64,000 nucleotides of DNA from Candidatus Melainabacteria bacterium 17Bon1m (GTDB taxonomy: Bacteria > Cyanobacteriota > Vampirovibrionia > Obscuribacterales > Obscuribacteraceae), in the NCBI GenBank assembly GCA_032128875.1, contig JAVLKG010000003.1:577008-641007 (forward strand), in the 5' to 3' direction. Each line of letters opens with the position of its first letter. Position 1 is the first letter of the stretch. Below, piece by piece: positions 1 through 64,000 of this stretch. Below the pieces are notes generated by a model. That model worked only from the letters and a program-made list of their open reading frames with translations, was not told the origin of the DNA and searched no databases. The translations under genes were made by a program, and so were the position numbers.

Positions 1-366
1 CAGTTTGACATGAATTCGAGCAAGAACAGTCAAATCTTCTTTACTGGCGAAATGATTTATCCGTGGATGTTCGACGAGTACAACTGTTTGAAGCAGTTTA
101 AAGAAGTGGCGGAACAGTTGGCGACGTATTCTGATTGGCCTGCGCTCTACGATATTGAAGCGCTTAAGTCTTGTACCGTTCCATGCGTTGGAACTATCTA
201 TCATAACGACCTCTATGTTGACCGCGTGATGGCGGAGGAAACTGCGAAGACAATTCGTGGGTGCAAGTATTGGTTGACTAATGAGTTTGAGCACGATGGG
301 CTCAGAGAGGAAGGCGAGAAAGTTCTAGATCGCTTACTCGCTTTACTCCATGGGTCATGTGACTAA
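1..366 (+). CDS. Proline iminopeptidase-like alpha/beta hydrolase, C-terminal part (5' truncated by window edge)
   Basis: Frame is open from position 1. Motifs FTGEMIYPWMF, DWPALYD, YHNDLYV and WLTNEFEHDGLR match the C-terminus of prolyl aminopeptidases. Confidence 0.75.
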   Translation, partial: QFDMNSSKNSQIFFTGEMIYPWMFDEYNCLKQFKEVAEQLATYSDWPALYDIEALKSCTVPCVGTIYHNDLYVDRVMAEETAKTIRGCKYWLTNEFEHDGLREEGEKVLDRLLALLHGSCD

Positions 367-471
367 AGAAAGCGAAGTGATAACTGAGGCTATTGAACCT
401 TCTTAACCGTTTGGAACATCCAGCCGCTGAAACGGTCATATCACTGGATTGTCATCAAAGGGGTAAGGGGT

Positions 472-909
472 ATGGTACGCGCTCTCTTAAATGGTCTGGT
501 TGGTTCGTTGGCGCTTACGGCGGCTCATCAATTGCTTCGTCGCTTTGTTTCAGATGCGCCGCGATTGGATAATCTTGGTATGGAAAGCATTGAGAAAGTC
601 TATGCCGCAGTTGGCAAAGAGCCGCCCAGTGACGGTGTTTTATTTAAGAACGCGTTAGTAAGCGACATTGTTGGAAACGCGCTTTTCTATAGTCAGGTGG
701 GCTCGCGGGGCGGTGCTGGCACTATAGCAAAAGGCGTTTCGCTCGGGTTGACCATGGGCGCTGGTGCTTCAACGTTACCGGCTCTTTTGGGAATGAGTAA
801 AGACAATAGTCAGAAAAGTACGAGGCAGGCGGCGATGACGATTGGGCTTTATGTTCTGGGAGGAATTGCGGCAGCATGCGCTGCACAATGTTGTTCTAAG
901 TCAGAATAG
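472..909 (+). CDS. Hypothetical membrane protein
   Basis: 145-aa ORF with ATG, a G-rich SD-like sequence upstream and several hydrophobic segments. Confidence 0.65.
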   Translation: MVRALLNGLVGSLALTAAHQLLRRFVSDAPRLDNLGMESIEKVYAAVGKEPPSDGVLFKNALVSDIVGNALFYSQVGSRGGAGTIAKGVSLGLTMGAGASTLPALLGMSKDNSQKSTRQAAMTIGLYVLGGIAAACAAQCCSKSE

Positions 910-936
910 TTGTGGATTTGTATAAGACGTCAGAAT

Positions 937-967
937 GAAAGAACGGTGCGTGCAATTGCGGGCACCG
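937..967 (-). terminator. Probable intrinsic terminator downstream of hutH
   Basis: Inverted repeat CGGTGC-G-TGC-AATT-GCG-G-GCACCG (944-967), followed on the minus strand by TTCTTTC. Confidence 0.5.
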
Positions 968-989
968 GATATGGTGAACAAGAATGTGT

Positions 990-1018
990 GCGGCAAAGAT
1001 GCCAGCGGCAAAGATGCC
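990..1018. repeat. Direct repeat GCGGCAAAGATGCC x2 (REP-like)
   Basis: Identical 14-mers at 990-1003 and 1005-1018, between convergent genes. Confidence 0.6.
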
Positions 1019-1029
1019 TGCGTTCTGAC

Positions 1030-2631
1030 CTAGTCTAGCGGTCCTAAAACAGACTCCACTTTCTCGAGCAATTGGTTGTTCTCGATCAGTTTTTCTGCCT
1101 TATCTATATCGATGTGCACTTCTCTGTCTTCATCCATGTGCGGTATGTTTTCGCGTACAAGTTTGTATGCCGCATCAACACCGCGCCCTGGTGCGAGCCC
1201 GATCGACTGTTGGTCGCATGTTTCGTGAGTGATGGCGTCTCCGCAATTGCCAATCCGGAAGTCGATGCCTTGACACGCGCAGACGAGTTCGATCGCGAGC
1301 GATTTGCGAACGTTTTCCAAAATAGTGCGCGCTTTGCGTGCTGCAATAGAGCCCATTGAGACGTGGTCTTCCTGGTTTGCGTTGGTCGTAATGGAATCAA
1401 CGCTGGCCGGGTGAGCGAGTACTTTGTTTTCAGAAACGAGCGCAGCAGAGGTGTACTGCGAAATCATCAATCCTGAATTGAGACCGCCCTTGTGCGTGAG
1501 GAATGGCGGCAGTCCGTCCGACAACGCAGGGTTAAGCAAACGTTCGACGCGACGCTCGGAGATATTCGCGAGTTCTGCGATGGCAATCGCCATGTAATCC
1601 ATTGCCAGCGCAAGCGGCTGTCCATGGAAGTTTCCACCGGAAAGCGCGTAGCCATCGAACACGAGCGGATTGTCTGTCGCCGAGTTGATTTCTATTTCCA
1701 AAACCTGCCGCACATGCTCGAATGCCTGGCGCGAAGCGCCATGGACTTGCGGCATGCAGCGCAGCGAATATGCGTCTTGAACACGTGTACAGCCGGTGTG
1801 GCTTTTGATGAGTTCGCTCTCGGCGAGCAGTCTGCGCAAATTGGCTGCTGCTTTCGCTTGGCCGCGATGAGGGCGGACTTGCTGGATTACGTCTGCGAAA
1901 GGTTTTTCTGACCCGAGATGCGCTTCCAGAGACATTGCGCCGATGATATCGGCAACTTTTGCCAGTCTTTCCGCTTGGAGCAGGGTGAGGGTTCCGACAG
2001 CCGACATCATTTGGGTGCCGTTAATGAGGGCTAGTCCTTCCTTTGCAGAAAGTTCGATAGCGGTCAATTTAGCTTTCTTAAGTGCGTCGGCGCCCGACAT
2101 GCGCTTTCCTTCGAAAATGGCTTCGCCCTCACCGATGAGGACAAGAGCTAAATGCGACAGGGGCGCAAGGTCTCCCGACGCTCCGAGTGAACCTTTTTCC
2201 GGAACAATCGGATGAACGCCTCGATTGAGCATGTCCAGCAAGAGGTCGACGACCTCGATTCGGATTCCAGAATATCCCTTGGCGAGCGCGTTTGCCCGCA
2301 AAAGCATGATGGCGCGGACAGTCGGCTCGTCGAAAGACGGCCCGACGCCGGCGGCGTGGCTCAGAAGGAGGTTGCGCTGCAGTTGCGACGCGTCCTCTTT
2401 CTTGATGACTACATCCTTAAATTTGCCAAAGCCGGTTGTGATGCCATAAACCACAGCACCTTCGTGGAGAAACTTCTCGACGACTGCGCGGCTCTTGGAA
2501 AGCTGCTCTGTTGCCATCGCTGAAAGCTTAACAGTGGCAGTGCCGCGCGCGACTCGCTCGACGTCCTCCAGGGTCAGTCTGTGACCATCTATCTGCAGGG
2601 TGGAGGAGGATTTTGTTGTTGTTGTGACCAT
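1030..2631 (-). CDS. hutH: Histidine ammonia-lyase
   Basis: VYGITTGFG, MIO-forming GSLGASGDLAPL, KEGLALINGTQ, RVQDAYSLRCMPQVHGA, SGGNFHG, NQEDHVSMG. Confidence 0.95.
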   Translation of the reverse strand: MVTTTTKSSSTLQIDGHRLTLEDVERVARGTATVKLSAMATEQLSKSRAVVEKFLHEGAVVYGITTGFGKFKDVVIKKEDASQLQRNLLLSHAAGVGPSFDEPTVRAIMLLRANALAKGYSGIRIEVVDLLLDMLNRGVHPIVPEKGSLGASGDLAPLSHLALVLIGEGEAIFEGKRMSGADALKKAKLTAIELSAKEGLALINGTQMMSAVGTLTLLQAERLAKVADIIGAMSLEAHLGSEKPFADVIQQVRPHRGQAKAAANLRRLLAESELIKSHTGCTRVQDAYSLRCMPQVHGASRQAFEHVRQVLEIEINSATDNPLVFDGYALSGGNFHGQPLALAMDYMAIAIAELANISERRVERLLNPALSDGLPPFLTHKGGLNSGLMISQYTSAALVSENKVLAHPASVDSITTNANQEDHVSMGSIAARKARTILENVRKSLAIELVCACQGIDFRIGNCGDAITHETCDQQSIGLAPGRGVDAAYKLVRENIPHMDEDREVHIDIDKAEKLIENNQLLEKVESVLGPLD

Positions 2632-3048
2632 GCTTTGGGTGTCCTAAAGACGTTTGCGAGAAGTTTATAGATTCGTTCGAGAGTCCTTCAGCCTTGGCTG
2701 GCGCATGAGTTGCGCCCCGGCGAACCGGCACGAAAAACGTTCTATGAATGTTACCAGCCCAAAACAACATACAAGGATTTGCTAATTATCGCTGAATCTT
2801 GAGGGACTTCTTGGCATCGGAACAAAACCAGACTGTTAACGTCTTTCAACGTTTACATTCGCTTTCATGAGTCCAGTCCGAATGACCTTATCGGTTTTTG
2901 GAAGTTTTTGAGGGCAAAAGCTAGTGAAAATCAGGGTTTGTGGCACCTAGCCGCATGGTAAGATGAAGGTGCAAAAGTTGTCAAAGCTTTGGTTCGCCAA
3001 TCTCTTTAGTGTCCGCGGGGTTGCCCTTTTCCGGTTTCCCAATTCGAA

Positions 3049-4794
3049 GTGAAAAAGCAAGGTATGACCAGGTCAAACGCCAGTAAATCAAAGGGGAGAA
3101 TGTCTTCGCGCGTCTCTGCTTTGGCGTTTGTGGCTTTGAGCGTTTTTTTAATGGCTCCAGCTTCCTTCGCTGTGGCAGACAATGACGGGAATCTGCTCAA
3201 GCTGGAAGAGAAATTTTTCCAACATACCTATCCGAAAGAGAGTATCGATGCGCGCTTAGACCGTATCGAGAAGATGGTTTTTGGTGAGGCGAAGGACGGC
3301 GATGACGCCGCCCGCTTGTCTGCTCTCGTCCAGGCCGTGCCCAACCTAAATAGTGTTTCTGACTCCGCACCAGCACAAACTGCCAGAAGCGGTGGTTCAT
3401 CTTCAGGCGGCTCGTCAGGTGGAAGCTCAGGTGGCGGACGGCAACCAGCCTCCACACAAGTAGCTGAAGAAGAAGAGTCCGAACCAGCGCCCATCGGGAA
3501 TTACCCAGCGGTTGACGCGATTGAGCGGAAGGCTTTTAACGGGAAAACATACAGCCAAGAACCAGTAAATCAGCGTTTGGCACGCCTCGAAACAAAGTAT
3601 TTCGGTAAGCCATCGAGTAGCACCGACCTGACTGACCGGACCGACAGACTAAAGGCACAGTCTGGAATCGACATTACTAAGAACGCTCCTTTGAATGCCG
3701 ACTGGGCTGACGAGGACGATGACGAGCCTACAAATATTGCGCCACCACAGCCGGTGGCGCGTCGCAATGCAGACAAAGAGTCTTTCAGTGGAAGAAATCT
3801 CGCTGATGACTTCCGCAAGCAAGGATTGATTCCTAAGACCAGCATGGGCGGAAGCGGCATGTATGGCGGCATGGGAAGCAGCGGCACGACAGGCAGTCGA
3901 ATGGGTGCGGGTTCGGGATCGTATGGGGGTGGCTCATACGGTGGTGGCTCATATGGTGGGTCGTCCAGCGGCTCGTATGGAATGGGCAGCGGCGCCGGTA
4001 CTTATGGTGGTCGTTCTACGCCTGCACCGCGTGCAAGACCTCCAATCACCTCGCAAGATTTTGAAGATGATGACGACGATGAGTTGCCACCTCCGAGAAC
4101 TGCGATGGCTTCACCTCGGACTGCACCTGACATTCGCACATCTACTCCACGCGCGCAGGGCATGGGCCTGAACTCTCAAGTCACGCTCATGGAAAACGAA
4201 GTTTTCAACAAGACCTTCCCGAAGGATCCTCTGCCCACGCGCTTACATAGACTGGAACAGTCTCTTTTCCCTGCGGAAAAACCATGGACTGACAAATCAT
4301 TGCCTGACCGCGTCAATCGTTTGGCAAGCGTAATTCAAGTCTCTCCTGGCGGCAGCGCCGGGTCATCACAGCGAGTCGCCCAAAGTCCGCAGCCAGCGCC
4401 GAGTTACAACGACGATGACGGCTACCCGCCGACAGCGCCTAGCATGAGACGCAAGAGTGGCGGACTCGGTAAGATTATCAATTCAATCGGAAACATGATT
4501 GGCGGAGGCTTTGTAGGCGGTTATCCGATGCAGTCCGGCAGCGTGGTCACGGATCCGCGTACTGGTCTTTTACTGGACACGGTGACTGGCAACCTCATAG
4601 ACCCAGCCACCGGCATGGTTGTGCGGCAGTCTGCTCCGAGATATGGCACCGGATATGGTAGCGGTGTCGGCACGTTTGGAAGTGGATTTTCCACAGGTGG
4701 TTTTGGAATCGGAACAGGCGGTGTTCGATTCGGCGGCGGCGGCATGGGAATGCCGATGGGCGGCTATGGCTTCGGTGGGGGCATGTGGCCTTAA
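3049..4794 (+). CDS. Secreted hypothetical protein with three repeats of an LE..F..TY..RL.RLE..FG helical module and Gly/Ser/Tyr-rich linkers
   Basis: 581-aa ORF with a signal-peptide-like segment (SALAFVALSVFLMAPASFA) and three similar modules. The start may instead be ATG 3064 or 3100. Confidence 0.8.
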   Translation: MKKQGMTRSNASKSKGRMSSRVSALAFVALSVFLMAPASFAVADNDGNLLKLEEKFFQHTYPKESIDARLDRIEKMVFGEAKDGDDAARLSALVQAVPNLNSVSDSAPAQTARSGGSSSGGSSGGSSGGGRQPASTQVAEEEESEPAPIGNYPAVDAIERKAFNGKTYSQEPVNQRLARLETKYFGKPSSSTDLTDRTDRLKAQSGIDITKNAPLNADWADEDDDEPTNIAPPQPVARRNADKESFSGRNLADDFRKQGLIPKTSMGGSGMYGGMGSSGTTGSRMGAGSGSYGGGSYGGGSYGGSSSGSYGMGSGAGTYGGRSTPAPRARPPITSQDFEDDDDDELPPPRTAMASPRTAPDIRTSTPRAQGMGLNSQVTLMENEVFNKTFPKDPLPTRLHRLEQSLFPAEKPWTDKSLPDRVNRLASVIQVSPGGSAGSSQRVAQSPQPAPSYNDDDGYPPTAPSMRRKSGGLGKIINSIGNMIGGGFVGGYPMQSGSVVTDPRTGLLLDTVTGNLIDPATGMVVRQSAPRYGTGYGSGVGTFGSGFSTGGFGIGTGGVRFGGGGMGMPMGGYGFGGGMWP

Positions 4795-4820
4795 CCACAT
4801 CCGAAAGTTAGAGGTTTTGC

Positions 4821-5720
4821 GTGATTCTCGTTCTTGGCGGTTCTGGTTTGCTTGGAAGCGCTATCTTGAGGCACTTGCATCGGCAGAGATATCCGGCAAG
4901 AGTGTTGACCCGCGGAATGGGGGATTGGAGAAGTTCCAATATCCCCAATTTGAAACAGCAGGGTACCGAAGTTGTCGTCGGCGAAATGACCGACCCCGCT
5001 GTTCTTGCTAGAGCGATAAGTGGTTGCACTGCGGTAATTCATGCGGGAGGCAGCTTCTTCCAATCAAATGCGCAAACGATGAAATCAGAGCATCTCGATG
5101 TAGTCGGTGAACTTGCGCGCATTGCAGAGTCGGGCGGCGTCCAGCGATTTATTCATGTGAGCTGCTTGGGTGCATCCGAACATTCATCCAGCACTATGAT
5201 GCAATACAAATGGGAAAGCGAACAAGTAATCAAAGACACTCGCTTCTACTGGACGATTGTGCGTCCTTCTTACTTCTTCGGAACATCTTTTCCTTTTCTC
5301 AATGCTTTGTTGCCTGTGCTTAAGCTCAAGCCGGTGATACCGATACCAGGAGCAGGGCTTTGTGAATTAGAGCCGGTCTTTGTTGACGACGTGGCAAACG
5401 TCATCGTGCAAAGTCTTTACAACCGGGGCTCAGTAAGCAAAACCTATGAAATCGGCGGACCCGTCACCTACACGCTGCTCGAATTTATTGAATTGGTTAA
5501 GGAGTACATGAAAATCAAGACCGCGATCATGCATATTCCGACAGACAGCGCTGACAAGACCGCGAAAGTTTTTGGCAAGATCGTCAAGAACGTTCACACA
5601 GATTTGATCGGATTGATGTCCGTAGATTCGATATGCAAAAACGAAGAACAGGAGCTGCCTGTCGAATTGTCAGGAATGACTCTTGAAGAGCATCTAGGGA
5701 CAATTATTCAAAATCTTTAG
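4821..5720 (+). CDS. NAD(P)-binding atypical SDR (NDUFA9-like epimerase/dehydratase family)
   Basis: ILVLGGSGLLG Rossmann motif, RFIHVSCLGA, KWESE, WTIVRPS, PVFVDDVA, YEIGGP. Confidence 0.85.
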   Translation: MILVLGGSGLLGSAILRHLHRQRYPARVLTRGMGDWRSSNIPNLKQQGTEVVVGEMTDPAVLARAISGCTAVIHAGGSFFQSNAQTMKSEHLDVVGELARIAESGGVQRFIHVSCLGASEHSSSTMMQYKWESEQVIKDTRFYWTIVRPSYFFGTSFPFLNALLPVLKLKPVIPIPGAGLCELEPVFVDDVANVIVQSLYNRGSVSKTYEIGGPVTYTLLEFIELVKEYMKIKTAIMHIPTDSADKTAKVFGKIVKNVHTDLIGLMSVDSICKNEEQELPVELSGMTLEEHLGTIIQNL

Positions 5721-5839
5721 TCTTTGGCGAAGCAACCCAAGCAATGCATAAGGCAGCGCCGGGCGGAATATGCTAACTTTAGGTGTTCTATTAATTTCCA
5801 AGTATTTGGAATACCAAGGCAGCGCGTGAGGGCTTACAG

Positions 5840-6184
5840 ATGATCAGACTCGGCAAACCAGTACAGTTGCTTGAGTGGGGGCAAGGCACAAATACGACCA
5901 ATCAAGTTTGGACGAAATTCGCCGAAGGCACTATAGAAGGCAAGCCGCGCACGGTCGACGGAGTAACAACTGCGATTATTGCTATAAGTGGCAAGCTTCA
6001 GAAGAATAACGGTGGCGATGACCACGTGAAGATAATGCAGCAAGGCGAAGGCATGACGCCGGCATCACAGAAGTGGGGCGAAGTCGCGATGGGCACGCTC
6101 AGCAATGTTGATGAGAGCGGCGGCAAAACACTGGTTCACATCGCACTGAAAGGCGCTATCAAAGTCGGACGCCTGGTGCAGTAA
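5840..6184 (+). CDS. Hypothetical protein made of two ~55-aa internal repeats
   Basis: 114-aa ORF with SD-like GAGG upstream and a visible internal duplication. Confidence 0.7.
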   Translation: MIRLGKPVQLLEWGQGTNTTNQVWTKFAEGTIEGKPRTVDGVTTAIIAISGKLQKNNGGDDHVKIMQQGEGMTPASQKWGEVAMGTLSNVDESGGKTLVHIALKGAIKVGRLVQ

Positions 6185-6193
6185 AATCGATAC

Positions 6194-6862
6194 TTACTTC
6201 AAATAAGATTTTGACAGGGAGACGCTCGGCGTCTCCTTTGTTTTTTCTTCTTTCTCGACGTACTGCTTTAGCTGTTTGACGATTTCATTTTGAACGAACT
6301 TGAGAAAGAAGGCCACCATAGACGGTGGCACCATGGCGCCTGCGTCAACGTGCAAAGTGTAGGTCAACTTTGTCTTGCCGCCGCCTTGTGCAGCGAGTTC
6401 CCACGAGCCATCAACGTGCTTGAAATTGCCGTCGAGTTGTTTCCAGTTGATGCGATGTGGGCTGTCGGCGATGTTTGTAACAGTGTGCTGGACCGCGTTT
6501 TTAACAAACATCTGCGGCTTTAGGTACGTTTCTACGTAGATTAGGTCACCATCACGCTTGATGATTTCAGAGGTCTTTATGCGTTTAAATATCCGTGGGT
6601 AATTTTCGAACTTGACTAGTGCGTTCCAAACATTCGTCGGCGTCGAGGCGATCATAATGTCGACTGCCGACTCCGCCATCCCTTTGGGCAGCTTCTTACC
6701 TGGTTCATAGACCGGAATTTGCTCGTTTGTTACAGTTGTTTCGTCAGCTTTGGTTTTCTGCTTACCGAATGAAGCGGGAGCACATATAGGCGAAGACAAA
6801 AGCAAGGCAGCACAGAGGCTTACGCCAAGCCATGAGGTGAGAAGGGCTCGCTTTATTTTCAC
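6194..6862 (-). CDS. SRPBCC/START (polyketide cyclase-like) domain protein with signal peptide
   Basis: VWNALVKFENYPRIF, INWKQLDGNFKHVDGSWEL, TKLTY; hydrophobic N-terminus. Confidence 0.8.
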   Translation of the reverse strand: MKIKRALLTSWLGVSLCAALLLSSPICAPASFGKQKTKADETTVTNEQIPVYEPGKKLPKGMAESAVDIMIASTPTNVWNALVKFENYPRIFKRIKTSEIIKRDGDLIYVETYLKPQMFVKNAVQHTVTNIADSPHRINWKQLDGNFKHVDGSWELAAQGGGKTKLTYTLHVDAGAMVPPSMVAFFLKFVQNEIVKQLKQYVEKEEKTKETPSVSLSKSYLK

Positions 6863-6881
6863 CGGAATCTCCGAGCAGACA

Positions 6882-8528
6882 CTACAGTCTATACCACGAA
6901 GTGAAAATGCTCATGTCGTTGACTCTGCCTATTTTTCCAGTTAAGACTTGTGCTTTGCCTAATCCGCAGCGGTCTTGAACTCTGCCAAGTGGATCGATTA
7001 TTGCGGAAGGTCCGGTGTTCGCGGCAAAGACGACATAACGGCGATTTTCAACAGCGCGCATAACAGAAGTGGCGATCATTTGTTCGCCAATTAATGAATC
7101 GTGAAACCATGCTAAGTCGCTGATATTCACCAATACTTGAGCCCCTTCCCTAACCGTGGAAGCCACCTCTTCTGGCGAAATGATTTCGAAGCAGATCAGC
7201 GGCCCAACTCTTGCTGTTGCGAAGTCGAACACCTCTGGTTTGTTACCTGCGTTGAAACCGCCGCCAGCCGGAGTGTTTGTCATGCGGCGCGCCCATTCGG
7301 GAAGCAATTGAAGAAAGGGTGGTGCGTATTCACCGACTGGCACAAGATAGCGTTTGTGGTAAATGTTGTCGACAATCTTGCCACTACTAGTGATGCCATA
7401 AGCAGAATTGTACGGCTTGCCATTTTGATCTTTATCCATCGCTCCGACGACAATGTCGGTGCCTCTCTTCGATGCCAGGTCTTTGAGATTCTGCTGCGTT
7501 CCTCTTTCCATACAAAGGTAGGTAGGTAGCGCACTTTCAGTCCAAACAGAAAGTCCTTTCGGCGCAGACATCATCAAGTCTCTATGAATGCGGAAAAGAT
7601 CTTCAATGCCATAACGCACCGTCGTCTTTTGCATGTCGATATTGATATTCTGTTGAACAACTGAGACCGGAATATCAGCTTTGAAGTTTAGAGTTGAAGA
7701 TTGGTAGAAACCGAAAGCAAGAAGTCCGGTGAGCAGCACAGCCATTGCAAAACATTGATAAACAGCCGCTGTTCGGGAAGGCGCTTGCAGCGAAGCTACA
7801 CCTTTCAATTTCGAGAAGTTCGCAATTAGCGTGGCAAAAACTGTGTTGCACATCACCATGACATAGGATAATCCGATACCGCCGATGATACTAGCGATTT
7901 GGATGAGCGAGATTTGTTTGTACTGCGTGTATTCGAGCATGGCAAATGGCACGCCCAGTGCTATATGTGCGTTGCCGAGCTTGTTGACGATAAGTATCCA
8001 GAGCAAGGGAAGTATTAAAAACGCAGGCAACTTAATGCGTTTTTTTGAGCCTTCTGGGACGAACTGACCAGTCGTCGGAACAAGATATGCGACGGCTGAG
8101 AAAAGCCCGATGATCAGTCCTTGATGAACTGAAATGACCAGCAATGCCAAGCAGGCCAACAGCCATCCTTGCCATTGGTTGAATCCTAGCCAATCTAAGG
8201 GCTGAAGCCCAAGGTACCAATTTTGGTAAACCATGTTGTAGGCGGTGCCGAAGGCAGTACCGCGAAGAAAGGCTTGCAGTATGCTCTTGCTTGATGCTGT
8301 AAGGAGCAGAAGCGGCGCCAGTGCGAACCATGCAAGGAAGGAAAGGGACAGCGGGTGACCGACGCCCGGTGGTGCAGGAATCATAATTCCTGGTGCGGAG
8401 AGTCCAAGGATTGCTCCGCCCAACAACGCCCAACCCAAGTTAGAAGGCCAGCTGAATTTGAATTGCGGCTTCTTGGATTTGCCTTTGGCTTCTTTTTTTG
8501 ATTGACGCTTCTCTGCCGTTTTCGTCAT
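6882..8528 (-). CDS. lnt: Apolipoprotein N-acyltransferase
   Basis: N-terminal TM helices; nitrilase-fold triad motifs VWTESA, YHKRYLVPVGEY, PLICFEI; NISDLAWF, RAVEN, ANTGPSAIIDPLG. Confidence 0.92.
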   Translation of the reverse strand: MTKTAEKRQSKKEAKGKSKKPQFKFSWPSNLGWALLGGAILGLSAPGIMIPAPPGVGHPLSLSFLAWFALAPLLLLTASSKSILQAFLRGTAFGTAYNMVYQNWYLGLQPLDWLGFNQWQGWLLACLALLVISVHQGLIIGLFSAVAYLVPTTGQFVPEGSKKRIKLPAFLILPLLWILIVNKLGNAHIALGVPFAMLEYTQYKQISLIQIASIIGGIGLSYVMVMCNTVFATLIANFSKLKGVASLQAPSRTAAVYQCFAMAVLLTGLLAFGFYQSSTLNFKADIPVSVVQQNINIDMQKTTVRYGIEDLFRIHRDLMMSAPKGLSVWTESALPTYLCMERGTQQNLKDLASKRGTDIVVGAMDKDQNGKPYNSAYGITSSGKIVDNIYHKRYLVPVGEYAPPFLQLLPEWARRMTNTPAGGGFNAGNKPEVFDFATARVGPLICFEIISPEEVASTVREGAQVLVNISDLAWFHDSLIGEQMIATSVMRAVENRRYVVFAANTGPSAIIDPLGRVQDRCGLGKAQVLTGKIGRVNDMSIFTSWYRL

Positions 8529-8726
8529 CCACTTAGTAATCGATGTTTCCAGCCGATTTCATTATAGATACTTTGGCGCACCCAAACCGTAAATTGTGTG
8601 CAGTTACGACTAGTGCCGCTTTCCCCAACAAATTTCCCCAACAAATTTCAAAGGGAGCGTTTATCGCTCCCTTTGGATTGAACTGTTCGGCTGTAAGCCA
8701 AATGTTTTCGAGTTATGCGCCCGCGA

Positions 8727-9839
8727 TTATGGCTCTTTCTTTGCCAATTCTGCTTTGACACGTTGCTCGATTTCTTTGAGCATAGCAGGGTTCGCTTCCA
8801 AGAATGTTCTTGCTTGGTCGCGTCCTTGACCGATGCGCTCTTCTTTGTAGCTGAACCAGGTACCGGATTTCTTGACGATTTCCAGTTCGGCGGCTGTATC
8901 GAGCAAGCAACCTGCTGAGTTGATGCCGCGTCCGTAAATAATGTCGAACTCAGCGATCCGGAAAGGAGGAGCTACTTTGTTTTTCACTACTTTGACTTTG
9001 ACGCGGTTGCCGTACTCAACACCGTCTTTCTTGAGTGTTTCGATCTTGCGGATATCAAGACGGACTGATGCGTAGAACTTGAGCGCGTTGCCACCGGTTG
9101 TGGTTTCGGGGTTGCCGTACATCACACCGATCTTTTGGCGCAATTGGTTGATGAAGATGACCATGGTGTTGGTCTTGCTTACGATTGCCGTAAGTTTTCT
9201 CAGAGCTTGGCTCATCAAACGAGCTTGCAGGCCTGGCAGACTGTCACCCATTTCGCCTTCGATTTCAGCCTTCGGAACCAATGCTGCGACCGAGTCGATG
9301 ATGACCAAATCAACAGCGCCGGAGCGAACCAACTGTTCGGTAATTTCCAAAGCTTGTTCGCCGGTGTCTGGTTGCGAAATCAAAAGCTCGTCAACGTTGA
9401 CGCCGAGAGCTCTTGCATATTCAGGATCCATTGCGTGTTCAGCATCAACGATTGCCGCGATGCCGCCCATTTTTTGAATTTCTGCTGCAACGTGTTGTGC
9501 CAGCGTGGTTTTACCGGAAGACTCCGGTCCATATACTTCAATGATTCTGCCGCGGGGCAAACCGCCGACGCCCAAAGCAACGTCTAAAGACAGTGCGCCA
9601 GTAGGCACTACTTCAATCGACTGATGTTTCGAATCGCCGAGGCGCATGATGGAGCCTTCGCCATAGGCTTTCTTGATGGAATCAAGCGCCATGCCGAGGG
9701 CTTTCAATCTTTCCTGCGGTGGTGCGGAATTTTTGTCCTTGTCCTTGCCGTTGTGTTCGGCATGGTTCTTTTTGTCCATTGCTTTTTCCGTGTTTTTATC
9801 GGGAGCGGACTTTTCTTTCTCTTTTGTAGCTACTGCCAT
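8727..9839 (-). CDS. recA: Recombinase RecA (with Lys-rich N-terminal extension)
   Basis: [62 protein letters not shown]. Confidence 0.99.
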
Positions 9840-10231
9840 TACTTATTCTCCTTTAGATTTTGCTGTACCCGAGCACTCCACAGCCGATTGTGACGTTGGA
9901 TGGCGGGCTCTGCACTCGTGGGGCCGGTGCAAAACCTAATATTCATGCGGATTGCTTATTCACACACCAATCCAAATTATAGCCGCTACAAGGACGCGGA
10001 GCGTATTAAAAGTGGCTCCGTGACCGGATGTCGACCGTTTTTATGTGTCACTGGGATCGACTGTATATACTCTGGTTGTGTTCGACGCCAGGTTTGTAAC
10101 TAGGTGTTCCAGTTATGTGTTTGAGTTGAGTTTTCAGTTTTCGGTCGAAATAGCGTTTTAGACCGAATTGAGATGCGATCGCATATCTTTCTTTTGGGTC
10201 CTCCTGTGAAATGTGCTTCGTTCCGCAGAGT

Positions 10232-10277
10232 TTCCGTTGAAGACTCGATAGGTTCCGTTGAAGAGTCGATGGTTTCC
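10232..10277. repeat. 21-bp imperfect tandem repeat (~2.2 copies)
   Basis: TTCCGTTGAAGACTCGATAGG / TTCCGTTGAAGAGTCGATGGT / TTCC. Confidence 0.7.
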
Positions 10278-10505
10278 ATTTTGGTCGAATTGACGGTGCC
10301 AACCTGCACCCTAATTGGCTTTGTGTTTCAAAGCCTGGCGCGGGGGTATAAAAAGGTTGGCTACCCAACAATTTATATAGGGTGCTTGTTAAATACAGAC
10401 GTAATTCGTCGCCGAAGAGTTCAAAATTCGCCGGCACATTTTATCTGGTGCATTTAAGAACACCTGAATCTGGTATTGGGACTGAATTGTGGAGGCAGGT
10501 GGGCA

Positions 10506-11198
10506 ATGAAGTCGGCGCCAAAACTGTTCTCAATCAGGCAGAGTGACTTGTTCGAGTCGTTCAATCCTGTTGAGTTAGGTCGGCTCTTGGGTATTTTGGA
10601 AGAGCTGGAGCTGCCAAAGCACCATATGGTTTTTTCGCCCGGCGCGCCGTCCGAGGCCATCTACTTTATAGAGAAGGGGCGAGTTCGCCTGACCAGACTA
10701 TCGCCGGAAGGAAAAACGGTGATTCTGGCGCTTTTGGGTCCTGGCGACCTAATTGGTGAAGCGTCGTGGGAATCGGGCGAGCATGACAGTTATGCTGAAA
10801 CGCTTGAAGAATCTCGTATATATCAAATTAGCCGAGAGGCCTTCCAGAACTTCATTCGCGAGAATCCGGAGTTTGGTTTGAGGCTCATCCAAATCATTGG
10901 CGGCAGGCTGAAACAGGCACAGGCGCGTATTGAAGACCTTGTCTTCAGGCAAGTCCCGAGCCGTGTCGCCCGTTTGCTCGTGACTCTGGCTGAGTCGCAT
11001 GGCAAAGTGACCCCCAATGGCATTCGTGTTGAGTTTCCCCTGACACACCAGGAGATAGCAGACTTGGTAGGGTCGTCAAGGGTAACTGTTACTCAAATCC
11101 TCAATAGATTCCGCTCCAGTCAGTGGATTGACATTGAATCCAAGCGGGTGACCATTCACAATCTTGACGCACTGGAAGAAATGGTCCGGCAACCCTGA
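10506..11198 (+). CDS. Crp/Fnr family transcriptional regulator
   Basis: cNMP-binding domain ([11 protein letters not shown]...LGPGDLIGE) and [29 protein letters not shown] at 10491-10495 supports ATG 10506. Confidence 0.93.
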
Positions 11199-11221
11199 AG
11201 AGACGGGCTATAATGGGCTTT

Positions 11222-11298
<77 letters not shown>

Positions 11299-11356
11299 AA
11301 TTTTCACTATCGAGATAAACAAGAAAAGCTTTGGCACTACATATGGTGCAGGGCAA

Positions 11357-11671
11357 TTAGTGATTTTGTTTGGGCTTTTGTCTTTTTGAATGCGTGCTGT
11401 GCGCGATTCGTTTGTGGGATGCTTCAGCTTGGCTGGCGTAAACTCGCGGCGCTACGTGCTCTCGGTAGGGCTGCGACGTTGGTTGAAACCAAACCAGATA
11501 AAGGCCGATACCAAGGCAAGTGACGAAAACAGCTGTTCCTAGAAATTGCGTTGAGATGTGGCCGACGTCGAAGTAGCTGAATTGAAATCTATTGAAGACG
11601 ACGAAGAAGAATGCTCCAAGCCCTACAAGCAGAAAGATAAATCCAAAATCGCCCAACGGTGTTTCTCCCAA
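11357..11671 (-). CDS. Small hypothetical membrane protein (2 TM helices, basic tail)
   Basis: 104-aa ORF with two hydrophobic segments; TTG start is uncertain. Confidence 0.45.
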   Translation of the reverse strand: MGETPLGDFGFIFLLVGLGAFFFVVFNRFQFSYFDVGHISTQFLGTAVFVTCLGIGLYLVWFQPTSQPYREHVAPRVYASQAEASHKRIAHSTHSKRQKPKQNH

Positions 11672-11798
11672 GAATCGAAATTCAGAATCGAAGTACAGCT
11701 ACAAGGCTGATTTAACCATCCTACATCCGAATTCTTGGCAACTCGCTACTTTCACCAACTCTTAAACATCTAAGAGTTCGAGGTTCTCCACCTCTAAA

Positions 11799-12457
11799 TT
11801 AGCTTGTGACTTCAATGTTCTTATATGGATCGAAGTCAGTTCGCCAGACGGTGGTGTTGAAAATATCCACCGCTGCATCCATGTTTTCCGCAAAGCTTTC
11901 TATTGGTGCACTATAGAACAGGATGTGAATCATTTCTCCATTGCCAAAAACGTCCATGCAGTACTCGATCGTCCTGCGCCCGATATCGGAATTTTCAAAT
12001 TCGAATATTACTGTTTTAAATCCTTTGAAATTTGTTGATCTAATGCCAAGACAAAAACCCTCATCACTTTGCACCGCATGTGGCGCTGCTTCCATGATCA
12101 CATCATCCATCGTTGAAATTCTGGACAACATTCCGCTTTCCGCTGCAGGTTCCTTCGCTTCGCTGCTAGAGGCACGCATAGTTACGTCTTTGTCAAACAG
12201 ATGTTTTTTTCGCTGCAGCTCTTCGTGTCCCTTCAAAATTTCTCCGGAAAAGTATATTCCGACGGAAACCTTTGAGTTGGGGTCTGACAGTGTGATCGAA
12301 GTTTTTAAGGGCATGTCTGATGTATAAACTTGGTGAACATGCTTCCAGTCCAATTGGTAGGGACCGTCATAGTCGCGAGAGCGCCATTAGTCTTAAGGAC
12401 GCCATCTTTGAGTACTAGCGGTTCTGAGGATCCTTGGTTATTGCCCAGGAGTGCCAT
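11799..12457 (-). pseudogene. Frameshifted paralogue (copy 3) of the PsbP/DUF1795-like gene at 12692-13354
   Basis: ATG 12457 with GAGGTG SD gives MALLGNNQGSSEPLVLKDGVLKTNGALATMTVPTNW. Homology continues in another frame (VGIYFSG...HAVQSDE...RTIEYCMDVFGNG...VWRTDFDPY). Length is 659 nt, 1 nt short of 220 codons. Could be a sequencing error. Confidence 0.8.
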
Positions 12458-12483
12458 CGAATTTCACCTCTACAAGCGCTTGC

Positions 12484-12660
12484 TCAGTCAATAACGTCGA
12501 GTGGAAGTGCTGGGTCAAAATCTTTGCGCCATTCACTTGATTGTTTCGCAGACCAACCATTCGGGACGTTCATTTTCGTCAGGGCACCGTTCGTTTTTAG
12601 CAAGCCACCCTTCAGTACAAGCTCTTCCGATGTTAGATTTCTATGGTCCAATAGTGCCAT
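12484..12660 (-). pseudogene. Internally deleted paralogue (copy 2, 58 aa)
   Basis: MALLDHRNLTSEELVLKGGLLKTNGALTKMNVPNGWSAKQSS joined directly to EWRKDFDPALPLDVID; these match the N- and C-termini of the 220-aa paralogue. GAGG SD is intact. Confidence 0.8.
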
Positions 12661-12691
12661 TGAAGTTTTCCTCAAACCTAGCGGACGCAGC

Positions 12692-13354
12692 TTATTCAAC
12701 CACCTCGAGCGGAACGAACGGATCGAAATCTTGGCGCCATACGCTCGATTGGAAAGCGCTTACTGCAATGTCCATAAACTGTTTGAATTTTTCGATAGCT
12801 GCATGGTAATAGAGAATATAGACAACGCGTCCATTACCGAGAACATCAATACAATATTCTATTGTCCTTGATGAATCGCTGTCATTTTCGAATTCGTACA
12901 TGACCGACCTGAGTCCATTGAAATCTGTTGATTTTATTGCGCGGCAGTATTTTTCTTCACTTTGAACTGCGTGCCTTCCTGCTGAAAGAATATAGAAAAG
13001 CATCTTGGTGTCATTGGCAAGTTCGCCTTCTCCACCAATTAACTGAGTAGCCTCTGGTGTTCCTGCTGTCATTGTGATCTCTCGATCAAAAAGATTTTCT
13101 TTACGAATCTCTCCATCAATTTCATCATCCACGATTCCCGAAAAATAGATCCCAATCGAAAAATCGAGTCCGTCGGCATCTTTTAGGTCGATCAAGGTTT
13201 CTGGAGGAAAGCTTGGCACGATTTTATTTGAGGATTGACTAGCAGACCAACCACTGGGAACGTCCATGCTTACGAGCGCCCCATTGGTTTGCAGAACGCC
13301 GTTCTTTAATGCCACTTGCTTGGTAGTTGGATTTTTATTGTCCAGTAGTGCCAT
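12692..13354 (-). CDS. Putative immunity/chaperone protein, PsbP/Mog1/DcrB(DUF1795)-like fold (copy 1, intact)
   Basis: 220 aa; overlaps the upstream giant ORF by 20 nt. VSMDVPSGW near the N-terminus and YILYYHAAIEKFKQF...FQSSVW at the C-terminus suggest the PsbP-like fold. Function is inferred from context. Confidence 0.7.
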   Translation of the reverse strand: MALLDNKNPTTKQVALKNGVLQTNGALVSMDVPSGWSASQSSNKIVPSFPPETLIDLKDADGLDFSIGIYFSGIVDDEIDGEIRKENLFDREITMTAGTPEATQLIGGEGELANDTKMLFYILSAGRHAVQSEEKYCRAIKSTDFNGLRSVMYEFENDSDSSRTIEYCIDVLGNGRVVYILYYHAAIEKFKQFMDIAVSAFQSSVWRQDFDPFVPLEVVE

Positions 13355-16300
13355 CGAACGATTCCTCTAGTAAACAATCAAAGAGTGCTTCGAGATCAAG
13401 GTCAAGTTCGTAGCGCCCTTCGCTGTTGAAAATATTGTATTTACCGTTTAGCTGATTATACCTTCCGAGTATGACGTGACCTCCGCCTTCTCCGTGAGGA
13501 TTCAGCTTTTTTGCATCAATTGCAATGGCTGCCGCTCCTCGCTTTTCTTCATAGCGTCTCTGTAATATCTTTGCAAGATGCTCCTTATCACTGACAAACG
13601 TCTGGGTTCTGCTCAGATGTTCAATGAGCTCTGAATCAACATCTTGTGGTGCTGGACCGATTAAAACAAATGTTTCTTCTGGCAGTCCATGACCTGCTGC
13701 TTTGTTGTACATCTGCAGCAGATGTTCGCTTCCAATGTGAGGTCTATCGTCTGGAAGGATTTTCTGCGGAGATAGGCCTGAGTTTTTATTCGTGTTATCA
13801 ACTTGGAATGGCAACCATTCATCGCTATGTTTGTAACAAAGTTGATGGCTCTCAGTCGTACCGAAGAATGCTACTTTGCCAGCCGCAAATTCTTTAACAA
13901 CTGCGCCATCCGTGTTTGGCGATACAATCAAAAGTCCTTTTGGAGTTTCCTTGACGTAGATGCTTCTCTCAACACAGTTCCAATGAGCGTTTATGAGCAT
14001 TGTTTGCATAGCCTTTTCCGTGGGCCTCCGAAAGTGTGGTATATGCAAGTCCTCAGTTGTCTTCCACCTATCGAGTTTGTTACTGTATGCCAGCGTTTCT
14101 AAGTCCGTAGCGTGTGCGCCAAAACTTGATGGCTTCAATCTGGTGCCGTCAGTAGTGACAAAAGTGTCGTAGCAAGAAATATCCTTTGCTATCTGCGCAT
14201 AGCGGTGAGGCGCATTGAATGCAAGTTGTTTTTGCACTACGGTTGCATTACACGTTTGATTCATTCCTTGGTGGATCATTTCGGGATTCGCAAGTTCGAA
14301 TAGCGTCATTTCTCCGCGGTGCCGAAGAGCCTCACCTTTCGGCAGGACATCTAGGTCCAGATCCAGTCCCTCCCTGATCGGACGAAAGAAGTGGGTGACT
14401 TCACGCAATGTTTTTGCAGTTTCCTTGGGATTATTGATTCTTTCCTGCAGTTGGTTTGTATGTTGGATTAAGCGTGTCAGGTTTTCCTTTGGCATGGTGT
14501 CTTTAGCACTTTCAAACAGCGCTCTTTTCGCGAAGTGTAGATTAGCGTGATCTATGGTTTTGCCGAGCAGTTTTCCTGCTGAGCGAAACTCTGCGTATTT
14601 AAGAAGGGCAACAGCAAAGTCGGAAGTAGACTTGATTCCTAATTCGTCGAGCTTGAATTTTTCCGGTTCAAGAACGGCTTCCTTTGTCAGTTCTGTTCCG
14701 GTTTCAAGAGTTGAGGTTTCGCCCGCCTTGTAGAGTTCGTTACGGATTTTTTGCTGCACATTTGATGAGAGTCGTTTGCTGGTTTCCTCTTTGATGAGTC
14801 CAACGAGATAGTTGACTTCATTCGGGTCAGCGCCTTCTTTTACAAGCGACTTAGCGAGTTTATGAACCTCATGTTCAAACTCTTTGGAGCCGAATGCGCA
14901 ATGCGTGAGAGACATCTCCGACATGCCCTTCTGCATGATTTCACGTGCGTCATCTCTGATAAGCGAAACAGTCTTCGCCGTGCCAATCCGCTCGCAAACA
15001 GCGTCCGTTGTTGCTGCTGCAACTTTCGCATCTAATTTCAACAACTTGCTCAGCGGGATTACTTTGTCAGCAAATCCAAACGAAATGTCCATAAAACCTG
15101 AGCCCGCGATCTTGAGGGACTGCGATTCGTCGAAATCACTGCCCATCATTGCGCGTGTCATCTCGAGTTTTACGCCTGCTCCGACAACTCCTGCCGACGC
15201 GAGTATTGCGGCAGTCGCCGGAGGATCTGCAATTGAAAGAGTGACACCCAACAGCATTGTTGTAGCATTAGCGACGGCTTCTGCAGATTCGCGTTTTGTG
15301 GTTACGAAATTGGCTTTCGCAACAAAATAATTTTCTAGTGCAGCTTCAAGTTCTTCTCTCGTTTTCGGCTCAAGTTTGGCAATAGCTTCTTTGTTTTCCG
15401 CGTATACTTTCGCGATTCTAGCGTGTGCGTCTACGGCTCCCTTCATCATCAGCGAATCCGCGGCGCCGTCTTGTTTTACCAGATCCTTTTGAAGGGAAAT
15501 AATTTTTTGTCCCATCGTCAAAGGCGCGTATAGTTCCACTAACTTGCGCCTATCTGCACCACTTGCTGCGTGCAAAAGATCTGCGTTCATAGTTGAGTGG
15601 TACTTGAGATAAGCTTGCTCTATGGCTTTGCGCTCTTTGGGTTTCAAACTGCCAAGCTTTTCAATCACACCTGAAAGTGGTTCGTCAAAGCCGACAACTG
15701 CTGCGCGAATGCGCATCGCAGAGGTAATATCCTTTGGGCTATTCAATTGAAGAACTTCGCGGGCGAGCTCGGCTTGTTCTTTTGATTTGAAGATCTCATT
15801 CTGCAAATACTGCGCTTCTGGCGCTTTCGACATCAACTTCTGAACTTCATCTTTTGAAAGATGCGTCAAATCGTCGATTGAGATTTTCGATTCTCTCCAA
15901 AGTGAAGCTTTGAGGTCTAGTGGCACCGTGCCAGCGTCGAAAGTCTTCTTTATATACTCTTCGTACTGAGCTTCGCGAATCTGCTGACCTTCCGCGTCGT
16001 ACTGCGGACCGCGTCCAGTGTCATCGCAGAAGCGCTTTACCATCTCCTCCAATGATTTGCGCACTTCTTTGTCTTCATCTGATTTTGGATTTTTGAGGAG
16101 GTCGTGGCTCAGACTCGCTAGCGCGATTTCGAGTTTTCGCGCACGTGCTGCATTGCTTCCTTCGTGCAGGTTTGCGAGAAGTGCTTCGCTAATCGGATCT
16201 GCTTTTTCATTGCTTTTGAGTATCTGCTGCAACTTGCGCTTTGCGACAAGCAATTCATCACCTTGCAGTTCTGCAGAAATCAATTTGTCGATTGATTTCT

Positions 16301-18518
16301 GATCCTTCTTATATGCTTCTTTTTCTGCCGGGGTCAATTGCAAAATTCGATCGAGTTTTGATAGCCGGCAATTTTTCTGGCTCATTGCGTTCCAAGAGTC
16401 TTGAGCTACTTCCTCGCGGAAGTACTCCTCGATGGAACGCTTGCCTTTGTCTTTCGACTTTTCGTATGTAAGGCTGTCCTTCGCTTTGTCGCCGACTTTC
16501 TCCGTGAGCATGTGCATTATTTGTGCACGCTCCCCATCGTTCAAAAAGTCTTTCAGATCATCGTTGAGTTTTGCCAGGTGGCTCGGATTCTCTCGCAGCG
16601 ATTGCCAATTTTCTTCGGAAATGTTCTCTACGACTTTCTTCATTCCATTCAAATCATTTTTCTGAAAATTGCCAAAGAAGCCATCGCCGTGCAGTTTTCG
16701 CAAGTCAGAGTAGATTTCCGGCGTACCGGTCATCTTTCTCTTCAGCAAGTCATATTGAGTCTTGTCGTAAAGAGTTGCGGTTTTTAAGGCTTGATCGACT
16801 GTTCGAAAATAGTTGATCAAATCCTTTTGATCTTCTGTTGGATGTTTGAGTTTTGCCAGCGCCTCTCCTTTGGTAAACGCTGCCCGATCGTCTGGATTGG
16901 CGAATTCTACAAGACGCGCCACTTCTTCCTTGTTGGCGCCGAGCCAACCGTACCAACTTGTGTTTTGGTGCAAGCCGGTGACCAACGACTCGTTGCCTCG
17001 TGCAATCAAATCTGATACCGCTTCGCCTTGAAGAGAATATTTTTGAATTACTTCCTTCGCTTCTTTCGATTTTGCGAATTCTTGTCTTGCTTCAGGAGCG
17101 GAAAGTCGCATTGCGTCTTTGAACAAATCAAAGTTGTTGTGGTCGATGGCAAGCCGCACCATCTTAGTGACTGCTTCGGGCTCCTGTGCCCATGCAGGAT
17201 TTTCCAGCATGATCTTAAGTGCTGCGCGAGTTTCGGCACCCACATTGGCATCTGTCGTTAGTTGCTGAAAAAGTTCTCTATGTCCAACCGCCAATTCTGC
17301 AATCGCTTTGGCTGGCATCATCGCAATTGTTTGACGCATTGCGCGCTCTACGTTTGCTACTTGCGGATCGCGAAGTCCGATCTTTTCAGCCAGCTGCGGC
17401 AGGCCTATTGTTCCTGTCGCGACATTGAAGGCAGCCGTTACTCCAGCGCCTTTTTGTTTTAACTCCTTCAGTTTGATCAGGTCATTCTGCAAATCGCCAG
17501 CCCAATCTGTGACGCCTTGGCGCCGCTGGAAAAGCGCTTCAATCTCTTGGACATCGGAGGGGTGGTCTCCGCCTTTCCAGCGCAACTCGCTGAAAAATGT
17601 GGTTTGACTCTGGCTTTCACTGGCGAAAGCCTCTGCAACTTGCTGTCGTTTTTCAAGCGGCAATCCTTCAATAACATCCTTTAGCTGCTTGAAGTCGACA
17701 TGTTCGCCAAATGGCAAACCGAACGGACCCGGCACATGAAGCGCCTTTTCGAGGAGTTGCACATTTGTCAAAGTCTCTTCGTCATATGTTTTTACTTCAC
17801 CGACGACGAGCATCGTTTGAGAAGGCACTTCCTCCGGCGTGTCTTTCGTTTCGCTCGAAGGAGTTTTGGTTTCACTGCCAGAACCATCCCCGCTGTTGCT
17901 GTTAGTCGCTCTCTTTTCGCGCAGACCCTTTAACTCGGGCTCGAGCTGTTCTGCAATCGACTCTCTGAGCGCTTTGTCGGCAGATTGCTTCATGTCGGGC
18001 GGCAGCAATGACTCTTTCAGATTCTTGATCATCGCCATCGCGTGCTCGGCAAAACCTTGAGTCTTGCCTTGTTTGCGCTCTTCGTCGCGCAGTGCTTTTA
18101 GCTCTTGCGTAATTACTTTGGGAACATCGCCGGTGAAGCTAATTATGTTTCGCCCTTTCCATAAAAGCGACTCAAGCTCTTTATCGTGTTTGGAGTGAGG
18201 AAGGTGTTGCAGTTCTTTCAAATCGGCCAAGTCACGACCGAAATGCATCTGTGCGCTGTTGCCCAACCAACGGACGAGCTCTGTGCGAGTTTTCTCGTCG
18301 GTAATTTTGTTTAGTTTGTTCAGCCCCTCGACTATGTCTCTGGCAATCGGGTCCGACTTGCTCCTGTCCAGAAGCTCTTGCAGACGCATGGGTTGCTTAC
18401 CGTTGGCAGCTTCGCTCGCACTCTTGTGAGATTCAAGGGCTTCGGACGCGGCAGCACGAGGATTACGCTCAGCATCCTCGGAACCCCTAGACCCTTGCTT
18501 CTCAGGCTTATCGACCAC
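13335..18518 (-). CDS. Giant (1727 aa) polymorphic-toxin/effector-like protein with annexin-like repeats, a hydrophobic hairpin and a C-terminal papain/calpain-like cysteine peptidase motif set
   Basis: Long uninterrupted ORF with QGMNQTC (Q1417, C1423), GGGHVIL (H1681) and IFNSEG (N1698); no signal peptide. The ORF is certain; the functional call is inference. Confidence 0.7.
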   Translation of the reverse strand: MVDKPEKQGSRGSEDAERNPRAAASEALESHKSASEAANGKQPMRLQELLDRSKSDPIARDIVEGLNKLNKITDEKTRTELVRWLGNSAQMHFGRDLADLKELQHLPHSKHDKELESLLWKGRNIISFTGDVPKVITQELKALRDEERKQGKTQGFAEHAMAMIKNLKESLLPPDMKQSADKALRESIAEQLEPELKGLREKRATNSNSGDGSGSETKTPSSETKDTPEEVPSQTMLVVGEVKTYDEETLTNVQLLEKALHVPGPFGLPFGEHVDFKQLKDVIEGLPLEKRQQVAEAFASESQSQTTFFSELRWKGGDHPSDVQEIEALFQRRQGVTDWAGDLQNDLIKLKELKQKGAGVTAAFNVATGTIGLPQLAEKIGLRDPQVANVERAMRQTIAMMPAKAIAELAVGHRELFQQLTTDANVGAETRAALKIMLENPAWAQEPEAVTKMVRLAIDHNNFDLFKDAMRLSAPEARQEFAKSKEAKEVIQKYSLQGEAVSDLIARGNESLVTGLHQNTSWYGWLGANKEEVARLVEFANPDDRAAFTKGEALAKLKHPTEDQKDLINYFRTVDQALKTATLYDKTQYDLLKRKMTGTPEIYSDLRKLHGDGFFGNFQKNDLNGMKKVVENISEENWQSLRENPSHLAKLNDDLKDFLNDGERAQIMHMLTEKVGDKAKDSLTYEKSKDKGKRSIEEYFREEVAQDSWNAMSQKNCRLSKLDRILQLTPAEKEAYKKDQKSIDKLISAELQGDELLVAKRKLQQILKSNEKADPISEALLANLHEGSNAARARKLEIALASLSHDLLKNPKSDEDKEVRKSLEEMVKRFCDDTGRGPQYDAEGQQIREAQYEEYIKKTFDAGTVPLDLKASLWRESKISIDDLTHLSKDEVQKLMSKAPEAQYLQNEIFKSKEQAELAREVLQLNSPKDITSAMRIRAAVVGFDEPLSGVIEKLGSLKPKERKAIEQAYLKYHSTMNADLLHAASGADRRKLVELYAPLTMGQKIISLQKDLVKQDGAADSLMMKGAVDAHARIAKVYAENKEAIAKLEPKTREELEAALENYFVAKANFVTTKRESAEAVANATTMLLGVTLSIADPPATAAILASAGVVGAGVKLEMTRAMMGSDFDESQSLKIAGSGFMDISFGFADKVIPLSKLLKLDAKVAAATTDAVCERIGTAKTVSLIRDDAREIMQKGMSEMSLTHCAFGSKEFEHEVHKLAKSLVKEGADPNEVNYLVGLIKEETSKRLSSNVQQKIRNELYKAGETSTLETGTELTKEAVLEPEKFKLDELGIKSTSDFAVALLKYAEFRSAGKLLGKTIDHANLHFAKRALFESAKDTMPKENLTRLIQHTNQLQERINNPKETAKTLREVTHFFRPIREGLDLDLDVLPKGEALRHRGEMTLFELANPEMIHQGMNQTCNATVVQKQLAFNAPHRYAQIAKDISCYDTFVTTDGTRLKPSSFGAHATDLETLAYSNKLDRWKTTEDLHIPHFRRPTEKAMQTMLINAHWNCVERSIYVKETPKGLLIVSPNTDGAVVKEFAAGKVAFFGTTESHQLCYKHSDEWLPFQVDNTNKNSGLSPQKILPDDRPHIGSEHLLQMYNKAAGHGLPEETFVLIGPAPQDVDSELIEHLSRTQTFVSDKEHLAKILQRRYEEKRGAAAIAIDAKKLNPHGEGGGHVILGRYNQLNGKYNIFNSEGRYELDLDLEALFDCLLEESFDGTTGQ

Positions 18519-19050
18519 GGCAGACCTGTTTAATAAATCTGTCTTCGATATACCCGTTTGAGCGGGTTTATAAGATTTTGGGCGCCAGTGGGCGTTCTGG
18601 GGGCTGCCGAACTTTCTAGGCTTCCCAGGGAAAACCCCAGGTCGCCTCCATTGGTTGGGTCGGTGTTTCTATGTTGGCAGAACGTTAAAATCAACCTACT
18701 CGTTTCAAACTTCCTCGGTGCGCGATATGACCGATTTGCATATCCAACCTGCTTCTAATTTGTCTGCAATCGCTAACAATCACTTCGAGGCGCTGCGAAT
18801 TGTTGTCGTTCGGAAAAATTCTTGTGAGAGAGATGTATCATCGGCGATACCAGTCGAGCACTTGCCACCACTGGTGAGGCGCGTTGTAAAGGCGCATTTA
18901 GAGCGGTTCTTGACTGAAATTGACTTCGCAATTCGTGACACAAAATCGAAGGCGAAAATGCAATCTTCATTCGCGCCCCCCGATTTTACCTACTAGATTC
19001 TCCGCGCCGTTTCTGGCAACATACTAGGTGGTGTAATGGCTGAATATATA

Positions 19051-19064
19051 CACCATATATGGTG
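19051..19064. promoter_or_regulatory. Perfect 14-bp palindrome CACCATATATGGTG (NrdR-box-like operator candidate)
   Basis: Lies ~30 nt upstream of the sigma factor ATG; resembles the NrdR consensus CACwAtATaTwGTG. Confidence 0.35.
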
Positions 19065-19093
19065 CGGGTGGCAGAGGCGAGAAAGTCTTTCAA

Positions 19094-20104
19094 ATGGCAA
19101 GAAGACAGAGTTCAGCAGCAAGCAAACAAAACGACGGCATGACCACTCTTCTCACTGGAGAAGAAGCTGATGATTTTTTCGCCGGCACGTTAGAGCAACC
19201 AGAACCCGAGAGTGACTTCGCCGATGGTGGCGCAGCGACGGAACCAATTGATGGCGAAATTGCTCCCGAGCCTAGAGAAGTCGAAGAGGATTCGGTACGC
19301 ATATATTTGCGTGAGATTGCTCGACACAAACTTTTGACAGGGCGAGAAGAGATTGAATTGGCTCGCCGGATCAAGGCGGGTGATGCAGTTGCTAAACGCA
19401 AACTGATTCAATCGAACCTCCGTCTGGTTGTCAGTATCGCAAAGCGCTACCGCCACCATGGACTTGGTCTTCAAGATCTGGTCCAAGAGGGCAGCCTAGG
19501 TCTGATGCGCGCGGTCGAGAAATTCGACCCGGAGCGCGGGAATAAGTTTTCAACATATGCAACCTGGTGGATTCGCCAGGCTGTCACTCGTGCGATTGCC
19601 AATAAGGCGCGCACTATTCGAGTTCCTGTTCACATGAATGAGGTCCTCAACAAGCTGCGCAAGTCCAACACGGCACTATGCCAGGAATTGGGGCGCGTTC
19701 CAACTCCGGATGAATTGTCCGAAGCTTCCGGCGTTAGCCGTGAAAAGGTTCTTCTGGCTTATGATTCCTCACGCAGCCCGCTGTCTCTTGACTCGGCTTG
19801 CGGCGATGACTCTGACGCCACGCTTGCTGACGTGATTCAAGATGAAACGGCTTTGGCGCCAGACGAGGCAACAGCCGCAAATCTAATGGTCACGCACGTT
19901 TTGGACTCTTTGGTTTGCCTCAGTACAGAAGAGCGCGAATTGCTCTCCTTTCGCTACGGTCTGACGGGCAGAACGCCCATGAGTCTGGAAGAAAGCGGCA
20001 GAAATATGGGTTTGACCAAAGAGCAGGCACGAAATTTGGAAGTTCGGGCGCTTAATAAATTGCGTCGCGGCGTCAACTCGAACATGCGAGAATATCTGAG
20101 GTAA
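19094..20104 (+). CDS. RNA polymerase sigma-70 factor, RpoD/SigA family (group 1/2-like)
   Basis: [10 protein letters not shown] (1.2), [52 protein letters not shown], region 4 HTH. Confidence 0.93.
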
Positions 20105-20184
20105 GAGGCAGTCCGCTGCCCGACCTGTGATCCACGAGCTCCGCTAGTAAAGCGGGCTGTGTTTCTCCATCGCAGACTCGAAGC

Positions 20185-23100
20185 ATGACGAATATCGAAG
20201 TATTCACCGGCCCATATCGCACCGGCAAGAGCGTAAAGCTGCTTGAGCGTTTGCTCGACTATTTGGAGACGAACCGCCCGGGCGAGGCACTTCTTGTTGT
20301 GCCGTCCCAGCGCTACAGAAAATTGATCACTGAGCGTTTGCTGGCGCTTGTCAAAAAGAGGCAGGCTGATGGTGCCGCAGAGCACAGGGACTTTCCCGGC
20401 GTTTTCGGTTTGAAAATCCTCTCTTTTTACAAATTGCTGGAGGAGATACTTCGCAAATTGGGCGTTTCTTTTCGCTTGATGCCCGAGCGAGTTCGACCAG
20501 TTTTGCTGCAGCAAATTTTGCTCAACATGAAAGCCGAAGGGACGCTGAAAGCGATCGATCCAATTGTTGAGTTCAACGGGACATCTCAACAGATTATTGA
20601 ACTAATTGATGAATTCGAACGTGCCGCTTTGTCGCCGGCTGACGTGATTTCGCGGTTGGAGAATAACGTCGATAGCGGTTCGAAGTATATGGAACTCGCT
20701 CGAATATATGAGCGCTACTGGTTGGAGCTGGAGCGGCTTGGATATGTGGATCAGCGTATCGTTTCGTTCAAGCTGCGCGAAAAGTTGACGTCCGAGAAGG
20801 ATTTGGACCTGAACCTCGGCTTTCTGGCTGTCGATGGTTTTGACCGATTCAATCCCCTGCAGTTGCAAGCTGTTCAACTGCTGGCACCATATTGCAAAAA
20901 GGTCGAGGTGTTATTCGACTATTTGCGCCCGGATGAGGACCCGAATAATGACTATCTGTGGAAAGACGATAGCTTTAAAGATTTGGAGAATATTCTCGCC
21001 GGCGACTTAATCATTAACTCGTCTGTCGCTCCGCCAGAGAATGTCGAGGCTCCCGAAATTCCTGTTCTGAAGCCGAAAAAGCGCCGTCAGGGAAGTAGTG
21101 ATAATGCCCTCCAGTTGAGCCTTTTCGCTATGGCTGATTCGCTTTTCATAAAGGCTCCGGGCGATGCGCCCATTGCTGGAGGTCGACCACAGCGAACCTA
21201 CACGGTAGAAAAATTCCGAGCAATGGATCGATATTTCGAAATGGATTTTATTGCGTCGCGAATTAAGCAACGATTGGTTTCTGATGGAATCGAGCCATCA
21301 GATATGCTTGTGGTCATTCGAGACTTAAACCAATACCGAACCGCAGTCCGCAGCGCTTTTGAAGGAGCGGGCATTCCTCATTATTTGGATGAGTCGATAG
21401 AACTTTTGTCCTTGCCTCTTGCGCAGTGGTATCAACAGTTGCTGTCGCTTTCAATCGATGAATATCCACGCGCCGCCACCATCAAGTTTTTGCGCAGTCC
21501 GTTTACTCGATTGTCGGCATTCGGTCTAACGCGCGAAGAAGTCGAGCTGTTGGATAAAAAATCAGCCAATGATTATGCAGTCGTGTCCGGGCGAAATCAG
21601 TGGGAAGACTGTGCGCGTTTGATTGGAACAGTCTCGCTGAAAACTGCGTTGGGCAAATTTCTCGATATGACGACGCCGCCTGCCGAAACCCGGTCACACG
21701 AAAAGTGGGTCGCTTGGGTTGAGGACCTTTTTGAAGAACTTTTCCTCGCTCCTGCTGACGATGAGAAAGACGATGAGATTCCGCTGAATCGATGGCAGCG
21801 AGAGACGACACTATCTGTAGTGCGCCAATCTTTGGCTCTTCTAATTAAAGAGTCGACGATTATCACCGGGCAGTCTTTCGTGTATAAAGAGTTTGTCCGC
21901 AAACTTGTTCATATGCTCGAGCAGTCCACTTTCCGCAGTCCGGGTGAAGGACAGAATCAAGTTCGTATTTGTAGCGCGGAATTGGCGCCCAACAAGACCT
22001 TTTCCGATATCTACTTGGCTGGTTTGGTAGAGGGCGAGTTTCCCCGCCGGGTTTCGCGTTCGGGTTTTGCCAGCCCCGAAGAAGTTAAAAAGTGGAGATT
22101 GTTTGGTGTCGATTTGCACAACCCCCGGCACCATGCGGGTTTTGAATCCGCCCTGTTCAACTCCTTGCTGGAGCGTTCGCGTGATCGCATTGTGATTACA
22201 TGCCCCACTACGGACATTGTTGATGGTGAAGAGCTTATCCCATCTTTCCTTTTGACGGGTGGCAAAGACGAAGGTGTTCGTTCTCTAACGGTCGTAGAAC
22301 CGTTCGCAAGCGCAAATAATCAGCCTGTTTCTGTTCGCGATCACGTTGCGAATAGGTTGTGGCGAAATCAGAATGAAGCCATGGTGGCGATGACGCACCC
22401 TGATGTTGCTGCGTATGCTGAGAAGATTTCTGCTCCAATAGCAATGCTAAAGGCTCGCGAAAGCGGTGCCTCGCATTTGGTTTATAACGGCTGGCTTACC
22501 GACCTGGTTTCCAGCGGTTCGCTCAAGATAAATATGCCGAAAGAATGGAGTCCTTCCAGACTTAACGACTATGGCAAATGTCCATTCAAGTATTGGACAA
22601 ATCATGTTTTAAAGGTCGAGCCGCATGAAGAGCCGACAAACGAAATTCTAGTAACGATTCTTGGGGAGGCGTATCACAAAGCGCTGGAGCTCTTCTACAT
22701 CGATTTGAAAAATCGCAAGCAGGCGCTTGTCGAGCTTGAAGATGACGATATTCGGCGGCTACTGGAAAGCGCCACCAAGAGCGCACTCATATCGATGAAC
22801 AGTTTGCACCAGGTGAAGCGTGGTGAGTTTGCGCAGTATGAAGACCAAGAGATAGCCTTCAGGTTGGTTCGATTTGTACTTGAGGAAAAACGGCGAGCAA
22901 TTAAAGATCAAGGTCGTTTTCAACCATCGCTTTTCGAGCATGGTTTTGGAACCGCGCGCACAGGCGAACAACTTTCACCTCCGCTCGTCATCAAGTCAGG
23001 CAATAAAGAAGTGAAAGTGGTCGGCGTCATCGACAGAATCGACGTCGCTGCAGATATGACTGCTTCTGGCAAACCGAAGGTGCGTGTAGTTGATTACAAG

Positions 23101-23493
23101 TCTGGCTCCACTCCGATTACCGAGCGCGATGCGCTAGAAGGACGTAATCTGCAGATGCCGATTTACGCGATGGCAATTTCGCAGTCGATTATGCCCGGGG
23201 CTGAAGTGGAAGTAGGACAATTTCTCAGCGTTTCCCAAGCAAGCTCCCTTGGGTCACTTGAATTTGTGAAGAAGCCGAAGAAGCCCAAAGAAGGCGAGCC
23301 TGAGGTTGTTGAGGCACCTTCTGAGAGCTTGCTCGAAAAATCAAAGAACTACATTGTTGATTATGTGACGCGCATAGGCAACGGAGACTTTGAAGTACGC
23401 CCGAACGGCGAAGTTTCGTGCCGTGGCTGTCAGCATTCAATGATCTGTCGAATCACCGAGTGCCGTGCTTCCGACGATGAGGATGCAGAGTGA
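20185..23493 (+). CDS. addB: AddB-like subunit: inactive helicase plus PD-(D/E)XK nuclease with Fe-S cysteines
   Basis: N-terminal TGPYRTGKS, WSPSRLNDYGKCPFKY, GVIDRID...VVDYKSG...LQMPIYA, CRGCQHSMIC; directly upstream of the addA-like gene. Confidence 0.8.
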   Translation: MTNIEVFTGPYRTGKSVKLLERLLDYLETNRPGEALLVVPSQRYRKLITERLLALVKKRQADGAAEHRDFPGVFGLKILSFYKLLEEILRKLGVSFRLMPERVRPVLLQQILLNMKAEGTLKAIDPIVEFNGTSQQIIELIDEFERAALSPADVISRLENNVDSGSKYMELARIYERYWLELERLGYVDQRIVSFKLREKLTSEKDLDLNLGFLAVDGFDRFNPLQLQAVQLLAPYCKKVEVLFDYLRPDEDPNNDYLWKDDSFKDLENILAGDLIINSSVAPPENVEAPEIPVLKPKKRRQGSSDNALQLSLFAMADSLFIKAPGDAPIAGGRPQRTYTVEKFRAMDRYFEMDFIASRIKQRLVSDGIEPSDMLVVIRDLNQYRTAVRSAFEGAGIPHYLDESIELLSLPLAQWYQQLLSLSIDEYPRAATIKFLRSPFTRLSAFGLTREEVELLDKKSANDYAVVSGRNQWEDCARLIGTVSLKTALGKFLDMTTPPAETRSHEKWVAWVEDLFEELFLAPADDEKDDEIPLNRWQRETTLSVVRQSLALLIKESTIITGQSFVYKEFVRKLVHMLEQSTFRSPGEGQNQVRICSAELAPNKTFSDIYLAGLVEGEFPRRVSRSGFASPEEVKKWRLFGVDLHNPRHHAGFESALFNSLLERSRDRIVITCPTTDIVDGEELIPSFLLTGGKDEGVRSLTVVEPFASANNQPVSVRDHVANRLWRNQNEAMVAMTHPDVAAYAEKISAPIAMLKARESGASHLVYNGWLTDLVSSGSLKINMPKEWSPSRLNDYGKCPFKYWTNHVLKVEPHEEPTNEILVTILGEAYHKALELFYIDLKNRKQALVELEDDDIRRLLESATKSALISMNSLHQVKRGEFAQYEDQEIAFRLVRFVLEEKRRAIKDQGRFQPSLFEHGFGTARTGEQLSPPLVIKSGNKEVKVVGVIDRIDVAADMTASGKPKVRVVDYKSGSTPITERDALEGRNLQMPIYAMAISQSIMPGAEVEVGQFLSVSQASSLGSLEFVKKPKKPKEGEPEVVEAPSESLLEKSKNYIVDYVTRIGNGDFEVRPNGEVSCRGCQHSMICRITECRASDDEDAE

Positions 23494-23515
23494 TGCGCAA
23501 TGAGAAGAGGTCGCA

Positions 23516-26500
23516 ATGTCTCAACTAACTGAACAGCAAAGAGAAGCTGTTTACAGCATCGACAAGAACGTCTTGGTGTCTGCTGGTGCAGGCTCCGGCA
23601 AAACGCACGTTTTGGTTGAGCGTTACATTGAAGTTTTGCGCAGCAATCCTGAGCTCACTGTCGCCGACATTGTCGCGGTTACGTTCACCAAGAAAGCCGC
23701 GAGCGAAATGCGCACAAGGCTGAAGGCTCGCTTTCAAGCCTTGAAAGACGAGAGTCAAGGGGAGGAAAGTCAGCGCTGGTTGTTGTGTGTCGCCGACATC
23801 GATTGTGCACGCATCGGCACGATTCACAGCTTGTGCGACAGCATACTCAAATCTTTCCCGGTCGAAGGGGGAGTCGATCCCAAGTTTGAAGTGCTCGATG
23901 ATATCGAGCGGGCCGAGCTGTGCGAAGACAGTATTAGCGAAGCTTTGCGAGAAGCGATCTCCAGTCGTGGAGTAGAGCACGATTTGCTCGATCTGTTTAG
24001 CATTGATGAAGTGAAAGGTTGGTTGCTGGATATTCTCAATTCGTCGCTTCAATTTAGTGAAGTCATCGACAAGATGGGTGACACTAGCGACGAGGCAATG
24101 AAAGAGCGCTTTGAGAAACTACTACTCTGGGCGCGCAAACGAGCGATTTGTCAGATTGTGTCCGATTCGCAGTGGAGCGTGGCGCTCGCATATGTCTTGG
24201 AAAACCCGTGGAAGCCCGGTACCGATCTCGAAGACATTCGCCAAGCTTATGCCGCCTTGGCAGAGGGAATTGATCGCGCTTCGCTGCTGGAAACAGTGAC
24301 CGAAGAGTCCTGGTCGTATGTGTACGGTTTGTTCGAGCATCCGTCACCTGGCAATAAGGGTGGCAAAGATGCAATGGACCTTCGCCACAGAATGAAGGAT
24401 TTGAAAAACGCCGTAGACAAAGCCGTGAAGAAGGTTCCCACCGGCTTGAAGGAAAGTGATACCGAAGCCTTTCACTTGATTCGCGCGTTTGTCTCTATGG
24501 CGAAGCGAACCATCGAGATTTATGAGCGCAAGAAGAAAATTGTTCACAAGCTCGACTATGACGATTTGATTCGCTACACGTTTGATGCTTTGAATCAACC
24601 CGGCTCCCCGGCGCGCCAGCATTTTAACGATTCGTTGCGAGCGATTCTCGTAGACGAGTTTCAAGATACGAATGCTACTCAAGCTCGTTTGGTCGCTTCG
24701 TTGGCGGGTGAGAAAACCAGATTATTCCTCATCGGTGATGATAAGCAATCAATATATAAGTTCCAGGGTGCGGATGTTTCTAATTTCAATGAGTGGAAGA
24801 ACGCTCTGAATGGAACACCTAGTAGTGTGTGCATTGATTTCTTGCAAGGCGAGAAAAATGTCATTCCGTTGAACAAGTCATTTCGAAGTCATCCTGACCT
24901 CGTGCATGGCGTGAATGCCATATTTGCTGACCTTCTCGATCCTGGCGCCGATCCTCAAATCTACCGTGCGTCATTCGAGAGTTTAAACCCCCATAGAGAA
25001 CGCATAGTCGATACGGAAAGGACGGAAGTTCTTTATTTTGATTCATCGATAACAGAGAATGTCGAGCAGAAGAAGGCATTCGAGACTGAGTTGATCTGTC
25101 AGTGGATTGAAGAGAAAGTTCGTCTTCAAATGCCAATACAGCTCAAGGATGGCTCTGCTTCGAGACCCGCGAAGTTTGGTGACTTTGCAATTTTGGTTCA
25201 GAAGAATGACCACTTCGCGTCTCTGGAAGAGTCCCTGACACGACATGCGATACCCTTCGTGACGCTCGGTGGAAAGAGCTTTTTGATGCGCCAAGAAGTT
25301 TTCGACATTGAAAATCTCTTGCGTTTTCTCGACAACGAATTTGACAGCCACTCTTTACTGGGAGCGCTACGTTCGCCGCTCTTCTCAATCACTGATGACA
25401 TCATTCATCAGTTGGTCACAGACGAGGGCAACCCGCGCAATCCAAACATCTGGGAATTGCTCTGCCGAGTTTCCGATCAGAAAAAGCCTGGATTTGAGGT
25501 TTGTCGTCAGGCTGTTGCCCATCTTAGAAAGCTGAAAGAGAGCGCACAACTTAGAACGCTTGGCGAACTCATTCGCGAAATTCTGACATTGACAGACTAC
25601 GATACGGTTCTGCTTTCATCGAAAAACGGTCGTCAAAGATCAAGGAATGTTTGGAAGCTTGTTCAGCTTGCGACCGCGAATGAAAGCCTGTCTCCGGGCG
25701 ACTTTGCGCGTCGACTTTCTTTGATGCGCGAGCATAGAGTAAAACAAGCCGATGCGCCTTTGCAAACCGATGATGTGGTGAAATTGATGACAATTCACGC
25801 ATCGAAAGGGCTGGAATTTCCGGTCGTGATTCTGCCATTCCTTTCTTCTAAAATTGATCCGCGCTACAAGAAATTGCTTTTCCATAAACAATATGGAATC
25901 GCCTTAAACACTGATCGCAGCGTGTCCGCCAGTAAAGACAAAGATCAAAATACGCCGTCATGGTTTCAACTTGTGAAGCTTGTAGACACAGACATGGAAG
26001 CCGAGGAGAAAAAGCGTCTTCTGTACGTAGCGATGACTCGTCCGCGCGACTACCTTGCACTTTTTATTGATTCAAATCAAACTGCTAAGTTCAACTCCTT
26101 CTCTACTTGGTTGTACGACCACCTGGTCCCGGCTGACTATGCGGGAGATGAGAGAGTCACTTTTGACCTGTCTGACGGTTCAAAAGTTGCACTGCGTCGA
26201 TATGAGCCTGTTCCGAAGCTTCCGGCGGAAGTCGAATCGCTTGCCCTCATTGAAGAACTGGACGAGGCAAAGAAAGTTCTCAAGCTCGATCTTATCGAGC
26301 CCATCTTAGATTCGGAAGCAACTCTGCGTGCACCGACAAGCCGCAGAATCACTCCCGGCAAGCATGGCGTTCAGTTAGATGCGCGTCTGGTCGGTACATA
26401 TTTCCACTCCTTAATGGAACATATGTTGGTTCGGCTTGAAAAACCGCAGCGCTGGCTGTTTGAGGAAGTGGCTTTGTCGCAAGGTGATTGGGCTAGTCAC

Positions 26501-26881
26501 CCTGATGTCGTTGAGCATTTAGTTCGGCAGGGCGAACGCTGGATCGACAAATTCTACGACAGCGATTTGTTCCTTCTGATGAAGAATGCACGTCGTCGCT
26601 TACATGAAATTCCGTACTTCAGCTATGTTGATGAAGGGCTTGAGGACAAACGTCCCGACTTGCTGATTGAAGATAAAGATGGCGAGTGGCATTTGGTCGA
26701 CTATAAGATCGACAGCTTTCCGATCGCAAACCTTGATGCTCAGGCTGCAGAACACTTACCGCAAATGCTTGGATATGTTCGCGATTTGAGATCCATCACT
26801 GGTATTAATTGCACCGCGCATCTGTTTTTCGCGAATCATGGTCTGCTTCATAAGCTGAAAGCTGAAGTGCTATCGACTTGA
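23516..26881 (+). CDS. addA: AddA-like UvrD-family helicase/nuclease
   Basis: VSAGAGSGKT, VTFTKKAASEM, ILVDEFQDTN, IGDDKQSIYKFQGAD, MTIHASKGLEFP, RLLYVAMTR, C-terminal PDLL...LVDYK. Confidence 0.88.
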   Translation: MSQLTEQQREAVYSIDKNVLVSAGAGSGKTHVLVERYIEVLRSNPELTVADIVAVTFTKKAASEMRTRLKARFQALKDESQGEESQRWLLCVADIDCARIGTIHSLCDSILKSFPVEGGVDPKFEVLDDIERAELCEDSISEALREAISSRGVEHDLLDLFSIDEVKGWLLDILNSSLQFSEVIDKMGDTSDEAMKERFEKLLLWARKRAICQIVSDSQWSVALAYVLENPWKPGTDLEDIRQAYAALAEGIDRASLLETVTEESWSYVYGLFEHPSPGNKGGKDAMDLRHRMKDLKNAVDKAVKKVPTGLKESDTEAFHLIRAFVSMAKRTIEIYERKKKIVHKLDYDDLIRYTFDALNQPGSPARQHFNDSLRAILVDEFQDTNATQARLVASLAGEKTRLFLIGDDKQSIYKFQGADVSNFNEWKNALNGTPSSVCIDFLQGEKNVIPLNKSFRSHPDLVHGVNAIFADLLDPGADPQIYRASFESLNPHRERIVDTERTEVLYFDSSITENVEQKKAFETELICQWIEEKVRLQMPIQLKDGSASRPAKFGDFAILVQKNDHFASLEESLTRHAIPFVTLGGKSFLMRQEVFDIENLLRFLDNEFDSHSLLGALRSPLFSITDDIIHQLVTDEGNPRNPNIWELLCRVSDQKKPGFEVCRQAVAHLRKLKESAQLRTLGELIREILTLTDYDTVLLSSKNGRQRSRNVWKLVQLATANESLSPGDFARRLSLMREHRVKQADAPLQTDDVVKLMTIHASKGLEFPVVILPFLSSKIDPRYKKLLFHKQYGIALNTDRSVSASKDKDQNTPSWFQLVKLVDTDMEAEEKKRLLYVAMTRPRDYLALFIDSNQTAKFNSFSTWLYDHLVPADYAGDERVTFDLSDGSKVALRRYEPVPKLPAEVESLALIEELDEAKKVLKLDLIEPILDSEATLRAPTSRRITPGKHGVQLDARLVGTYFHSLMEHMLVRLEKPQRWLFEEVALSQGDWASHPDVVEHLVRQGERWIDKFYDSDLFLLMKNARRRLHEIPYFSYVDEGLEDKRPDLLIEDKDGEWHLVDYKIDSFPIANLDAQAAEHLPQMLGYVRDLRSITGINCTAHLFFANHGLLHKLKAEVLST

Positions 26882-27093
26882 GCTTGCCTTGGTTGAAAAT
26901 GTTCGTTTGCGTTCAAGCTATGGCTGCTGTCTCTTAAAGCCTTCTTAACCCTTACAGGCGAGAATTAGCCTCAGGTAGCTAACAACACAGAACTCGGCAA
27001 AAGGGTGGTATCTAGCTCTTTGTCGAGGCACCTTGCTTTTGCGTTGACAGTGTCGAGCGCAATTCCAATTAAACACATCCGAATTGAGGACTC

Positions 27094-27867
27094 GTGTCAA
27101 TGGACAAGAACCTCGTTAGAGTTTGTACGGCTTCTTTCCTTTTACTATGTTCTATCTTCGTTGTTCCGCAAGCTGTGAATGCTGAGATTGTCGATCGAGA
27201 CAATGGCTATTGGGCGCCCATTATGCTAAGAGCGCCAATTTACAAAAAGTGGCAAGCCTCGCTCGAGTACCAACCGCGCTGGCAACAGGCTGCGGATAAG
27301 CATCTGACAGAGTCAGTTGTAAGATTAGGTGCTGGCTATGAGTTCAATAAAAAACTGTCTGTGTTTGGAGGAGCATATATAAGCTCTCACTTTAACGAAG
27401 AGCTTGATTGGGAAAATCGTCTCTGGGAACAAGCGACTTATACATCGATGATCGGGCGCTTTTCGTTGCAGAACAGACTTCGATTGGAGCAAATTCAAAA
27501 AGAAGAGTTCGAAAGGAGCTCGTGGCGCTTGCGTCATCAGTTGCGGATCACCACTCCTTTTCCAAAGTTCAAAAATTGGTATCTCGTAGCATCTGAAGAA
27601 CCATTTTTCAATTTGAATTCTGCAGAAAATGGGCCAAGGCAAGGTTTCAATCAGAACAGGTTGTACTTCGGAATTGGGCGACAGATCAATCGATGTACAA
27701 GAATTGAAGTTGGATATTTGCATCAATATAAAAACAACCGCGGCAAACCCGACCTCTCGAACAACCTGATATTGACTAGCTTGACCATAGACTTGAATGC
27801 GTTGAAGCGGCAGCCCAAACCTTGCAATACCAAGCTGGCTACACTTCCTGTCGTGCGAAATCCATGA
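27094..27867 (+). CDS. DUF2490-like outer-membrane beta-barrel protein
   Basis: Signal peptide; ENRLWEQ, NRLRLEQ, WRLRHQL, EPFFNLN, FNQNRLYFGIG, IEVGYLHQY. Confidence 0.75.
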   Translation: MSMDKNLVRVCTASFLLLCSIFVVPQAVNAEIVDRDNGYWAPIMLRAPIYKKWQASLEYQPRWQQAADKHLTESVVRLGAGYEFNKKLSVFGGAYISSHFNEELDWENRLWEQATYTSMIGRFSLQNRLRLEQIQKEEFERSSWRLRHQLRITTPFPKFKNWYLVASEEPFFNLNSAENGPRQGFNQNRLYFGIGRQINRCTRIEVGYLHQYKNNRGKPDLSNNLILTSLTIDLNALKRQPKPCNTKLATLPVVRNP

Positions 27868-27887
27868 GAAGAACCCTTGAATTACTT

Positions 27888-28595
27888 TTATGGCTCGTAT
27901 GTTCGTGGATAAATCAGCGAGTCGCGCAGAATTTCGCTAAGTGAGCGAGGCAACTTATTTGGAAGATGCTGCTTTCCAGAACCTTCCTTGTTGTTTAAAA
28001 ACTCACTATTTCTTGGTCCGATGTTGATTACACCGTCTTTGATAATTACCGGTGGTAGGTTTGAACTGTTCTCGCTTGGCGTATTTGCGCGCTTCCGCGG
28101 CATCGTCGGAATGTCGCTAAGACCTGAGCCACTGCCTATTCCATTTGCGATGGTATCTGCAATTGTTCGTCCTACAATGACGCCAGCCTCGTAGCCGCTG
28201 GAGTGACTTCTTCCTGCAGCGCTGGCTCCTTCGATCGCCGCTTTTCCTGCAGCGCTGGCTCCTTCGATCGCCGCTTTTCCTGCAGCGCTGGCTCCTTCGA
28301 TGGCTGCTTTTCCTGCGGCGCTAGCTCCTTCGATGGCTGCTTTTCCTGTAGCGCTGGCTCCTTCGATGGCAGATCTGCGCGCTGTAGCTCCTGCTCCAGA
28401 CGCAATGGCACCGCCAATAATGGAGCCCGCGATGGCTCCACCCGCGCTGCTCTCTTGCGCAACAACTTGCCTGCTCGCGTTCAACATAATATCGAGTGCT
28501 TGATTGGCCAGCTTGTGGTCTAAATCAGCTGTTTTTCCAGCAGCGCTGTTAATTTCAGTACTACTGCCGGGGTGTTCAAATTGCCTATGGCTCAC
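27888..28595 (-). CDS. Hypothetical Ala/Gly-rich repeat protein
   Basis: 235-aa ORF with GGGAG SD before GTG; (AIEGASAAGKA)n repeat. Confidence 0.65.
   Translation of the reverse strand: MSHRQFEHPGSSTEINSAAGKTADLDHKLANQALDIMLNASRQVVAQESSAGGAIAGSIIGGAIASGAGATARRSAIEGASATGKAAIEGASAAGKAAIEGASAAGKAAIEGASAAGKAAIEGASAAGRSHSSGYEAGVIVGRTIADTIANGIGSGSGLSDIPTMPRKRANTPSENSSNLPPVIIKDGVINIGPRNSEFLNNKEGSGKQHLPNKLPRSLSEILRDSLIYPRTYEP
28211..28370. repeat. 33-bp coding tandem repeat, ~4.8 copies
   Basis: Unit TTCCTGCAGCGCTGGCTCCTTCGATCGCCGCTT with a few substitutions per copy. Confidence 0.9.
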
Positions 28596-28717
28596 GATGC
28601 ATCTCCCTGTCGTGCGACTGCGCTCGTGTGTGAAGGGGGAGATTAAGCGTGTATATTCGGCTCTGCGAAACTTTGGACGCTCGGAAGATTAATTCGATTG
28701 AGAAGGTCCAGAAGTGG

Positions 28718-29494
28718 CTATGCTACCAGGGCTTGAAACTTATTCCAGTAAAAATTCAGTCTTCGAGCGATGCGGTGGCGAGTCTTCTTGGCCTTTTGGC
28801 GCGCAATTTTGATGCAATCGAAACCGTTGATTCTTGGCAGATTAGAACATCCCATTGCTGCCTCGGAGGGAAGAGTATCTATGACGGGATTTCTCCAATG
28901 AGTAATAACTGTGCGATCAAACTCAATTCCAATTACGATGTGATCCCGAATGTATTCATCGGCATCACGTCCGCGCAAACCAGCTTTCCATGCATCGACG
29001 CCAATTTTTCTTCCTACTTTGTTATTTGATAAGTCCCGATGTCTATCGCGTAAATCGCGCTCTGATACTCCGTTTCTATCAAGCAGCCATTCAGTGAATT
29101 CATTGGCTACGAATAGTTTGTCCGAAAGGTAGTCTCCCAGCTCGTAGGCTGCAAGCGCAGAACCATAGCTGTGCTGGAAACCATTAATCTTGTCACGCCA
29201 AACAGGAAAGCTGAGCGTTTTGTAGTTTTGCACGAAAGTCTGTGCAAAATAGGAATCAATTGTCGGTGGCAAATTGAATTGTTTGTCGGATTTGAAAACG
29301 TGAAGCATCAAATCTTTTCCCATTACTTCATGCTCTGCTAATGACACGCGCACCAGAATAGACAAGACGTAGCCGCCTAGTATTGTGCCGCTCAGAATCA
29401 TCAAACAGAGTGCAGAACTAGCAATCCTTACTTGATTTGGAGTTAGTAATCTCTTGTATTGCTGGAGCGACTTCAACTTCGGAATTGATTTCAT
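28718..29494 (-). CDS. Membrane-anchored hypothetical protein, DUF6973-like motif set
   Basis: One TM helix; NGFQHSYGSA...ANEF...RDLSNNKVGRKIG resembles the (D/N)AFRH...HE...DLxNNxxGR pattern. Confidence 0.6.
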   Translation of the reverse strand: MKSIPKLKSLQQYKRLLTPNQVRIASSALCLMILSGTILGGYVLSILVRVSLAEHEVMGKDLMLHVFKSDKQFNLPPTIDSYFAQTFVQNYKTLSFPVWRDKINGFQHSYGSALAAYELGDYLSDKLFVANEFTEWLLDRNGVSERDLRDRHRDLSNNKVGRKIGVDAWKAGLRGRDADEYIRDHIVIGIEFDRTVITHWRNPVIDTLPSEAAMGCSNLPRINGFDCIKIARQKAKKTRHRIARRLNFYWNKFQALVA

Positions 29495-29612
29495 GTTTCC
29501 AACCTCATGGAAGCCATGCTAGCAATTCATCACATTAATTGGATTAATCAAAGTTACTTTGTCTTGCGGAACATCCGTAGAAAATTGACGTCGGGTCGAA
29601 GTTCGCCAGGCG

Positions 29613-30311
29613 CTAATCAACCTTCAGTCGATAACCCACGCCTGGTTCTGTAATCAGATATTTCGGTTGCGCAGGGTTTTTCTCCAGCTTGCGCCGCAAT
29701 TGCGCCATGTACACGCGCAGGTAGTGTGTTTCCCCTGAATATTCCGCACCCCATGCTTCGCGCAGCAAATGATTGTGAGTGACCACGCGTCCAGCGTATT
29801 TGATCAATGTAGAGAGTAGTTTGTATTCGATTGGCGTGAGATGCAGCTCTTCGCCATTTCGTGAGACCTGTCGTTTTATGAAGTCTACTTCCACGTCTCC
29901 GAACTTGAATGTCGATTGCGTTTCTCCGTTGGAATTAGTCATGGTTCTGCGCAGAGCTACGCGCGCTCTGGCCATCAACTCAGCAACTCCAAATGGTTTC
30001 GTCAAATAGTCATCCGCGCCCGCATCAAGCGCTTCCACTTTGTCCTTCTCTTGGCCGCGTGCAGACAATACGATGATTGGAATGGGTGTCCACTCTCTCA
30101 GTTGTTTTGTGACTTCTAGCCCATCCATGTCTGGCAATCCAAGGTCGAGAATGACGATATCCGGCTTTTCCGAAGCGACTTTGAGCATGCCTTCCTGCCC
30201 AGAAATTGCTTCCGAGAAATCGTATCCCTGACTCGTCAGTGTCATCTTGAGAAAGCGCCTGATTGGTGCCTCATCTTCTATTACTAATACCGAGACTTTT
30301 GACTTTGACAT
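29613..30311 (-). CDS. kdpE: KdpE-family response regulator
   Basis: ILDLGLPDMDG, LREWT..PIIVLSAR, GADDYLTKPFG, HLTPIEYKLL, HYLRVYMAQLRRKLE, LITEPGVGYR. Confidence 0.9.
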   Translation of the reverse strand: MSKSKVSVLVIEDEAPIRRFLKMTLTSQGYDFSEAISGQEGMLKVASEKPDIVILDLGLPDMDGLEVTKQLREWTPIPIIVLSARGQEKDKVEALDAGADDYLTKPFGVAELMARARVALRRTMTNSNGETQSTFKFGDVEVDFIKRQVSRNGEELHLTPIEYKLLSTLIKYAGRVVTHNHLLREAWGAEYSGETHYLRVYMAQLRRKLEKNPAQPKYLITEPGVGYRLKVD

Positions 30312-30320
30312 GATTGCCTC

Positions 30321-31838
30321 TTACGCTTTTGTAGCGCTTACTTTCTTTGGCTGCTCTTCGTCCATATCGGATATTTCGATATTCGATTTGTCGACTTCAG
30401 ATTTGTCGATTGGAAGAGTAAACCAAAAAGTTGCCCCTCCACCTTCTCTAGCTTTGATGCCAAGCCTGCCACCATGAGCTTCTACGATGCCCTGGCATAT
30501 TGCGAGCCCGAGACCAGCACCACTGGCACTGGATTTGTTTTTTGCGCGCACAAACTTTTGAAAAATTTGAGTGTGCATTTCCTCTGGAATTCCTGGTCCT
30601 CTATCACTCACTTCGATTGTGATAAACTCTGGTTCTGATGCGGATTGCGATGCTCTGAGTAGTAGCGGTGAATCCGGTGGGGTATATTTGAAAACGTTCT
30701 CCAAGAGATTGATCATCAGCTGTTGCAGTAAGACCGCGTCACCGGAAATCATTGGAAGATCGTCTGGAATATCTGTTTCGACCTGGCGGGATTCTAATTG
30801 TTCTTCGAAGTAAGAAATTGCGGCTCCGATGATTTCGTCGACTGGCTGTGGTTCTTTTCTGATCTCCAGGGCTCCGGACTCGACTCTGGTCATGTCCAGT
30901 AAATTGCCTACCAGTCGGTTAAGGCGGCGCGATTCGTTGAAAATCTCCCCTGCAAGTTCTTTGCACTCTTCCAAGTTGACTTCCGCGCCAGCTTCCATGA
31001 TTCCACTGGCGGCACCGGTAATAGTGGCAAGGGGTGTTCGCAAATCGTGAGAGATAGAACTCAAAAGGGAGCTACGAAGTTGCTCTGCCTTTACTTGCAC
31101 GCGAGCTTGTTCGTTCTCCGCGGACAGCCTGATGCGCTCGCAAGCTGTAGCAAGCTGTGTGGTAAACGCTTCGAGCGTGCTCAGTCTTTCCGAATCACAG
31201 TGCGCTAAGCCTTCTGAAACGTACACAAATCCGAGTGGTGCGTCGGTTGCAATCGAGCTCTTTAATGGAATTGAAACAGATTTGGAGGTGCCGGATGGCA
31301 GTTCTGGAACTTCGCCTGGTTGTGCTATGAGAACATCAACGTGCGTTTCAACCAACTCCTCAATATGCCGGCGGGCAATATCAGCGAGTGCCGCCAAGTC
31401 TCGCCCTTCGGCAAGTTCGCGGCTAAAGGAGTAAAGCAATGAGGTCTGATGTTCTTTGCGCGTAGCGAGCTCTGCTTGATCATGTGCCGCTGCCGTCAAG
31501 TTGCTAATGACTAATGCTGTCGTCAGCATCACTCCAAAGGTCAAAAGATATTGGGAGTCGGATACGGCGAAGGTGAGGTAGGGCGGGATGCAGAAGAAGT
31601 CGAAGATGCAGACGCTCATTATCGATGCCATGATTGCCGGACCCTTGCCAAACTTTATGGCAGCAATCACGACTGCCAGAATGTATAGCATTACCAGGTT
31701 TGCGGCGGCAAAGTGCGGCACAAGCAAACGCGCGATAAACGTCGCCGCCCCGACAAGCATCAGGGTGTAGAGGTACCGCATTCGGTTTTCGTGATTCATA
31801 TGATGACCCGGACCGGGCTCAATCCACCCGACGTTCAC
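30321..31838 (-). CDS. kdpD: KdpD-like sensor histidine kinase, short form (DUF4118 TM domain + HisKA + HATPase)
   Basis: ANLVMLYILAVV...FDFFCIPPYLTF, EQLRSSLLSSISHDLRTPL, NLLEN..KY, DRGPGIP, GAGLGLAIC; lacks the N-terminal KdpD and Usp domains. Confidence 0.8.
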   Translation of the reverse strand: MNVGWIEPGPGHHMNHENRMRYLYTLMLVGAATFIARLLVPHFAAANLVMLYILAVVIAAIKFGKGPAIMASIMSVCIFDFFCIPPYLTFAVSDSQYLLTFGVMLTTALVISNLTAAAHDQAELATRKEHQTSLLYSFSRELAEGRDLAALADIARRHIEELVETHVDVLIAQPGEVPELPSGTSKSVSIPLKSSIATDAPLGFVYVSEGLAHCDSERLSTLEAFTTQLATACERIRLSAENEQARVQVKAEQLRSSLLSSISHDLRTPLATITGAASGIMEAGAEVNLEECKELAGEIFNESRRLNRLVGNLLDMTRVESGALEIRKEPQPVDEIIGAAISYFEEQLESRQVETDIPDDLPMISGDAVLLQQLMINLLENVFKYTPPDSPLLLRASQSASEPEFITIEVSDRGPGIPEEMHTQIFQKFVRAKNKSSASGAGLGLAICQGIVEAHGGRLGIKAREGGGATFWFTLPIDKSEVDKSNIEISDMDEEQPKKVSATKA

Positions 31839-31842
31839 GGTT

Positions 31843-33792
31843 CTAGCCTACCAGGATTCTGGGGCGTCGCGACGGGTCGCGTTCAATTTGGCGCAAGATT
31901 TCCCGTGTAAGTGGCGCCGTTTCACCTTCTCCGAGGAAAACGAATTTGAACACATACCTTAGCGGATTGCCTTCCGTCCAACCAAAGTAGGCGTGTGGCA
32001 GAATTCCTGTCTGGTCGCGCAGGTGAAGAAGCAAGGCTGCTATGGCATTTGGGATTGCCGGACTTGAGCACCTCAAAACTCTCACCCCATCTACCTCTTC
32101 GCCGCGGACCACAAGCCGGTCTCCCACGAAATCAGAAGAGTCGCTGAGTTCGACTTCCAAAAAGATGAATTCAGCTTCTTCGAGTGTAAGTTTGTGCACT
32201 TTGCGGGTTTCTTCCTCTTTCACGCCGTACCCGAGCCCATTGGGGCGGTGTGCAAGCAAGGTAATGTGCCCGGTGTTTTTCACGGATTCGGCAATGTAGC
32301 GCAACGCCGTTGGGTCCAGCGATACTTCGCCTATTCGAAGTTCAACAGAGCGAATAGTCCGGGATATAAATGAAACGATGAGAATTGATCCGATGAAGAA
32401 TGATGCGATGTGCAAACCTTCTGGGCGCTCAATCATGTTCATGATTGATGTATAGATGAACACAAGCGTAATTACGAAAAACGCGCGCGCCTGCAATTTG
32501 TTCTTGAGTCGAACCGACAACAAAACAGCGAAGGCCGCAGATGTGATGAGCACCAACACGCCCGTAGCGTATGCGCCTGCTTGGGCGTCAACGTCGGCGC
32601 GAAAGATGAGGGTTACGGCAAAAGCAACTGCGGTGAAGAAGAGAACCAGCGGTCTGACCGCCTTTGCCCATTCTGGCGCCATGCCGAATCGAGGTAGATA
32701 TCGAGGGACTAAATTCAGCAGACCCGCCATTGCTGACGCACCGGCGAACCATAAAATAAGGATCGAGCTGATATCGTACAGCGACCCGAAGCCGTGTCCG
32801 AAATAGAGATGCGCGAGGTAAGCGATTGCACGACCGTTTGCTTCGCCGCCATCGAGAAAGGCCTTCTCCGGGATTAGCAGAGTTGTGCAGAGCGAACTGA
32901 CAAGAAGGAATCCGCTCATAATCAGCGCTGCTGTGACGAGCAGTTTGCGAGTGTTCTTCACCCTGCTCTCGAGCATGCTGTCAGTATCGCTCGCAGTATT
33001 GTCGCTTTTTACGAGCGGCATCACGGCCACACCAGTTTCGAATCCAGACATTCCCAAAGCTAGTTTTGGAAATAGAATCAGGCTAATTCCTATCATCATC
33101 CATGGTGAGCCATGTTGCACAAATAGCTTGTTTTGCCATTGTGTAATTAGCTGCGGATTCATAAATAAGTGATGCAGGCTTTCACCTAGAACCACAATAT
33201 TGAGCACCAGATATAGTGCTACAACGGCGACAGAAACACCGATCGCCTCACGAAATCCCAGCAAAAATATACCGCCGAGGATGGCAATCAGTAGGGTCGT
33301 AACGCCCACTCTGTCAAGCATCCAGGTAGGGAACATTTTCAAAACCGGATTTTCAACAATGTGCGCAGTGGCGTCAGCCGCCGATAGGGTAATAGTGATA
33401 ATGAAATCTGTAGCTGCAAATCCAAGCAATGTTAGAACAAGCGCTTTACCAAACCACCCTGGCAAGAGTCGCTCAAGCATTGCGATTGAGCCCTGCCCGT
33501 GTGGGCTTGCTTTGGCGACCATTCTATAAATCGGCAACGCGCCCGCCAGGGTCACAACGACGAGTACGAGTGTGGCGATTGGCGACAGCAGACCTGCGGC
33601 AATAAATGCAATGCCCGGCTGGTATCCGAGCGTGGAGAAATAGTCCACGCCGGTGAGGCACATCACCTTCCACCAGCTGGCTTGATGGTGCGCCTCTTGC
33701 TTTTTGTCACTCATTCCTTGAAACAGCCAACGCCGGAACTTGTTGCGAGTGTCAGTGGCGCGGTGTTCTTCAACTATGAATGTTGATGTCAT
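31843..33792 (-). CDS. APC-superfamily transporter (possible K+ or amino-acid transporter)
   Basis: ~11-12 TM helices, [22 protein letters not shown]-terminal soluble domain. ATG 33792 is preferred over TTG 33852. Confidence 0.8.
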
Positions 33793-33854
33793 TTTGGGTT
33801 GCCTTGGACTGCTCTTGCAGGCAGTCGCCTGGGTCTTTATCAAACCGCTCAACC

Positions 33855-33903
33855 CATAAAAAACTCATCAGTGGCTATAAAATGTGCATCAAAATTTCAT
33901 AAA
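33855..33903 (-). promoter_or_regulatory. Five direct-repeat half-sites with 10-11 bp period; candidate KdpE (OmpR-family) binding array
   Basis: Minus strand TTTATG-N5-TTGATG-N5-TTTATA-N4-CTGATG-N5-TTTATG, upstream of the transporter-kdpD-kdpE operon. Confidence 0.6.
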
Positions 33904-34005
33904 GATTTTTCAGTGGAAGTCTCGAAAAGCCCCGGCTCTGCCTGCTTTCGTTGAAGCCTGATTTGATTTGCGCGTTAATGTGTTCATCAAGATGAAGAAC
34001 CCTGC

Positions 34006-34034
34006 AAAGAAAAAACCAGCGCAAAACGCGCTGG
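34006..34034 (-). terminator. Intrinsic terminator of the rhodanese/small Cys protein operon
   Basis: CCAGCGC-N5-GCGCTGG (34016-34034), followed by TTTTTTCTTT on the minus strand. Confidence 0.75.
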
Positions 34035-34075
34035 CTTTCTCAATTATTCAATCCCACGTAGATGGGTTTGTAAGC

Positions 34076-34309
34076 CTACTTTGAGGTCTTTTCTGCTTCA
34101 GCCGGTTTGGAAGCGTCTGCAGCTTTTGCTACTTCAGCTTTATCTTCGCCTTTGGCTTCAGCTTTGGCTTTGTCTTTGCAGCAATCTTCAGTTGCTTCGG
34201 CTTTCTGCTTTTTGGAGCAGCATCCTTCGCCAGCTACTGCCGGAAGAACGGATGTGCCAACAAATGCGACTGCCAAAAGACTCAAAAGGGTTACATTGAC
34301 TTTCTTCAT
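34076..34309 (-). CDS. Small secreted protein with two CC pairs
   Basis: Signal peptide MKKVNVTLLSLLAVAFVGTSVLPAVA, GGAG SD, EGCCSK...DCCKDK. Confidence 0.8.
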   Translation of the reverse strand: MKKVNVTLLSLLAVAFVGTSVLPAVAGEGCCSKKQKAEATEDCCKDKAKAEAKGEDKAEVAKAADASKPAEAEKTSK

Positions 34310-34328
34310 GGACTTCTCCTGTTACCGA

Positions 34329-34742
34329 TTAACCACCGCAGCAAGAGCCCGCTTTGTGGGTTTGGCCTTCGCCTTCGATCTTGAGATCGCGCTCAGCCCA
34401 GCTGTCAAAACCGCCTACGAGCTCTCTGACCTTATAGCCCTTTTTGGCGAGCTCAAGAGCTGCCTGGGCTGAAAGGTGGCAAACGATGTCGTAGCAATAT
34501 ACGACTGTCGTTGTGTCCTTAGACAGTTTATCCAAGTTCTTGTCAAGTTCTTCGAATTTCAGGTTGATTGCGCCTGGAATGTGACCTTTCGCAAAGAGTT
34601 CAGGAGTGCGCAGGTCGACGATGGTCAACTTTTCGCCTCTTTCGATGGCCATTTTCAGACCGATAGGACCATATTCATAAGCCAGTTTTGCTTCGAAATA
34701 TGCTGCTGCGTCAACGATTTTGCTAGGTGCTTCAACGGCCAT
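34329..34742 (-). CDS. Rhodanese-like domain protein
   Basis: IVDLR...FAKGHIPGAIN, VVYCYDIVC, ELVGGFDSW; C-terminal GSCCGG. Confidence 0.88.
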   Translation of the reverse strand: MAVEAPSKIVDAAAYFEAKLAYEYGPIGLKMAIERGEKLTIVDLRTPELFAKGHIPGAINLKFEELDKNLDKLSKDTTTVVYCYDIVCHLSAQAALELAKKGYKVRELVGGFDSWAERDLKIEGEGQTHKAGSCCGG

Positions 34743-34890
34743 AGACCCTCCTTACACGATGGGACACATCGCGGTGGTGAATTAAAACTGCAACTGACCA
34801 CAATGGTAGTTTTTTACAGTGCGTTTTCGCAAGTAGGCACCGGAATGTAGTGTAGTATGCGTTGGGATACCACCCTTGCAGCCCAACTTG

Positions 34891-37830
34891 CTAGTACCAG
34901 CTTTTTCTGCTGAGACTTAGTTCTGGAGCGGCAAGAGGCTTCAATTCCAGCCTTAGATTGCTGACCGATAATGGTACTAGATCGGATGAGATTTTGATCA
35001 TCGCCACCGCAGAATCTCGATCTATAACGTGGGAGCGGGCGATTGCTTCCGTGCGGAACTGTCGCTTGCCCGTCCCTGGGATTCGTGCCGGATGGCAGGC
35101 TAGACTTTCGGCCGCTTGCATCAAACGAAGATCATTGAGGTGCATACTGGCGTCAATGGAGCTCGCGCAATCGACTTCACCGGTAAGTGTGATGCGCACA
35201 AAGCGTTCTTGCAATACTGTTGCCGGCAATTTGGCTACGCCGGTGAAGGTGGTGCTGCTCTCTTCTAGTTTTGCGCCACGTCGAACTTTGGACCGGCGCT
35301 CCGTTGAAGGATTTTGGCTGATGCTTACATATATAGGGTGGTAGTCGGAAGTTGATCCGCTAGCCCGCGCGTTCTCTTTTCCATCCATTGCCTGACCGGC
35401 AAGCAAGAACATATGGTATTGCCCGCTTTGTGTCCCCATCTCCGAGGATAGGTCCTTGTTGACACTGCCGTTGGTTTTTCGCACGGATGTTGCGCGAGCC
35501 ACTGATTGAGGCATTCTTTCTTTCAGCCTGGGCTCCATCGCAAAGGGAGATCTGCAGAGATTTGTCGGCGAGAAGATGTTGACGGATGGTGCCGAAATGA
35601 ATGTCGAATTTGGCTTCTTTGTCTTGTCACCATATGTGGTGCTGCCCGTGAGCCTGGCGGATCCACTCATTCCTTTTTCTGCAAAGAGCGCAATCGTATT
35701 TTGTGCGCCTGGTCTTAACGACCCGGGCTGAATTGCAAATGCCCGCCACTGATCGATTCCATCTGTTTCAGTCCTCAGAATATAACCGAAAGTTCGATAA
35801 TCATTGCTGAGGTCTGGAGAAGAACTCAATTGCAGCAGCGAAAGTGGTGCCGCATCGATTAACTTCTCATTGACTTTGAGCCGCGCGCCTCGCCAATCAC
35901 CCTTCAGGTTTACGAGCACGAACGCCTGTTCTGATGAATCAATAGAATCTGGCAAATCGATTATGCGAACAAACTCTTCTTTGTCACTGAGCCGAGCTTC
36001 CCAGTCCCAGGGACATTCTTTACCCGCCATCCCAGCTGCCAGAGAGAGTGTCAAAAGAAAGTAGGTACAAACGAGAGCCAGAACTTTTGCAGTCGTGTTT
36101 GATTTGCCCGAACCTAGCAGTGTGCGGACAGTAAGAAGGCAACCGATGAATAGAAGCAGCGCACCAAGAGACAGTGTCGATGCAATCATTGCTTCTGTGC
36201 TGGTAGCGAAGAGACCTCGCCAGACATCTTCCTTTAGGGTGAAAGCGATCATGATAAAAACAGCAGCAATGCTTAGCCTGAAAATGGCTAGTTTGCTGAT
36301 TCGCTGTTTTAGCTGACCTGATAAGCACCACAAGGCAAACAAAATTAGAGACGGCAGTGCTGTGAATCCATAACGACTATCAGCTACGAAGGGCAGATAG
36401 GCAGCGTGTCCGCAAATGATCGCAAGTGCTGCTAAACCGACAACAAGCGTAGAGAGCAAACTGGGTGTTGCAGTGGTTAAATCTGTTTTGGCATCCTTTC
36501 CCCTGCCGTTAGTTGCTGGGAGCAGCTCTGGATGCGGTTGTTTTGAGATTTGCGCTTCTGTGTCAGCGCTACTTCCACCGCTAGTTTCACCAATAGCTTT
36601 GTGAGCGTCTGTTTCTAACTGTGCGGCTGATTCAGGAGCAAATGTTTTACTAAGCGGTAGCGATATAAAAGCGAGTAAGCCGAAAAGACCAAAGACCGTG
36701 AGTATTTGGTGGGCAAACACCTGTACGCCGAGCGGGATACCGAGGAAATCGAGGCGGCAGTCATTCCAGGGAAACTGGAACAACCTCAGCGGTTTTCTAG
36801 CCATGCGCCCCCAGAAATCGCCTGGGTTCAAGTTGTAGATTGCGTATGCAACAGCTCCCGTTCCATCACTTTCAGAGAACATCTTCACCAGCGGTGTTTC
36901 AGGCAAAGCGCTCAATCCATCTGTCTCCGGGTTTAGACCGGCAGCTATGTTGTATGTAGGTAGTCGTTTGGCAGTCAGCGCAAACTCGCCGGTCGCCAGT
37001 TTTGTGAATATCAACCATGGAGTGAAGGCAAGGCAAAAGCCGAGGGCTGCTGCAACAAGCGAGGTGACGAATGAGCGTCGATCGACTCGCGATAAAAGGA
37101 TAATAGTAAAAACAGCCAATAGGGCGAGCACCGCTCCTGGTGCCAAGGCTGCTTTTACCAAAGCGAGTAAAGCGACTGAGCTTCCGAAGAAAAATGCAGC
37201 GAGTCCTGAGACTATCAGCTTTCCGTTGATGCGTGCTTTTGGCAGATAGCTGGCGCAAAGCAAGATTACACCAACCAACAGTATGGTAATTGTCTCTGTT
37301 AAAAAACGTCCTGCGCCAATAATCGCCGAGGGCCAAACAGCTAAGACAATTCCCGCGGACAGTCCAATCGCGCGTCTGCCGGTAAATCTCCAGCCGTCGA
37401 GAGCTAACACTGCCGCGCCAATGCCGTGAATGATTGCCTGAAAGACAATGGGAGCGCGTAAATCAATGAGGGAAGGCTCTCTGCCTGTGAGCGCGAAAAA
37501 TGCAGCGCCCAGTCCGGGCAGGATTGGTCCGTTCAGCATAAGTGTTTCACTTATGGATTTGATCGCTGTTTCAAAAGGCATGCCGTTGGCAAAATTGTGG
37601 GCTGCTGTCAGCACGTACTTGCAAGACATAATGTATGCGCCCGAATCGAAAAGCATCGCCACGTCCTGAGCGGGTTTTCGCGTGTTTTGCAAGTATGCGA
37701 GTGTAAAGCCAATGACAAAACAGCCCGCTGCGGCAAGCAAAGCAATTTCTTTTGCACTCAATTTGGCTTGCGGTTCGTCAGTTGTCGCTAACTGAGTCGC
37801 TTCCTCAATACCCGGCAGATTTTCATTCAT
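34891..37830 (-). CDS. Large polytopic membrane protein, GT-C (ArnT/PMT-like) glycosyltransferase candidate
   Basis: Loop motif LFDSGAY after TM1, GPILP, RFLTETI, LVKAAL, DSRYGF; >12 TM helices and a C-terminal soluble domain. Confidence 0.65.
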   Translation of the reverse strand: MNENLPGIEEATQLATTDEPQAKLSAKEIALLAAAGCFVIGFTLAYLQNTRKPAQDVAMLFDSGAYIMSCKYVLTAAHNFANGMPFETAIKSISETLMLNGPILPGLGAAFFALTGREPSLIDLRAPIVFQAIIHGIGAAVLALDGWRFTGRRAIGLSAGIVLAVWPSAIIGAGRFLTETITILLVGVILLCASYLPKARINGKLIVSGLAAFFFGSSVALLALVKAALAPGAVLALLAVFTIILLSRVDRRSFVTSLVAAALGFCLAFTPWLIFTKLATGEFALTAKRLPTYNIAAGLNPETDGLSALPETPLVKMFSESDGTGAVAYAIYNLNPGDFWGRMARKPLRLFQFPWNDCRLDFLGIPLGVQVFAHQILTVFGLFGLLAFISLPLSKTFAPESAAQLETDAHKAIGETSGGSSADTEAQISKQPHPELLPATNGRGKDAKTDLTTATPSLLSTLVVGLAALAIICGHAAYLPFVADSRYGFTALPSLILFALWCLSGQLKQRISKLAIFRLSIAAVFIMIAFTLKEDVWRGLFATSTEAMIASTLSLGALLLFIGCLLTVRTLLGSGKSNTTAKVLALVCTYFLLTLSLAAGMAGKECPWDWEARLSDKEEFVRIIDLPDSIDSSEQAFVLVNLKGDWRGARLKVNEKLIDAAPLSLLQLSSSPDLSNDYRTFGYILRTETDGIDQWRAFAIQPGSLRPGAQNTIALFAEKGMSGSARLTGSTTYGDKTKKPNSTFISAPSVNIFSPTNLCRSPFAMEPRLKERMPQSVARATSVRKTNGSVNKDLSSEMGTQSGQYHMFLLAGQAMDGKENARASGSTSDYHPIYVSISQNPSTERRSKVRRGAKLEESSTTFTGVAKLPATVLQERFVRITLTGEVDCASSIDASMHLNDLRLMQAAESLACHPARIPGTGKRQFRTEAIARSHVIDRDSAVAMIKISSDLVPLSVSNLRLELKPLAAPELSLSRKSWY

Positions 37831-37838
37831 TTTTTCTG

Positions 37839-39029
37839 CTAGTGAGTCGTGGTCAGAGCGCTGCCGACCGAGTGATTGAGCGCTAATTCACTGCTGAGGA
37901 GTCTGAAAAACTCAACGCCCCCTAAGCCATTCAGGTGGACAGTGTCAGCGAAATGTTTTTGCTCGAAAGCATTTGGTTTGTTCAAATCGAGAAAGTCAGC
38001 ATCATTGGCTGCAGCCATCGCGCCAACTTTGTTTTTGAACTCGTTGTAAAAGCCCGGCGGCATCAGCGCCACATTACCTGGCGTAAGCGGCATGTTTACC
38101 ACTACCAGTCGAATCCCGCGCTCTTTTGCGAGTTTCATCAGTTTTTCCAAATAGCCAAGTTGGCTCGTGTAAGTCTTCTGTTTTATGTGCGCATAACGTT
38201 GGCGATATTCCGCAGTGTTATCTCGAAATGGTTCGAATTCAGAGCCGTATGGAGCAATCTTCAATTCATTCGAGCCGCTGTCATCAGGCATTTCGCTATA
38301 GGCTATCTTCCGCAGTTCGAATGGCGTGCACAACTCATTTTTTGTGATTGCATTCTGTCCATAAGGAGCTAGCGTGTATGCGATTTTGTGTTGCCAGGCA
38401 AGTAGATTTGGACGTCGAGACAAGGTGTAAATGACCTTTTCCAAGCCGAATTGGAAGAGTTCGTTGAAGGAGCTTCGCGCGGATACCGCGATATCAGACA
38501 AATCATCAATTCTGCTCAGGTACTTAAAAGTCTCAGTACTGGCTGCGCTTGGAAGGGTGTTGTCCATCAAATCTCGAGGCGCGATGCCATAAATAATGAC
38601 TTTCGGCTGTTTGGGTCCGACTAGAAGCGAACGCGCGATTAGATAAGAATCTGACGCCATCTGTCCGGCGATAGCGAAGCTGAAAGTGGAAGGCTTTTGC
38701 CCGGTCTTCTCGCTAAGAAAGTCTTGGAGACAGGTTGAGTGAAAATGACTGACTTCGCTTTGAACTTTGTTGAGCTTGGTGGCATCGCCTGCGTGGTGAG
38801 CGGTCATCATAAGCGAGGAGCCCAGTAGCGCAATGTCGGGTGCAGTATTTTCATTTGCAAACCCATTTACCGTCCACCAAATCAGGCTTCGATTGGGCGA
38901 ATCCAGTGGATTTGTAATATGAAAAGTCTTGTCCGCAAGTCGAAATCCCAAATCCAAAACAAGCAACATCACCAATCCCAGCAAAACATAACTGGAGAGG
39001 AATGCCTTAGCTCGGAAGTTTTTTACCAT
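37839..39029 (-). CDS. SGNH/DltD-like (DUF1574-like) acyltransferase partner
   Basis: N-terminal TM, LLGSSL block I, VVNMP, FADTVHLN (DxxH); directly follows the MBOAT gene. Confidence 0.75.
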   Translation of the reverse strand: MVKNFRAKAFLSSYVLLGLVMLLVLDLGFRLADKTFHITNPLDSPNRSLIWWTVNGFANENTAPDIALLGSSLMMTAHHAGDATKLNKVQSEVSHFHSTCLQDFLSEKTGQKPSTFSFAIAGQMASDSYLIARSLLVGPKQPKVIIYGIAPRDLMDNTLPSAASTETFKYLSRIDDLSDIAVSARSSFNELFQFGLEKVIYTLSRRPNLLAWQHKIAYTLAPYGQNAITKNELCTPFELRKIAYSEMPDDSGSNELKIAPYGSEFEPFRDNTAEYRQRYAHIKQKTYTSQLGYLEKLMKLAKERGIRLVVVNMPLTPGNVALMPPGFYNEFKNKVGAMAAANDADFLDLNKPNAFEQKHFADTVHLNGLGGVEFFRLLSSELALNHSVGSALTTTH

Positions 39030-39033
39030 TGAT

Positions 39034-40500
39034 TTAGAACTGGAAGTAAATGAATTTTGGAGATTTGTCCGGTGAAAAAACCAGAATCATAAGCATCAAA
39101 GCGCAGCACCATGCCGCTTTGACTAGACGAGGAGAGTTTTCCACCCACTTCGTTTTATCAACATAGCCCATGATGATGTGCGAAAGAGCCAGCACTGGAA
39201 GCAGCAAGAATATTGCAGGGTAGATAAGCGGATAGTTGATTGCCGGAAGTGCCATTGCAAAGGCAGGAGCGTTGCCGGCAATCGAATCGATGAAAAACAG
39301 CTTGCGCAGCATATCTCCAGCAATAGTCAGAGTGTCGGCACGGAAAAGAACCCAGCCGATGCAGACTACATGGAAGGTAAACAACGTCGAAAGTACTGTG
39401 CCGACTTTTGAATCTATTGCTGCGGAAAGCCACCCGTGCCCGCGATCTGCAAGCCAGGTCCTTCCTTCTTTGAACATCTTGTGCAGCCCCAGCATAGCCC
39501 CGTGGAACACTCCCCATATAAGGAAGTGCATGGAAGCTCCGTGCCAAAGTCCGCCCAAGCTCATGGTGATCATGAGGTTGCGATAGACATTCCAGCGAGA
39601 GCCTCGAGAACCGCCCAGCGGAATGAAAAGATAATCGCGCAGCCAGGTCGAGAGGGAAATATGCCAGCGGTGCCAAAACTCTGCGATATTTTTCGCGAGA
39701 TACGGCAAGTTGAAGTTGATCGGTACTTTGTAGCCGAACAACATCGCTGAGCCGCGAGCAATATCCGTATAACCGGAGAAATCGAAGTAGATTTGAAACG
39801 CGAATGCGTATGTGAAAATCCAGAGATCAAGGCTATTGAAGAGTTCTGGGTGTTGAAACCCGCCTTGAACAAAGAACGCCAGATTGTCTGCAAGCAATAC
39901 CTTTTTGAAGAGTCCAAGTAAAATCAATGAAACGCCGGAATCGAGATCCTTTATAGAAAACTTGGCCGGCGAGAGAAATTGCGGGATGAAGTCCTGAAAT
40001 CGCTTAATCGGTCCTGCAATTTGTGTGGGGAAAAAGCTTGCGAATAGTGAGAATGCGAGGAATGACTTAATTGGCTCGCTGCCTCTATAAACGTCGACAA
40101 CGTAGTGGATAAACTCGAAGACGAAGAATGAAATACCCAAGGGCAAGATAATGTCGAATGGCATCGCCGGCGGTGCCATTCCAATCGGCTTCAGTGCAGA
40201 AATCAATACGTCGTTTAGGAAGTATGCGTACTTGAAGAAGCTCAGAGTTAAGAGGTTTGTCGCGACAGCCGCGAAGAGCCAGGGCTTTTTGTTCTTCTCT
40301 GACTTATGGATCCTGAAACCAAAGAAGTAATTTACTGCCGTGAGTCCAATGATAAGCAGGATAAATGCTGGTCTCCAGCTCATGTAGAAGATGTAGCTGG
40401 CAATCAACAAAATCGGCACGCGCAGCTTTATTGGGCTCGCCCAGTAGAGTGCGACAACGATTGGCAAGAAAAGCGCGTAAGTCAGCGAATTGAATAACAT
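39034..40500 (-). CDS. MBOAT family O-acyltransferase (AlgI/DltB/PatA-like)
   Basis: MLFNS start, LPLGISFFVF, FFPTQIAGPI, QIYFDFSGYTDIA, EFWHRWHISLSTWLRDYLFIPLGG, GLWHGA. Confidence 0.93.
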   Translation of the reverse strand: MLFNSLTYALFLPIVVALYWASPIKLRVPILLIASYIFYMSWRPAFILLIIGLTAVNYFFGFRIHKSEKNKKPWLFAAVATNLLTLSFFKYAYFLNDVLISALKPIGMAPPAMPFDIILPLGISFFVFEFIHYVVDVYRGSEPIKSFLAFSLFASFFPTQIAGPIKRFQDFIPQFLSPAKFSIKDLDSGVSLILLGLFKKVLLADNLAFFVQGGFQHPELFNSLDLWIFTYAFAFQIYFDFSGYTDIARGSAMLFGYKVPINFNLPYLAKNIAEFWHRWHISLSTWLRDYLFIPLGGSRGSRWNVYRNLMITMSLGGLWHGASMHFLIWGVFHGAMLGLHKMFKEGRTWLADRGHGWLSAAIDSKVGTVLSTLFTFHVVCIGWVLFRADTLTIAGDMLRKLFFIDSIAGNAPAFAMALPAINYPLIYPAIFLLLPVLALSHIIMGYVDKTKWVENSPRLVKAAWCCALMLMILVFSPDKSPKFIYFQF

Positions 40501-40581
40501 TTGAATCCTGGAAAAACGTGCATTTGGGATTCCAAAACTTGTCAATAATACTTGGGACAGGCTCTGCGGTCCTTAATCACA

Positions 40582-40620
40582 GCAAAGCAAAAGACCCGGC
40601 GATCCTAAGGGCCGGGTCTT
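40582..40620 (-). terminator. Hairpin/terminator candidate
   Basis: Perfect 10-bp stem AAGACCCGGC-N10-GCCGGGTCTT (40591-40620), followed by TTGCTTTG on the minus strand. Confidence 0.6.
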
Positions 40621-40745
40621 CAAAATTAGTTTTTAAACGGAAGTTGCGGTGATTTCGCTAAACGGAAAGGGTCTTTAGACCACAGGTACTTGGAATACAG
40701 CTCCTTGTGAATGGAAAGTAGTCGGAGTTGGACCTTACACGCGCT

Positions 40746-41000
40746 TCATAGTGCTAATGGGCACTCTGTCAGTTCTTTCCACTTCCGGCTGAGCAAATCA
40801 GTCAAAGCTTCCAGAGTATTGGTGATTCCGGAATCATGTTCTTCGTTGCCGTTGATGCGGATTCTTGGTGATGACTGGCTGCTGGTTTCGACCAGCTCGA
40901 CGGGAATCGGAAGGCGCTCTTCAGCAATCACCTTCTCCAAAGTATCCCGGACACTGGAATACGAGTTGCAACCGGGTCTGTAAATGAGCTCTACCCGCAT
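40746..41000 (-). CDS. Small thioredoxin-fold-like protein (DUF2703-like)
   Basis: GGAGG SD before ATG 41000; MRVELIYRPGC...SSPRIRING. Confidence 0.7.
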   Translation of the reverse strand: MRVELIYRPGCNSYSSVRDTLEKVIAEERLPIPVELVETSSQSSPRIRINGNEEHDSGITNTLEALTDLLSRKWKELTECPLAL

Positions 41001-41479
41001 ATGATGAAACCTCCTCTCTGCAAAATGAGTGAAAAGGGGATTCCGTGGGCTTCCAGAGAAGCTCACCAAAAATAAAGGAAACCTTAACGCCTTACTTGAG
41101 AGAAGTATAAGCGCAAATTATCAGTTGCCAATATTAATATCCGGGCGAAATGGTTAATCTGCTCTAAGAGAGCTGAAAAGCAAAGCAGGAAGCTTTAGAC
41201 AAAGCTTCCCGGGGGAAGAAGGGGCGCAGGATTGTTTTCTCTCTGTGTCTTATATTCCCTGGTCTTGGCAACTCAAACCTACTTGCTCGATAAAATTTGC
41301 AGTCGGCTGCAGAAACCGCGATGCCTGGAAGAAACTTGCTCAGGGTGCAAAGAAAGCAATTCGGCGTTTGGTGCCGGTTGTTGAAGCAAGACGAATCGAG
41401 TTTTGACCATTTGTTTGGGAAAGTTCGATTACTTAACTCGTTCAAAACCGGCACCAGCAGCTTTATGGCATCACCTGTT

Positions 41480-42790
41480 TTAAGGTGTCATTCGGTTGAT
41501 GTCGCGCGGAAAAAGTGCGGCCAATTTTACGGACGGCAAGCCGAGCAATTGTTTTGCAATGCGCTCCAAGCCGATGGCAAAACCACCGTGTGGAGGCATT
41601 CCATATTGGAAGCACTGCAAGTAGTCCTTGAACGCTTCTGGATCCAACCCTCTTGCCTGCATTGCGCAGACCAGCTCTTCATGTCTGTGTATGCGCTGTC
41701 CGCCGGTGGTGATTTCCAACCCGCGGAAGAGCAAGTCGAAGCTGCGGCTAGACATTTCCGTTTCGGTCGGCAATGGCATGGCATAAAATGGCCTCACGCT
41801 GAGCGGATATCCGGTGATGAAGACCAGATCCGAATTTTCCGTTTTGTGGAAGTGTTCGCAAATGATCTTCTCGCCTTCTGGGTCGAGGTCGGTTTTTTCC
41901 TGAGTGCCTTTTTTCTGATAGCTGTTGATGATCTCGACAGCTTCGGCCAGCGTAACACGAGGAATGGTGCCGATTTGCGGTATCTTGGCGCCCCACAATG
42001 CAAGTTCGTCGGCACAAGATTGAGAGACCTTCTCGAACATATGTTTGACCAACTTGTTGAGTAAGTCCATCAGGTCGTGCTCGTTTTCGATGAACCCCAT
42101 CTCGACGTCCATGCTGATATATTCGTTGAGATGACGGGTTGTATCGTGCTCTTCGGCGCGATAGACCGGAGCAATCTCAAAAACTCGCTCCAGTGCGCCG
42201 ACCATAATCTGCTTGTAGAACTGCGGGCTTTGCGCGAGAAAAGCTTCTCTGCCGAAGTAGTTGAGCTTGAAGAGCTGTGCGCCACCTTCGGTTCCAGTTG
42301 CAACAATCTTGGGAGAGTGAATCTCGGTGAATTGCCTGTCGCGCAAAAATTCGCGGAATGCTTCACAGAAAACAGCTTCTATCTTGAAGATTGAGCGTAC
42401 TTTCGGACTGCGCAATGTGAGCGGACGGTAGTCGAGCATGGTCGAAAGCGACAGTCCATCGACTTTGCTTTGTTTTCCGATTTCTACTGGAAGCGATTGT
42501 GCAGGCGTTGAGAGCAGCGTCAATTTCTTCAGTTGAATTTCGAAACCTTGTCCCTGAGGGCGCGCAACGACCACACCCTCTGCGATGACAGGCGTCTCTG
42601 GTGCTGCTTGTCCCACGACAGCAAGCACCTCTTGCTCATCAGCAACCAACTGCACACTGCCGTCCATGTCTCTGATTACGACAAAGGCGAGGTTGCCCAT
42701 GTCTCTCAGAGACTGGATGTGACCGTGTATACGCACGGTGGCTCCCGTGTGTTTCGACAGCTGGCTAGAGCTGATTTCTTCTGTCATCAT
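41480..42790 (-). CDS. aspS: Aspartyl-tRNA synthetase, short archaeal/AspRS2 type (probably non-discriminating, Asp/Asn)
   Basis: OB-fold LRDMG..FVVIRD, GTEGGA, LAQSPQFYKQ (AspRS rather than AsnRS signature), YRAEEHDTTRHLNEY, GLEITTGGQR, GMPPHGGFAIGLER; 436 aa with no GAD insertion. Confidence 0.92.
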   Translation of the reverse strand: MMTEEISSSQLSKHTGATVRIHGHIQSLRDMGNLAFVVIRDMDGSVQLVADEQEVLAVVGQAAPETPVIAEGVVVARPQGQGFEIQLKKLTLLSTPAQSLPVEIGKQSKVDGLSLSTMLDYRPLTLRSPKVRSIFKIEAVFCEAFREFLRDRQFTEIHSPKIVATGTEGGAQLFKLNYFGREAFLAQSPQFYKQIMVGALERVFEIAPVYRAEEHDTTRHLNEYISMDVEMGFIENEHDLMDLLNKLVKHMFEKVSQSCADELALWGAKIPQIGTIPRVTLAEAVEIINSYQKKGTQEKTDLDPEGEKIICEHFHKTENSDLVFITGYPLSVRPFYAMPLPTETEMSSRSFDLLFRGLEITTGGQRIHRHEELVCAMQARGLDPEAFKDYLQCFQYGMPPHGGFAIGLERIAKQLLGLPSVKLAALFPRDINRMTP

Positions 42791-42829
42791 GACCTTACTC
42801 CTTGTGGTTTTTGGTTAGGTTTTCGTCGT

Positions 42830-42864
42830 AAAAGAAAAACCGCAAGAACCTTGATTCTTGCGGT
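42830..42864 (-). terminator. Attenuator terminator in the aspS leader
   Basis: Minus strand ACCGCAAGAA-TCAAGG-TTCTTGCGGT-TTTTCTTTT: perfect 10-bp stem plus U-tract, 40 nt before the aspS ATG. Confidence 0.88.
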
Positions 42865-42925
42865 CGTAAAGCTTTTTGGTCGTTGCCTGTTTTTACTAGG
42901 TGTGCCGCCTTACTAACCGCAAGAA
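42855..42925 (-). promoter_or_regulatory. Antiterminator helix of the aspS attenuator
   Basis: UUCUUGCGGUU-A-GUAAGGC (42925-42907) pairs with GCUUUAC-GACCGCAAGAA (42872-42855), sequestering the terminator 5' arm. Confidence 0.82.
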
Positions 42926-43045
42926 GCGATTATTATCGTTGTCGTTATTATTATTGTTGTCGACAAAGGCGGGCGATGCGGCGCCGACCATACCCTTGAG
43001 AGGCAGGCGGGAAGGCGCTTTTGCGGTGATTGAATGTACCGGCAT
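42896..43045 (-). CDS. Asn/Asp-rich attenuator leader peptide (49 aa; 31 aa if started at ATG 42991)
   Basis: MPVHSITAKAPSRLPLKGMVGAASPAFVDNNNNNDNDNNRFLRLVRRHT; 11 consecutive Asn/Asp codons at 42929-42961; AGGT SD 6 nt before ATG 43045. Confidence 0.82.
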   Translation of the reverse strand: MPVHSITAKAPSRLPLKGMVGAASPAFVDNNNNNDNDNNRFLRLVRRHT

Positions 43046-43239
43046 CTGATTACCTGAATTACTGTTTTGTATCCACATATAGTGGATTGTGAGTGCGCGC
43101 ATTTGCAACGCCCTCTTTGCTGAATGCTACCGCCGCCATTAGCAGGCGTCAATAGTTTGTGAAATCGGAAACCTGAACTGTTATTAGTCTGTACCAGTCA
43201 GCCAGTTTTGATCTGGTCCGGTATGCAGCGCTAAGGTCA

Positions 43240-44655
43240 TTAGTCGGTTTCAGTTTTTGGTGCTGCTGGTTGGGCTTCGCCTTCACGAGCCAGTTTGCTC
43301 TGATCATCAAGCGAACGCTTCAAATCAAGAGAAATCCAGTCGAAGATAGTGCGATTGCCTTCTGTCGGATTCAACTGATCTTTCAGATGTTTTGTGCCGC
43401 GTAGGGGCTTGTAGCCATCTATGAAAGTGAGGTGATCGATGTTGCGGAAGACACGCGCAGTGCGCACATCAGTCAACGATTTGATACTGGCGACGTCCGA
43501 TTCTTTAGCCAGCGGCATCGAACCGATTACCGAGTTCGGCAGGCACAGAGCGCTCTGCAACGGTGTTATGCCGTCGTTGAGACCGTAGACATATTTCGTT
43601 TTCGCCTTTTCTGTAGCAGATGGATTGCAGACAACCGTCGTTATTTCGCGGTTGAGCATTCGCAATACAGGGTGCTCCAAAGCAAAGTGAGAAGGCACTT
43701 TCAGAGTGAAGAAAGTGTACGGAGCCATGACTCCGCGCTCGATAAACCGCTCTGCTTTCGGCATCAAATAAGGGTTGAGCAAGTATCCGCCGTAAGCAAC
43801 AATTTTCTTCTTGTTGATCGGGCGAGCGTTAAGAGCGAGAAGTTCTCTGTTCTCAGCTTCTGCCACTGTCAGCTTGCCGCTTGGTCCGAAGGGCAGTCTG
43901 GACTTGAACATGCCCACTTCCGGAACGCTCGTGTCAGCGTTGTCCCAGCGCAAATCTGTCATTAACACTGAATTGCGCTTGAAGTAAACGCGATAGGCAA
44001 TGCTATGGTCGATGCGAGTCCAAGGGAAGCAGAGGTTTTTGTAGACACCGTACTGCAGCCAGTCTGTCGAAAATAGCGGCGAGCCGTGGAAAGGAACGCC
44101 GAAGGCCATAAAGAGTTTGATCTTGTCTTCAGTGTCCTTATCGGAGAATGCTTCGTAAGCGACATTACCGCCCATGCTTAAAGCCATCATCGTGATGGGG
44201 CGATTGTTTGTCAGTGTATAAAGCTTGGCAATGACGTTGCGCAATTCCGGCACGGTTTTATCCAACTTGTCTGATGTTGAATAGCGGGCCATGTATATTT
44301 TGAATTGCTTGTCGAGCTGCTGGTCTTCCTTTATGTGCTTGATAACTTTAGTCCAGCGGAAATTGCGGTGAGTCTCACCGTGCAAGCCATGAACCATAAG
44401 CAGAGGTTGGCGATCGCCGAGAGGGGAACTATCATATTCGTAGAGAGTCGCCACCTCAGGCTTCACTCGAAGCTGCTTTAATGTAGGCATAGGAGGCAAT
44501 GCTGACTGCACTACCGGTTGAACCGCTTCAAACTTTTCAGCCGAGCTCGTCAACATTTTTTTCGCCGACTCAGCCCCAAATGCAGACGATGAGAACGTCA
44601 CCGCGCATAACATGGTGGATGCCAAGATGGTTTGAAATCTCGCACTTTGGTACAT
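43240..44655 (-). CDS. Secreted alpha/beta hydrolase (lipase/PGAP1-like)
   Basis: Signal peptide; LLMVHGLHG, ALSMGG nucleophile elbow, GVPFHGSP, NDGITP, IDH. Confidence 0.78.
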   Translation of the reverse strand: MYQSARFQTILASTMLCAVTFSSSAFGAESAKKMLTSSAEKFEAVQPVVQSALPPMPTLKQLRVKPEVATLYEYDSSPLGDRQPLLMVHGLHGETHRNFRWTKVIKHIKEDQQLDKQFKIYMARYSTSDKLDKTVPELRNVIAKLYTLTNNRPITMMALSMGGNVAYEAFSDKDTEDKIKLFMAFGVPFHGSPLFSTDWLQYGVYKNLCFPWTRIDHSIAYRVYFKRNSVLMTDLRWDNADTSVPEVGMFKSRLPFGPSGKLTVAEAENRELLALNARPINKKKIVAYGGYLLNPYLMPKAERFIERGVMAPYTFFTLKVPSHFALEHPVLRMLNREITTVVCNPSATEKAKTKYVYGLNDGITPLQSALCLPNSVIGSMPLAKESDVASIKSLTDVRTARVFRNIDHLTFIDGYKPLRGTKHLKDQLNPTEGNRTIFDWISLDLKRSLDDQSKLAREGEAQPAAPKTETD

Positions 44656-44768
44656 AGCGTAGTTACCGGTTAGTGGAAGCCCCTTACTAATGGCTCAAAA
44701 AGCCATAAATTAGAACCACATTAACAAATTTAAGACAGAAATAGAACCCGTTGGAAAGCGAGATCACT

Positions 44769-46034
44769 ATGGCTAAGTCCAATTTCCGCATTGCCTTCTT
44801 CTACTCCGATACCGGAGGTGGGCACAGGAGTGCGTTCAACGCCATTGAAGCGGCGGTGAAAGAACTGATTGCACGCGATTCCCGCGGATACACATTTGAA
44901 TTGAGTTCCGACACTATTGTTGAAAAGAGCCATCCGATAAACAAAAAGTTTGTCGAACTTTACAACTACCTGCTAGGGCACAAGCAGGAATGGATGAAGT
45001 ACTACTACTGGTTTATCCAGACTTTCAAGCCGAACGATTCAGAACTGGGTTACCTGATTGTAAAACGCTATCTGAGCAAGCTTTTCGCGGAATCAGAGCC
45101 GGACGTGATTGTTTCGGTTCATCCAATGACCAATCAATATGTTGCTCGTGTTCTTAAGGATCTGGGAATGGACGAGCGCGTCAAGCTTTTGACGGTCGTA
45201 ACCGACCCCAACGGCAACTTCTGGCGTGGATGGGCATGCCCGGATTCTGCTTTGACAGTTGTTCCTAACTCTCTGTCCAAACAGCAATTAGTTGAATGGG
45301 GCGTGCCGGCAGAAAAGATTCGGATCGTCGGAATGCCAGTCAATCCGCAATTCTTGAAGCCACCAAAAACCACCCGTAAAGAGTTTATGGAGTCACTCGG
45401 TCTGGATGGCGAAAAGACCACAATTTTCCTTAACGCAGGTTGGGCCGGCGGTGGCAACATGCTGGACATGTATCACCAGTTGAGCAAGACCAAGAAGGAC
45501 ATTCAAATAATCTTTCTGTGCGGGCGCAACGAAGAGCTCTACAACAAGGTTAAGAATGCCGCATCACAGAGTCCTGTACCGACCGCGGTCATGCCTTACT
45601 ACGACAGTTTGGCTGACATCATGTCTCATGTGGATTTGATGGTCACCAAGGCTGGCGGACTTACTACTTTCGAAGCTATTGCTAAGAAATTGCCTCTGGT
45701 TTTTGACACAATCACTGCTCCTATGCCTCAAGAAATGGGTACCGTTCAACTTCTCGTGAAAGAGAATTTGGCATACAAAGTCGAGAAGCCAGAAGATATT
45801 CTTCAAATCGTTGAGAATTTCAAGCCTATTGAAGACAGACAAAATTACAAGCTGCCGACTCGCTACAGCCTCGATCGCACCGAAGCAGTCTACGATATTG
45901 CTAGAATGATCCTTGGTTTCTGTGATCCGAGCTTTTCTCCTGTTTTCGATCCTGCCTCAGGCAGCGTTAGAGAGCCGGTACGTGCCGAATACGGCAAACA
46001 TGCAATGCTCGATATGCAGGGACAGACTACATAG
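44769..46034 (+). CDS. GT28 diacylglycerol glycosyltransferase (MGDG synthase/UgtP family)
   Basis: SDTGGGHRSA, PDVIVSVHP, TVVTD, GMPVNPQF, LCGRNEEL, DLMVTKAGGLT, PQE. Confidence 0.88.
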   Translation: MAKSNFRIAFFYSDTGGGHRSAFNAIEAAVKELIARDSRGYTFELSSDTIVEKSHPINKKFVELYNYLLGHKQEWMKYYYWFIQTFKPNDSELGYLIVKRYLSKLFAESEPDVIVSVHPMTNQYVARVLKDLGMDERVKLLTVVTDPNGNFWRGWACPDSALTVVPNSLSKQQLVEWGVPAEKIRIVGMPVNPQFLKPPKTTRKEFMESLGLDGEKTTIFLNAGWAGGGNMLDMYHQLSKTKKDIQIIFLCGRNEELYNKVKNAASQSPVPTAVMPYYDSLADIMSHVDLMVTKAGGLTTFEAIAKKLPLVFDTITAPMPQEMGTVQLLVKENLAYKVEKPEDILQIVENFKPIEDRQNYKLPTRYSLDRTEAVYDIARMILGFCDPSFSPVFDPASGSVREPVRAEYGKHAMLDMQGQTT

Positions 46035-46076
46035 ATCGCACTGGCGTGCTATCTAATCAGCAAGTGTCCTTTTGAG

Positions 46077-46814
46077 ATGAAACTGCACGTTCGAACATTT
46101 GAGTCCGACTTTAAACAGACAAAGTCGCATCCTGACGTTGTCCTGATCCATGGCACCGGCTCCAGCGGTGAGATGTGGAACAAGCAGCTTGAGTTTCTGC
46201 ACAGGCGCGGTCACAGAGCTTATGCATTCGACTTGCGCGGACATGGCTTAAGTGAAGAGCCTTTCGATATGACCGATCTGGAAGTCCACATTGCAGACGT
46301 CATGGAGACGCTTCAGAGCCTCGACCTCAATTTCCCTATTGTGTTCGTGGGGCACTCACTTGGTTCGATCTTGTCGGTGACCATTGCTGAGCGTCATCCT
46401 GAGATGGTTCAAAGAGTGTTTGCTGCCTCCTTGCCGGGGCGTGTACTGAAACCGATGGAAGTCGCTTTCCGTTGGTTTCTCAAAGGGGCTTTTCCACGAT
46501 TGCAAGCCATGGATTTTGGCGACAAACTTGCCTGGCGCGAGCGGACGTTGTTATCAACGAAAGTGCATACGCTAGAGCAGATCGTCGACAATTTCGGCGG
46601 CGTCAATTTCATCGACCGCAAAATTAACGTCGATTGTCCTGTTCATCTGTCCGTCGGCAGGTTCGATCCGGTAGCTCCATGTGTCTATGTAGAAAACATC
46701 CACAAGGCTTTACCAAAATCGACACTGAAGATTTACGAGTGGAGCGGACACAATTTTATGGATTTACAATTCGAGAGTTTCAACGGGTGGTTGCAACAGC
46801 ACCTCGATGAATAG
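46077..46814 (+). CDS. Alpha/beta fold hydrolase
   Basis: VVLIHG, DLRGHGLS, VGHSLG, GRFDP, SGH. Confidence 0.88.
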   Translation: MKLHVRTFESDFKQTKSHPDVVLIHGTGSSGEMWNKQLEFLHRRGHRAYAFDLRGHGLSEEPFDMTDLEVHIADVMETLQSLDLNFPIVFVGHSLGSILSVTIAERHPEMVQRVFAASLPGRVLKPMEVAFRWFLKGAFPRLQAMDFGDKLAWRERTLLSTKVHTLEQIVDNFGGVNFIDRKINVDCPVHLSVGRFDPVAPCVYVENIHKALPKSTLKIYEWSGHNFMDLQFESFNGWLQQHLDE

Positions 46815-46933
46815 AAGACGGAAAACGGCATTCCATCTGTTTGTTTAGAGAAAACTGCGCGCAGTTGGGTTGGTTGCTCTTTCGTTTCACACTTTGTTTA
46901 GTTGTTCTGTCTGATTATGAGTTGTCTGCCTTG

Positions 46934-47224
46934 TTAGGTTTTCTTTCCTTCGAACATCCAAAGATTGCTTGTAGTGCGGTCTTTCGACCGCTTGCTTTTT
47001 GATGTCTTCTTTTTCTTGTGAGCGATGAACTTCTTCTTTGGTTGTTTTTCACTGTAATTGAAACTGGAACCCATCTCACCCATCGAAGCATCGTTCGATT
47101 CTAGTGTTGGTGATGCCTCCGTGCGAACATCATGAACACCGCGAGCATGCACCTCCTGTGCGGCGATCAATAGAATGGACAAAGCGCTTGCGACAACGAG
47201 GAGTTTTTTGTTTGCTTTTTTCAT
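46934..47224 (-). CDS. Small secreted basic hypothetical protein
   Basis: AGGAG SD, signal peptide, Lys-rich tail. Confidence 0.65.
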   Translation of the reverse strand: MKKANKKLLVVASALSILLIAAQEVHARGVHDVRTEASPTLESNDASMGEMGSSFNYSEKQPKKKFIAHKKKKTSKSKRSKDRTTSNLWMFEGKKT

Positions 47225-47362
47225 AGGTCATCTCCTTGTGAAAATTCGTCTACACAGCAAGGCAAATTTGCCTCACAAATGTAGAAACGTAATTTCTGAC
47301 CAAAAAGTTCAAGCGCTTGACATTAAACCTTCAAAGCCTGGCCACTGGCGGGTTTTGCTTGT

Positions 47363-49120
47363 CTATTTTTTCGTCCGGTTCAACAATGCACTGACCAGGT
47401 CATATTCATTGAACGTTTTATTTCCGTGTTCTTTCACCCACAAAATCATCGGGCTGGCTTCTGCACCCTTATTGCTGGCCAGGAGGTCAAAAGCAACATA
47501 AGTCTTTGCTTCAGTCATTTTGTCGTTGTCTGTTGCAAATCGGAAAACCGCATCAGCACCTATCTGCCCCGCCATGTATCTGACGATTGGATACGGCCAT
47601 TTTTGCGGGTCGAGCATTTGAGCAGATTGAGTTACTAATGCAATTCTTTCTGGTTCATGTCCTAATTGTTTTCTGCAAATGGCAGCCATTATCACCGCAT
47701 ATGGTGCACACGGATCTTTCATTCCGACTTTTGCGAGTGTTTCCATGCACTGTTTATCACATTCTATGTAATCTGCTTGCATGAAGTAAGCGTACATTCT
47801 CCCGTTCATGGCTCCGACCAAATTCGGATCGAGCTTGATTGCGGTAGAGAAATCCTTGATTGCATCATCACACAAACCAAGATTCATATAAGAGTAGCCA
47901 CGGTGGCTAAAAGCATTGGCATTATCTGGAGATAGTCGAACAGCTTCAGAACTGTCCTCCAATGACTTCGAGACATCGTCCAGTCGGTCGTAAATTGAAG
48001 AACGCACCATGTATCCCTCACTGTCATTGGGTGCGGCAGCGACAGCCAGGTCGGCATATTTCAAAGCGTCTTGAAAGTGCCCCAGATCGTTCAGGCGCTT
48101 TGTTTTGAACAGAAGATACTTAGCCTCGTTCGGGCGGGTCTTCAGCGCTTCATCAATGTCAGCAAGAGCTTTTTTATCGTCGCGAAGGGCGGCGTATGCG
48201 AATGCGCGCAAATAGTGCGCCCATGGATCATTTGGACTTTTCTGCAAAAGAACATCTAATAATTTGATGGCATCTGTTAGCTTGCCACTTTTCATTAGAG
48301 CTGTCGGTTCTTTGAACTCTGCAGGAGTTAGTGCTACGGATTGTGTTTTAATGAAGCTCTTCGTGTGTTCGTAGCTTAAATAGAAACCTCCGATCACAAG
48401 GGCCACTAACAGAGTAAGTCCTAAAAAATCTTTCTTCTTCCACTTCGGTTCGCCTTCAAAGTTAGGTGTAATCAGCACACTACATAAAAATCCAGCAGCC
48501 AGTCCGCCGAGGTGTGCCGCGTTATCGATGCCATTTTGAGTGAAGCCTTTGTACAAAACGTATGCAAGAAAGACGACCAAACTGGTCATGTGAGACTTTA
48601 GAAAATCTACTCTGTACCTGCTTCTATTTGCAATCAAGAATCCCATCCACAAACCGAGCATTCCAAATACAGCGCCAGAAGCGCCGGCAGATGTCTTCAA
48701 TGGATTTGAATAAATACTTGCAAGCGATGCGATTATTCCCGTGAAAAAGTAGGTGATCGTAAACTTTGGACTGCCGAATTGCCTTTCTACATTTGGACCC
48801 AGCTGACCAAGCACCCACATGTTCATAAAACAGTGAAGCAATCCGATGTGTACAAAAATGTTGGTAAGGATGCGCCAGTATTCTCCATTCATCGCTTTGA
48901 TGCCCTGATCGGCACCGAAGTTCATCAAAACCTGATTGCTGGGACCGAGAAGGGCTTGCGATCCCGTGAAAACAGCCATCACAGCAAACACGATGATGTT
49001 TGCGGCGATAAGCCCACCTGTCGCTGGAGTGATATATCCGGACTTAGACTCTTCTTTGCTGTCGCTTTCCAAAGTCAGTTCCTGGGCTTGAACTAAAGAT
49101 TCAGAACGTCCTTCAGCCAA
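47363..49120 (-). CDS. Rhomboid intramembrane serine protease fused to TPR/NlpI-like domain
   Basis: GEYWR...FVHIGLLH..MN, SAGASGAVFG, IDNAAHLGG; multiple TPRs. TTG start overlaps the upstream gene. Confidence 0.88.
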   Translation of the reverse strand: MAEGRSESLVQAQELTLESDSKEESKSGYITPATGGLIAANIIVFAVMAVFTGSQALLGPSNQVLMNFGADQGIKAMNGEYWRILTNIFVHIGLLHCFMNMWVLGQLGPNVERQFGSPKFTITYFFTGIIASLASIYSNPLKTSAGASGAVFGMLGLWMGFLIANRSRYRVDFLKSHMTSLVVFLAYVLYKGFTQNGIDNAAHLGGLAAGFLCSVLITPNFEGEPKWKKKDFLGLTLLVALVIGGFYLSYEHTKSFIKTQSVALTPAEFKEPTALMKSGKLTDAIKLLDVLLQKSPNDPWAHYLRAFAYAALRDDKKALADIDEALKTRPNEAKYLLFKTKRLNDLGHFQDALKYADLAVAAAPNDSEGYMVRSSIYDRLDDVSKSLEDSSEAVRLSPDNANAFSHRGYSYMNLGLCDDAIKDFSTAIKLDPNLVGAMNGRMYAYFMQADYIECDKQCMETLAKVGMKDPCAPYAVIMAAICRKQLGHEPERIALVTQSAQMLDPQKWPYPIVRYMAGQIGADAVFRFATDNDKMTEAKTYVAFDLLASNKGAEASPMILWVKEHGNKTFNEYDLVSALLNRTKK

Positions 49121-51168
49121 TCAGTGAATGAATGAGGTTTGCCTAGAATTTCAGGTCTCTTCAATGTGGGAGCCGCTTCTTTTGGCTCTGCACTAATTTC
49201 TGATTCTTTCGCTTCGTCCTGCTTCGGCAAAATCTTTGCCATTAAAGCTAGATTGTAGATTAGTTCTTCCGGTATGAGTATGTCTGGACGGCGAAGTTTT
49301 GCCACCTCTTCATGACCGCGCGCGACGGCGATCGTCCTGCGAATAACCTCCCCGTTACCCATGAAGAGCGTCGCCTCGCCACTTTCTTCGGAGAACATGA
49401 AAGCTTCGCCTTCCTTGAGTGAGGACGTACCGTGCTCTGCAAGGTATTTAAGTCTGGCGTCTATCGGGTCAATGGGCTTCTCCGCAGCCTTCTGGGTCGA
49501 TGCCGGTTTTTCCTCGTGGTTGAAAGCTGAAAGAAGGGCCGCGACAAGAGAGATGCGCTTGGTGATTGCCGGAGGCATGGTCAAGCTGAACGAACCAACT
49601 TCTAATGTCTCTTCCTTGTTTGAATTGTCAGAAGTATTGAGCGCTGAGAGGGTTGTTTCATCCGGTGTAAAGCTGATTGAAGCAGTCCGTTTTTGCGATT
49701 CTTGCTGGCTTTCTTGTTGTTCAGTGATCGTTTCTGTTGTTTCAGATGTGTCTTTATTTGCTATCTTGCTCGTCTTCTCTTCAGCTTCTTCGGATGCACT
49801 CGTCTCAGCAGATTTGTCCTTGTCGTCGGTGCTGCGCGCAAGATGTTTTTCAAGCCAACCGCGGCGCTCTTTCTTCTCTTCGACGGTCTTTTCTTCGCCA
49901 ACTTTCGCGGTATCCGCAAAGCGCTTTTCCTGGGAGTGCTGTTTTTCTTCTTTCAGGCGTTTTTCTTCGGCAAGCTTTTGCGCCGCAGCTAATTTCTTTT
50001 CCTCAGCAAGAGCTTTCGCGTCAGCGACTCTCTTCTCTTGAGCGAGTCGCTTCTCTTCTTTGATACGCTGAATTTCGGCGCGCTTCTTTTCGGCGGCAAG
50101 TTTTCTTTCGTGCGCTGCCTTCTCGGCCCTTTCTGCTGCGCGTCGCTTTGCTTCACTCCAGAACGAACGGCGCGGCTGTTTTTCTTTCTGCTTTCCAGAT
50201 TCTGCCTTCTCAGAGTCCATCGATATTCTAGGGAGTCCAAGAATGGAAAGCGGATTGAAAACGTGATCTTTTAATTCAGCAAATCCTTCTTTAATCAAGT
50301 CGGAGACAGTGGCATCCGCCGCACTTTCTTTCTCTGATTCCAGCTTGGCTGCGATTTTCGATTCTTTACTGTCTTTGGGCTCTGACCACAAGTCGTCTTC
50401 GTTGATGTGAGTGGTTTTGACCCGACTAGTTTTCTTTTCTGCAATTTCCTCCACTTTAGGATGCAGTTGCAGGATGGTGGTCGGGGACGCGTCGGTTGAG
50501 GACTTGTCACCGGATTCGGTGTTGGTGCCGGGCGCCGTGAGAGTGATGCCTAAGGAGCGTGAAAGTTCTTCTGCTGCGCTTCCGACATTGCCTTGCTCTA
50601 ATCGCACTGTTGCTAAAAGGAGGCGAATGCGAGTGAGGTCATTTTCGTTGAATTTCTTTGGATGAACTGCCCTTTTCCCAGCAGTCTTCGCAGACGACCG
50701 GGCTATCCGCAAAGCTTGTTCCAGGGATGAATCGGCAAGCTTCAAATAGCCTTGCTGTCTAAAGATCAGCGCCTGCTCATAAAATGCATTGATCTGGCGA
50801 GGATTCTTTTGCGTAGCTTTGAGAAATTCAACTAGGGCTTTATTTGTGTTCCCTTTGGCTTTGAGTGCCAGACCCAACTGGTAATGGTCTGTCGCTATGG
50901 GCTTTTTCCGGCCTCTGAAAGTGTGATTTCTGACAAGCGCTTTACCAGTCTTAGGACTGACAGGCACCATCACGGCGGATTGAACGAGCGGCGAGCCAAG
51001 CGGTTGCAACTGTGAGAGCGTAATTATGGGCTGTACTTTATCGCCCGGACTCACAATTTGCTTTGCCACTGCATGAGGTGCCAGGGCCAAACTTGAGGAG
51101 AGGGAAACAGAAATACAGGCAAAAGAAACACGAGATATACGACTCTTGTATATCTTCTGTATAAACAC
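49093..51168 (-). CDS. TPR-containing secreted protein with charged coiled-coil/low-complexity region
   Basis: Signal-like N-terminus; TPR DHYQLGLALK...NAFYEQALIF; K/E-rich centre. Confidence 0.75.
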   Translation of the reverse strand: MFIQKIYKSRISRVSFACISVSLSSSLALAPHAVAKQIVSPGDKVQPIITLSQLQPLGSPLVQSAVMVPVSPKTGKALVRNHTFRGRKKPIATDHYQLGLALKAKGNTNKALVEFLKATQKNPRQINAFYEQALIFRQQGYLKLADSSLEQALRIARSSAKTAGKRAVHPKKFNENDLTRIRLLLATVRLEQGNVGSAAEELSRSLGITLTAPGTNTESGDKSSTDASPTTILQLHPKVEEIAEKKTSRVKTTHINEDDLWSEPKDSKESKIAAKLESEKESAADATVSDLIKEGFAELKDHVFNPLSILGLPRISMDSEKAESGKQKEKQPRRSFWSEAKRRAAERAEKAAHERKLAAEKKRAEIQRIKEEKRLAQEKRVADAKALAEEKKLAAAQKLAEEKRLKEEKQHSQEKRFADTAKVGEEKTVEEKKERRGWLEKHLARSTDDKDKSAETSASEEAEEKTSKIANKDTSETTETITEQQESQQESQKRTASISFTPDETTLSALNTSDNSNKEETLEVGSFSLTMPPAITKRISLVAALLSAFNHEEKPASTQKAAEKPIDPIDARLKYLAEHGTSSLKEGEAFMFSEESGEATLFMGNGEVIRRTIAVARGHEEVAKLRRPDILIPEELIYNLALMAKILPKQDEAKESEISAEPKEAAPTLKRPEILGKPHSFTDWLKDVLNL

Positions 51169-51286
51169 CTAAAACCCTCACCACGACTTGCTTCAAGCTA
51201 ACCCAATCGGATCAATTTTGCAAGCAGTGAAGGTGTCCATCGAGTGAGGGATAGCAGGCGAACTTACGATTGAAAAAGCAGCGCAG

Positions 51287-51772
51287 TTACCTGCCGATCA
51301 AGCGTCTTTCCAGATTGCGTATGCTGGTCTTCCAGGACGGTTCATTGATTGTGCGCAGAATTTTTACAAGCACCGTTTTCGCACCACTTCTGTGCCCACC
51401 CAAAATATCCGTTAGTGGACGGTCGCCGATCACCGCCACTTCAGTTGGTGTCAAGCCGAGCATTTCTATTGCCTGCCTGAAACCTCTGCGGCTGGGTTTT
51501 TTCGCATATCCGATCACTGGCATATCGAAAAGCGCTTTAACCTTTTCCAGGTAAGCCGTGTTTTTGTTGTTGCTCAGGATTACCATCTTGAAGTGCGGTT
51601 TGGCTTTGATTAACCATGCGTTCACTTCATCTGTCAGTCTTCCTGACTTTGACTCCATGAGCGTGCTATCCAGGTCGAAGATCAGTCCCCTGACGCCATC
51701 GGCAACTAGGGTTTCGATAATGATGTCTGTGACGTCTCCGTCGATGTTGTAGGTTGGCTTGATGAAAGGCAT
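51287..51772 (-). CDS. yqeG: YqeG family HAD IIIA phosphatase
   Basis: FDLDSTL, ILSNN, AKKP, IGDRPLTDILGG. Confidence 0.88.
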   Translation of the reverse strand: MPFIKPTYNIDGDVTDIIIETLVADGVRGLIFDLDSTLMESKSGRLTDEVNAWLIKAKPHFKMVILSNNKNTAYLEKVKALFDMPVIGYAKKPSRRGFRQAIEMLGLTPTEVAVIGDRPLTDILGGHRSGAKTVLVKILRTINEPSWKTSIRNLERRLIGR

Positions 51773-51989
51773 TGGAAAACCATCTGTTTAAAAATGCGCG
51801 TTGTTTCCGGCGAACAAAGCTCCAGGTAAAGCGAAATTACACTGATAAGGAATAAATCGAACGTATCGGCCGCTTCTTTTGGCTTGTAAAATCCCGTGCT
51901 GGCGCAGCTTTAGGAAGATTCTGTGATTATATCTGGTCCCGTGAGGAATTGTTTATGTTTTTTGCTCGAGCCGCTGAGAGCCGGTAAAA

Positions 51990-52811
51990 TTGCCAGTTAG
52001 TGCTCTCGATATGCACGACCGAGCTCTTTCAGTGAGTCAACTGTTGAAAGCGTCAAAAACCCAGCCTGTCAGCTCAAAGGATACCGAGGCGGCGCAGGCG
52101 ACATCAATGTCCACTTTGCCGCTCAGGCACGTAGCCATCATCATGGATGGCAATCGCCGTTGGGCTGATCAGCGCAAGTTGCCGCGCCTTTCAGGTCATA
52201 AAGAGGGTGTTAAATCACTGAAGAGGCTTGTGCAGCACGCTGGAGCCATTGGGCTGGAATATTTGACCGTCTACGCCTTTTCAAGCGAAAACTGGCAGCG
52301 CAGCAAGGAAGAGGTTCGGTATTTGTTCGAACTGTTCAGCAATGTGCTGCGCGATGAGTTTACCGAGCTGGCTGACAATAAAGTCCGCCTCCGCTTTCTC
52401 GGAGACATGTCAACAATCCCCGCTCGCTTGAGGAAATCATTCGAGCGTTCGATGGAAGATTCCAAAAACAATACTGGACTGAATCTCCAGGTCGCTATCA
52501 ACTACGGTTCTCGACTGGAAATTACTCAGGCTGCAAAGCGCCTCGCCATCGATGTGGCTGCAGGAAAGTTGAATGCGAATGAAATTACGGAAGACTTGTT
52601 TGCCAATTACCTTTTTACCGAAGACATTCCGGACCCGGAAATGATGATTAGAACCGGCGGCGAGATGCGCCTCTCTAATTACTTATTATGGCAAGCCGCT
52701 TATTCGGAGCTATATATTACGCCGACTCTCTGGCCAGACTTTTCGCCACAGAACTTTGACGAAGCGCTCGACGAATACGCGCACAGAAATCGCCGGTTTG
52801 GCGCTGACTAA
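51990..52811 (+). CDS. uppS: Undecaprenyl diphosphate synthase (cis-isoprenyl transferase)
   Basis: HVAIIMDGNRRWA, YAFSSENWQR, AINYGSR, IRTGGEMRLSNYLLWQ, WPDF, RRFG. The start may be ATG 52011. Confidence 0.95.
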   Translation: MPVSALDMHDRALSVSQLLKASKTQPVSSKDTEAAQATSMSTLPLRHVAIIMDGNRRWADQRKLPRLSGHKEGVKSLKRLVQHAGAIGLEYLTVYAFSSENWQRSKEEVRYLFELFSNVLRDEFTELADNKVRLRFLGDMSTIPARLRKSFERSMEDSKNNTGLNLQVAINYGSRLEITQAAKRLAIDVAAGKLNANEITEDLFANYLFTEDIPDPEMMIRTGGEMRLSNYLLWQAAYSELYITPTLWPDFSPQNFDEALDEYAHRNRRFGAD

Positions 52812-52865
52812 ACTTTTCGCTTTAAATGCTATTTGTGTTGAAAACGCGTAGTTCCGGCCAGAAGC

Positions 52866-54572
52866 TTATCGCGGATAGTATCCGCCTTGCTGTGGCGGGT
52901 AACCACCTTGTGTTGGCGGCGGGTAACCGCTTTGAGGTGGAGGATAGCCGCCCTGTGGTGGCGGGGCGAAACCACCTTGCGGTTGTGGATAGCCACCATA
53001 TCCGCCACCACCGTAAGGGTAACCATATTGAGGCGGTGGAGGGGCTCCTGCGGCTACCTGCATTGATTCATCCAGCTGTATTGGCAGTTGCGAGCCGGCA
53101 GTTATAGTGACTTCTGACCCTTTTCGAACGACCGCGCCCACAGCGCCAACGCCGCCACCAAGTGCGGTGCCGAATACTGCGCCCATACCCGTGCTGCGCC
53201 CGACTTGTCCTCTTCCTGTTGCGCCTACGATTGCACCGAGTGCTGTGCCGAGAGCGGCACCACCGGCAGCGCCCACGCCTGTCGTGACCATGCCTTTGCC
53301 AACTCTTCCGGCTGTTGTTCCGCCGGTCAACCTTAACTGATTGTCGTCAATTGAAGCGGAAAGAGGAACCCGCCGCCCGTCCGGAGTTTCGATTTGAGTG
53401 AAGCGAATGTCGATTTTTCCATTGGCGCCAAACTTGAAACGCTTCGCTGAAACCACGTTGGTAACTTGTCCTACAAGCTTGCTTCCGGCTGGAACGACAG
53501 GAACACCATCGGAGTAAATCGGTGAGCCTAATGTCGCTTCAACTGATTCTCCCGGTTGTGTGGACCCAGAATCGAGCGTGTTTTTTAGAGTAGCTTGGAG
53601 CTTCGTTCCTGCGGCCACTACTGCAACTCGGCCGGCGAGATATGGCTGAGGTGGAGGATAGGCGCCAGCTTGTGGATACTGTGGCTGCATGGGTTGCATG
53701 GGTGGATAACCTTGTTGTGCTGCACCGGCATAAGGATTTTGCGGTGGCATCTGCCCTTGTTGTGGGTAACCTGGCTGTCCATAGCCCTGTTCGCTGACTC
53801 GTCCCTGAAAAGCTTGAGGTGACACTAATTGTGTCGATGCTGCATTCTGCGCGGGTGCATTTTGTGCCCCTAGATTTTGAGCCGTTCCATTTTGCGCTGT
53901 TGCACTTTGAACGGCTTGCGCTGTCGAATCTGCAATGTCTTTTCTCGCTTGAGTTTGCTGCAGTCGATATAAGAGTGCTGCCGCTGCGGCTCTTGTGGCT
54001 ATCGTCGTAGCGTCCACCAGATTGGGCTTTTCGTCACCGTCTAAAAGTCCGCTCTCTGCTGCCTGTGCAACACCTGTTCGTGCCCATTGTGGAACCTTGC
54101 TGCCGTCTTCGAACCGAGACAGTACGCGTTCTACAGTACCTTCATCGGGCGGTTGAGTTTGCAGCGCGCGCGCCACAATCACAATTACTTCGCCCTGTTG
54201 GATAAATTGATTTGGTCGAAAACCGTCTGCAAATCCTGCTATGAAATTGTTTTGCCGAATAATTTCAACGTATTTGTAATAAGGGTCGCTGACTTTGACG
54301 TCCGGAAAGCTTGGTGTCGTCGACACCGGCTGGTTTTCCAAACCGAGTGCGCGGACCATCCACATCGAAAGTACGGCACGCGTAACTGGCTCGCCTGGCT
54401 TAAACTTGCCGTCCGCCTCGGCTGGAATTACACCTTTGTCGGATAATTCATTGACGTACTTCTCAGCCCAACTGCTGCCCAGGTCGACAAATCTGGCTGC
54501 GTACGCCGGCAGAAGAGTGTTTATGGCGAAGAGCGCTGCCAGCGCAGCCGGCTTCACTTTTGAAAGACGCAT
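52866..54572 (-). CDS. S-layer homology (SLH) domain protein with beta-rich domain, glycine zipper and Pro/Gly/Gln/Tyr-rich tails
   Basis: Signal peptide from ATG 54572; SLH-like FVDL..SWA...FKPGEPVTRA, FPDV...GFADGFRPN, VPQWAR...ATRA; GAAGGAALGTALGAIVG. Confidence 0.85.
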   Translation of the reverse strand: MRLSKVKPAALAALFAINTLLPAYAARFVDLGSSWAEKYVNELSDKGVIPAEADGKFKPGEPVTRAVLSMWMVRALGLENQPVSTTPSFPDVKVSDPYYKYVEIIRQNNFIAGFADGFRPNQFIQQGEVIVIVARALQTQPPDEGTVERVLSRFEDGSKVPQWARTGVAQAAESGLLDGDEKPNLVDATTIATRAAAAALLYRLQQTQARKDIADSTAQAVQSATAQNGTAQNLGAQNAPAQNAASTQLVSPQAFQGRVSEQGYGQPGYPQQGQMPPQNPYAGAAQQGYPPMQPMQPQYPQAGAYPPPQPYLAGRVAVVAAGTKLQATLKNTLDSGSTQPGESVEATLGSPIYSDGVPVVPAGSKLVGQVTNVVSAKRFKFGANGKIDIRFTQIETPDGRRVPLSASIDDNQLRLTGGTTAGRVGKGMVTTGVGAAGGAALGTALGAIVGATGRGQVGRSTGMGAVFGTALGGGVGAVGAVVRKGSEVTITAGSQLPIQLDESMQVAAGAPPPPQYGYPYGGGGYGGYPQPQGGFAPPPQGGYPPPQSGYPPPTQGGYPPQQGGYYPR

Positions 54573-54783
54573 AGACACTCCTCGATAAAGTACCCAGCAT
54601 CGGAATCCTGTCTCCCTGGCGCAAACCCAAAAGATCCCGCCCATCATCGATACACTCGATAACTACTATAGCCTATATGGTAAATTTCAAGTTTTTCTAA
54701 ACGTGTGAAATCAGGCGCCTACGAGGGTGCCGCGCTTCTAAATCGATTTATCTGGACGCTAGCGACGAGTTTCCTTTTGTCGA

Positions 54784-55152
54784 TTAGCCGATCATCTGCT
54801 GGAGGCTCTTTCCTTGTTCTTCTACCGAGCGGATCAGACCTTCCAGATTGATCTTCTGATTCTTGGCGGTGAGCACTACGAGGAAGTGGTTGGCTACTTC
54901 ATAGAAGTGCAGGATGCCCTGGTCTGTCAGAAGTGTCATCTGCATGAGATTTCCGCGATTCATTCTCTGTATCGAAACATCATTGTTGGAAAACAAAGTT
55001 GCGGACAATGCGCCGATCATCGCCACGTCTACTTCGGGCGGCAGTGATGTAGCTACAACCTGTCCGTCTCGTGAGATGAGCAAACAACCCAAAATACCGT
55101 GCTTCCCATTGAGGGTGTTTAAAAGCGCCATCAGTTGTTGGGTATCGGCCAT
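54784..55152 (-). CDS. Roadblock/LC7 (MglB-like) protein
   Basis: GILGCLLISRDGQVV, GALSATL, NLEGL; 122 aa. Confidence 0.85.
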   Translation of the reverse strand: MADTQQLMALLNTLNGKHGILGCLLISRDGQVVATSLPPEVDVAMIGALSATLFSNNDVSIQRMNRGNLMQMTLLTDQGILHFYEVANHFLVVLTAKNQKINLEGLIRSVEEQGKSLQQMIG

Positions 55153-55220
55153 TTTGTTTCTCCTGAGATGTCGAACTTTCGGCAGTTAGGCGACGCGCGC
55201 ATCACCATCATGGCACAAGA

Positions 55221-55925
55221 TTACTTCGTATCTTCGTGCTTGGCACTATCCTTTTCTTTGTCTTTCTTCGGGTCTGGTGCGCTGGCGATCTTCACAAGCT
55301 GTTTGACGTCAACCCATGGTTCGTCCAGGGCGGTGGCGAACACCGTGCCGGCCACTTCAATCGTGTCGCCGTCTTTGAGGTCTTGCAGCAGTTTGTTTTT
55401 AGGATCTTTGTCCTTCGGAATTGGCATCGCCAATTTGATTTCCGAAAAAGGCACCTTGCTATTTGGTCGTAAAATCAAGAAAGACAGGTAGCTCTTAGAC
55501 GCGCGCATCGCTGGCTTGTAGTCAAGAGCGAGGCTCGAGTATGCGTGAAACGGAGCGGTGAACTTCACGTTTTTGTGCAGGTATTTATTAGGCTCGTCCA
55601 CCAGCTGCTGGGTCGTGACGTTTTGAACATTTTCAAGGGGCGGTTCTGGCACTGGAGCTGCTTCTGCCTTCTCCTTGCCGTCTTTGTCCTTGGCGTCCTT
55701 GTCCTTGCTGTCCTTCTCGGCGCCAGCGGGCTCTTTCTTGTCTTTAGCTGGTTTTGCGCTCGTACCGCTCGCCTTGGGCGCCGCGACGCTTTGCTGTGTG
55801 CTCACAAAACCTACAACCGTCAACGAGAGCGAAGCTGCTACTGCAAAGGCTATAAGTCCGCGCTTCGAATCTTTCAAATTGGTTGAGCTGATTTTTTGAT
55901 GCTTGATTTCTGTCATAACTTTCAC
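55221..55925 (-). CDS. Secreted hypothetical protein (possible OB-fold)
   Basis: TM/signal segment, K/D-rich linker, LKDGDTIEVAGTV. Confidence 0.7.
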   Translation of the reverse strand: MKVMTEIKHQKISSTNLKDSKRGLIAFAVAASLSLTVVGFVSTQQSVAAPKASGTSAKPAKDKKEPAGAEKDSKDKDAKDKDGKEKAEAAPVPEPPLENVQNVTTQQLVDEPNKYLHKNVKFTAPFHAYSSLALDYKPAMRASKSYLSFLILRPNSKVPFSEIKLAMPIPKDKDPKNKLLQDLKDGDTIEVAGTVFATALDEPWVDVKQLVKIASAPDPKKDKEKDSAKHEDTK

Positions 55926-56235
55926 CGGTTACCGCCCTATTTTTGGCTCGGAAATTTGCAGGACCCACCTAACGCCTTCTCAGGCTCCCGCTTAAGAGTC
56001 GTCTAAATTACCAAAGGCTCATCTTACCAGAAGCTTATCCTCTAATGCGAACAGACTCCTGTGTCGAAATGTAAGATTGGTCTGTCTCACAGTCGTTCTG
56101 ATGATTTCCGTATGTGTCGAATTGTTTTGACTACAAAATGAGCACAAAGCAAATCGAAAAGATATGCAGCGGGATCTGCCAAGGTGCGGCGGAGAATTGG
56201 GGAACTAGAAAGCGAACGTAAGGTGTTTTGAAAAC

Positions 56236-58887
56236 GTGAAAAAAGCGAAGAACACGCAAAACGAAGTGGCAGAAAATGCAGAAATCGGCGACACCCCCGT
56301 CGCCGAAGTCGAAAAACCCCGCGAGCTGACGCCTTTAATGCGTCAATACTGGGAGATTAAGTCTCAATATCCGGACTTCCTGGTTTTTTTCAGAGTTGGT
56401 GACTTCTATGAAATGTTCGATAGCGATGCCCAAGTTGCGTCCCGCGAACTCGATATCACACTAACGGGCAGACCAGAGTCTTCATATCCGGGCGGTCGCA
56501 TGCCGATGGCTGGTGTGCCAGTGCGCGCAGTCGATGCTTATCTGGCGAGGTTGATTCAAAAAGGATATTCGGTCGCGATCTGCGAACAGGTCGGCATTGT
56601 CGGCGCAGAGAAAGGACCTGTCGAGCGTCAAGTAACCAGAATTTTGACACCAGGTACGGTGCTCGAATCTCACCTTTTGCCTGTTAGGGAAAACAATTAT
56701 TTGCTGTCTGCTGTGAAAGCGACGGGTGCAAACGACCTGTGGGGGTTGGCTTTTGTTGACGCTTCGTGTGGTGAGTTCTTCGTCACGCAAGTTCCGGAAA
56801 GCACACTCGCAATTGAAATCGGCCGCATTCAACCAAGAGAAATCATTGCTGCTAAGCGGGTCGTTAAACCTCAGGGCGATGATGTTGTAGCTCGTGAAGT
56901 TATTGATTTGCCCCCGGCGATATTGGAGCAATACCATGTAACCGGTCGACCGGCGATGTATTTCCAATTCGAGCCGGCGCAAAGACGTGTTTGCCAATTC
57001 TTTGAAGTTTCCACCCTGGAAGGATTCGGCTGTCACAAAATGCCGCTCGCGACCGCTGCAGCAGGCGCGGCTCTGGAATATCTGGAGAAGACTTGCGGTT
57101 CTCAAATCCCTCGCTTCAACGGTATCTCGACCTATAGCGTCGATGGTCATATGACGATGGATGAAAACACCCGGCGCAATCTTGAGCTGACTGAAACTTC
57201 GCGTGACGGTGTTTTTCAAGGCAGCTTGCTTTGGGTTATTGATCAAACGCAAACCGGCATGGGCAGCCGTATGATGCGCAAATGGTTGATGCGCCCTCTC
57301 TTTGACGTCGCAGCGATTGAACAGCGTCAAAATGCAATTGAAGAATTGATCGGGCAACATCAAGTTCGCGAAACCCTGAAGGATTGCCTCTCTTCCTTGT
57401 CTGATTTGGAACGCCTTTCGGTCAAGCTTTCGTCCGGTACGATCAATCCCAAGGAATTGGCTGCGGTAGAAAATTCTCTCTCTCAATTACCCGCTTTAAA
57501 AAGCGCCGTCAAAGGTCTGAAGAGCGATAGCCTCAGGTGTTTATCTGAGCTTCCATTGAGTTTGGAAACTCTGAAGGAGGAAATCTCTCGTGCGCTTTGT
57601 GCAGATCCTCCCAGAGAATTGACTGAAGGCGGCATCTTCAAGGAAGGATACGACGAAGAACTGGACGAGATTCGTGGTTTGCTTGGTGGTGGAAAACAGT
57701 GGATCGAAGATCTGCAAAAGAAAGAAGCTGATCGCACAGGCATAAAGAGTTTGAAGGTCAACTTCAATCGCAACTTTGGTTATTTCATCGAAGTGACAAA
57801 CTCGCAGAAGGGCTTGGTTCCTGATGATTACATCAGGAAGCAGACTTTGACGAATGCTGAGCGTTTCATTACTCCAGAACTAAAAGAGTATGAAGCGAAA
57901 ATCCTCAATGCTGAAAAAGGTCAGTCCGACGTTGAATATAAGTTGTTTACTCAACTAAGGCAGCGTCTCACATCCGTTGGTGGAGACTTGCTCGCTGTTG
58001 CTAATAACCTGGCGACACTCGACGCTCTTCTTTCGCTCGCTAAAGTCGCGATCGAAGGAAGGTATGTCAAACCGCAAGTTGATAATTCTTTGGAACTGAA
58101 GATCTCCAGGGGCCGACATCCGGTGTTGGAGCGTATCTTACCCAAAGGCAGATATGTCGCCAACGACACTCGTCTTGAAGGCGATAGCGAAGATCACCAA
58201 ATGATCATCCTTACCGGTCCAAACATGGCTGGTAAATCAAGTCTGTTGAAACAGACCGCACACATTGTGATTCTGGCTCAAATGGGCTCTTTCGTTCCTG
58301 CTGATGCAGCTACTGTCGGTATTGTCGATCGGATTTTTACACGCATCGGCGCTGCGGACGATTTGTCTCAAGGGCAGTCTACATTCCTCGTAGAAATGAG
58401 TGAAACGACGCAGTGCTGCTTGTCGGCAACCAGCCGTTCGCTAATTCTCTTAGATGAAGTTGGGCGCGGCACCAGCACCTACGACGGTGTTGCGATTGCC
58501 TGGTCAGTGTCCGAATATCTTGCAAAAGAAGTACGTGCTCGAACGATATTCGCAACTCACTACCATGAGTTGAACGGGCTTGCTAGCTTCTTCCCGCAGA
58601 TATCCAATTATCAGGTTCTCGTCAAAGAAGTCGACGGGCATGTGGAATTCATTCGCTCCATCGCTCCTGGTGGTGCCAGCAGAAGCTTTGGTATTCAGGT
58701 CGCCAAAATGGCCGGTCTGCCTGCTGAAATCATCACCCGTGCGCAACACTTGATGCAGCAAATGGAGCGCCGCAGTGCTGCCAGCAAGATTCTGGACGGA
58801 CCAAAGTTTAGAAGCATTCCGATTGACGAGGTAATGCAATTGTCTCTCTTTGAGGCTGCCACTGCGGGCAGTGTTAGTGAGAGTTAG
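56236..58887 (+). CDS. mutS: DNA mismatch repair protein MutS
   Basis: TPLMRQY, FFRVGDFYEMF, TPGT, GRHPV, LTGPNMAGKS, STFLVEM, LLDEVGRGTSTYDG, FATHYHEL. Confidence 0.98.
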   Translation: MKKAKNTQNEVAENAEIGDTPVAEVEKPRELTPLMRQYWEIKSQYPDFLVFFRVGDFYEMFDSDAQVASRELDITLTGRPESSYPGGRMPMAGVPVRAVDAYLARLIQKGYSVAICEQVGIVGAEKGPVERQVTRILTPGTVLESHLLPVRENNYLLSAVKATGANDLWGLAFVDASCGEFFVTQVPESTLAIEIGRIQPREIIAAKRVVKPQGDDVVAREVIDLPPAILEQYHVTGRPAMYFQFEPAQRRVCQFFEVSTLEGFGCHKMPLATAAAGAALEYLEKTCGSQIPRFNGISTYSVDGHMTMDENTRRNLELTETSRDGVFQGSLLWVIDQTQTGMGSRMMRKWLMRPLFDVAAIEQRQNAIEELIGQHQVRETLKDCLSSLSDLERLSVKLSSGTINPKELAAVENSLSQLPALKSAVKGLKSDSLRCLSELPLSLETLKEEISRALCADPPRELTEGGIFKEGYDEELDEIRGLLGGGKQWIEDLQKKEADRTGIKSLKVNFNRNFGYFIEVTNSQKGLVPDDYIRKQTLTNAERFITPELKEYEAKILNAEKGQSDVEYKLFTQLRQRLTSVGGDLLAVANNLATLDALLSLAKVAIEGRYVKPQVDNSLELKISRGRHPVLERILPKGRYVANDTRLEGDSEDHQMIILTGPNMAGKSSLLKQTAHIVILAQMGSFVPADAATVGIVDRIFTRIGAADDLSQGQSTFLVEMSETTQCCLSATSRSLILLDEVGRGTSTYDGVAIAWSVSEYLAKEVRARTIFATHYHELNGLASFFPQISNYQVLVKEVDGHVEFIRSIAPGGASRSFGIQVAKMAGLPAEIITRAQHLMQQMERRSAASKILDGPKFRSIPIDEVMQLSLFEAATAGSVSES

Positions 58888-58920
58888 ATTCGAAGAAAGT
58901 GTCGAGGGGTCATTTGGTTA

Positions 58921-61551
58921 ATGACCCTCAAAGAAGCTGAGGAGCTCATGTTTAAAAACTCATCGATTGAAAGTGCAACCATTCAAAAGCGTCGCCATCA
59001 CAGTGCTTTGGCTCTATCGTTGAGTCTGGCACTTCTGGTGCCGACGCTATCTCCTTTGGTGAGTGAAGCGAAGTCCAAGGAAAAGACGGCGTCCCCCGCT
59101 TCAGAGAAAGCTGAATCAAAGTCTGACTCGAAAGTCGAACCAAAAACCGAATCAAAACCAGAGTCTAAAAGCGACTCCAAAACCGACTCCAAAAGCGACT
59201 CCAAAACCGAATCTAAAAAAACATCAGCGAAAGAAGAGAAAACTGCGAAAGTAGAGAAGCCTGTAAAAGCAGAGAAGAAAAGCAACGCCGACAAAGCAGT
59301 GCCTGCCGTTGAGGGAGGGAAAGCCGACCAGCCGCTTGGAGTCATTGGACTGCCCAGCCCCATCGCCAAAATGATCAATCAAGGTCGCTGGCGTGAAGCG
59401 AGCCAATTGCTCGAGGCCAGAACCAAGAAAGAAGCGGACGTGAATCGCGACAATGCTTGGCTGGCATTCGCATACTTGTTTTTGGGCAAGAGCGACGAGC
59501 TGAAAAAGCTTGCCGAGGATTGTGAGAAGCAAGCGCCAAAGAGCCCGTATACGCTTTTGGTTAAAGGCTTCAACCTTACGTTGGACGGCAAATTTGAAGA
59601 AGCTGAAAAGCTGTTTTTGACTTTGCCCAAACAATTTGGTGCAGATCCACTGGCTAACTTTGCACTGGCTCTCGTCACTGCAAAGCAAGGCAAAGCTTCA
59701 GCGGCTGCGCAGTATTGCCAAACGGCAGTCGAGCTTGACCCGCAGTTTGCCTGGGGTTTTCGCACACTGGGTTATCTGCAGCAACGCTGGCTTGAAGATA
59801 TCGGCAAAGCAGAAGAAGCTTACGCCAAGGCGCTTGAAATTGAGCCAGGTATGACTGAAGCTCAAGACGCGTTGGTTGATCTTCGCTTGTCGAAAAATGA
59901 CTTCGATGGTGCAATCGATGTGGCTAAAAGTGCCATCAAAGCCGGACCTAAGGTCGCAACCAATCACTACCGACTTTCGCAAATCTATACTGAGCAATGG
60001 CGCTTGCGCGATGCGCTCGAAATTTTGCAAGACGCAATCGACCTTGATGCTACTAATCCGCGTTTCTTCAGAAGTCGCGCATCCATCAAGAGTTTTCAGG
60101 GCAATTTGAACGGCGCTATCGCCGACCAGCAGAAGGCTGTAGAGCTAAGCAAAGACAAGCCGTTTGAATTGATCGAGCTTTCAAACATGAACGTCCTTGC
60201 CGGCAACAATAATCGCGCGGCGGAGAATTTGGCTGAAGCCATAAAGATTGAGCCGGATAACCAGGCAGCGCACGACAAGTTGTATCGCATTCTTTCTCAG
60301 GAAAAGCGTTTTGACGACATGGTCGCCGAAGGGCGCCGAATGGCTGAGCGAAAGCCGAAAGAAGTTCGCTATCGTATGGAGTACGCCTATGCTTTGGCAC
60401 AAGCGAAGCGACTAGATGAGGCAGTCGAGCAGTATAAAGTGGCTGCAGGGCTGACGAACACTGATCCAGAACCGTGGCGCAGGCTCGGCGCACTCTATAT
60501 AGGTAAGAAGGACTGGTCGTCTGCGCAGCGCGCGTTCACCAATGCGCTCAACATCAATCCAACTTCAGTTGCCGACTTGTCGGCTCTTGGTTTTTGCTAT
60601 GCCGAAGACGATGAGTATATGAAAGCGGAAGCGGCTTTTGTGACCGCTCTTGCCTTGCAGCAACTAACGCCACCCAATCAGCAAACTGGACCAAGCAAGA
60701 TTGATTTGATGCGATCGCTGGCAGGTTTGTTCTTCGCGGAAGGTCGTTTTTCTGATGCCGCGACGCAGTACGAAAACATAGTGATGCTGACGAGAAACAC
60801 TCCGCAGAGTTCATTTGATATGTTTATGCTGCTTAAGGCCAAGGCAATGCGTGATTTGACGAAGCAGTCTGCGCTGCATCTTCAAGAGGCATTTCAAAAA
60901 CTCGACAAAGAGCAAAAAGCACGCGAGACGGTTCCGCTAGCCGACGCCTTGCTGAAATCTGGCGCTATTACTGAAGTTCTTGTTCTTTTGCCTGAAGATC
61001 TTTCGGGCGTTTATCCGAAGCATTTGGCTGATGCGATGCAAACCCGAGCTAAAGCTCTTGCAGTAAAAGGCGAGCTCGACCAAGCGATTGCGGTGGCAAC
61101 AAAAGCGACCGAATTGAAGGATATCGACTATGAGCAAAAGTCTGATGCCTGGTTCGTTTTGTCAGAATTGCAACTGATGAAAAAAGATCTTGCTGGAGCT
61201 GAAGCGTCGGCAAACCGGGCTCTGGAAGCTTATGTGAAATCTCCGGAAGCTTATGCAATGCTCGGCAAAGTTGCGCTTTTGAAAAACGACAGCAAGGCCG
61301 CGATGAGCCATGCAAAACGGGCTCTGGAGCTAAATCCTTATTACGCCGGTGCGTATTTGCTGCGAGGTGATGCACAGATGGCGACGGGTGCTATTAAGGA
61401 AGCGAAGGACAGTTATCGCAAAGCCGTAGAACTTTATCCAGGTTCTCTGGAAGCGCATAAAGCACTGCTGCAGTCGCTGAAGAAGCTCGCCCTGACTGAT
61501 GAAGCGAAGCATGAAGAAGAGCAGATTACTCAGCTTGAGTCATTGCGTTAA
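58921..61551 (+). CDS. Secreted multi-TPR protein
   Basis: Signal peptide, (SKxD/E)n linker, many TPR units. Confidence 0.88.
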   Translation: MTLKEAEELMFKNSSIESATIQKRRHHSALALSLSLALLVPTLSPLVSEAKSKEKTASPASEKAESKSDSKVEPKTESKPESKSDSKTDSKSDSKTESKKTSAKEEKTAKVEKPVKAEKKSNADKAVPAVEGGKADQPLGVIGLPSPIAKMINQGRWREASQLLEARTKKEADVNRDNAWLAFAYLFLGKSDELKKLAEDCEKQAPKSPYTLLVKGFNLTLDGKFEEAEKLFLTLPKQFGADPLANFALALVTAKQGKASAAAQYCQTAVELDPQFAWGFRTLGYLQQRWLEDIGKAEEAYAKALEIEPGMTEAQDALVDLRLSKNDFDGAIDVAKSAIKAGPKVATNHYRLSQIYTEQWRLRDALEILQDAIDLDATNPRFFRSRASIKSFQGNLNGAIADQQKAVELSKDKPFELIELSNMNVLAGNNNRAAENLAEAIKIEPDNQAAHDKLYRILSQEKRFDDMVAEGRRMAERKPKEVRYRMEYAYALAQAKRLDEAVEQYKVAAGLTNTDPEPWRRLGALYIGKKDWSSAQRAFTNALNINPTSVADLSALGFCYAEDDEYMKAEAAFVTALALQQLTPPNQQTGPSKIDLMRSLAGLFFAEGRFSDAATQYENIVMLTRNTPQSSFDMFMLLKAKAMRDLTKQSALHLQEAFQKLDKEQKARETVPLADALLKSGAITEVLVLLPEDLSGVYPKHLADAMQTRAKALAVKGELDQAIAVATKATELKDIDYEQKSDAWFVLSELQLMKKDLAGAEASANRALEAYVKSPEAYAMLGKVALLKNDSKAAMSHAKRALELNPYYAGAYLLRGDAQMATGAIKEAKDSYRKAVELYPGSLEAHKALLQSLKKLALTDEAKHEEEQITQLESLR

Positions 61552-61765
61552 GTCACAGTAAAACATCAAGTCACGCGTTAGAAAGCCGGGATGCGCAAGC
61601 GGCGTCTGGGCAATATCAACTTGTAGTACGGAACATAACAAACGCGAAGGCGTCTACCTAGGGAGTTGAATCCACTAGGAATTGCCGTTGAATCGGCTTT
61701 CGAATTCGCTGATAGAGTCTGCATCCAGACTCAGCTTTTAGCTCAATTTTATAAGGAATTGCGTC

Positions 61766-62305
61766 ATGAATCTGCTCGAGCCATTTGTATTTTTTGCATC
61801 TGTGGTCTTGTGCTTCATTGCCGCGGCTATAGGTAGTCACTACACTGAAAAGTCGGTCGACTCCTGGTATCCATCGCTCAATAAGCCTGCCTTCACGCCA
61901 CCGGACTGGGTATTTCCAGTTGTCTGGTCGGTTTTGTATTTCCTGATGGGCATCTCGCTTGCAACTGTTCTAACCACAGGGACACACGAGCAGATCGGGC
62001 TGCCAGTAAGCCTCTTTGCCCTTCAACTTCTGTTGAATATGGCTTGGTCTTACATATTTTTCGGACAGAAAAATCCGATCGGCGGTTTTGTCACCGTGGC
62101 ACTTCTCTGGTTTACCGTTGCATTTACGACTTTGTCGTTTGCCAGCGTAGCCTTCGAAGCAGGATTAATGCTTGTACCTTACTTGCTCTGGGTTTCGTTT
62201 GCGTTGGTATTAAACTGGGGCATCGTGAGAGCCAATCATCGCATTAAGCCAGTTAGTCAATATCCGGCTTTTCCGCGCCATAACTCAACACCATTGCCAC
62301 ACTAA
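61766..62305 (+). CDS. tspO: TspO/MBR tryptophan-rich sensory protein
   Basis: WYPSLNKPAFTPPDWVFPVVWSVLY, QLLLNMAWSYIFF, LVPYLLWVSFA. Confidence 0.92.
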   Translation: MNLLEPFVFFASVVLCFIAAAIGSHYTEKSVDSWYPSLNKPAFTPPDWVFPVVWSVLYFLMGISLATVLTTGTHEQIGLPVSLFALQLLLNMAWSYIFFGQKNPIGGFVTVALLWFTVAFTTLSFASVAFEAGLMLVPYLLWVSFALVLNWGIVRANHRIKPVSQYPAFPRHNSTPLPH

Positions 62306-62342
62306 GTTGGCAAGCATAGAGGAGCTCTACAGGCACTATATG

Positions 62343-62365
62343 AGGGACGCGAAAGCGTCCCTTTT
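62343..62365 (+). terminator. Intrinsic terminator after tspO
   Basis: AGGGACGC-GAAA-GCGTCCCT-TTT, between convergent genes. Confidence 0.8.
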
Positions 62366-62382
62366 GCTTGCGGACAGTTAAA

Positions 62383-63852
62383 TCACTTCGCAGAAGCAGG
62401 AACGGCTTTCAGTTGCTTGAATGCTTCGAGTGCTCGTTCGCGTGCAAATGAATGATCAACGACCGGCTTAGGATAGTTTTTCCCAAGCTCTACTCCGTGT
62501 GCTTTGAGAACCTCGGCCGGAGCGTCCCAAGGCTTATGTATCCATTGTTTTGGAAGCTGTGCCAATTCAGGCACCCACTTACGAATGTACTTTCCGTCCG
62601 GGTCGAATTTCTCGCTTTGCAAAACAGGATTGAAGATTCGAAAGTAGGGCGCAGCGTCAGCCCCACATCCAGCCGACCATTGCCAGCCGAGTGTGTTATT
62701 TGCCAGGTCCGCGTCCACCAGCGTGTCCCAGAACCACTCGGCGCCATCCTGCCAGGATAGTAGCAAGTGCTTCACAAGAAACGACGCCACAACCATACGC
62801 ACGCGATTGTGCATCCAGCCTGTGTGCCAGAGTTCCCTCATGCCGGCATCAACGAGCGGATAGCCGGTTTGTCCTTTTTGCCAGGCCTTCAAAAGCTTCT
62901 TATCGTCGCGCCAGGGGAAACGTTCGAATTCCGGACGCAGCGGCGCTTTTGCCGTGAGTGGGAAATGATAGAGAAGGTGATGGGCAAACTCTCGCCAAAC
63001 TATCTCCTTCAAATAGGTAGATTTTCCTTCTCGACCTATTGCAGATTTGTCGATTTCTTTGACAGCGTGCCAGATGGTGCGTGGACTGATTTCGCCAAAA
63101 TGCAGATGCGGCGAAAGACGCGAAGTGCCAACCACGGCGGGACGATCCCGGTCGGTCGTGTAGTCGTCGATGATACCTTCCAGAAAGGTCTTCAGGTTTT
63201 CTTTCGCCCCCTTTTCACCGGGCGTCCAGGCTTCTTCCATTCCATCCGTCCAATTGATCTGAGGTAAAAGCCTCAAATCTGCGATTGAAACTGTTTGGAT
63301 TTTCTTTGTCGGCGCAATCAGCTTTTGGGGCTTTCCAATTGGCGCCGGCGGTGTGACTAGAGCAGTCGCGGTTTTGTAATATGCGGTGAAAACTTTGTAG
63401 GGCTCATTCTTTCCATTCAATACTTGCCATGGTTCGAACAGAAGATTGCCGTTAAAACTGCGTGCATCGATGCCATCTTTTACGAGCGCGCCTTTCATGT
63501 TTTTGTCGCGAATGATTGTAGAAGGCTCATAGCGACGGTTCCAGAAAACCGCATGGGCTCCCATTTCTTTCGCGAAATCTCTCAAGACGGTAAGGCTATA
63601 TCCGCGTTTTACAATCAGTGGCGAACCCAATTTTGCCAGCGATTCTGCTAACTCGGTTAGTGAGTGATGCAACCACCAGCGTGTAGCACCGCCGGGCTCC
63701 CAATCCCCTTCTTCTTCAGGCGACCAAATAAATAGTGGTATCACAGGAGCACCACTATCCGCCGCCGCCGATAGAGCAGGGTTATCGTCGATTCTCAAGT
63801 CTTGTCGAAACCAGACTATTACAGGTGCTTTGCTGGGAGCCGTAGCTTCCAT
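62383..63852 (-). CDS. phrB: Deoxyribodipyrimidine photolyase (cryptochrome/photolyase family)
   Basis: WFRQDLRIDDNPAL, TSRLSPHLHFGEIS, WREF, GQTGYPLVDAGMREL, MHNRVRM, GWQWSAG, PYFRIFNP. Confidence 0.93.
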   Translation of the reverse strand: MEATAPSKAPVIVWFRQDLRIDDNPALSAAADSGAPVIPLFIWSPEEEGDWEPGGATRWWLHHSLTELAESLAKLGSPLIVKRGYSLTVLRDFAKEMGAHAVFWNRRYEPSTIIRDKNMKGALVKDGIDARSFNGNLLFEPWQVLNGKNEPYKVFTAYYKTATALVTPPAPIGKPQKLIAPTKKIQTVSIADLRLLPQINWTDGMEEAWTPGEKGAKENLKTFLEGIIDDYTTDRDRPAVVGTSRLSPHLHFGEISPRTIWHAVKEIDKSAIGREGKSTYLKEIVWREFAHHLLYHFPLTAKAPLRPEFERFPWRDDKKLLKAWQKGQTGYPLVDAGMRELWHTGWMHNRVRMVVASFLVKHLLLSWQDGAEWFWDTLVDADLANNTLGWQWSAGCGADAAPYFRIFNPVLQSEKFDPDGKYIRKWVPELAQLPKQWIHKPWDAPAEVLKAHGVELGKNYPKPVVDHSFARERALEAFKQLKAVPASAK

Positions 63853-64000
63853 TTATTTCCTCTGCGAGGCGTTGATGCCTCTTGCGCAGTTCTTCATGTG
63901 TTCTGCTTCCGCTTCTCGGAATGTTTTCGCAAGAAGGTCGGCATAACTTTCAAGCACGATGGCAACTTCTGGGTGTTGCGGTCCGAGCTTCTTCATGCGA
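63853..64000 (-). CDS. C-terminal end of a TPR protein (truncated by window edge)
   Basis: Translates RMKKLGPQHPEVAIVLESYADLLAKTFREAEAEHMKNCARGINASQRK*; the LGPxHP motif is kinesin-light-chain-like TPR. Stop codon abuts the photolyase ATG. Confidence 0.75.
   Translation of the reverse strand, partial: RMKKLGPQHPEVAIVLESYADLLAKTFREAEAEHMKNCARGINASQRK

Follow-up and report, generated by a model that had tools for sequence, protein, structure and literature searches.

A predicted Asn/Asp-codon attenuator upstream of an accessory, archaeal-type aspartyl-tRNA synthetase gene in Obscuribacterales

The trp, his, thr, leu and pheST attenuators of E. coli combine a leader ORF carrying a run of cognate codons with an antiterminator and an intrinsic terminator. 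In trp, a leader that is not translated does not fold into the antiterminator. For ilvB1 of M. tuberculosis, passages of a published study describe how a stalled ribosome permits the antiterminator to form, while a ribosome reaching the stop codon masks it (PMC13236596).

As regards aspartyl-tRNA synthetase (AspRS) genes, an Asn-specific T-box riboswitch is reported on clostridial aspS-gatCAB operons (Saad et al. 2012, as cited in PMC4206432), and excerpts of another paper describe an aspS leader RNA in Shewanella and give no peptide (PMC2659441); the main text of Weinberg 2017 (PMC5737381) does not mention aspS. A leader peptide has been listed in Deinococcus deserti: in Table S9 of de Groot et al. 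2014 (PMC4007540), the non-discriminating AspRS is assigned a putative leader peptide for attenuation, Deide_10019. Its peptide, MFAALANNNDNDPH, contains an Asn/Asp run, and its transcription start was mapped by RNA-seq at the ATG. Neither helices nor a functional test appear in the passages and table of that paper, whose main-text passages are silent on aspS and asparagine.

The first-pass annotation of the DNA studied here knew of no characterised Asn/Asp-codon attenuator controlling aspS. This holds as far as function is concerned, the full-text literature having yielded no functional test of an Asn/Asp leader (supplements: PMC4007540 only; subscription papers thinly covered), yet the putative entry for Deide_10019 dates from 2014. 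Attenuators of this kind have been predicted once before, in Deinococcus, and apparently never tested. As for the phylum, reliable data on cyanobacterial attenuation were lacking according to excerpts of a 2016 paper (PMC4833913), and no report of attenuation in Melainabacteria was found in the full-text literature (subscription papers again thinly covered).

Here, we describe a leader in a 64,000-nucleotide stretch of the genome of Candidatus Melainabacteria bacterium 17Bon1m (the window) that very probably is, in kind, a ribosome-dependent transcription attenuator. New are the evidence on its helices, the finding of comparable leaders at 29 of 30 Deinococcus loci, and leaders at clostridial aspS-gatC-gatA operons.

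The leader and the gene behind it

The features of the locus are collected in Table 1; the positions that the first-pass annotation had given for the leader ORF, the Asn/Asp (Asx) run, the arm and the terminator all match the sequence. Three nucleotides (CGC) separate the run from the antiterminator arm (42925-42907), and the leader stop codon follows 8 nt beyond the arm. The run mixes both synonyms of Asn and of Asp and is, as had been argued, not a simple microsatellite. The terminator (42865-42838) with its U-tract is likewise present 40 nt 5′ of ATG 42790, its 10 Watson-Crick pairs being extended by a G-U pair at either end.

Table 1. Features of the leader and its downstream gene (positions in the window)
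Feature	Position	Strand	Basis or remark
Sigma-70-type promoter, predicted	43124..43152	-	-35 at 43152-43147, -10 at 43129-43124
Shine-Dalgarno-like AGGT, short, 5′ of leader start	43052..43055	-	read from sequence
Leader ORF, 49 codons	42896..43045	-	ATG 43045, TAG 42898-42896
Control codons, n = 11 (8 Asn, 3 Asp)	42929..42961	-	read from sequence
Antiterminator arm, 11-nt core, competing for the terminator 5′ arm	42915..42925	-	core pairs conserved, flanks covary
Antiterminator arm, 7-nt extension, terminator-compatible	42907..42913	-	folding
Partner of the 7-nt extension	42866..42872	-	folding
Shared segment: antiterminator 3′ arm and terminator 5′ arm	42855..42865	-	folding, covariation
Terminator 3′ arm	42838..42848	-	covariation
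U-tract of the intrinsic terminator	42830..42837	-	read from sequence
Regulated gene: archaeal-type AspRS, 436 aa	41480..42790	-	family annotated aspartate--tRNA(Asn) ligase

Two leader starts, 43045 and 42991, had been considered. We place the start at 43045 because an in-frame ATG homologous to it, 78-90 nt 5′ of the run, is kept in 13/13 same-genus genomes (ORFs of 47-50 codons). ATG 42991 was rejected as the main start: among the same-genus genomes, it is found only in the window's own. In 11 of the 13, an AGG lies at most 14 nt from the leader ATG. Transcription would start near 43117. The candidate promoter is the sole promoter-like site within 1 kb, yet 0.9 such sites are expected by chance; a TTGAC-17/19-TAnnnT site occurs 5′ of the Asx run in 28 of the 29 homologous loci introduced below. 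Further upstream (43240-44655, minus strand) lies a 471-aa gene with weak alpha/beta-hydrolase matches only, which is syntenic upstream of the leader in 23/29 loci.

The downstream gene had been called aspS. It belongs to the archaeal-type AspRS family and is not the bacterial-type aspS, as judged by its scores against NCBIfam PRK05159 (552.8 bits, cut-off 353) and TIGR00458 (420, cut-off 368.4) and by its best PDB match, T. thermophilus AspRS2 (1n9w, E 2e-119). A bacterial-type AspRS is encoded elsewhere in the genome, and the archaeal-type enzyme is a second, accessory copy rather than the housekeeping one.

The genome also encodes AsnRS, GlnRS and GatB (AsnRS scores above cut-off in 57/61 genomes of the order), and its tRNA(Asn) starts with U1-A72, a pair that specifies amidation according to section 48 of PMC9976931. 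Taken together with the bacterial-type AspRS, this is the set-up of Deinococcus and Thermus (passages of PMC2330236). Two AsnB-family genes are present, so the tRNA route to asparagine may be dispensable; no match to AsnA was found in the genome (93% complete). The window AspRS may be a non-discriminating enzyme that charges tRNA(Asn).

A histidine and a proline of the anticodon-binding domain are the residues that we take to determine tRNA(Asn) recognition and non-discrimination. The proline of the APGG loop is found in 6/6 Deinococcus enzymes, 29/32 enzymes encoded behind T-boxes and 4/17 Obscuribacterales enzymes, and is missing in the window enzyme. The histidine column holds Gln in the window enzyme and His in 4/17 Obscuribacterales enzymes. 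As both residues hardly vary outside this lineage, their loss counts against non-discrimination by the window enzyme. The anticodon-domain loop (residues about 25 and 76-83 of the window enzyme) is unusually variable among the Obscuribacterales copies.

Conservation of the run and its reading frame

To compare homologous loci, the 30 best from 61 genomes were taken, one being the window's own; 29 of them have upstream DNA. At least six Asx codons within 12 codons plus an ACCGC-type terminator are found at 29/29 of these loci, the window included, across AspRS proteins whose identity goes down to 53%. In a second collection, the leader was present at 18/18 Obscuribacterales-like loci for which upstream DNA was available; 11 of these are additional to the loci above. 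The comparative check proposed by the first-pass annotation, a conserved Asx run and covarying helices in related leaders, therefore speaks for an attenuator, both helices covarying as described in the next section.

Chance controls point the same way. A strict DNA pattern matched in 45/96 other genomes of the family and in 0/204 other genomes of the class, and its reversed control in 6 genomes; 28 of the 30 pattern-match loci inspected adjoin an AspRS gene. The remaining two (L197 and L198) have no AspRS nearby and were taken as chance matches. When the genome's 175,082 short ORFs were scanned for a stretch of 12 codons with at least six Asn/Asp, together with a terminator and a downstream gene, the window leader was the sole Asn/Asp match. 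Runs of at least seven Asn/Asp codons occur 12 times in the genome, and each of the other 11 is part of an open frame at least 248 codons long. One homologous locus, L025, has an AspRS match with an internal TGA near its end.

Across the 29 loci, the run comprises 258 Asx codons (AAT 133, AAC 53, GAC 37, GAT 35), interrupted at 33 scattered positions that all preserve the frame. A start codon and open frame exist in the Asx frame at 29/29 loci, in frame +1 at 8/29 and in frame +2 at 0/29. Within the leader, the run and the tail behind it are conserved and the N-terminal stretch is variable: inside the genus, the N-terminal peptide drifts while its start ATG survives in-frame length changes, and in other genera as few as 6-7 codons precede the run. 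The reading frame of the arm differs between loci, while that of the run is constant. At L017, the leader ends immediately before the arm, as in Deinococcus.

These frame data bear on two other readings. One is a real RNA switch with another trigger, be it a protein such as AspRS or AsnRS or a small ligand, for which the AAY/GAY tract would serve as an unstructured spacer or binding site. The tract is indeed of low complexity, A-rich and little structured, and translation of the leader rests on inference. Yet a spacer hardly accounts for a run made up of AAT, AAC, GAC and GAT only and broken solely by frame-keeping interruptions, for a start and frame that outlast the changes in length between 78 and 90 nt, for a constant frame in the run next to a shifting one in the arm, or for the recurrence of these codons in Deinococcus and Clostridia, where the helices are unrelated. 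We consider this reading very unlikely.

The other is an attenuator that senses Thr or Ile in the +1 frame, in which the window has 11 Thr/Ile codons. That frame is open through the run in 28/29 loci, and the genome scan picked it up as a Thr/Ile leader, but a +1-frame start downstream of the promoter exists in only 8/29. Its codons are almost exclusively ATA, ACA, ACG and ATG, which is the forced shadow of AAY/GAY, and the His leader of the same genome casts the same Thr/Ile shadow. With an AspRS as the target in addition, the probability of this reading comes close to negligible.

Competing helices and a folding model

A T-rich tail follows the hairpin at 29/29 loci. In the window, the antiterminator helix of about 18 bp that had been proposed forms in RNAduplex at -25.3 kcal/mol (18 pairs), compared with -16.8 for the terminator by itself; the whole 283-nt leader shows only a modest excess of stability over shuffled sequences (z -2.5, with 2/200 equally good). 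The two structures had been called mutually exclusive. This is true of the 11-pair core, but the minimum-energy fold contains the terminator and the GTAAGGC/GCTTTAC half of the long helix side by side, which limits the exclusion to that core. The 7-nt extension may act as a nucleation helix. A weak 7-pair local hairpin lies within the arm, and a search by folding for a trp-type anti-antiterminator (1:2 helix) found no strong one.

Covariation was assessed in 25 leaders, with one for the window's main genus clade, aligned on an anchor chosen independently of the pairing partner; two of 27 (L022 and L047) had no anchor and were dropped. The core four pairs of both helices are possible in 25/25 of these leaders, and since they are invariant, they show conservation rather than covariation. 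Outside the core, 136/225 cells of the antiterminator are paired, as against 118.0 +/- 5.1 after permutation (reached in 4 of 20000), and 169/225 flank cells of the terminator, as against 128.3 +/- 4.9. Likewise, the duplex of each arm with its own partner averages -19.7 kcal/mol, compared with -15.5 +/- 0.7 for permuted pairs. Because relatedness inflates permutation tests and the own arm is the best partner in only 5/18 loci (the arm window being mis-set for four loci), we regard covariation of the antiterminator as moderate. In one genus-level group (L022 and L047-L049), the antiterminator uses a different register of the terminator 5′ arm, without the usual core match.

Could the hairpin simply be a constitutive terminator of the upstream hydrolase gene that happens to lie next to a microsatellite? 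The gene is co-oriented and its synteny at 23/29 loci would fit, but the leader is kept in six loci without an upstream-gene match, the hairpin lies 400 nt beyond the stop codon of that gene and behind a conserved promoter, a third copy of the arm sequence covaries, and the synonymous codons of the run are mixed. This explanation is extremely unlikely.

All parts of the trp/his/thr/leu/pheST-type architecture claimed for this locus, i.e. start and frame, cognate run, terminator and an exclusive antiterminator of 11 pairs, were found. The leader has the sequence features of the classical attenuators, bar a trp-type anti-antiterminator: it shares with the E. coli examples and ilvB1 a cognate-codon leader ORF, an alternative antiterminator and an intrinsic terminator, but differs in its Asn/Asp codons and in having an accessory synthetase as its target. 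Our preferred reading is that this ribosome-dependent attenuator induces the accessory archaeal-type AspRS, with a shortage of Asn-tRNA(Asn) as the main signal, which we hold to be probable.

In such a mechanism, RNA polymerase would start near 43117 and a ribosome would initiate at 43045. Stalled in the Asn-first run, the ribosome would leave the downstream arm free to capture the emerging terminator 5′ arm in 18 pairs, and polymerase would clear the U-tract before the hairpin displaces the antiterminator, so that the gene is transcribed. With charged tRNAs at hand, the ribosome would move onto the ten codons past the run and cover or unwind the arm; the 12-pair hairpin would then form and transcription end near 42830-42837. 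With more of this AspRS, GatCAB would receive Asp-tRNA(Asn), and Asn-tRNA would be replenished with no need for free asparagine. Leader translation, termination, the kinetics and the identity of the sensed tRNA are all inferred here.

A footprint model in which the ribosome extends 18 nt behind the A-site codon and 10 nt beyond it, applied to transcripts ending in the terminator loop, agrees with the first half of this scheme. With the ribosome on the second Asn, capture by the antiterminator exceeds 0.8 in 27/29 loci, which bears out the proposal of the first-pass annotation that a stall in the run leaves the antiterminator free. In the window, as the ribosome moves through the ten codons behind the run, capture declines from 1.0 to about 0.1. 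The companion proposal, that a ribosome at the stop codon melts the arm, does not survive in the model: the ribosome there masks only the half of the arm that forms the 7-nt extension, the competing core is re-exposed, and capture is below 0.2 in only 1/29 loci (at equilibrium and ignoring pairing around the ribosome). Masking may instead occur on the codons between the run and the stop, or through steric or kinetic effects.

For the complete leader with a stalled ribosome, the terminator still wins at equilibrium in most loci (below 0.5 in 4/29), and the switch must therefore be kinetic, the antiterminator being the first to form and persisting until polymerase is past the U-tract. When no ribosome is present, the model folds the leader into the antiterminator (mean 0.92), so that read-through is predicted on removal of the start codon. 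In this the window leader, in which no strong 1:2 helix was found, differs from E. coli trp.

Three RNA-labelled sequencing runs were rejected as transcript evidence; their 14-28 kb contigs with flat depth look like DNA. In a lake metatranscriptome, a 472-nt contig of a relative spans leader, terminator and gene start, an observation from one contig of one study to which we give no evidential weight. Its far end lies about 66 nt 5′ of the ribosome-binding AGG; at L004, the -10 box lies at 69 nt.

Related leaders, the sensed tRNA and implications

Among the 30 best Deinococcus loci of 61 genomes, 29 have at least four Asx in 10 codons upstream of AspRS, followed, as judged by eye, by an arm rich in G and a T-tailed hairpin. 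One Deinococcus locus of the second collection has a promoter, a leaderless Asn/Asp ORF and a terminator. Deide_10019 and the window leader have in common an Asn/Asp run directly 5′ of the same AspRS family. They differ in that Deide_10019 is a leaderless ORF of 14 codons with the arm at its stop codon, whereas the 49-codon ORF of the window is led by a Shine-Dalgarno sequence and contains the arm, and the helix sequences differ.

The window leader itself is not a T-box, going by sequence comparison: the T-box model (RF00230) finds nothing in 42000-44500 at E values up to 10 and does match 3/20 other loci, and an Rfam search of the leader region found no relevant match. Of the 61 other loci of the second collection, most carry a T-box motif or nothing. 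The motif is present at 34 homologous loci, and 22 specifiers were readable by regular expression; 11 are AAC, all followed by gatA, and 11 are GAC, all in Chloroflexota without a gat match. Compared with the Asn T-box as described in the portions of the literature cited above, the window leader has the same presumed signal, uncharged tRNA(Asn), and the same enzyme family, but the T-box binds the tRNA directly, whereas the leader would use the ribosome as its sensor.

In Clostridia, where leader helices were judged by eye, five aspS-gatC-gatA operons have Asn-rich leaders (L161, L163 and L166 clear-cut, also L158 and L164), and sister loci of these operons carry AAC T-boxes. Six further clostridial loci (L071, L080, L089, L092, L099 and L147) share a conserved ORF of 12-13 codons that ends in three or four Asp codons about 250-330 nt 5′ of the AspRS match; behind it come helices that look like alternatives, a terminator and another conserved block. 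These Asp-ending leaders gave no Rfam match (four searched at gathering score, plus L092). At two Chloroflexota loci (L107 and L113), the stretch between the T-box terminator and the AspRS gene holds short ORFs that are rich in Asp and have strong ribosome-binding sites; as these ORFs sit behind T-box motifs, they were not counted as leaders.

Which tRNA is sensed? With an accessory archaeal-type AspRS as the target, Asn-tRNA rather than Asp-tRNA is expected to be the main signal. Asn is also the likelier signal because, at least 27 nt away from the arm core, Asn codons outnumber Asp codons by 70 to 9, and because AAC T-boxes go with gatA. Conversely, Asp-tRNA(Asp) might be the main or an equal signal of the same attenuator, a spare and possibly discriminating AspRS being induced by a shortage of either Asx tRNA. 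In keeping with this, 72 of the 258 Asx codons are Asp, and they lie near the arm, at the point that decides masking; most Obscuribacterales enzymes have lost the conserved loop proline, the T-boxes of the Chloroflexota homologues read GAC (11/11 readable), and one clostridial clade has Asp-ending leaders with no gat genes nearby. Asn codons, however, make up the other 186 and occupy the positions at which a stall frees the whole arm, and GatB is retained although AsnRS and GlnRS are present. We therefore judge a leading or equal role of Asp unlikely and keep Asn-tRNA(Asn) as the probable main signal.

As to the origin of these genes, a quick tree (53 of 104 rows) places Obscuribacterales on one branch (99) and Deinococcus on another (100), both joining a clostridial branch of leader- and T-box-bearing genes at SH-aLRT 93 with no order inside. 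FastTree groups Obscuribacterales with Deinococcus at 0.80, a grouping that the quick tree does not settle. The trees would allow a single origin of the leader-bearing AspRS genes, no more. More tentatively, the leader may be a two-input sensor, with early Asn codons reading the product of the tRNA-dependent asparagine route and late Asp codons its substrate side, that moved with one accessory-AspRS clade across Obscuribacterales, Deinococcus and Clostridia and is swappable with the Asn T-box.

The window leader has company in its own genome. A His-rich leader with a terminator precedes a HisG gene (G000:C12:178588-178665, plus strand; L177), a Leu-rich one a LeuA-like gene (G000:C14:10507-10587, plus strand; L178) and an Ile/Leu/Val-rich one an IlvD-like gene (G000:C14:12614-12697, plus strand; L178). 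A Phe/Tyr/Trp-rich leader with a terminator (G000:C2:249548-249598, minus strand; L176) lies ahead of a DAHP synthase and a chorismate mutase/prephenate dehydrogenase fusion. Together with these histidine, leucine, branched-chain and aromatic leaders, the Asn/Asp leader is an indication that classical attenuation operates in relatives of the cyanobacteria that do not photosynthesise.

What was one row of a 2014 supplement becomes a conserved regulatory family with defined helices. A leader of this kind also occurs in Deinococcus, a genus amenable to culture and genetic engineering, which makes the question directly testable. It may be through such leaders that cells lacking a T-box regulate tRNA-dependent asparagine formation. 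If the two-input reading were true, the indirect asparagine route would be switched on through translation itself; the leader would then be the first asparagine attenuator to be worked out and an instance of amino-acid attenuation in the phylum to which the cyanobacteria belong.
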